A DNA stretch of 31,723 bases, taken from positions 1 to 31,723 of the IMG/VR virus record IMGVR_UViG_3300017785_000957. One strand, written 5' to 3'. This document shows positions 1-31,723 of this stretch, piece after piece. Under the pieces are notes generated by a model. It did no database searches. It was not told where the DNA came from and saw nothing but the letters and a program-made list of their open reading frames with translations. The translations under genes were made by a program, and so were the position numbers. The number at the start of each line of letters is the position of its first letter. The stretch's first letter is position 1. This DNA comes from a virus (Duplodnaviria > Caudoviricetes).

Positions 1-8
1 TTGGTTCC

Positions 9-377
9 GTGATGGAAACTTGGGATGATCTTATTGATAAAGACAAGCTAGTTTCAGACGCATTAATCCATCATGTGTTTATCACATTGTTGATTTCATT
101 GCCATCAAATGATTTTTTCGCAAAAAACAAAAATTTCCTTATTCCAATAATCATGTTGGCTATCAATTCTTGGCTTGATTCTAATAATCTTGAGAAAGAA
201 GGATCTGAACAAAGGGCGTATGCGCTAACATTAAGACATATTGGAATCCAGATTGTACCTATGTGTGCATTTCTTGTTGGAGGTTTTGAGCATAGCAGAA
301 AATACAGCACAGATATTTGGAAATTTTTTACCGAGCATGAAAGTGCCGAAGAGTGGATCAACAACAAAATAAAATAA
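9..377 (+). CDS. 5'-truncated phage protein with DDxxD motif (isoprenyl transferase/terpene-synthase-like fold suspected)
   Basis: Frame is open to the window edge (GGT TCC GTG ATG...). Contains WDDLIDKD and NSWLDSNNLE. Helical character. Stop lies 4 nt before the next gene. Confidence 0.55.
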   Translation: MMETWDDLIDKDKLVSDALIHHVFITLLISLPSNDFFAKNKNFLIPIIMLAINSWLDSNNLEKEGSEQRAYALTLRHIGIQIVPMCAFLVGGFEHSRKYSTDIWKFFTEHESAEEWINNKIK

Positions 378-381
378 ATTT

Positions 382-1275
382 ATGTCATTAGGAGGAGGAG
401 GAGGGCCAAACATTAAAGCACCAAAGGCAAATTATGGAAGCGATATAACATCGCTGTTGACTCCATTGAGCCAACAAATGGGCAACATTGCTCAATTCGA
501 AGCTCAAAATAGACCTACGCTTGGCAATCTTAATCTTGGGGATATTCAAACATTCTTTCAAGGTGGTGGTAATCAACAAGGCATTTTGGGTCTTGGTGGA
601 CAAGCCTACGAAACTGGAGTTGGGCAACAACTTGCGGCACAACAGCAACAACTTGCTGGGCAACAAGGGCAAGTTCAAGGATTGCGTCAGCTCCAAGCTG
701 GGTTATCACCAGAAGCGGCAATGGCTACTCAGCAAGCCTCTGATGCGGCTAGGACTGCTTATGCAGCATCTCTTGGAGTTACACCTGAAGAACAACGCAT
801 GGCGCAGCAAGCAGCGCGTGAGGCAGCACAATCGAGTGGTCGTCTTGGGGGCAATGCAGGGATTGCAGGTGAAATTCTTAATCGTGAAGACATCCTTGCT
901 CGCAAACGTGCTGAAGCAGCGCAAGCAGGTAGCCGTGCGTTCCAACTCGGTCAATCTTTCTACCAACAACCAGGACTTCAAGCACTTTATTCAACTCCTG
1001 CTGGAATGCAGATTGGCCAGAACTACTTGAACTATGGTGTTCAGTCCATTGGTCAATCTACTCCACAACTCTTTGATGTTGGACAAGCATTGAATCTTGG
1101 GGCAGCACAACGTCAGAATGTTCTTTCTGCTCAACAAGCCAATGCTCAAATCAAGGCATCAAATCAAGCATCTGGAATGGGACTATTTGGAGATATTGCA
1201 AAAGGAGTTGGTGGAATTCTTGCAGCACCAGCAACAGGTGGAGCTTCACTATTCTCTTCATTCATAGGAAAATAA
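382..1275 (+). CDS. Internal virion/DNA ejection protein (P22 gp7-like)
   Basis: Gly-rich N-terminus MSLGGGGG, Q/A/G-rich body, C-terminal hydrophobic glycine-rich segment GVGGILAAPATGGASLF. First of three consecutive genes of increasing size. Confidence 0.6.
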   Translation: MSLGGGGGPNIKAPKANYGSDITSLLTPLSQQMGNIAQFEAQNRPTLGNLNLGDIQTFFQGGGNQQGILGLGGQAYETGVGQQLAAQQQQLAGQQGQVQGLRQLQAGLSPEAAMATQQASDAARTAYAASLGVTPEEQRMAQQAAREAAQSSGRLGGNAGIAGEILNREDILARKRAEAAQAGSRAFQLGQSFYQQPGLQALYSTPAGMQIGQNYLNYGVQSIGQSTPQLFDVGQALNLGAAQRQNVLSAQQANAQIKASNQASGMGLFGDIAKGVGGILAAPATGGASLFSSFIGK

Positions 1276-1278
1276 TTT

Positions 1279-2736
1279 ATGGCACTTTTAGGACAATCAA
1301 TCAATCCAGCACTATTCCTTCAAGATTACTCTGGCTTTACAAAAGCCGCAGCGATTCAAGCACAGGGAATGCAGAATCTTGGGCAGCAGATTCAAAGCGT
1401 TGCACAAGACTACGTTACGAATAAGAAGGAGGAATCAAAACTAAGTGCAGTCAAGAAAGCTGGCATTGCCGACATTCAAGCAGCTATCCAGTTAAGCAAA
1501 TCAAGCGGTCTTGGCCTTGAGTCAACGCTTGAGCCTTTGCTTGCTGCTGCAACAGATCCCAACTCATCATTGATAGAACAGGCTGCTGCTGCTCAACAAG
1601 CATCTCAGAGCATTGGGACGACAATGAATACCAAGTTCAAGATTGAAGAGCTTAATATGCAGCGTCAAGCAGCATCAAGAGCAGGAGCAATGGATGCGGC
1701 AAAACTTCAAGCCATTGCTGAAGAAAGAAATCAAAGAGACGCATTATCGAGTGCTATTGGCAATCCACTATTCCAAAGCGTTGTTTCACAACTTCCAACA
1801 GAAATGTCAAAATCAATCTTGGCAAGTTCTGAAAATCTCACTCCATCTCAAAAGTTTGATTTGGCAAATTCACTCACGCAATTTGTTCCTAAATCAAAAA
1901 CCATTACTGCTCCTAAAGTTGAAACATTTGACACTCCACAAGGTAAAGTTCAAATGCAATTTGATGAAGTATCTGGAAAATATATTCCAATCCAAGCTGC
2001 TGGGATTGATGGGCAAGTTGGAGTCGCACCAATAGCATCACTTCCACTTGTTAATCCTCCTGCTGGATATGAATCATACAGAACTGAGTCTGGAGGAATT
2101 GGCGTAAGACCACTGGAAGGAAGTCCCGACTATATCAAGCAGCAACAAGCAATCGCTTCTGAAGAAGGAATGAAGCAGCAACGAGCAGTTAGTGGAGCAA
2201 CAGTAATTCAAGATGTATCTAGAGCATTGGGTGAACTTAAAAACATCAATCAAGGTACTGGAATAATTGCATCAAATGCTCGGAAACTTGCTTCTGGGGT
2301 TGCTGGTACTCCAGAGTACAAGATATTGAATAACTATGTTCCAACTATTGTTGCAAACATAACATTTGATAAACTGCAAGAATTGAAGCAGAACTCTCCA
2401 ACTGGGGCATCTGGTCTTGGAGCTTTGAATAGAAGTGAAGCTGACGCATTGCGAGATTCTGCTGGTAAGTTAACTGATATAAGCAATCCTGTGGTTTTTG
2501 CGGAAAACTTAATTCGCGTTCAATCAAAATTTATTGATCTGATTCACGGGACATCAGCACAACGTCAGAAACTCGTTGATGATGGAAAGTTGAATAGATC
2601 TGAAAATCTAAAGATTGAGTCACTTTACCCAGATGTCCAAATGAGTTCATCTGGACAAATGATTCAACGAGGTACAACTCCAAAACCAACATTTATTGTA
2701 CGTCCAGCAGTCCAAGCTATTTTGGATGAGCAATAA
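1279..2736 (+). CDS. Internal virion/DNA ejection protein (gp20-like)
   Basis: 485 aa, A/Q-rich and helical, with C-terminal GASGLGALNRSE motif of the kind seen in podovirus ejection proteins. Middle gene of the trio. Confidence 0.55.
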   Translation: MALLGQSINPALFLQDYSGFTKAAAIQAQGMQNLGQQIQSVAQDYVTNKKEESKLSAVKKAGIADIQAAIQLSKSSGLGLESTLEPLLAAATDPNSSLIEQAAAAQQASQSIGTTMNTKFKIEELNMQRQAASRAGAMDAAKLQAIAEERNQRDALSSAIGNPLFQSVVSQLPTEMSKSILASSENLTPSQKFDLANSLTQFVPKSKTITAPKVETFDTPQGKVQMQFDEVSGKYIPIQAAGIDGQVGVAPIASLPLVNPPAGYESYRTESGGIGVRPLEGSPDYIKQQQAIASEEGMKQQRAVSGATVIQDVSRALGELKNINQGTGIIASNARKLASGVAGTPEYKILNNYVPTIVANITFDKLQELKQNSPTGASGLGALNRSEADALRDSAGKLTDISNPVVFAENLIRVQSKFIDLIHGTSAQRQKLVDDGKLNRSENLKIESLYPDVQMSSSGQMIQRGTTPKPTFIVRPAVQAILDEQ

Positions 2737-2745
2737 TAATACTTT

Positions 2746-5700
2746 ATGTCAGAAGATCAAAATAGCAATCAAGTATTTAATGATATTCAGAGTTCAATAC
2801 TTAAGACTAAAGATAAATTAGTTCAAGCGAAGTCAAATAATAACATTGATGAGCAGAACAAGTATTCTTCTAATCTTAAATTACTGATTGATGAATTAAA
2901 AAGATTCCAAGTTGAAGGTCAAGCTATTGAGCAGAAATCACAAGACGCGTTAAAAGAATCTCTTGCTAGTCCAGACATTCTCAAAAAAGATGTTGCAGTA
3001 TCTACTGGAGACATTACTACTGCCCAGTTTGGTGGCATGGGTACAATTCCATCGCTTGGTACTAAAGTGCAAACTTATACTGATGCAAAAGTAGTTCCGA
3101 TTCTTTCTCAAATTCTAAATGCTCCAGAAGAAGCCATTGATGCCAAGAGTGGATTTCCACTTCTTGATCGTGCTGGTATTGGCATGGCTCCAACTGAATC
3201 CGATAAACAAAACTATCTGGTTCGTAAATATGGTCAAGAAAATGTCACCCCAGTAAATATTGGTGGGCAATCGAATTATGCCATCAAAACTGGTGATGGG
3301 AAAATTACACTATTTGATGAAATCGGGCCAAGTGCAAAAGATATTGCAGATGTTTCTGGCGCAGTATTACCAATAACTGCTGCCATTGCTGCTGCAATAG
3401 CAACTACTAAAGCAACAGCGAATCCATTTGTTGCATCTGCTGCCGCTAATGGAGCATACTTTGGAGTAAGCGGTATTCAAGATGCTCTTGTACGAGAGGT
3501 GATGGGCGAGAGAATCCAACCAATGGAAATTGCCGCTCGCAGAGGCTTTGAAAGTGGAATCGGAATGGCCATTGATTTAGCCACAGCAGGAACAGGTCGT
3601 TTTATTAGTCGTCGTCTTGGTAATGGGGTAATCAATCAATATGGCAAAGCTATTGCTGATGCTGAACAGGTGTTAAGAAGCAAAGGCATGAATGTTGAGA
3701 TGTCACCTGCCGCTGAATTTGGCCCATTAAAACTTGAGTCGCAACAAAAATATGCAGCAAGGAATCCTAATAGTGGGGAAGCAGTAAGACTTAATAAAAA
3801 TCTTAATGTGCTTGCTGATTACCAATCATCACTCACCACTAATCCACAAACTCCAGCGGCAACATTTGATAAAGTTGTTGGAACTCTCCGTGTTGAATAT
3901 GATGATTTAGTAAAAGCTGTTGAATCTGAAGATAAAAAAGCAGCAGCAATTATTCGCAAATCACTTGATGACAAACTTACTGGGATTTCAAACTTCCAGC
4001 AATGGAAAGATGATGGTTTCCAAAAAGAACCTCTTGGAAATGCGCTTAATTCAATTTTAACTCAAGGTAAAGAGCAAGTAAATGAATTAAAGACTCAAGC
4101 ATTTACTGCATTTTATGATGCTGCTGACAGGGCTGGTGCAGTTGTTACTCCAAAAGAAGCATCAACAACATTAAAAAAAGCAATCTCTGGATTCAAAGGC
4201 ATTAAAACCAATCCAGAAGTTGATCGCATTGTAGGCACATTGGATCAGATGCATTCATATAAACTTGAAGCCAATAGGATTGAAAGACTTATAGCTCAAG
4301 GAAAAGAGAAGCCAACCAAAGCTAATTTAAAACTCGTAAAACAATTACGAGATGCTTCTGCGCCACTTGATATGCGGACATTAAATCTATATGTCCAAAC
4401 AATTCAAGATGCTGTTCCTGGAGCTGACGCTATTGGAGGCAAGAGCGCACAGCAGGTAGCATCTACTGCATCTGGAGCTTTAAGAGATTTGCGTGATTCT
4501 GTAATTTCCAAAAAACAACTTGGAAAACAATTTGCGGATGTAAATGCACAATATGCAAATGACGTTCTTCTTTTCGAGAGACAATCTCCTGGAGCTATTT
4601 TAAAAGAACGTCTTGGAGACACATCGTCAACTCCAAGTCAAATGGTTGATCGTGCAATATCCGATCCATCCAATGTTGATGATGTTTTAAGAGCGGTTGG
4701 ATTAGCAGATCCTAATCAAGTTCCTCAATTTAGAGAGCAACTCCAAAGAGCCTACCTTGACAAAATTGGACTGACTTCTCGTCATGGCCCATCTGATAAA
4801 ATTGACTTCAATCCAGAAATTATTCAAAAGTTATACGGAGTTGATGTTAATGGCGCACCAAATGTAAATTCGGGCAAGTTGATGGTTGGTAAGTTGCAAG
4901 AACTTGAAGGAGCGTTAAAAGACTCAAAACTAAATCTTTCAAATGTTAAGCCAGATGAAGTTGACTTACTATTCAAATCATTAAGCCAACAAGAAAGAGA
5001 AGGTGTTGTTAAATCAATTACATCTAGACTTGCTTCTGAAAAACAAGCTGATTTAATGCTTGAGAATACTTTAATCAAACTTGCCAAAAAAGGGGAATGG
5101 GGAAAAGTTGACAATGATGAATTTGCAAGAGCGATGTTTAACGCTCCGATCCAAGATGTAAGAACTGTTATTGGCAAGATGCCACAGACTGAAAGGCTTT
5201 CTCTTAATGCGGATTTCGCATCGCACTTATTTTCTCGCTATCCAAGTAACGGGCAAATGACAAAAAATGGAATTGAGTTATGGAATGCTGATGCGTATCT
5301 TGCTGATTTGAAATCAGAAAATGGAAAAGAGTTGCAAAAGAAAATAGCAGAAGTACTAGGAAAAGATTTTCTTGATACTTTCACGGCGGCATCAAGAGCA
5401 TTATCTGCAAGTAAGATGCCAACAGTAGCACAACAATCGGCTCTTGCTGGAATAAGTGCAAGGAAAGGAGCCGTACCAGCAATGGTTTCAAGGATCTATG
5501 GTGGCACAATCAATAAACTTATGGGTGCTGCTTACTCAACTGGAAGACTGAAACCATTTTTGAGACTAATTGAAAAAGATGTTGGTTTTGAAAAAGCTGA
5601 TGAAAACCTCAAACGATTATTCTATCCTCTTGTTACAACAAATCTTGGGATTCGTGCATTAACACATCAAAGCAGAAATGATCCAAGATTTGCTGAAGCT

Positions 5701-5769
5701 AACCAAACAATGCTTAATATGATTCCAAAAGAGGAAGAGAATTTTAAGAATACATACGAGACTGATTAA
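2746..5769 (+). CDS. Large internal virion/DNA ejection protein (gp16-like)
   Basis: 1007 aa helical protein with Ala-rich hydrophobic stretch (VLPITAAIAAAIATT...ASAAANGAYFGVSG). Last and largest of the trio. Confidence 0.6.
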   Translation: MSEDQNSNQVFNDIQSSILKTKDKLVQAKSNNNIDEQNKYSSNLKLLIDELKRFQVEGQAIEQKSQDALKESLASPDILKKDVAVSTGDITTAQFGGMGTIPSLGTKVQTYTDAKVVPILSQILNAPEEAIDAKSGFPLLDRAGIGMAPTESDKQNYLVRKYGQENVTPVNIGGQSNYAIKTGDGKITLFDEIGPSAKDIADVSGAVLPITAAIAAAIATTKATANPFVASAAANGAYFGVSGIQDALVREVMGERIQPMEIAARRGFESGIGMAIDLATAGTGRFISRRLGNGVINQYGKAIADAEQVLRSKGMNVEMSPAAEFGPLKLESQQKYAARNPNSGEAVRLNKNLNVLADYQSSLTTNPQTPAATFDKVVGTLRVEYDDLVKAVESEDKKAAAIIRKSLDDKLTGISNFQQWKDDGFQKEPLGNALNSILTQGKEQVNELKTQAFTAFYDAADRAGAVVTPKEASTTLKKAISGFKGIKTNPEVDRIVGTLDQMHSYKLEANRIERLIAQGKEKPTKANLKLVKQLRDASAPLDMRTLNLYVQTIQDAVPGADAIGGKSAQQVASTASGALRDLRDSVISKKQLGKQFADVNAQYANDVLLFERQSPGAILKERLGDTSSTPSQMVDRAISDPSNVDDVLRAVGLADPNQVPQFREQLQRAYLDKIGLTSRHGPSDKIDFNPEIIQKLYGVDVNGAPNVNSGKLMVGKLQELEGALKDSKLNLSNVKPDEVDLLFKSLSQQEREGVVKSITSRLASEKQADLMLENTLIKLAKKGEWGKVDNDEFARAMFNAPIQDVRTVIGKMPQTERLSLNADFASHLFSRYPSNGQMTKNGIELWNADAYLADLKSENGKELQKKIAEVLGKDFLDTFTAASRALSASKMPTVAQQSALAGISARKGAVPAMVSRIYGGTINKLMGAAYSTGRLKPFLRLIEKDVGFEKADENLKRLFYPLVTTNLGIRALTHQSRNDPRFAEANQTMLNMIPKEEENFKNTYETD

Positions 5770-5771
5770 AT

Positions 5772-5912
5772 ATGAAGGCAAAAGTAAAAACAAAATCACT
5801 CAAACAAGTTGGTTATCTATTGAGTAAGGGGAGTCCACTCACAGCCAAGGAGCAGACCAAACTTAAAAAAGAGTTGCATTCTGGCAAGGTTAAGGTTAAA
5901 AAGACTAAATGA
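5772..5912 (+). CDS. Small basic protein, 46 aa (not in ORF track)
   Basis: MKAKVKTKSLKQVGYLLSKGSPLTAKEQTKLKKELHSGKVKVKKTK. Starts 2 nt after the previous stop; its TGA overlaps the terS ATG (ATGA). Confidence 0.7.
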   Translation: MKAKVKTKSLKQVGYLLSKGSPLTAKEQTKLKKELHSGKVKVKKTK

Positions 5913-6475
5913 ACGATGAAACTCAAACGCAATCTACCGAATACCATGATGTAAAAAAGGAGAAATCCGAATGGTTTCTTGAGATTCGTGAAAGAGCTAA
6001 GAATCTTTCTCGAGGTTCGGTTGAGAATTATGCTCCTGGAATTGCGGCCCAAGCATTGTGGATGCTGGCACAAGGAGGCCGAATCAAGACAATCTCCCAG
6101 AAAACTGGATTAGGTCACGAAACAATTCGCAAACTAGAATGGAGGCATAATGATACGCTTGAAACAAAGCGTAAAGAGTTCTCTATGCGTTATGCTATTG
6201 CTGCTCAAGAATATACCGATCTATTGTTTGAGAAAGCTGAACAACTATCGAATGATCCAGAAGCACTATCCAAAATCTCCCCAGAAAAGTTGGCTTTGAC
6301 TGTTGGGATTATGACAGATAAAGCCGCCCAGTTGACTGGTATGGCAGGAATGGTAATTGAGCATCGCAAGGGAGCATCTATTGATGATGCAATGAAGATG
6401 ATTGCTGAAGCTAAAGCTAAAGTTGCAGAACGCATCAAGTCTCAAGCTGTTGAAGCTGAAATTATTGAAGGATGA
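5909..6475 (+). CDS. terS: Terminase small subunit (HTH-containing)
   Basis: HTH-like IKTISQKTGLGHETIRK, helical body, C-terminal VEAEIIE. ATGA overlap with terL. Confidence 0.65.
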   Translation: MNDETQTQSTEYHDVKKEKSEWFLEIRERAKNLSRGSVENYAPGIAAQALWMLAQGGRIKTISQKTGLGHETIRKLEWRHNDTLETKRKEFSMRYAIAAQEYTDLLFEKAEQLSNDPEALSKISPEKLALTVGIMTDKAAQLTGMAGMVIEHRKGASIDDAMKMIAEAKAKVAERIKSQAVEAEIIEG

Positions 6476-8070
6476 TTTGGAAGCAGCATCAAATCCTTAC
6501 TCCACCAACTGATGATGAAATATCAGTAATGGAGATAGATGAGCTTATGGAACTCCATAAGGCTTACCATGATGCCATTGATAATGCTGAAAAAGACCCA
6601 TATCGCTTTGGGTTCAGACTTCCTCATTGGATTAAAGCAGAAGAGCAACTGCATGAGGTTAATGAGATATTAGCATTAGGAGGCAACCGCAGCGGGAAAA
6701 CTCAATGGGGTGCGTTCTCGATTGTTCGATCTGCGATTGAAAACCCTAAGTCTGAAATCTTTTGCTTTGCTCAAACATCCGAAGTTTCTATTCGCCAGCA
6801 ACAAAGTGCAGTTTATGACTGGTTGCCAGCAGAAATGAAGACCAAGCAGACTTCTGCGAATGCTTACATTAGCTACACAAAAAAGAATGGATTTACTGAC
6901 TCATCCTTAATCTTACCGAATGGAAGTCAAATCATCTTTAAAACGTATTCACAATATCAAAACAATCCAACAATTCTAGAAGGTGCTGAACTTGGAAGCA
7001 GGAATCCTAATTGGCACAACATTGGTGTTTGGCTAGACGAGTACCTGCTTGGCCCAGAATTAGTTAATACCCTACGCTTCCGACTAGCTACTCGTAATGC
7101 CAAAATGCTTGTCACGTTCACCCCTATTGATGGATGGACAGAAGTGATCAAGGAGTACCTGGATGGAGCATCAATTATTGAGTCTCGCAATGCTGAACTA
7201 CTCAAGAACGAACTCGTTCCATACGTTCAGAGGAGTAAGAAACGAAACGCATCAATCCATTACTTTCATTCTCAAGACAATCCGTTTGGTGGATATGATC
7301 GAATCAAAGAGAACCTCATGGGTAGATCTAGAGAGGAAATCTTAATTCGGGCTTATGGTGTTCCAGTAAAATCACAAGCAACTAAATTCCCCAAGTTTAA
7401 CACGGCTGTAAATGTCATTGATGCATCTTTAATCCCAACTGAAGACATCACAAGGTACAACATTATTGACCCTGCTGGTGCAAAAAATTGGTTTATGTGC
7501 TGGATTGCTGTTGATTCTGGTGGTACATTTTACGTTTATCGTGAATGGCCAGGAGTTGACGTTGGAGACTGGGCCGAATGGAAGTCTGGGAAGTGGATTG
7601 CTGGAGAAGGAGCAAAAGGACAAGGATACGGCATCAGAGATTATGCTGATCTTATAATTGACCTAGAAGGTGGCGAGGACATCTTTGAGCGACTTATTGA
7701 CCCAAGACTAGGTGCTGCACGTTACCAAGCCGCTGATGGGGCTTCTAGCATCATTGAAGACCTATCTGATGCTGGCATCGTATGCGTACCTGCCCCTGGA
7801 CTTGAAATTGACGATGGACTACAAGTTCTTATTGGCAAAATGGCATGGGACACAAACAAGCCAATGGATTCGGTTAATCGTCCAAAATTCTACGTCTCAA
7901 AAGACTGCGAGAATATCATTTCGGCATTATCTGAGTACACGGGTGAACAAGGCTTAAAAGAGGCTTGGAAAGATCCTATTGATGTGCTACGATACGCCGC
8001 AGTTGCTGATATTGACCATGCAGACCAAACCAAAACATTCTCAACTGTCCAAGGGGGCGGTGGATACTAA
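6472..8070 (+). CDS. terL: Terminase large subunit
   Basis: Walker A GGNRSGKT, Walker B VWLDE, coupling motif TFTP, nuclease motifs IIDPAG and DPIDVLRY. Confidence 0.95.
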   Translation: MIWKQHQILTPPTDDEISVMEIDELMELHKAYHDAIDNAEKDPYRFGFRLPHWIKAEEQLHEVNEILALGGNRSGKTQWGAFSIVRSAIENPKSEIFCFAQTSEVSIRQQQSAVYDWLPAEMKTKQTSANAYISYTKKNGFTDSSLILPNGSQIIFKTYSQYQNNPTILEGAELGSRNPNWHNIGVWLDEYLLGPELVNTLRFRLATRNAKMLVTFTPIDGWTEVIKEYLDGASIIESRNAELLKNELVPYVQRSKKRNASIHYFHSQDNPFGGYDRIKENLMGRSREEILIRAYGVPVKSQATKFPKFNTAVNVIDASLIPTEDITRYNIIDPAGAKNWFMCWIAVDSGGTFYVYREWPGVDVGDWAEWKSGKWIAGEGAKGQGYGIRDYADLIIDLEGGEDIFERLIDPRLGAARYQAADGASSIIEDLSDAGIVCVPAPGLEIDDGLQVLIGKMAWDTNKPMDSVNRPKFYVSKDCENIISALSEYTGEQGLKEAWKDPIDVLRYAAVADIDHADQTKTFSTVQGGGGY

Positions 8071-8071
8071 T

Positions 8072-8359
8072 ATGAAAACAATAGCTAAAAAATTAGGCCG
8101 TCCTAGAAAAATGGACAGAGCAGAAGAAATCATTGTTGAAAATACTGATTGCAATTTACAACAAACTGAAGATACTGATGAAGTATTTGATGATATTCTC
8201 GTATTGCGTAAATGCTTAAACCCAGATTTTGTTGTCGGACGGCTTGATGGTTTTACTGTTAATGTCCGTTGTGGCAGAAAAGTCTCGCATCGACTAGTAG
8301 GAAAAAACATTTCAATTAAAAAGTCAAAAGAAGAAGAAATTTACCATTATTTACCATGA
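8072..8359 (+). CDS. Hypothetical protein with N-terminal GRPRK (AT-hook-like) motif
   Basis: ATG at 8072 one base after the terL stop; TGA overlaps the portal ATG. Sequence begins MKTIAKKLGRPRK. Confidence 0.65.
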   Translation: MKTIAKKLGRPRKMDRAEEIIVENTDCNLQQTEDTDEVFDDILVLRKCLNPDFVVGRLDGFTVNVRCGRKVSHRLVGKNISIKKSKEEEIYHYLP

Positions 8360-10428
8360 GCAAATACGAAGCAGAAATAGGCGACGAATCACTAATTTAC
8401 GCTGATGACGAGCCAGATGTTGGGATGTTGACGATGGCTTATGATAATATTCTTATCGAACTTGACGAATATTTTCAAAGTTGCCAGCAGTCATACCAAG
8501 ATCGACGCAATATCTGGGATGGTAAGTCTGACGATTTGAGGAAACATGGAGCAAATGCTTTCCCATGGGAAGGTGCAAGCGATCAAGAAGTCAACATCGT
8601 TGGTGAGCGTATTGATATGTTTGTGTCGATTCTTGATCAAGCATTAAGCCGCAGCCATATCAAGGCATTTCCAACAAGCATGGCCTCAATGCCCCGTGCA
8701 GCAATGGTTTCCTCATTCCTAAAGTGGATGCGCTCAAGTTATATCCCAAACTTCCGTAACGAGATGGAGCTTGGAGCTAACTACTTGCTCGAAAAAGGCA
8801 TCATGGTTTCTTATGTTGGATGGAAGCGTGAAAAGCGCACGTTCCTGCAAGAAGTCTCACTTGATCAGATTGCACAACAATCACCAGACTTGGCAAACCT
8901 TGTTGCGTCTGGAACTGATGACGAAATGGTGTTGGCTATGCTTGAACAAGCCTTCCCAGACCTCAGTAAGAAGCGAGCAAAGAAAGCAATTAAGGATCTT
9001 CGTGTTACAGGAAAGGCTAAAATCCCAATCCCAAGGCTTTCGGTTGATTGTCCAGTTGTTCACTCATGTTCGTCTGATGGCGAAATCCTATTCCCCCCAT
9101 ACGTTTCAGATCCACAACGTAGTCCGTATGTCTTTTGGCGCACGTTCCTCACGGCTCAAGAGCTTGAGAAAAAAGTGGCAAACGAGGGATGGGATGAAGA
9201 TTGGGTTCGTGGAGCGATTGAAGAACTTCGTGGAAAGGACTCCATGTATATTGATGGAGAGAAGCTAAAGACAGTTAGCCGCCTTCCAATTACTGATGAC
9301 AACGACCTAGTTATGGTTGTTTATGGTTATCAACGACTTATTGATGAAGAAGATGGGTCTGAAGGCATTTACTGCACGATCTTTCACCCACAAAAAGATG
9401 GTTATGCAAAGTATGAATTGCTGAACGGATACGATGACTATCCATTCGTTGTGACTCGGCTTTCAAACGATCAAAAGCGTATGTACGAAGTTCAGACATT
9501 CTCTGACATCCTTCGTGGGCCGCAAATGCAAATTAAGACTGAGCGTGATTCGCGTGTAGACAGGGCATCTATTGCCACTCTGCCCCCGATCATGCATCCT
9601 GCTGGTCGCCCTCCATCTGATTGGGGGCCAGGACGCAGGGTTCCTTACCGCCGTCTTGGTGAGATTGCTTTTGGCCCAGTTCCACAAATGGATCAAGGGT
9701 CTATGGAAGTAGAACAATCCATGCGTTTGCAAGCGGATCGTGCAGTTGGTCTTGACTTAACCAATCCAATTTCAGCTATTCGCCAACAATTCTATGTCGG
9801 AAAATTCCTTGATCATGTTCGTGATGTTCTTACCCTTGCTTGGAAATTGTATCAGCGTATGGGGCCAGATGAAGTTTTCTTCCAAGTCACTGGTAATCCA
9901 AACCCACAAGTGATGTCAAAGGGAAGTCCAGACGAAAACTTCTCAATTACTGTTGCATTTGACTCACAGGCAAGCGATCCAGAAACTGCTGATCTTCAAT
10001 TAAAGAATATGATCAGCTTACTTCAAATGGATCGTAATGGAATCATTGATGTCAACAAGATGCTTGAATTTACTGCGGCATCTATCAACCCAATTTTTGC
10101 GGATTATGTGTTACAACCTGCTGAAGAGTCCCAGCAAAAAATTGCTAAAGCGGTTACAGATGATCTCGCAAAAATCTTCTCTGGCATCGAGGTTCCTGCA
10201 CAAGCAAATGGAGCGCAAGTAGCAATGCAGATGGTTCAAGCCTATGTGCAACAACCAGATATTGCTCAACGCGCACAACAAGATGAGGCATTTGCAGCAA
10301 GGCTTCAAAAGTATGCTGGCCAATACCAGTTCATGCTTCAACAAGCTCAGAATGCTCAAATTGGACGAATCGGAACTGCTCCAGCAAACATGGGTGGGAT
10401 GCAAACTCAACAAATGAATCAACAATAA
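8356..10428 (+). CDS. Portal protein
   Basis: 690 aa between terL and scaffold/capsid; PWEGASD and YPFVV motifs; Q-rich C-terminal barrel as in P22-type portals. Confidence 0.85.
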   Translation: MSKYEAEIGDESLIYADDEPDVGMLTMAYDNILIELDEYFQSCQQSYQDRRNIWDGKSDDLRKHGANAFPWEGASDQEVNIVGERIDMFVSILDQALSRSHIKAFPTSMASMPRAAMVSSFLKWMRSSYIPNFRNEMELGANYLLEKGIMVSYVGWKREKRTFLQEVSLDQIAQQSPDLANLVASGTDDEMVLAMLEQAFPDLSKKRAKKAIKDLRVTGKAKIPIPRLSVDCPVVHSCSSDGEILFPPYVSDPQRSPYVFWRTFLTAQELEKKVANEGWDEDWVRGAIEELRGKDSMYIDGEKLKTVSRLPITDDNDLVMVVYGYQRLIDEEDGSEGIYCTIFHPQKDGYAKYELLNGYDDYPFVVTRLSNDQKRMYEVQTFSDILRGPQMQIKTERDSRVDRASIATLPPIMHPAGRPPSDWGPGRRVPYRRLGEIAFGPVPQMDQGSMEVEQSMRLQADRAVGLDLTNPISAIRQQFYVGKFLDHVRDVLTLAWKLYQRMGPDEVFFQVTGNPNPQVMSKGSPDENFSITVAFDSQASDPETADLQLKNMISLLQMDRNGIIDVNKMLEFTAASINPIFADYVLQPAEESQQKIAKAVTDDLAKIFSGIEVPAQANGAQVAMQMVQAYVQQPDIAQRAQQDEAFAARLQKYAGQYQFMLQQAQNAQIGRIGTAPANMGGMQTQQMNQQ

Positions 10429-10432
10429 TATT

Positions 10433-10579
10433 ATGAAACAAGGATTATATTCAAATATCGCAGCAAAGCGTAAGCGTATCAAAGCTGGAAGCGGAGAAAA
10501 AATGAACAAGGTTGGAAGCAAAAATGCACCAACAGCTAAAGATTTTAAGGAATCTGCAAAAACAGCAAAGAAGAAATGA
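10433..10579 (+). CDS. Small basic phage protein, 48 aa (not in ORF track)
   Basis: MKQGLYSNIAAKRKRIKAGSGEKMNKVGSKNAPTAKDFKESAKTAKKK; resembles the recurrent GLYxNIxAKRKRI..GSGEKM phage peptide. ATGA-coupled to the next ORF. Confidence 0.8.
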   Translation: MKQGLYSNIAAKRKRIKAGSGEKMNKVGSKNAPTAKDFKESAKTAKKK

Positions 10580-10722
10580 GTGCTAGTTCCAAACATTACC
10601 TAAAAAGCGGGAAACTCTATACTGGGGCAGTTCACAAGATGAATGGTCAAATCCATACTGGAGCAAAGCATACAGCATCTAGCAAGCCATTGACGCATTC
10701 CAAGCCTAAGCCCAAGAAATAA
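10576..10722 (+). CDS. Small His/Lys-rich phage protein, 48 aa (not in ORF track)
   Basis: MSASSKHYLKSGKLYTGAVHKMNGQIHTGAKHTASSKPLTHSKPKPKK. Overlaps both neighbours (ATGA and TAATG). Confidence 0.75.
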   Translation: MSASSKHYLKSGKLYTGAVHKMNGQIHTGAKHTASSKPLTHSKPKPKK

Positions 10723-10964
10723 TGGAAAAGCGGTTTAAAAAGGTAATCACAAATCCTGCAACGGGCCGCAAAAAAACCATTAAGTATGGTCAAGCTGGTA
10801 AAGCTGCTGATGGAGGTGATCGTATTCGTCCTTCCACAAAAAAAGCAGATGCGTATTGCGCTAGGTCAAATGCTATTAAGGGAGATTGGCGTAGTGATCC
10901 TAACTCACCAAATAATCTATCGCGTAAAAAATGGAAATGCCGTGGAAGCAAATCAATGAAATAA
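10722..10964 (+). CDS. Small basic phage protein (YCARS...WKC motif; DUF6321-like)
   Basis: AYCARS...DPNSPNNLSRKKWKC pattern; translationally coupled to the previous ORF. Confidence 0.7.
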   Translation: MEKRFKKVITNPATGRKKTIKYGQAGKAADGGDRIRPSTKKADAYCARSNAIKGDWRSDPNSPNNLSRKKWKCRGSKSMK

Positions 10965-10965
10965 T

Positions 10966-11562
10966 ATGCCACCTTTACCAATTCTAAGTGAGGCTTACAA
11001 TAAGAAAAAGCCACAAAATTATAATCAATCACTATTGACCAGTTATGCTGGCTATCCAGTAATTAACGCAAAACAATTAGGACTTACTAATTATTTTGCA
11101 GGAGAAGGAAAGAATGTGGGTGGCATGGCATGGGGAGGAAAAACAAATCCTCCTGGTCAAGGAGGAGGTGAGCCTTCATTAATCGTTCCTAATCCTTATT
11201 ACTATAAAAATAACCCAGATGGATACAATGCTCTTGTAAAACTTGAAGCTAGCAGGCATTGGATGGATGAAAATGATTATAAACCATCTTTTGGGATTAC
11301 CAAAGAAATGCAGAAATGGAGAGACAAGAATTTCAAAGACGCTGGCCCTGCTGGAGAAGCGTATAGAACCAATGATGACGCTTTCAGAAAAACAATTATA
11401 TCCAGATTTGTTGGCGGTGACAATAATGTTCCTCCTGTTACTGGAGAGCTTAGAAGGGAAGTTCAGGCGGTGACAAAAAAACTTGAGGATGCTGATGCTA
11501 AATTAAAACCAACTATTGTTGACAATTTGCTTAGTTCCATTGGATTAAAACCACAAAAATAA
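10966..11562 (+). CDS. Hypothetical protein, 198 aa
   Basis: Fills the space between flanking ORFs with 1-nt gaps. No recognisable catalytic motif. Confidence 0.7.
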   Translation: MPPLPILSEAYNKKKPQNYNQSLLTSYAGYPVINAKQLGLTNYFAGEGKNVGGMAWGGKTNPPGQGGGEPSLIVPNPYYYKNNPDGYNALVKLEASRHWMDENDYKPSFGITKEMQKWRDKNFKDAGPAGEAYRTNDDAFRKTIISRFVGGDNNVPPVTGELRREVQAVTKKLEDADAKLKPTIVDNLLSSIGLKPQK

Positions 11563-11563
11563 T

Positions 11564-11782
11564 ATGACCCAGCTACCAAAACCAACAATCCAACAAGCCG
11601 TAGAATCACTATCTGATCGTGATGAATTTAAAGTAATTATTCAGTTTGTGCGTGATGAGCGTGAAAGGTTCTTTGCTGATCTTCGCATGGCACAAGACAC
11701 TAATGATGTAATGAAAATCACAGGTTCTATTTCTACTCTTGACGAGTTGTTGAATTTATTGCATATTCCCGTTACTCAGTAA
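11564..11782 (+). CDS. Small conserved head-region protein
   Basis: 72 aa helical protein in the usual position just upstream of the scaffold gene. Confidence 0.65.
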   Translation: MTQLPKPTIQQAVESLSDRDEFKVIIQFVRDERERFFADLRMAQDTNDVMKITGSISTLDELLNLLHIPVTQ

Positions 11783-11811
11783 TTGCGTTCTGAGTTTCAT
11801 GTTCGGTGTTC

Positions 11812-11850
11812 GGGAGGGGCTAGAGTTAATTCTCTAGCCTCTCTTTTTGT
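11812..11850 (+). terminator. Rho-independent terminator
   Basis: GAGGGGCTAGAG-ttaatt-CTCTAGCCTCTC stem (one G-U pair) followed by TTTTT. Confidence 0.8.
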
Positions 11851-11884
11851 CTAAGACATAGAATGTAACTATTGAAACTTTGCA

Positions 11885-11914
11885 TTGACAGACGCATCAT
11901 TGTTACATTACATT
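11885..11914 (+). promoter_or_regulatory. Sigma70-type promoter for scaffold/capsid genes
   Basis: TTGACA-N18-TACATT downstream of the terminator and about 45 nt upstream of the scaffold ATG. Confidence 0.55.
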
Positions 11915-11958
11915 CCCGACATCGCTTTCGCTAGAGCGTATAAACTAGTGTTTTAATT

Positions 11959-13008
11959 ATGAGCAACAATCAAGCTATCGCTGGGGCTGAAGAACCAGTG
12001 TCTAATATCTCAATCGAAGAGCTTATCGCTCAACGTATTGGAAGAGCAACCGCATCAGAAGAAGAACCCTTGGAGGAATCTGAAGAGGAGTCACAGGAAG
12101 AAGATGATCTTGCCAGCCTTGAAAGCGAAGACATTGAGGAATCTGAAGACGAATCAGAGGAGGAGAACGAAGGTGATTCAGAAGAGCGGAATGAAATTGA
12201 TCTTTTGGATCTCACTACTGAGCAAATCCAAGAGCTTGCCAAAAAGGGAAAGAGCCGACTACTCCAGCGAATTGGAGAACTTACGGCACAAAAAAAAGCC
12301 CTTGAAGAAAAGCTCACGGCCCAACCTCAAGTATTGGATTCAAAGCGTGAAATCTCGCAAAATGATATTCCAGAAACTATTCGATCCATCAATTCACTTG
12401 AAGGGATTAAGAGTAAATTTGAAGAATATGAAGCTGTTATCGAGGCAACAGATGATCTTCTTCGTCAGTATCGTAAATACGATGACGATGATATTATTGA
12501 ATACCAAGGTCAAGAGCTTACCAAATTGCAGATTGAGAACGCCAATGTAAACTCTCGGAAAGCCTTAACAAAGTATCTCCCTGCTCAACAACAACATCTT
12601 GCCAAGACTGCTCACTACGAGCAATTAAACAAGCAATATGTTTCCGCTGTTGAACAAGAAGTGCCAGAAATTAACGATTCCGAAAGCGAAATTGGTAAAA
12701 ACTACGCAAACTTCATTGCTGATCCACTCATCGAAAGAGTCCGAAAGGAAATCCCAGAGATTGGGATTCAAATCGAATATATCCTTGGTCATGCAGTAAG
12801 GTCTATCTTTGCAGGAAAAAAGCTAAAAAGCACAGCTCCAGTAGTGGGAAGTAAATTGAAGGCAAGCCCGCCGTCAAACCCAGTTGGTTCTGGATCTGCT
12901 AAATCTAGCGTTAAGTCAGCACAGAAGTCTAAAGATGCATACTCAAGGTTTGAATCTTCTGGTCGCCCAGAGGATTGGATTGCTCATAGAATCGCTACTA
13001 AGTTTTAA
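11959..13008 (+). CDS. Capsid scaffolding protein
   Basis: Very acidic N-terminus, coiled-coil RIGELTAQKK, C-terminal helix RFESSGRPEDW. Immediately upstream of the major capsid gene. Confidence 0.8.
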   Translation: MSNNQAIAGAEEPVSNISIEELIAQRIGRATASEEEPLEESEEESQEEDDLASLESEDIEESEDESEEENEGDSEERNEIDLLDLTTEQIQELAKKGKSRLLQRIGELTAQKKALEEKLTAQPQVLDSKREISQNDIPETIRSINSLEGIKSKFEEYEAVIEATDDLLRQYRKYDDDDIIEYQGQELTKLQIENANVNSRKALTKYLPAQQQHLAKTAHYEQLNKQYVSAVEQEVPEINDSESEIGKNYANFIADPLIERVRKEIPEIGIQIEYILGHAVRSIFAGKKLKSTAPVVGSKLKASPPSNPVGSGSAKSSVKSAQKSKDAYSRFESSGRPEDWIAHRIATKF

Positions 13009-13038
13009 AATCAATCTTAATATCTAAAATCTACTATT

Positions 13039-14040
13039 ATGGCTATTTCTGCTACATACAATCCAAACGCCCCAGCCCAAAAAACGGGTACAGGCTCCGC
13101 AATCAGCAACCGCGAAGATCTCAGCAATGAGTTGACCTTGCTCGCACCAGAAGAAACCCCGCTCTTGAGCCTTTGCTCCAAGGGTCGTGCTTCTGGTACG
13201 TTCAGCGAGTGGACTGCTGACAAACTTGCAACTCCAGTTACTACTGGTATCTCGGAAGGTTCTGACGTTACCTCGTTCAGCGATAAGTTCTCTGATCGCG
13301 CTCGTCTTGGAAACTACGTCCAAATCTTCCGCCGTGACTACCTTGTCTCCAATCTGCAAAATGCAGTTACTTCAGTTGGCCCTGCAAACGTGGCTCAAGC
13401 TGAAGCTAAATGTATGCGTGAATTGAAGCGTGACGTAGAAGCTGCTATCTGCTCGGATAACGATCTGACTGTTGAGAATGGTGCTGGTACTCCATACGCT
13501 CTCCGTGGCCTTGGTAAGTGGCTCACACCTGCTGCAACAGCTTCGCTTAGTGGCGTTCCTACTGCATATCAAACCCCAACTGATTCGGTTCAAACTGGTG
13601 GTGCAACCCTTAGTGAAACCAACTTCAACACGATTATTGGTTCGATCTTCACCGAAAATGGTGAAGCTAATTCGCTTACCTGTATTGCTGGCGTTGCTCT
13701 TCGTAAAGCGATCTCCAACTTCACTCGCAATGATGGTGGTGCAAGCAACGAAAACATCTACATGGTCACCCAAGATGCAGTTGCTAAAAAGGTTACTCTA
13801 TCCGTCAATCTTTATGATTCCGACTTTGGTATCGTAAACATTGTCAATGGTAACCCAAGTTGTATGCCAGCCACAAGCCGTGGATATGTCATCAATCCAA
13901 AGTATCTTGCATTCAACACTCTCATCCCAATGGGTGCTACTCGTCTTGAGAACCAAGGTGGTGGCGAGCGTGGATTTGTTGACATGACTGGTACGCTTTG
14001 CGTCAAGCATCCTCGCGCACACGGCAAGATCATTGCTTAA
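13039..14040 (+). CDS. Major capsid protein (DUF5309/SU10-type HK97 fold)
   Basis: NREDLS...APEETP, EWTADKL, NYVQIF, ELKRDVEAAI and LRGL motifs; codon usage consistent with high expression. Confidence 0.9.
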   Translation: MAISATYNPNAPAQKTGTGSAISNREDLSNELTLLAPEETPLLSLCSKGRASGTFSEWTADKLATPVTTGISEGSDVTSFSDKFSDRARLGNYVQIFRRDYLVSNLQNAVTSVGPANVAQAEAKCMRELKRDVEAAICSDNDLTVENGAGTPYALRGLGKWLTPAATASLSGVPTAYQTPTDSVQTGGATLSETNFNTIIGSIFTENGEANSLTCIAGVALRKAISNFTRNDGGASNENIYMVTQDAVAKKVTLSVNLYDSDFGIVNIVNGNPSCMPATSRGYVINPKYLAFNTLIPMGATRLENQGGGERGFVDMTGTLCVKHPRAHGKIIA

Positions 14041-14072
14041 TTCATCAATTATAGAATCAACTAAATAAAATT

Positions 14073-14507
14073 ATGCCTCAACTATCTAATAACGAATCGC
14101 GCGGTTTCACCCATTATTTTCGGATTACTGGAACTGAACTTGCTACTACTGGCTATTTGACATCATCCGAAAAACTGATTGCTCAACTTCCTGCTGGTGG
14201 TATCATTACCAATGCAGCCGTAATTGTTCAAACAGCACTTGCTGGCGCGACTGATATTACCATTTCCGTTGGAAGTGTTACTGGTACGGCTACAAACCTC
14301 ATCGCTAGTACTGACTTGGATGCGCTTACTAAAGTTGCTTACAATACTGGGTCTGCTGTTGATACTGAGCCTGGACTTGTGAACAATACTGCTTCAGCAG
14401 TTCCAATCTTTGCTCGTTTTGGTGGAACTCCATCCACTCTTACCGCTGGTGACTTCACTATCGGTCTGACGATCCTTGATCTGAGCGGTATCGCAAGTAA
14501 CGCTTAA
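14073..14507 (+). CDS. Capsid decoration/cement protein
   Basis: 144 aa beta-rich T/A/G protein directly after the capsid gene and before a terminator; LPAGGIIT...ISVG pattern. Confidence 0.6.
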   Translation: MPQLSNNESRGFTHYFRITGTELATTGYLTSSEKLIAQLPAGGIITNAAVIVQTALAGATDITISVGSVTGTATNLIASTDLDALTKVAYNTGSAVDTEPGLVNNTASAVPIFARFGGTPSTLTAGDFTIGLTILDLSGIASNA

Positions 14508-14515
14508 TTAAATCT

Positions 14516-14550
14516 AGGTAGGGGAGGTTAAAATCTCCCCTGCCTTTTTC
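14516..14550 (+). terminator. Rho-independent terminator after capsid/decoration genes
   Basis: AGGTAGGGGAG-gttaaaat-CTCCCCTGCCT followed by TTTT. Confidence 0.8.
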
Positions 14551-14552
14551 TT

Positions 14553-14840
14553 ATGGACATCTCCGAAGCAGCGTTAAATCACGCACTTATTACAGAACTT
14601 TGTAGTGGTCGCAAATTCATGGAAGCTAAACAAGAGCTTCGTGAGCGTGATTGTGCAAGGGAGGCACTAGCTGCAAGGGGACACAAGAGCATTGCACAGC
14701 TTGGCAAATTGGCCGCTGTTATCCCACAACATGAATACTTTATCATGCGTGAGCGTTATGGTGAAGAATGCTGGCACGATAGAGAATTTGTTCGTGACTT
14801 CCAGAAGACGCAATCACATCTCGCTGTACATAAAATCTGA
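14553..14840 (+). CDS. Small conserved head-completion-region protein
   Basis: 95 aa with AVIP...YF...W.D.EF pattern, between decoration and adaptor genes. Confidence 0.6.
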   Translation: MDISEAALNHALITELCSGRKFMEAKQELRERDCAREALAARGHKSIAQLGKLAAVIPQHEYFIMRERYGEECWHDREFVRDFQKTQSHLAVHKI

Positions 14841-15457
14841 TGCAATATCGAACTTTCTCTGATCTTTTTGATCTTATCCAAGCACTCTGCGGAGTAAGTT
14901 TTGCCGTTATTGAAAAGCCAAGGATTAAAGCCTTGATCAATAGACGAGCGCAAAAGGCTTATCGGTCAACTAACTATTGGCCTCGTTATCTTAAAGTTGG
15001 TGAACAACGAACTGTTGACAACGGATCATTGATTGGATACACCCAATCTGGGTTGTCATCCATTGATACTTTCCTGCGAATCCACAAGATTGCTCCATAC
15101 CTAACTACATCATCCCAAGAGTATGACTTCATGGTTGGTGGGACTGGTGCAACATTGATTGCTGGTACGCTAGACCCAACTGAAGCATTTGTTACTTACA
15201 AGGCTCAAATGTCAACAACTCAACTTGGGGATGGTTCTGGAGAAGATACCAACATTCCTTACGAATGGTTTCAGTATATTGCTCATGGGACATATGCTGA
15301 CTATCTTCGTGCTGAAGGACAACAAGAGAAAGCTGCACTTGCTGATCAAGAAGCTGCTGAACTACTTCAAGATGAGTTAATCCGTATTGACGAGCAACAT
15401 ACATTGCAAATTGTTGCGAATCGGATCTTCACAAACGCAAATACTCAATCACGATAA
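14840..15457 (+). CDS. Head-to-tail adaptor (tail tubular protein A-like)
   Basis: 205 aa; INRRAQKAY...WP and IPYEWFQYIAHG motifs; position after capsid genes. Confidence 0.65.
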   Translation: MQYRTFSDLFDLIQALCGVSFAVIEKPRIKALINRRAQKAYRSTNYWPRYLKVGEQRTVDNGSLIGYTQSGLSSIDTFLRIHKIAPYLTTSSQEYDFMVGGTGATLIAGTLDPTEAFVTYKAQMSTTQLGDGSGEDTNIPYEWFQYIAHGTYADYLRAEGQQEKAALADQEAAELLQDELIRIDEQHTLQIVANRIFTNANTQSR

Positions 15458-16722
15458 TGGAATACTCACTTTCAAATTCGCTTGTAGGAGGATCTGGGTC
15501 ACTAAATCTAGATAAGTTATCGTTGGATCTCCAGTTCGCCACGGACAAGACGCTTACTGCTCGTAGAGGCCCAACCCCAGTATTTACTAGGGCGACCACA
15601 GGAACATTTGTAGGTAGTAATGGATCAATTCAATCTGCCGCAATCAATGTTGCTAGATTCGATCACGATACTTCGTATGTTGGATCAAGTGTTTATGTTA
15701 CTAGTTCCGATGCAATAGGTGACTCTGGATCTCCATTACCGAGTGAAAGAGTATACTTTGCAGGCATGGATGGTAATGGATACCCTGAGTTTACTTCAAG
15801 TATGTACTATATTAGTTTTTCATCTGGGCAATGGCTACTCAATGGAGACGCAGGTAAATTTATCGCACATTCAGATGTTGCACTTTCTGACGAGTATGTT
15901 ACCGATACTGGTACTGGTTTTGTTACTGTGCTTCTAACTCTTGCTTGCAAAGGATTGCTCATTGAGGAGTCACGGACAAACTTGGTATTCCCAAGTGCGA
16001 CTTTAACAACCCAAACGCGTACAGTTGCGGCAGTAGCTCACACGCTTTCATTTTACGGAACAGGAACAGTTGTATTGTCTGGGGTACATGTAGCAACAGT
16101 CACGGGGACTGGAGGTTTTCCAACAAGAACCACGCTTACATTTACGCCTACTGCTGGCAGTCTCACTTTAACTGTGACAGGATCGGTTACGGAAGCACAA
16201 CTAGAAGCAGGCTCGTTCGCCACTAGCTACATCCCAACAACAACTACTGCTTTAGAACGAACTGCTGACGTTTGCTCGATTACTGGGGGTGCGTTTACAG
16301 GAATGTATAATTCTTTAGCTGGAACTATTGTCGCAAGACATTTCTTCAGATCAAATAGTCTAGCTCGTCCATTTTATATTGGCGATGGGACAAGTGCGGC
16401 TAATACTATGGAAGCTTTCTGTGGATCATCAGCTATTTCTGGTATTGTGAATTCTGGCAGCTTATCACAATACTCTCAAACCGTAAATGCTGTAAATAAC
16501 ACCATGATAAACACGGCATTAGCTGTTACCGCATCAAGTGCAATGCTTGCCAGCAACGGCACACTCGCAACTGCTGGAGGCGGCTTAATGCCTGTTGGAG
16601 TTAATCAGTTTATCATAGGTAACAGACCAGATGGTGTGCGTAATATAAATGGTCACATCTCATACATCCGCTACTTCAAGAAACGCTTGCCAAACGCAAA
16701 ACTCCAAACGCTAACCACGTGA
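15457..16722 (+). CDS. Fibre/spike protein with C-terminal LamG/lectin-like domain
   Basis: FTRATTGTF, RFDHD, GLLIEESRTN, AQLEAGSFATSYIPT and NGHISYIRYF motifs of a common phage fibre family. Confidence 0.75.
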   Translation: MEYSLSNSLVGGSGSLNLDKLSLDLQFATDKTLTARRGPTPVFTRATTGTFVGSNGSIQSAAINVARFDHDTSYVGSSVYVTSSDAIGDSGSPLPSERVYFAGMDGNGYPEFTSSMYYISFSSGQWLLNGDAGKFIAHSDVALSDEYVTDTGTGFVTVLLTLACKGLLIEESRTNLVFPSATLTTQTRTVAAVAHTLSFYGTGTVVLSGVHVATVTGTGGFPTRTTLTFTPTAGSLTLTVTGSVTEAQLEAGSFATSYIPTTTTALERTADVCSITGGAFTGMYNSLAGTIVARHFFRSNSLARPFYIGDGTSAANTMEAFCGSSAISGIVNSGSLSQYSQTVNAVNNTMINTALAVTASSAMLASNGTLATAGGGLMPVGVNQFIIGNRPDGVRNINGHISYIRYFKKRLPNAKLQTLTT

Positions 16723-17048
16723 TCGACTATCTCCTTAAATTCCCAAGTAAAGCAGTAGCTGAACAATTCGGCATTGCCAATGGATTCGCACAACTGGACG
16801 AAGAGTCTGGCTTAGTTGTCTCCTCATTAGCCAGCCACACTCACGCTCTGTGCGAAATCGGCGAGCATAACGGAGACGGCAACTTTTGGGTTCTATTCCG
16901 CGACCTTGTAGACCTACCAGTTCCAGATGGTGCTGATGAGTTCATCTTCTGGTCATCAAGCATGACCTTCACAGACGATGCAGGGAGAGAGATTTCTGTT
17001 CCCCGCCCAGAATTTAACCCAGACGTACCCAGTATTTTCTGGGCATGA
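16719..17048 (+). CDS. Fibre-associated small protein (possible assembly chaperone)
   Basis: 109 aa acidic protein starting IDYLLKF and ending P.IFWA; GTGA overlap with the fibre stop. Confidence 0.6.
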   Translation: MIDYLLKFPSKAVAEQFGIANGFAQLDEESGLVVSSLASHTHALCEIGEHNGDGNFWVLFRDLVDLPVPDGADEFIFWSSSMTFTDDAGREISVPRPEFNPDVPSIFWA

Positions 17049-17106
17049 TGTCTTGTAAAATTAAAAAACAATTTTTAGAATCCTCACAATAATCAATAAA
17101 TAATTT

Positions 17107-18438
17107 ATGTCATTTGTTAAAACAGTTCCGCTTTCAAGGCTTTTTCAGTATTCTGCACCAGATGATGAGGTTGTATTGTTATCTTCCACCAATGAGCAAC
17201 CAACAGACTCATCTCAAATTAGGGACGCTATTGGTCTTGTTGGAGTAAGAGTTACAAAAGCAGATGGAACGACAACTTATTATCCAGCATCTGTCACAAC
17301 TAATAATGCGGCAGGAGATACAGCTAGGGGAGTAGCACTAGAAAATGCATTCTCTAATGCAGTTGCTGGAGATACGATTGATCTATCGGCTGGAAATTAC
17401 TACGTTGCAAAAGCTACTAGTACAATTTCTGGGATTGTGGCCCAATACGCAATCCTCGATGGAATGACCATTCGATTGAATGGTGCGAGGCTATACAAAA
17501 AATCAACAGATACTGCGTCATGTATGTTTTCAGTAAGTGCAACAAGCCTTATTGATGATTGGTCAATAATTGGGCCAGGAGTATTAGATGGTAGCTATGC
17601 AGCCAATAGTGACACAGCGGCGAGAGGTGCTGCGAGTGCAGAAATCGGCATTAATGTTACTGCTTGCCGTAGATGTAGGATTGAGGGATTGACATTCAAA
17701 AACTTTGCTGGGACAGGAATCCAAGCAACCAATGCAAGTTTCTCTTCATCTGATGAATATGGTGGTAGTGCCGCAAAGTATTCAACTGGACATATTCATT
17801 CGTGTAATGCTGATTTGAATAACATTGGTCTCGCAATATATGGTAGCAATGAATATTGGAGCATTAGTAATTCTTCATTCAATAAGAACTTAACTGGATG
17901 CGATATTTATGCTGGAAATATTAAATTCTTGGGATGCGAATCAAACGGAAACACAAATTACGCTTTGAGAATTCGCAATGGTGGCAATGATGGTCATGGA
18001 GCATGGATAGGTGGTATGATGAATCATAACCTTGGATTCTCGGTTGATGTTGAGGCGAGCATGGATAATGGATTCACATTTGCTGGTTCCCATTTCTTTG
18101 GTGACTCAGTTACAACTAATAAAATCCAATCACTTGGTGGTGGTCTTAATTTTACAGGTTGCATTATTGATTCACCATTTTTTGCAAGTGCGACACCAAC
18201 TGGTATCAATACTGTGAAGAGTTCGTTCTTCTCTGGAACGTATGCCGCTATTACTGATTTATCTGCCGCAGAACGAGCCAAGTGGAAATTCGCAAACAAC
18301 CACACGCTAACTGGAGTTTTTGCATCCGACGATATACGCACCACTTACGCTACTGATGCTGCGGCTGGGACAGGTGGAGTCCTGCAAGGTGAACTTTGGC
18401 AACAAACCACTACTGGATCTGTATTTGTAAAATTATAA
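17107..18438 (+). CDS. Parallel beta-helix (pectate-lyase-like) spike/depolymerase
   Basis: ALENAFSNAVAGDTIDLSAGNYYV start-of-helix motif, repeated Asn/Gly beta strands, C-terminal YATDAAAGTGGV motif. Confidence 0.75.
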   Translation: MSFVKTVPLSRLFQYSAPDDEVVLLSSTNEQPTDSSQIRDAIGLVGVRVTKADGTTTYYPASVTTNNAAGDTARGVALENAFSNAVAGDTIDLSAGNYYVAKATSTISGIVAQYAILDGMTIRLNGARLYKKSTDTASCMFSVSATSLIDDWSIIGPGVLDGSYAANSDTAARGAASAEIGINVTACRRCRIEGLTFKNFAGTGIQATNASFSSSDEYGGSAAKYSTGHIHSCNADLNNIGLAIYGSNEYWSISNSSFNKNLTGCDIYAGNIKFLGCESNGNTNYALRIRNGGNDGHGAWIGGMMNHNLGFSVDVEASMDNGFTFAGSHFFGDSVTTNKIQSLGGGLNFTGCIIDSPFFASATPTGINTVKSSFFSGTYAAITDLSAAERAKWKFANNHTLTGVFASDDIRTTYATDAAAGTGGVLQGELWQQTTTGSVFVKL

Positions 18439-18464
18439 TTCACATCAAATCAAAAAATAAATAA

Positions 18465-18614
18465 ATGAAAACTACAATTCTAGGAATCCTCACAATCGTT
18501 GGAGCTGTCGTATCTGCCGCCACTCAGTTTCTCTCAAGCGGGACTATTGATCTGCTTGTAATTGCACCAGTAATCACGGCTGGCATTGGACTAATCAAGG
18601 CTAAAGACCAATAA
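18465..18614 (+). CDS. Holin-like membrane protein, 49 aa (not in ORF track)
   Basis: MKTTILGILTIVGAVVSAATQFLSSGTIDLLVIAPVITAGIGLIKAKDQ: two hydrophobic segments, upstream of the endolysin. Confidence 0.7.
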   Translation: MKTTILGILTIVGAVVSAATQFLSSGTIDLLVIAPVITAGIGLIKAKDQ

Positions 18615-18615
18615 G

Positions 18616-18786
18616 GTGAGTGACCATCTCAAGAATGCAATGCATGGTGTATTTGGCACGATCATGCCAGCATTAGGTTTGATTACATCTATGCAGGAGC
18701 AACTTGAGTATGGTCTTCGTATTACTTCTCTTGCGATTGGTATATTTGTTGGCATTTTGTCATTGACAAAGTTGTTCAAAAAGTGA
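18616..18786 (+). CDS. Second holin-like membrane protein, 56 aa (not in ORF track)
   Basis: GTG start; MSDHLKNAMHGVFGTIMPALGLITSMQEQLEYGLRITSLAIGIFVGILSLTKLFKK, two hydrophobic segments and a basic tail. Confidence 0.65.
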   Translation: MSDHLKNAMHGVFGTIMPALGLITSMQEQLEYGLRITSLAIGIFVGILSLTKLFKK

Positions 18787-18795
18787 TCATTTAAT

Positions 18796-19359
18796 ATGAC
18801 CTTCGATCAAATATGCAAATTGCAAGAGAAGATTGGTGTTGAAGTAGATGGGTTCTGGGGGCCGAAAAGTACCAAGGCTTGCCAAGACCACTTAAAGTCA
18901 TTGTACCCAGAGGTGAATCATTGGCCCAAATCGGATCAAGGTAGTCTATTGGCATTTTATGGAAGGCCAGGAGATGAGTCCAAATTGGTATCTATTGGAG
19001 TTTCCCATCTAAACATGGAGTATGATGGCTCTCCAGTTGCGGTGATTCGATGCCATCAAAAGGTAGGTCAATCGCTATTTCGGGTTCTCTCCAAGATTAG
19101 TGAGTCAGAAGACAAGGACATTCTGAAGGAGTATGCTGGAGTCTTTAACAATCGTCCCATGCGTAATGGAAGGCTCCCGTCACTCCATGCTAGGGGTGCT
19201 GCCATTGACCTAGATCCAAGCAGGAACGATAATATGGATCATTGGCCAACCAAGTCATCAATGCCATTATCTGTGATGGAGGCATTTGCGAGAGAGGGTT
19301 GGTTATCTGCTGGGGCATGGTGGAGTCGCGATTCGATGCATTTCCAAGCTACCCAGTAA
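18796..19359 (+). CDS. Endolysin, M15 family zinc peptidase with N-terminal peptidoglycan-binding motif
   Basis: VDGFWGPKS binding motif; R...SLHARGAAID and DSMHFQ zinc ligands. Confidence 0.9.
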   Translation: MTFDQICKLQEKIGVEVDGFWGPKSTKACQDHLKSLYPEVNHWPKSDQGSLLAFYGRPGDESKLVSIGVSHLNMEYDGSPVAVIRCHQKVGQSLFRVLSKISESEDKDILKEYAGVFNNRPMRNGRLPSLHARGAAIDLDPSRNDNMDHWPTKSSMPLSVMEAFAREGWLSAGAWWSRDSMHFQATQ

Positions 19360-19361
19360 CA

Positions 19362-19664
19362 ATGAACGGAATCCCTAAATCAGTATTGATTGGGGGCATC
19401 GTATTCCGCATTCTGGTTAAGAGGATGGAGTCTTGGGGTGAGATGCATTTCGAGGAACGTGAGATCCACATATCTGAAAAAGCACTATCCACACAAAAAA
19501 TATTGCTTGACACGTTAATGCATGAGATGCTTCATGCGTCATTGTCTGTATCTGGAATATCTTGGTGCGACAAGTATGAAGAAGAAGCTATCGTGAGATC
19601 AATCGAGAATATCTTCTTTCCAGCATTCGATTCAATTAAAACCAAAATCACAAATGGCATTTAA
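19362..19664 (+). CDS. Small zinc metallopeptidase-like protein (HExxH)
   Basis: TLMHEMLHA followed by EEAIV. Probable start ATG 19362 rather than 19242. Confidence 0.75.
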   Translation: MNGIPKSVLIGGIVFRILVKRMESWGEMHFEEREIHISEKALSTQKILLDTLMHEMLHASLSVSGISWCDKYEEEAIVRSIENIFFPAFDSIKTKITNGI

Positions 19665-20382
19665 GAAGTTTTTAGTCTGTGCTGATAATCATGGGCATCT
19701 TGTCAATCAAGAATGCTTATCCAAATTCGTCCAGTTTAAGAAAGACTGGAAACCTAATTACACGATCTGTCTTGGGGACATTTGGGACATGAATGGACTA
19801 CGCAAATCTGCTAATGACGAGGAGAAGCGAGAAGGTGTTTCAGCGGATTTTAAAGCTGGTATTGAGTTTCTGGACATTGGGTTTGATTACCTAACCCTTG
19901 GGAACCATGATGCGAGGCTCTGGGAGGCCGCTGAAGGAGCTTCAAACGGAATCCTGCGTGAATCATGCCAAGACCTTGTAAGGTGCGTCACAATCGAATT
20001 GAACAAGCGTAAGATCAAATGGATTCCGTACAACGTAAATTCGTATCTTCAGCTTCCAGAAGGAGGGCCAAAGCTCATTCATGGATTCCTTGCAGGACAA
20101 AGTCCCGCTAAAGCACATTTCGAGCGATTCGGGAGTTGTTTGTTTGGTCATGTCCACGCTCCAAGTTCATATGTCGCCAAACACATTGATCAAGGTCAAG
20201 CGTACTCCTTGGGATGCATGGCAGACATTGAGTCAATGACTTACGCTGAACGATACCCAAACCGCCTTGGATGGCGTAATGGTTGGGGATTCGGCATAAT
20301 CAATGACAAGACAGGGAAATGGAGCTTCTGGCACGTTAACAAAGAAGATGGTCACTACATCTCCCCTATGGGAGTTTTGTAA
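19654..20382 (+). CDS. Calcineurin-like metallophosphoesterase
   Basis: DNH, LGDIWD, GNHD, HG and GHVH motifs all present in order. Confidence 0.9.
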   Translation: MAFKKFLVCADNHGHLVNQECLSKFVQFKKDWKPNYTICLGDIWDMNGLRKSANDEEKREGVSADFKAGIEFLDIGFDYLTLGNHDARLWEAAEGASNGILRESCQDLVRCVTIELNKRKIKWIPYNVNSYLQLPEGGPKLIHGFLAGQSPAKAHFERFGSCLFGHVHAPSSYVAKHIDQGQAYSLGCMADIESMTYAERYPNRLGWRNGWGFGIINDKTGKWSFWHVNKEDGHYISPMGVL

Positions 20383-20443
20383 TGTGTGATACTATATCAT
20401 AATACACCCACTTTTTGTCTAATTTTTACTACGTTAACACAAT

Positions 20444-20677
20444 ATGAAATCAGAAACGCAAAAAGCTATATCAAGCCTTGATTTTGCAATCGCAGAATGT
20501 ACCCGCCCATCCAAAATGGATGATGAGTTTACGTTAGCTGAATACATCGTGAAATCAAAAATTCCACGAACCACGGCACAACAAAATCTTGATAACCTTG
20601 TAAGGAGTGGACTCTTGAGCAAGCGGAAGATTTCCATTGATGGATCTCTTCGCAACTTGTTCAAGAAAACCTGCTAA
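20444..20677 (+). CDS. Small winged-helix DNA-binding protein
   Basis: FTLAEY...IPRTTAQQNLDNLVRSGLL followed by a beta-hairpin. Confidence 0.6.
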   Translation: MKSETQKAISSLDFAIAECTRPSKMDDEFTLAEYIVKSKIPRTTAQQNLDNLVRSGLLSKRKISIDGSLRNLFKKTC

Positions 20678-21255
20678 ATTGCAGAGTGCTTTCGATAGCT
20701 TTCCCAATCGAAGTGCAAGCCTAGTCCATTTTCACGGATTCTATCAAGTATGGCTGGAGACATTGCTTGTGCAAACTTCTCCCTTGAGTAATTGGAAATC
20801 AGCATTGTCGGTCTACCATCAGCGTATCTTGCGTCTATGATTGACGTTAGTTTGCGATCCTCGAAAGAAGTCTCTCCACGTTCCTGGATCTCGTCAATGA
20901 CTAGGAATGCAGCTTCAGAGTATTTCTTGACAATCTGCATCTCTGACATTTCAGCTTTAGGCGTGAATGACTCACGAAGCTCCATGAATAGCATCACGGC
21001 GGTAGTGTAGTAACACGGCCTTGACTTGCGAATTGAAGACATTCCAACTGGTGGGAACTCCGATCTTGGCATATTGCAGACCTTTGCAAGCTCATAAGCC
21101 ATGCGAGACTTGCCCGTGCCATTGGTTCCGTAGGTGACGAGTATCCCTCCAGATTCGACTACTGGCTTGCTCTTGTTGAATGCTTCAATCCACTTATCTC
21201 CAATGGGAGGTGTTGCGTCCTTGTATCGTTCTGGGAATCCTTTAATGATGTTCAT
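20674..21255 (-). CDS. DnaC/IstB-like AAA+ ATPase (helicase loader)
   Basis: Walker A GTNGTGKS, Walker B LVIDE, IIDARY, TMLISN and ILDRIRE motifs. Confidence 0.9.
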   Translation of the reverse strand: MNIIKGFPERYKDATPPIGDKWIEAFNKSKPVVESGGILVTYGTNGTGKSRMAYELAKVCNMPRSEFPPVGMSSIRKSRPCYYTTAVMLFMELRESFTPKAEMSEMQIVKKYSEAAFLVIDEIQERGETSFEDRKLTSIIDARYADGRPTMLISNYSREKFAQAMSPAILDRIRENGLGLHFDWESYRKHSAI

Positions 21256-21259
21256 TGCG

Positions 21260-21490
21260 TTAGTAGTTGTTCAAGATGTTCGTGATTGAATACTTCTTTC
21301 TCATGTCGATCAAGGTTGATTTGTCGATTGGTTGAGTTTTCTCAATCTTTTCTGACTCTTCCGTTCTAATCAGCCTTTCTACGGCTTGGGCTTGGGTGCA
21401 TTTAAGCCTCTTGGACAGCCTCTGGATACGTTGGTACGTCTCTGCGGTAATCCGTATCGTTATCTGCATCCCACGCTCTTCTGCGGTCAT
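21260..21490 (-). CDS. Ribbon-helix-helix-like DNA-binding protein (start uncertain; frame open to 21700)
   Basis: ITIRIT beta strand followed by two helices (AETYQRIQRLSKRL, QAQAVERLI). Confidence 0.55.
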   Translation of the reverse strand: MTAEERGMQITIRITAETYQRIQRLSKRLKCTQAQAVERLIRTEESEKIEKTQPIDKSTLIDMRKKYSITNILNNY

Positions 21491-21506
21491 TGGGGTGCGT
21501 CCACAA

Positions 21507-21719
21507 TTAAAAACAAACCCTTTCCTGTCCCTGCTCGTTCTCCATTTCGGAGGCCCAGTCACGGCTATTAATGGGACTCCTATCGACTTTACCCAACCAT
21601 GATCGCTCTGATTGCTGTCTTGGATTGTCGAACAACTGTCTGATTGGGTTGTTTCTCCATCCGTATCCGTACTCTCCGTCATATTCGTCGGAATCTTCAT
21701 CGAATTGATGTTGGTTCAT
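21507..21719 (-). CDS. Hypothetical acidic protein, 70 aa
   Basis: First ATG after the promoter at 21743-21771. Confidence 0.45.
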   Translation of the reverse strand: MNQHQFDEDSDEYDGEYGYGWRNNPIRQLFDNPRQQSERSWLGKVDRSPINSRDWASEMENEQGQERVCF

Positions 21720-21742
21720 TTGATCGGAAGTAGGTTTCCGCG

Positions 21743-21771
21743 ATCTTATTGTTAATTTTCATTGATTGCAA
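21743..21771 (-). promoter_or_regulatory. Sigma70-type promoter upstream of the RHH/DnaC-like genes
   Basis: Minus strand TTGCAA-N17-TAAGAT in an intergenic gap. Confidence 0.6.
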
Positions 21772-21777
21772 GTTGTT

Positions 21778-21969
21778 TTATTTGATCTTGTAGTAGCGGT
21801 CACGGCATCTCTTCTGTTGTTTGGCTTTCTTCTCTGGGTCAAGATACGCTTGCTTCTTGCATTCGGAAATGCATCTGATGCAACGAGTCCTGTGGCTTAT
21901 GTAGAAGTGGAAGATTGGTTTATCCTTTTGGCATCGTCTGCACCATTGAGTCTCAATGACCTGTGTCAT
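21778..21969 (-). CDS. Small zinc-finger protein
   Basis: CRRC...CIRC followed by a basic helix; probable start MTQVIE at 21969. Confidence 0.65.
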   Translation of the reverse strand: MTQVIETQWCRRCQKDKPIFHFYISHRTRCIRCISECKKQAYLDPEKKAKQQKRCRDRYYKIK

Positions 21970-22318
21970 CTTGGACTTTCTTTTTGAGATCATCCAAGTC
22001 CTCCCAAACTTTGTTAAGCCTGTCCACAGCTTCTTGTACTTGACCCTCAAGCATTTCATCATATTCAAGATACATATCCCTCCATCGTTTTGCTTCTTCT
22101 TTCCATAAGTCACGTTCTGCAATGGCGGTATCGAGAAGGTCGCTTGCACAATCTGCTGCTGATTTTAATCCGTCCCGTTGGCGTTCTAAACGTCTGCATA
22201 ACGCAACGATTGGATGCGTGTATGTAAACTTCCCATTCAGAGACCAATGATCTTCTTCTAGGAATCTGATATGCTTACCTTCTCTAACGCAGTTATCTGT
22301 CTCTGGTGTTTCACTCAT
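21953..22318 (-). CDS. Hypothetical coiled-coil protein (MSETPETD...LERQRD type)
   Basis: ATGA-coupled to the upstream gene; coiled-coil heptads. Confidence 0.7.
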   Translation of the reverse strand: MSETPETDNCVREGKHIRFLEEDHWSLNGKFTYTHPIVALCRRLERQRDGLKSAADCASDLLDTAIAERDLWKEEAKRWRDMYLEYDEMLEGQVQEAVDRLNKVWEDLDDLKKKVQDDTGH

Positions 22319-22818
22319 TGCTTTGAGTTGTTTATGTACTGTGATGTGAATTCTTGTCGGTTGTACCCCCAGCGGCCTATGTGTTTTCGTTCGGGCTGGT
22401 TAAGCTGTAATAGGTTTAATAAATAATCCCGCTCTGCTACTAACTCGGCGTGACCCGTTTGCCAGATGTGGCAACTGCGGATGGCTTCGTCCCGTTCTCG
22501 TTCTAGTTTTTGGCATAAAAAAACAATTGGATTTTCATGTGTAATTTCATTGTCATTTATTTGTGTAATTCCAATTATACCCGCAATAATTTCTCCAGAA
22601 GGGCCTACATATATTTCCCAAGTGCGCGGCTCTGGTTTGATGCGGTAATGGTCTGGGGCGTTCGTCCATTTAAATTCAGAATTGCAAGCAATATCCTTCC
22701 ATTTGAAATCAAAATTGTAAGGGATAGTCTCCATTAGGAGACATTTAAATTGAATTGTCTTCCCATCTGCCAGTGCCTGCACAAGTGGCAGGTATAAGTG
22801 TGCGTTTTCTTTATTCAT
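22315..22818 (-). CDS. Hypothetical composite protein
   Basis: ALADGKTIQ...YRIKPEP N-terminal module plus LERERDEA C-terminal module; coupled on both sides. Confidence 0.7.
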   Translation of the reverse strand: MNKENAHLYLPLVQALADGKTIQFKCLLMETIPYNFDFKWKDIACNSEFKWTNAPDHYRIKPEPRTWEIYVGPSGEIIAGIIGITQINDNEITHENPIVFLCQKLERERDEAIRSCHIWQTGHAELVAERDYLLNLLQLNQPERKHIGRWGYNRQEFTSQYINNSKQ

Positions 22819-23981
22819 GTTAGTAGTTCGGCTAAAAGAGTTCTGAATGCTCGCTCTGCTGTTGCTGGGACAACTCCGTTTCCGAGTAGTCGCAGCTCGT
22901 CTGTGCGATTGTCACAGGTGACGCACAACTCGGCATAGTCCAGCCCACGGGTAGTCCCATCAACGTCTCTACCCAGCGTGGGTTGAGTTTCGCTGACAAA
23001 ACATTTGGAGTCACTTGGCTCTTGAGTGGCAGATGAAGATTTACACCCTTCTGTTTTTGATTTTCTGCTCTCTTCTTCCATTGTTCCCTCGTCTCTGGTT
23101 GGTTCCAGTCGAATGCGTTTGGAGTTGCCCACGACTTCTGCTCCTGTTTCACCGCTATAGGTAATGGTCGATGCAAATTGATTCCTTGTGCCTTTTTCCG
23201 TATTGCTCTCGCATCCCATGATTCTAGCGATTCGTCGATTTGACCGTCCATTGTCCGAGTTGTTGGCCACGACTCTTGGCGGCTCCCATCCGTGCTGGGG
23301 CTGGCTGGGGCGGGAAGGCCATGATTCGGCTGATTCCCGATCTTCCCAGCCTCTTGCACTGTCGGTATCGGCCAGTTCTTCTGCTGGTCCACTACCGCAT
23401 CGCTCAAGTAGCGTTGCCCCTTGCCAGTTTTGTCGTAGTAGGCTCCACGCTCGTTGCTCCCCATGTGCATCGTAGGCCATGATGAAGACTCGCTTGCGTT
23501 GGTGAGGTGCGCCGACTTCACGCGCTGAGAATATTCCCCACGACACTTTGTAACCCAGTTCTTCCAAGTCGCTGATAACGCTGGAGAGTCCCAGCGTGAT
23601 GTGTCCTTCGACGTTCTCAAAGAAGCAGATCTTGGGTCGCATAAGTCGAATTCCGTCTGCGATGAAAGGCCAAAGGTGTCTTGGGTCGTCTGATCCTGCT
23701 CGCTTCCCTGCTGCGCTAAATGGTTGACATGGGTAGCCGGAAGTAAGGATGACCACTCGGCCACGAAACTCTTCCCAAGGGAAGGTTTTAAGATCCGTCC
23801 AGATAGGAGCGCAGTCCATGAGTCCCGCTTCCATTTTTGCAACCAAGTTCGCGCAGGCGAATGCTTCGATCTCACAAAGAGCGACTGAGCGCAGATCTGG
23901 GATTGCTCTGCTAAGTCCAAGCTCAATGCCTCCGTATCCAGCGCACAAGCCAACGTGTGTAATTGTTTTGGAAGTATCCAC
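22815..23981 (-). CDS. DNA cytosine-C5 methyltransferase, catalytic (alpha-like) chain: motifs I-VIII and X
   Basis: LCAGYGG (I), GYPCQPFS (IV), FFENV (VI), PHQRKRVF (VIII), LRLLGNGVV (X). No motif IX in this frame. GTG start. Confidence 0.92.
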   Translation of the reverse strand: MDTSKTITHVGLCAGYGGIELGLSRAIPDLRSVALCEIEAFACANLVAKMEAGLMDCAPIWTDLKTFPWEEFRGRVVILTSGYPCQPFSAAGKRAGSDDPRHLWPFIADGIRLMRPKICFFENVEGHITLGLSSVISDLEELGYKVSWGIFSAREVGAPHQRKRVFIMAYDAHGEQRAWSLLRQNWQGATLLERCGSGPAEELADTDSARGWEDRESAESWPSRPSQPQHGWEPPRVVANNSDNGRSNRRIARIMGCESNTEKGTRNQFASTITYSGETGAEVVGNSKRIRLEPTRDEGTMEEESRKSKTEGCKSSSATQEPSDSKCFVSETQPTLGRDVDGTTRGLDYAELCVTCDNRTDELRLLGNGVVPATAERAFRTLLAELLT

Positions 23982-23983
23982 AT
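22832..23983 (-). CDS. Overlapping-frame methyltransferase partner (beta-like) chain carrying motif IX and WPT repeats
   Basis: 383 codons open across the whole MTase gene; ATG 2 nt before the MTase GTG; LNPRWVETLMGLPVGWT at 22937-22987; four W-P/A-T/I modules. Confidence 0.75.
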   Translation of the reverse strand: MWILPKQLHTLACALDTEALSLDLAEQSQICAQSLFVRSKHSPARTWLQKWKRDSWTALLSGRILKPSLGKSFVAEWSSLLPATHVNHLAQQGSEQDQTTQDTFGLSSQTEFDLCDPRSASLRTSKDTSRWDSPALSATWKNWVTKCRGEYSQRVKSAHLTNASESSSWPTMHMGSNERGAYYDKTGKGQRYLSDAVVDQQKNWPIPTVQEAGKIGNQPNHGLPAPASPSTDGSRQESWPTTRTMDGQIDESLESWDARAIRKKAQGINLHRPLPIAVKQEQKSWATPNAFDWNQPETREQWKKRAENQKQKGVNLHLPLKSQVTPNVLSAKLNPRWVETLMGLPVGWTMPSCASPVTIAQTSCDYSETELSQQQQSEHSELF

Positions 23984-23994
23984 TATTGTTTTGG

Positions 23995-24276
23995 TTATTG
24001 TTTCCAGTTCTTAATCTTCAGCTTTTCAGCCAGGACGAGGCCTGCCTCCTCCTCGGTTGCAGCCTTGGCTGAAACCTGTGTGCCACTTTTGTAGCACATC
24101 CATTGGTTCTCAACTTGGTTACAGATGATCCCCTTCTCACGCATCCACTGGACGCGCGGGCTAGGGCTATCGGTCATTTCAAACAGGATATCCATTTTTC
24201 GGAATATGTTGTCGTAGTTTTGCCCATAGATTTGGGCATCTACTGGCCGTAGTGAATCCCCTTTTCCTGCGCTCAT
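23995..24276 (-). CDS. Hypothetical protein (GKGD..RPVD...NYDNIF peptide fused to an SPR..WM module)
   Basis: ATGA-coupled; C-terminal part is paralogous to 25341-25547. Confidence 0.65.
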   Translation of the reverse strand: MSAGKGDSLRPVDAQIYGQNYDNIFRKMDILFEMTDSPSPRVQWMREKGIICNQVENQWMCYKSGTQVSAKAATEEEAGLVLAEKLKIKNWKQ

Positions 24277-24476
24277 TTGATCAGCTTGTACTTGGCAAAG
24301 ACCTTGCCATTCAAGTGCTGGTTGAGGGTTTCAATGGAGTAACCTTGTTTGCGTAGGTCATGGATTCTAGCTCCAAGCCTAAAGCAGCCCCACTTGTTCA
24401 ATGCTTGAATCGGAGTAATTGAATACCCACGATTTAGCCATGATTCCAGTTTTTCAATAATCGATTTCGTTTTCAT
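24273..24476 (-). CDS. Winged helix-turn-helix protein (HTH_39-like)
   Basis: SITPIQAL...GCFRLGARIHDLRKQGYSIET...AKYKL. Confidence 0.8.
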   Translation of the reverse strand: MKTKSIIEKLESWLNRGYSITPIQALNKWGCFRLGARIHDLRKQGYSIETLNQHLNGKVFAKYKLIK

Positions 24477-24657
24477 ATGGTTGTTCTTGTGTTTCAAATT
24501 CAAACTTCTCGTTTAGTTCGTACCAAATTGCTCTGTCAATCTCCTGACCGACAACTTCATCAGTTGGGTCTTCAGAGTGCTTCTTGGCTTTTCGGAATCC
24601 ATAACGAATCCCTGTTTCAATGCAGTCTTGTAGGATATTGTGTATTTTAGGCTTCAT
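24454..24657 (-). CDS. Conserved hypothetical phage protein
   Basis: CIETGIRYG.RKAKKH...P pattern; probable start MKPK at 24657. Confidence 0.65.
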   Translation of the reverse strand: MKPKIHNILQDCIETGIRYGFRKAKKHSEDPTDEVVGQEIDRAIWYELNEKFEFETQEQPYENEIDY

Positions 24658-24670
24658 CGTTGTTTTCTGG

Positions 24671-24907
24671 TTACGAGATAAGATTGACTTCAATCTCCCT
24701 CATCTCAAGCACTATTTTCATGTATTTTCGTGCAGTCTTTTTGTCCGAGATGGATTCTAGCTTCTTTTTAAGGCATTTCTGGCATTCATGGCCTCCCCTA
24801 GCTTGTTCTTGGCAATGCTCATTCCAGCATTTTGAGTAGGTTGACGGCCATCTTGGGAATTGCCTGTGAATAAGTAAGAATAATTGCTCCTTTTCGTATG
24901 GGGTCAT
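24671..24907 (-). CDS. Small Cys-rich (zinc-binding) protein
   Basis: CWNEHC...CQKC; ATGA overlap with the resolvase stop. Confidence 0.6.
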   Translation of the reverse strand: MTPYEKEQLFLLIHRQFPRWPSTYSKCWNEHCQEQARGGHECQKCLKKKLESISDKKTARKYMKIVLEMREIEVNLIS

Positions 24908-25338
24908 TTCTGCCTCCTTCCGAATTCAGCGATCAAGAGTGAATCTGCAATGGCATGGGTCACCTTGATGTTTGGAAACATCTCTTGAGCCTTTGCCTTA
25001 GTAATGCCCTTGTCGCCCTTTGTGAGGCATCCTAAAGCCTTCTGCCAGACTTGTGGCCTAACTCTCTCAAATGGTATCTCGCAAGCCGTCAGAGCCATTT
25101 CCAGATGACCAAAGCCATTGCCAAAGGTAAAAGCACTTTTAACACCCATTTGGGGGCTTGAATGCACTTGCTCCAGATAAGCTCTGCAATTTCCATCATA
25201 GCCCACGCTATAAGAATTAAGCAATTCATACAGATCCTGCAAAGTTTCTGGCATTTTTTCAGCACAAGCATTTCCTTTTTCATCAATTACGGCAATTCCT
25301 CCGTTAGTTCCTGGATCTAACCCGATTACGCAAGACAT
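24904..25338 (-). CDS. RuvC-like Holliday junction resolvase
   Basis: IGLDPG, YLEQV, SAFTFG, PQVWQK and ADSLLIAEFG motifs. Confidence 0.85.
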   Translation of the reverse strand: MSCVIGLDPGTNGGIAVIDEKGNACAEKMPETLQDLYELLNSYSVGYDGNCRAYLEQVHSSPQMGVKSAFTFGNGFGHLEMALTACEIPFERVRPQVWQKALGCLTKGDKGITKAKAQEMFPNIKVTHAIADSLLIAEFGRRQK

Positions 25339-25340
25339 AA

Positions 25341-25547
25341 TTATTCGTTCCATATTTTGATTTTTAGTTTCTTTGCGAGTCCAATAATGGCGTAGTTTTC
25401 ATCATTATCCCTGCAAAAGTGCTTTGTTCGCTCCTTGTAAGCAATCCAAGACGCATCTTTTGATTGCTCAACTTTAATTGAGTGATGTTTCATCCATTTT
25501 AAGCGAGGCGAGAGTTCTTCTGGGAGATCGGTGAAAAGGCTTTCCAT
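25341..25547 (-). CDS. Hypothetical protein (SPRLKWM module)
   Basis: Paralogous to the C-terminal part of 23995-24276. Confidence 0.65.
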   Translation of the reverse strand: MESLFTDLPEELSPRLKWMKHHSIKVEQSKDASWIAYKERTKHFCRDNDENYAIIGLAKKLKIKIWNE

Positions 25548-25687
25548 AAGTTTTTAATGATTCTGATTACAAACCAACTTGGTTTCTTCTGACTCCGTTT
25601 TCCAACGGCCATCATAATTTCATAAGTTAGTAGTGGGTCACGTCCAATGACGTAAAGTGGTGATGAGAATGTAGTGATTCGTTTCAT
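25499..25687 (-). CDS. Hypothetical protein
   Basis: ATGA-coupled to the upstream gene. Confidence 0.5.
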   Translation of the reverse strand: MKRITTFSSPLYVIGRDPLLTYEIMMAVGKRSQKKPSWFVIRIIKNLWKAFSPISQKNSRLA

Positions 25688-25884
25688 AGTAGTTCGCGTC
25701 TATGTCTCCAGATTTCCTTTTGGCTCCTTGGCAACTCAACGATCACGATATCACATCCTGCGAATGTATCGAGTGCGCTTTGGAACCATTCCTGTTCATG
25801 TTCTGTGGTATTGTATCCAATAGTCATTGGCACATACCCTTGTTCTTTTGCTTCTGTTTCGTTTAAGATTTCGATGTTTTTCAT
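25684..25884 (-). CDS. Hypothetical protein
   Basis: 66 aa with AT-rich leader; coupled to the next gene. Confidence 0.6.
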   Translation of the reverse strand: MKNIEILNETEAKEQGYVPMTIGYNTTEHEQEWFQSALDTFAGCDIVIVELPRSQKEIWRHRRELL

Positions 25885-25956
25885 AAAATTAAAGTTGCCC
25901 CAAGAATAACGGATGGGCCAGCCGTCATGAGTATGCCTATTCTTTGGCCGATTGTT

Positions 25957-26229
25957 TCAGAACGGAATGTCGTCGTCCTCTAAAGCCTGTTTTACTTGGT
26001 TGTCAAATACCTTAATCTTGGCATTTCCAAGGATTGGGCCTTTGTTCCCTGCTTCTTTTTGCTCCTTGCTTACGTCCTGCACGACAAACCCATCATTTCC
26101 GTACTGATCTGGATCTTCACGAAGAAGAACTGTCAGATTGAGATATTTTGCCTTTGTTTTCGGTGAGGTGTAAATCAGCGACTTGTCAATTTTGTCGAGA
26201 TTCAGATTCAGTTTAATCAGTTGTTTCAT
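25957..26229 (-). CDS. Putative single-stranded DNA-binding protein
   Basis: Beta-rich body (KYLNLTV...DQYGNDG...PILGN) with acidic DDDIPF tail; follows ERF and exonuclease genes. Confidence 0.7.
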   Translation of the reverse strand: MKQLIKLNLNLDKIDKSLIYTSPKTKAKYLNLTVLLREDPDQYGNDGFVVQDVSKEQKEAGNKGPILGNAKIKVFDNQVKQALEDDDIPF

Positions 26230-26242
26230 TGTTGTTTTGTTT

Positions 26243-27031
26243 TTAGACCAGCCATTTTGGGGCCGAGATTGTTTGGATTCCCTCAATTTGCTTTGGGAAG
26301 TTCTTCAGTTTGATGCATTCATTCCACTTTGACAAGGCTTGCATATAAGCGATTCGTCCCCGCTGAATGAAATCCTCGTCAATGCTAATCCATGCACCTT
26401 CATATGGAGCGGAGGTTTCAACAAAGTAGAACAGGAACTGATTCCGATTTTCCCCTGTTGCCGCATTCCATAAATCCAAATAGAGGGCCGCTTGCCAATG
26501 GTGGCCCCGATTGATGATATTTCGGACAATCCCATCCAGCCCATCAATACTTGCCGTTGTTTTTAAGTCAACGAGTGCATTTGAACTAGCAGGAACAAAA
26601 TCAATCATTCCCTTGAGTTTTGTATCCCCGATTTGGGAATAGACGGCGACTTCCGTTTCTCCATCTTCCGATTGACCTTCCCAAAATGAACTGGAGATTG
26701 CATGAGCCTTGTCGAAATCCTCGTCCGAAACGATGGTCATTCCGCTTTCAACTGCTTCTGCTTTCCAGTTTTGAGCTTCCTTTGTTCTGAAGTTGTCAAA
26801 TGGTGATTTAACAAACTCCCCGAGATCCTCTGGCGTGAGCGTAATGGCGTGGACAAGCCTCCCAAAGTCCATTGCTGGAGTGGATTCTCGCTTTTTGCTA
26901 TGAAGCCATTTGTAGGGGCTTTTGAAGAAGTCAAACAGCATGGACTTTGAGACATATCCTTCAAGGTTTTGAGGAGTTGCCCCGTCCTTGTAGTACTCAC
27001 GCCCAAGGTTGCGTTTTACGAATGAATTCAT
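26243..27031 (-). CDS. RecE/exonuclease VIII-like PD-(D/E)xK nuclease (DUF3799-like)
   Basis: SKSML...SP, AMDFGRLVH, KGMID, VDLKT, QAALY and FVETSAPY motifs. Confidence 0.88.
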   Translation of the reverse strand: MNSFVKRNLGREYYKDGATPQNLEGYVSKSMLFDFFKSPYKWLHSKKRESTPAMDFGRLVHAITLTPEDLGEFVKSPFDNFRTKEAQNWKAEAVESGMTIVSDEDFDKAHAISSSFWEGQSEDGETEVAVYSQIGDTKLKGMIDFVPASSNALVDLKTTASIDGLDGIVRNIINRGHHWQAALYLDLWNAATGENRNQFLFYFVETSAPYEGAWISIDEDFIQRGRIAYMQALSKWNECIKLKNFPKQIEGIQTISAPKWLV

Positions 27032-27609
27032 TGTGCCGCCTCCATTTTCTTTTGCTTGGCATCAAGTGACTTTGTGGCAACTGCCATCTTGTCGATTGTA
27101 ATGTCCTCCATTTTCTCAACTCCAAGGAATTTACAGAATGCTTCTTCAGCGACTTGCAGTTCTTCCATGCGAGCTTGCAGCCCCATGATCTGAAGCGGAG
27201 AGATTGGAACCTTTTTCATCGAATGAGCGGCTGATTGTCCATCATCGTCCTCTTGTGCGATTCCACAAATCGAGGCAAGGGAATAGCGTCGTAGGTAGGT
27301 TGTAGCGGCTCCAATACCTTGTGCGTCTGTCTTGGCGGGAATGCAGGATGAGACTCCTGTAATGGTTCCGCCTCCAGCATGGGCTAGGCACGTTGTTACG
27401 CTTGCCATTGCCCCATCGAATGAAGGGATTTGCAAGATGCTTAATCCATTGGCAGAATAGACTGGGCGAATGGTGTTTAGGACTTCAGCAAGATCCGCAT
27501 ATTTAGATTTGAAATGCGGATTTGTGCTACCTTTTGTGGCGTTTTCAACTTCGCTTTGCGCTTTTGCAAGGGCCGCGAACAATTCTGGTGTTGCATTTTC
27601 TAGGTTCAT
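27028..27609 (-). CDS. erf: ERF-family ssDNA annealing protein
   Basis: NPHFKSKYADL and QGIGAATTYLRRYSL...GIAQEDDDG signature. Confidence 0.92.
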   Translation of the reverse strand: MNLENATPELFAALAKAQSEVENATKGSTNPHFKSKYADLAEVLNTIRPVYSANGLSILQIPSFDGAMASVTTCLAHAGGGTITGVSSCIPAKTDAQGIGAATTYLRRYSLASICGIAQEDDDGQSAAHSMKKVPISPLQIMGLQARMEELQVAEEAFCKFLGVEKMEDITIDKMAVATKSLDAKQKKMEAAQ

Positions 27610-27613
27610 TTTT

Positions 27614-27952
27614 TTATGGTGTTGCCGTGTTGGCGGGATCAATTTGGATGCTTTCTGACGGATAGCAAGATAATTCTTTCACTTTTTTCATTACTGAAAT
27701 GGCATGGGCAAGATATTCTGGGTTATTCTCGCAAAGAAGTCTGGTTTTCTGTCTCCCATGCATGACAGTCTGATGCGAGTTTTTCCCAAATTTCTTTGCC
27801 GTGTAATTCAGCGAGTGGACTTCGGAATAAATGGTCATCGCCAACCAACGAGGTCGGACGTATTCCATGAGCCTAGTGTTGCACATCATAAGAGCGGGGT
27901 CAATTTTGAATTCACTCGCCACAAGCTCAACCAATTTTTCAAATGCGATCAT
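27614..27952 (-). CDS. DnaA domain IV-like HTH protein
   Basis: VASEF...TR...VRPRWLAM...SL...AKKFGKNSHQTVMHG follows the DnaA C-terminal pattern. Confidence 0.75.
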   Translation of the reverse strand: MIAFEKLVELVASEFKIDPALMMCNTRLMEYVRPRWLAMTIYSEVHSLNYTAKKFGKNSHQTVMHGRQKTRLLCENNPEYLAHAISVMKKVKELSCYPSESIQIDPANTATP

Positions 27953-28191
27953 TGCGAGAGAGCTTCATAAGTTGGTTGGTCTTCGTATCGGATAGCATCC
28001 CCATCCCAAAATGGGCCAAGCAAGTCCGAAATCTTCATTGCACCTTCCAATTCAAGCCTTGCATATTGACTTATGAATCTCCCTGTAACGGAGTGGCCTT
28101 GTTCATCTAGGAACCTCATGGCATCATTTTCATTGGCGAACTCGTAAGTGGCGAATGCACCTTTTCCTCGTTTTGTTATTCTGATTTTCAT
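27949..28191 (-). CDS. Hypothetical protein
   Basis: 80 aa; ATGA overlaps on both sides. Confidence 0.65.
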   Translation of the reverse strand: MKIRITKRGKGAFATYEFANENDAMRFLDEQGHSVTGRFISQYARLELEGAMKISDLLGPFWDGDAIRYEDQPTYEALSQ

Positions 28192-28370
28192 TTGATTGGG
28201 TCTTTCGGGTTTGCGAGGATAAGGACGGCAATCACATCAGCGAGTAAACACGTCCAGAATAGGTTGTAGTTCCATTTTTCGGATATGAGGTTAGCTTGAT
28301 GGACGCAATGGTAAACGCCAACATGGGCGAGTAGGATGATAGTGAATAATGCGGCTGGATGTAGTTTCAT
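28188..28370 (-). CDS. Small two-helix membrane protein
   Basis: AALFTIILLAHVGVY and LFWTCLLADVIAVLIL; ATG 28370 overlaps the upstream stop. Confidence 0.55.
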   Translation of the reverse strand: MKLHPAALFTIILLAHVGVYHCVHQANLISEKWNYNLFWTCLLADVIAVLILANPKDPIK

Positions 28371-28651
28371 TTGAAGTGGTGTTTGTATCGTGGGTTGTTT
28401 TTTAGTTTTGGTGCGTTTCTTATTTGGGAAGCCGTAGCATTCCATGTTTGGCCTAAGTAGGTTGAGATTTCTGTCTTGGTCATGCCGATTTCAAGCATAC
28501 GGCTTGCAATGATGCTTTTAAGCCGTGATGCATTCCATGAGTCAAATCCTGTTGAGTCTTTTAAGACTTCCAGCGGATTAATGGACGGGATAGCATTTTG
28601 GCAGACTTGCTTGATTATTTCACTTGGTAGCATTACGGCATTTTCTGACAA
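28367..28651 (-). CDS. HTH protein, divergent DnaA domain IV-like
   Basis: EIIKQVC...SRLKSIIASRMLEIGMTKTEISTYLGQTWNAT; start may be 28633. Confidence 0.55.
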   Translation of the reverse strand: MSENAVMLPSEIIKQVCQNAIPSINPLEVLKDSTGFDSWNASRLKSIIASRMLEIGMTKTEISTYLGQTWNATASQIRNAPKLKNNPRYKHHFK

Positions 28652-28823
28652 GGTTGGCGAAATCCTTCCTGGATATTGGAAGCGAGATTTCAGAAACCCA
28701 ATAGCAAACTTGTTTGCCGTGCCAATTATTGGAGACGAATGTTGCCACTCCCCCGTCCCAAGTCGGGCCGAATCTCCAAAGCGTTAAGTTGTTCTCCATT
28801 TTTTTGCGTTCAATTATTTTCAT
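28620..28823 (-). CDS. Hypothetical protein
   Basis: 67 aa with A-rich leader, within the leftward gene run. Confidence 0.55.
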   Translation of the reverse strand: MKIIERKKMENNLTLWRFGPTWDGGVATFVSNNWHGKQVCYWVSEISLPISRKDFANLVRKCRNATK

Positions 28824-28844
28824 GTTTTTAGTTTTGTTTATAGT

Positions 28845-29270
28845 TCATGCGTCCCAAGATGATGACCAGCAAACGGCAACATCTGGCTTTTCGTAAGGGT
28901 CAATTCCCTCAATTTCAAGCACGTTCTTTACTATTTCCCAATCGGCTTCTTTGCCTAGCGTCTCAAATAGGGAAACTCCTTCATCCCTTTGGTTGTCGTA
29001 AGCCTTTTGAATCTGCTTATCTATCCATTCTAGGTCAGAATCCGCTTGTTGAGCTATCGTCGCTCCGTTTTGAGGCTCAACAACGCATCGCAAGTATGTG
29101 ATAACTTGCTCATATCTTGTTTGCGCTCTATTCATAGTCATTTTTTTAATGGTTTGATTTATCTCTTCAATATCCACAATGCTTTGGGCATCGCTTGTGC
29201 AAAGTCCCTCCGCTTCAAGTTGTGCGACTCTTTCGAGATACCAGTCAATTTCTGATTTGCTTTTTTTCAT
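28845..29270 (-). CDS. Hypothetical protein (LEAEGLCTSDAQ module plus second domain)
   Basis: 141 aa acidic; ATGA overlap with the upstream small ORF. Confidence 0.65.
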   Translation of the reverse strand: MKKSKSEIDWYLERVAQLEAEGLCTSDAQSIVDIEEINQTIKKMTMNRAQTRYEQVITYLRCVVEPQNGATIAQQADSDLEWIDKQIQKAYDNQRDEGVSLFETLGKEADWEIVKNVLEIEGIDPYEKPDVAVCWSSSWDA

Positions 29271-29407
29271 TTTCCTTGGCGGTGAAATTCATCTATGGAT
29301 TTAATTATTCTTTGGCATTCTTCACGGCATTCCTTGCTTGTAGGATTGCGTCCTAGTTTAAGGCAAAGGCTCTCCCAAATTGTTGGCTTTCTTTCTTTTG
29401 TTTTCAT
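29267..29407 (-). CDS. Small hypothetical protein, 46 aa (not in ORF track)
   Basis: MKTKERKPTIWESLCLKLGRNPTSKECREECQRIIKSIDEFHRQGK; has the same CCATCAAA leader as its neighbours and fills the gap exactly. Confidence 0.7.
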   Translation of the reverse strand: MKTKERKPTIWESLCLKLGRNPTSKECREECQRIIKSIDEFHRQGK

Positions 29408-29419
29408 GTTTTTTGATGG

Positions 29420-29656
29420 TTAGCGTGTTTGATAATCGTAGAACTCAATCCGAATTACTGAAATGTCTGACGGCTTGGTCATTGGTATTGATTCATCAAA
29501 TCGGTTGTCATTGTAAATATTGGCGACCATTCTTGCCGCGCCTTTGAAGGTTGGTTTTTTCGCAGAGTAAGAGCGGATGAATGAATAGGTTGACTCATAC
29601 CCCCTGCCAGCTTTGCAATAATGGATTGCGGTGATTTTTGTGATTGTTCTTTTCAT
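29420..29656 (-). CDS. Hypothetical early protein
   Basis: 78 aa; leader AACCATCAAAGAAC-ATG. Confidence 0.65.
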   Translation of the reverse strand: MKRTITKITAIHYCKAGRGYESTYSFIRSYSAKKPTFKGAARMVANIYNDNRFDESIPMTKPSDISVIRIEFYDYQTR

Positions 29657-29684
29657 GTTCTTTGATGGTTAAGGTTTGCGCTCT

Positions 29685-29711
29685 AACTAGGCCACAAGCT
29701 AGGCCGTGAGA
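29685..29711. repeat. Intergenic repeat copy 1 (AACTAGGCCacAAGCTAGGCCGTGAGA)
   Basis: 25 of 27 nt identical to 30079-30105; contains CTAGGCC twice at 12-nt spacing. Confidence 0.85.
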
Positions 29712-29712
29712 T

Positions 29713-30045
29713 TCAGAAATCTTGAATGATGACCCCGCCTTGAAACTCAATTACATTGGTTCGGCATCCTAGCCATTGCAAGGCCTCGGCATCGCATTCC
29801 TGGCCATCGTCCGCAATGTCCTCACTAGGTTCCCAGCCGTAATTTTCAGCGGCTTCTTGAGCGGATTCGTATTCTGTGAATTCACAACGGATTGCCACAA
29901 TATCAAGTTCTAGCTCTTCTCCATTGGCCTTTTCAAACTCTTCAAAATATTCTGCCAAGGCCTCGGCTCCATTCCATGACCAGTTGGCGTTATGGTCAAA
30001 CATAAGGGCATGGGTGATTTCTTCGATAGTAAGTGTTTTTTTCAT
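29713..30045 (-). CDS. Acidic early protein (possible DNA mimic/antirestriction)
   Basis: 110 aa, very D/E-rich; GAEALAEYFEE...ELDIVAIRCEFTEY. Confidence 0.6.
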   Translation of the reverse strand: MKKTLTIEEITHALMFDHNANWSWNGAEALAEYFEEFEKANGEELELDIVAIRCEFTEYESAQEAAENYGWEPSEDIADDGQECDAEALQWLGCRTNVIEFQGGVIIQDF

Positions 30046-30078
30046 GTTCTTTTTTTCTTTGGTTTGGTTTGGTGCTTC

Positions 30079-30105
30079 AACTAGGCCGTAAGCTAGGCCG
30101 TGAGA
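30079..30105. repeat. Intergenic repeat copy 2 (AACTAGGCCgtAAGCTAGGCCGTGAGA)
   Basis: Direct repeat of 29685-29711. Confidence 0.85.
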
Positions 30106-30110
30106 ATTAT

Positions 30111-30353
30111 TTACAAGACTGGATGACTTGCAAGATTATTTTTCAGCATTTCTGAAATTTCCATGCATCCAAAGACTTGGTTTCCGCCGTATTGCTCGCA
30201 AGCATCGTCCACAATGGTTCCGATGTATTCCAAGTAAATTTTCGCGCCTGCAATATTTCCAGCCTTTAAAGCCTTGGAAGCTCTTTCAACTTCGCGCAAG
30301 ATTTCCGAAAGGACATTGCCACAAGTTGACATTTCAAAGTGATTTCTTTTCAT
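30111..30353 (-). CDS. Hypothetical early protein
   Basis: 80 aa; leader AACCATCAAAGAAA-ATG. Confidence 0.65.
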   Translation of the reverse strand: MKRNHFEMSTCGNVLSEILREVERASKALKAGNIAGAKIYLEYIGTIVDDACEQYGGNQVFGCMEISEMLKNNLASHPVL

Positions 30354-30378
30354 TTTCTTTGATGGTTTGATGTTTGAT

Positions 30379-30609
30379 TCAGCCTTGCTTCTTGGATACG
30401 CTTAGAAGGGACAAGAATCGCTCCCTAGTCGCCTTGGCTGAGCCTTGTGGATGTGCAACCCATAAAGAGCGGCCTGTCGATTTAACGAAGCGTGATGGTT
30501 TCCCACCGCCGCAGGAAACCCATTGGCCAGCTTGGAGTTTAATTTGACCAGAGATAACCGCGCTTTGAGTGGCAGCATTCCAGAGGTCTATTTTTGGTAG
30601 GTATTTCAT
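30379..30609 (-). CDS. Hypothetical early protein
   Basis: 76 aa with LQAGQWV...PSRFV motif; begins 15 nt after the hammerhead. Confidence 0.7.
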   Translation of the reverse strand: MKYLPKIDLWNAATQSAVISGQIKLQAGQWVSCGGGKPSRFVKSTGRSLWVAHPQGSAKATRERFLSLLSVSKKQG

Positions 30610-30624
30610 TGTCTTTGTTTGTTT

Positions 30625-30674
30625 AGTCTCATCAGTAAGGGCTTGACCCCTAGACGGCTTACGCCGTTTCGACT
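30625..30674 (-). ncRNA. Hammerhead ribozyme, type II
   Basis: Minus-strand RNA AGUC-GAAA-CGGC(GUAA)GCCG-UC^UAGGGG(UCAAG)CCCUUA-CUGAUGA-GACU: all core nucleotides present, stems I, II and III pair, GUC cleavage triplet. Confidence 0.92.
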
Positions 30675-30829
30675 TTTTCGCTTTTCGGGAAACTTACCCA
30701 CCGCTTGCAAACCTTGCCACAAGTAAGTGTCATTGTTCCATCTTCGTTTTCAGTATACCAGCCCCCATTTAAGACGAAGTGGAACCCAGTTGCAATTTCA
30801 ATCATTGGCAGATAGTAAGTATATTTCAT
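30659..30829 (-). CDS. First gene of the leftward early transcript, 56 aa hypothetical
   Basis: ATG 30829 with AACATCAAAGAAA leader, downstream of the promoter at 30882-30910; its last codons are part of the ribozyme. Confidence 0.6.
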   Translation of the reverse strand: MKYTYYLPMIEIATGFHFVLNGGWYTENEDGTMTLTCGKVCKRWVSFPKSEKVETA

Positions 30830-30881
30830 TTTCTTTGATGTTTTGGTTTGATTGTGAGCTTTGCTTCGCTCAACTGAAATC

Positions 30882-30910
30882 AAGGTAAATCATGGATTCA
30901 GCCTTGGCAA
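30882..30910 (-). promoter_or_regulatory. Sigma70-type early promoter
   Basis: Minus strand TTGCCA-N17-TACCTT with an AT-rich upstream element. Confidence 0.6.
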
Positions 30911-31723
30911 TAAAAATCTTAATTATTTTTCAAATCGCCTACAAGCCCCATAAACAAAGGGATTGAAAGCCTGGGGAATCCATTTCAAACCCCGATTTTT
31001 ATTAGCAAACCCCTAATCCCATTCCCTCGCGCAATCTTAAACCCACTATAATAGGGATTGTCGCTGGCATCTGTAGCAGGCCTCATGCTCTTTTGGGTTG
31101 TATTAGGCAAGGTCAGTAGCAGAGGCTTAAGTAAGCTTACTGGCAGGCCTCTAGCTCCCTTAAGGTGATTTTAACCATGGATGCTGATGGCTTGTCTATA
31201 GCTAATATTGGTAGTTGAGAGCTAATCCTAGTAAATGCGTTGATTATTTTTGATACCCCCCCCCTAAAATGTGGTGTTCAAGCGCACATCACGCTATTTC
31301 AGCCGTAAATGGGCCTAGAATCGCTTGGCATGGTTTATGGGGTAAGGCTAGGGCCGATCAATTCAAAGCTATTTTAATCTAACATCTATCTAACAAGTAA
31401 CTTGGCACGGAATCTGTACTGCGCTATTCTTGTTACATTGTCCAGGTCATGGCGTTCTGCAGAACAATGATCGCATGAACAAGTGGTCAGATGAACATGG
31501 CCTAGGGTTGAGCAGGTGATTCAAGCGCGTGATTTAAACGATTGTTTGAATTTGACGATTGGCGCAAGGATGTAATGTTACATTGTTACATTAATGCGTG
31601 TTCGGATAAGTAGTGTTCGGATGAACAGGGGGGAGGGGGTTGGCAGCGGCCTCTGATAAAAAATGCTGAGCGATTAACTTGCCGAACAAAAAATTTGTAA
31701 TTGCCAAAACATTATATTGACAA
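30911..31723. other. Non-coding control region (divergent promoters; possible origin or packaging/terminal region)
   Basis: No ORF of 60 aa or more; C9 tract, G6AG5 tract, short repeats, a palindrome, and TTGACA at 31717-31722. Confidence 0.5.

Follow-up and report, generated by a model that had tools for sequence, protein, structure and literature searches.

The minus strand of the window, by which we mean the whole 31,723-nt tailed-phage contig, carries at positions 30675–30625 an element that by sequence and structure is a complete type II hammerhead ribozyme, with self-cleavage predicted. We consider, with reasonable confidence, that it is a swappable spacer that likely cuts the early transcript between two small genes (genes 1 and 2), and that the presence of the gene 1 stop codon in one of its loops probably reflects a tolerated read-through rather than a switch. 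The spacer unit consists of a gene end, the ribozyme, an A-rich leader and the next start codon.

Architecture and detection of the ribozyme

The features of the locus are as follows.

30910–30882, minus strand: promoter-like TTGCCA-17-TACCTT, upstream of gene 1
30829–30659, minus strand: gene 1, 56 aa from an ATG, without a known family; the ribozyme includes its last codons and its stop
30675–30625, minus strand: type II hammerhead ribozyme, in a form with a 6-bp stem I and a 4-bp stem II and without a pseudoknot
30675, minus strand: A30675, the base adjoining stem II on its 5′ side; predicted to form a tertiary contact with U30646
30674–30671 with 30628–30625, minus strand: stem II, 4 bp; its 5′ strand is inside the last codons of gene 1
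30670–30667, minus strand: GAAA core
30667 with 30654 and 30666–30663 with 30658–30655, minus strand: stem III, the pair A30667–U30654 plus four G–C pairs
30662–30659, minus strand: loop III, a GUAA tetraloop that includes the gene 1 stop UAA (30661–30659)
30653/30652, minus strand: predicted cut, after C17 of GUC, placed by the hammerhead consensus
30652–30636, minus strand: stem I hairpin, 6 bp including one G–U, loop UCAAG; a seventh pair, U–G, is possible
30646, minus strand: U30646, first nucleotide of loop I, 7 nt past the cut; predicted tertiary partner of A30675
30635–30629, minus strand: CUGAUGA catalytic core
30624–30610, minus strand: A/C-rich leader of gene 2 without a Shine–Dalgarno motif, like the leaders of the neighbouring genes (repeat families D1 and D4)
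30609–30379, minus strand: gene 2, 76 aa; weak match to phrog_21585 (E = 0.0012), function not assigned

The CUGANGA core, GAAA and NUH that define the hammerhead class are arranged around a three-way junction, with stems I and III closed by loops and stem II open, which is the type II topology as defined in the available text of PMC3088659. The core, stems, GUC and coordinates given in the earlier note are all present on the minus strand, the gene 1 stop does lie in the GUAA loop of stem III, and the predicted cut holds its place 6 nt past that stop and 43 nt ahead of the gene 2 ATG (30609). A descriptor scan for types I–III on both strands returned this one match in 31.7 kb, and 300 dinucleotide shuffles gave 18 loose matches, none with stems as long as those of the element. 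The minimum-energy structure of the 50-mer consists of the three stems (z = −1.98). In folding runs the probability of stem II fell from 0.88 to 0.01–0.28 as more upstream coding sequence was included, so this 4-bp helix may misfold in context.

Rfam gave no matches on the whole window at E ≤ 1. The best-scoring hammerhead family on the element was RF00008, with 12.9 bits where the gathering score is 48.5. RF02276, which we take to be the Rfam family of pseudoknotted type II hammerheads, gave no match at E ≤ 10 on 201 nt and thus no score at its gathering threshold. The type II Infernal search that had been proposed as a check therefore did not detect the element. As Rfam offered no usable match, relatives were used to construct a model. 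Its alignment holds 59 of the 66 relatives of equal length. Left out were three that carry an additional base after the core, one that fails to form hammerhead pairing and three that are close relatives; omission of the last three makes the model independent of the core of the window's own lineage. An extra base between CUGANGA and stem II is also found in the type II variants L148, L155, L156, L195, L204, L235, L238, L249, L251, L260 and L266. On this model the window element scores 70.3 bits and the next match in the window 10.9; neither the model nor the descriptor scan found a further hammerhead there.

In the 59-relative alignment, 99.7% of 944 cells are paired, compared with 26–44% in slid controls, and two-sided changes occur at 12 of the 16 pairs, including all six of stem I. 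The relatives had been found by core words and spacing, and the search patterns fixed some stem letters, which constrains in part the figures for stems II and III but not those for stem I. Covariation in related phages, another check that had been suggested, thus supports the three helices. The stem I sequence differs among the window and the related loci L274 and L275 yet pairs in each, and such compensatory changes in close relatives are consistent with selection that acts on the structure of the RNA rather than on the identity of the DNA.

The earlier note had seen no tertiary partner for loop I. A loop I/3′-tail pseudoknot was tried and rejected, as the best complementarity is 3 bp and at least 4 bp was required. 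A likely partner is present in A30675. Among 110 relatives with a 17-nt stem–loop I that pass a pairing filter, 104 have U·A at the first position of loop I and the position immediately 5′ of stem II, three have A·U, two U·G and one U·C; the columns beside these positions vary freely. The window has U30646, 7 nt past the cut, and A30675, adjoining the 4-bp stem II. A tertiary contact U30646·A30675 is accordingly predicted as likely, with its geometry modelled on known contacts, and A30675 as the partner extends the element by one base beyond the range first given for it, to 30675. To judge from these letters, the worry over a missing tertiary contact was probably unfounded. The contact A in the cassettes often lies within or beside the upstream stop codon. 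In L031, L061 and L121 the contact is swapped to A·U, and a TAG triplet there begins with that U.

The usual type II pseudoknot is formed by loop I with the 3′ tail (PMC3088659, available text). In fast hammerheads a U 7 nt past the cut pairs in trans-Hoogsteen geometry with an A in loop II, according to the available parts of PMC9217987 and PMC6155905, and Fig. S5 of PMC3088659, as far as the source is available, gives a motif 'U Nm Y N - R Nm A' with the U..A contact scored for all three types. The predicted contact resembles the loop–loop U·A contact of types I and III in having its U 7 nt past the cut and its A ending a 4-bp stem II; it differs in that the A of the window is an unpaired base 5′ of an open stem II and does not belong to a loop II tetraloop.

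The early genes and exchange of the cassette

Sixteen proteins of the phage were scanned, and those recognised by PHROGs are a terminase large subunit, a major head protein, Erf, exonuclease VIII, a RuvC-like protein and a DnaC-like protein. The sequencing runs with the region are mostly freshwater metagenomes, and five of 16 hold half or more of its words. No relative of the capsid protein was found in bacterial genomes, and phage C75C1, with 56.5% capsid identity and no recorded host, gave no match to ribozyme model R1. A host among the Desulfobacteraceae was considered on the strength of the sole cassette-pattern contig from an assembled genome; that contig has a Shine–Dalgarno-type leader unlike those of the window and was rejected as evidence. 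Elsewhere on the minus strand, at 22815–23983, an ORF of 388 aa (GTG 23981) and one of 383 aa (ATG 23983) overlap almost fully in different frames, possibly as a frameshifted or dual-coded gene; by eye, the 388-aa ORF carries motifs that we take to be DNA cytosine methyltransferase-like.

From about 30900 downwards, a series of small genes occupies the minus strand, with A/C-rich leaders that lack a Shine–Dalgarno motif. The start of gene 1 is supported by L274, where an unrelated gene begins at the equivalent ATG. A homologue search for gene 1, limited to lengths of 30–98 aa, found one cluster of three near-identical members; the other match, over 10 residues, was at chance level and was dismissed. 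Gene 2 has 13 relatives in viral contigs, and among these a hammerhead lies directly upstream in L133 only, where the upstream stop is at −6 relative to GAAA; in L141 and L142 a hammerhead lies about 1.2–1.4 kb downstream. The promoter-like layout upstream of gene 1 is found in five of nine related loci (L274, L167, L276, L133 and L141), two of which carry the same sequence, and that pattern is absent from L134, L135, L139 and L279. A promoter and terminator scan of 29300–31723 stayed at chance level, with TTGCCA-17-TACCTT below the threshold of the scan. Because the box recurs in relatives, ORF 30829–30659 is likely the first gene of an early transcript, and the proposal that the ribozyme processes the early transcript after gene 1 gains support as to its placement.

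Genes around the ribozyme have been exchanged between phages. In L274/L167 the region upstream is about 88% identical to that of the window up to the gene 1 start codon; an unrelated 76-codon gene with its stop at −8 follows, homology resumes at the ribozyme edge (30677) with stems II–III shared, and beyond the ribozyme lies yet another gene. In L275 a hammerhead stands ahead of a protein resembling that of window ORF 30045. Logan DNA contigs from three of four runs carry this leader and this ribozyme separated by different letters (473 in two of the runs). Exchange of genes around the same leader and ribozyme indicates that the ribozyme and the genes are reshuffled independently of one another, an observation that Perreault also made on prophage clusters. 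The genes that flank the ribozyme are small and not constant between phages, as befits a gene separator; with one copy in the window, it does not form a cluster. L040–L044 include single phage contigs with about seven and eight tandem type II hammerheads, each between small genes. The leader and promoter segment at 30847–30932 is also common, in Logan contigs, to more abundant related phages with different first genes.

A second intergenic element occupies the same slot between stop and leader on the minus strand (30105–30038 and 29711–29644), ahead of ORFs 30045 and 29656. It is made up of the word GGCCTAG in two tandem copies, about 30 nt, followed by an A/C-rich leader, and is also present in L167/L274/L285 and twice in L326; its first eight letters equal the cut site and the start of stem I of the L133 hammerhead. 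In L275, L291, L297 and L321 a hammerhead precedes the proteins like that of ORF 30045. As a ribozyme candidate the second element was rejected, since shuffled sequences fold at least as well.

Position of the upstream stop codon

Stop positions were compared in three scans, with mechanical gene calls in the relatives (longest ATG frame, at least 35–40 codons); since the loci are related, the gene calls mechanical and the selection by pattern enriched in stop-bearing loops, all the counts given here are descriptive. The first scan, for which about 1300 viral stretches with the layout were estimated, returned at least 132 loci. Among 150 unique hammerheads including that of the window, the longest upstream ORF stops at −12 to −5 from GAAA in 113; five stop in the stem III region, four further downstream and 17 further upstream, and 11 are uncalled. 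By chance this band takes up 2.3% of 3850 random anchors. The second scan required the stem III shape of the window and a GUAA or GUGA loop, and gave 132 matches, 31 of which were rejected by the pairing filter (some being real variants with an extra core base), with 83 unique ones kept. Of these, the ORF ends in the loop in three and at −12 to −5 in 50, and nine are uncalled. The third scan, on the sub-lineage of the window, yielded 41 unique cassettes with the window and four other loci added: two have loop stops (the window and L276), 31 stop at −11 to −6 and seven further upstream, and the remaining one stops downstream but also has a stop at −9. Pooling all loci except L273, which over its 1650 nt has the same sequence as the window, gives 332 cassettes. 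In 242 the stop abuts the ribozyme (−15 to −3); in eight it is inside, ahead of the cut, and in two beyond the cut. In another 53 it is at least 16 nt upstream, and no ORF was called in 27. Where a cassette has a stop triplet before the cut, the ORF uses such a stop in seven of 143.

Unambiguous read-through ORFs, including that of the window, end before the cut in seven of eight cases, whereas from the sequence alone 154 of the 996 frames that enter would do so (15%; rough p = 1.5 × 10⁻⁵). ORFs that extend across the cut are most simply read as being selected against. Cleavage of an ORF ahead of its stop codon leaves a non-stop mRNA. Read-throughs may thus survive if they end before the cut, because those ending after it give a message without a stop codon, and loop III would be the last possible place for a stop before the cut because the stems are G–C-rich. 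This stop-before-cut rule is a side result of modest value. A literature search found no report of stop codons abutting or lying inside phage hammerheads (subscription papers and supplements may contain one), and the words 'stop codon' are absent from the main text of PMC3088659.

The earlier note had proposed that the stop was selected into the tetraloop as a coupling device, with terminating ribosomes unfolding stem III and so linking cleavage to translation of gene 1. We regard this as very unlikely, given how seldom an ORF ends inside the ribozyme (3/83, 2/41 and 8/332 in the second, third and pooled sets above). Relatives that keep the ribozyme and a GUAA or GUGA loop end their genes before the ribozyme, and both are ordinary GNRA-type loops in a family in which others (UUCG-type, GCAA and GCGA) are common. 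The ribozyme is identical in L161 and L162, where the upstream stops are at +9 and −18. Four distinct cassettes share the exact stems II–III and GUAA of the window, two with the stop in the loop (the window and L276) and two without (L274/L167 at −8 and L275 at −10). This local rate of two in four is above the family-wide rate and, in a very small sample, counts against an incidental reading, all the more as the proteins of the window and L276, although of the same lineage, are unrelated and both end at the loop; the near-identical gene 1 variant P0002 also keeps its C-terminus despite two other substitutions. Relatives almost always stop just before the motif, and on that ground the loop overlap is probably a tolerated accident.

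A ribosome terminating at an abutting stop would have a footprint that covers stem II, so any coupling should be family-wide and not specific to the loop. In such a scheme ribosome traffic would set the cleavage rate, by blocking stem II or by clearing RNA that mispairs with it, and the loop stop would be a variant. The clustering of stops in an 8-nt band against stem II (113/150) speaks for it, as does a folding model in which upstream coding sequence competes for the 3′ strand of stem II. Given that competition, ribosomes could prevent folding or, alternatively, remove the competitor, and the sign of any effect is not predictable; no usable support was found in a literature search on ribosome effects on hammerhead cleavage. 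The clustering can also be explained by tight gene packing and a conserved A at −5, which in the cassettes often comes from TAA, TAG or TGA, and the 53 distant stops and 27 cassettes without a called ORF count against it. We judge family-wide gating to be quite unlikely. The broader proposal that phage type II hammerheads are translation-gated cutters, with the gating carried in freshwater phages by a pseudoknot-free U·A subclass poorly covered by Rfam, seems to us unlikely. If gating were true, a ribosome would sit on stem II and the contact A, cleavage would report translation of the upstream gene, the stop would have to precede the cut, and the window locus would be an extreme, with its gene ending inside the ribozyme. 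Highly improbable, in our view, is that the cassette acts mainly as a conserved site of recombination or gene joining in the shuffling of genes, with slow or no cleavage by this copy. Homology with sister phages does set in at the leader and at the cassette edge (30677), the intervening genes differ, and stem II is marginal in long contexts; against this, the catalytic core is intact and the stems change by compensatory substitution among close relatives. The loci themselves offer a natural matched pair, with the same leader and ribozyme stems and either a loop stop (window, L276) or an earlier stop (L274, L275), suited to a direct comparison of the effect of translation on cleavage.

On the reading that we prefer, a spacer ribozyme with a tolerated read-through, transcription would start from the early promoter-like site upstream of gene 1 and the RNA would fold once CUGAUGA-GACU, which includes the 3′ strand of stem II, had been transcribed. 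The single U30646·A30675 contact would hold stems I and II together, replacing the usual pseudoknot, and the RNA would cut after C30653. The upstream product would be the gene 1 message with a 2′,3′-cyclic phosphate end 6 nt past the stop, and the downstream product would begin with a 5′-OH stem I hairpin 43 nt before gene 2; in the relatives the median distance from cut to ATG is 55 nt and the 10th percentile is 43. As two products, gene 1 and the downstream parts could decay and be translated separately. Gene 1 would have entered the slot without a stop in the usual place and would run a few codons on to the GUAA loop. A 5′-OH together with a terminal hairpin could slow decay of the downstream mRNA, as the earlier note had proposed. 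A literature search on 5′-OH stabilisation, which included the available text of PMC8750797, found no direct support.

Relation to known hammerheads

The intergenic hammerhead layout has been known since 2011, and the locus adds no new kind of element. What it brings, of modest value, is a large type II subclass that lacks the pseudoknot, has a covarying U·A contact and was missed by Rfam in this window. According to the available text of Perreault 2011 (PMC3088659), clustered hammerheads flank variable prophage genes and cleave in vitro and in E. coli. The window element is like the type II hammerheads described there in its topology, its consensus core and its position between small variable phage genes, for which processing of polycistronic RNA was proposed. 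It differs from them in having no pseudoknot of at least 4 bp, the form here being a 6-bp stem I and a 4-bp stem II with a predicted single U·A contact, and also in its lack of a match to the Rfam type II model, its single copy and the gene 1 stop inside the ribozyme. For self-cleaving ribozymes of phages in general, processing of polycistronic transcripts has been suggested and their purpose is described as still open in the available text of PMC6765202.

A further comparison is with HHphage of haloviruses HF1 and HF2, for which the available text of PMC3088659 gives a mapped 5′ end within 3 nt of the cut site. There, as in the window, a polycistronic message would have its 5′ end set by the cut of a hammerhead in an early region. 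The HHphage core is a variant one and its start codon is 13 nt away, whereas the window element has the consensus core and a predicted cut 43 nt upstream of the start codon.
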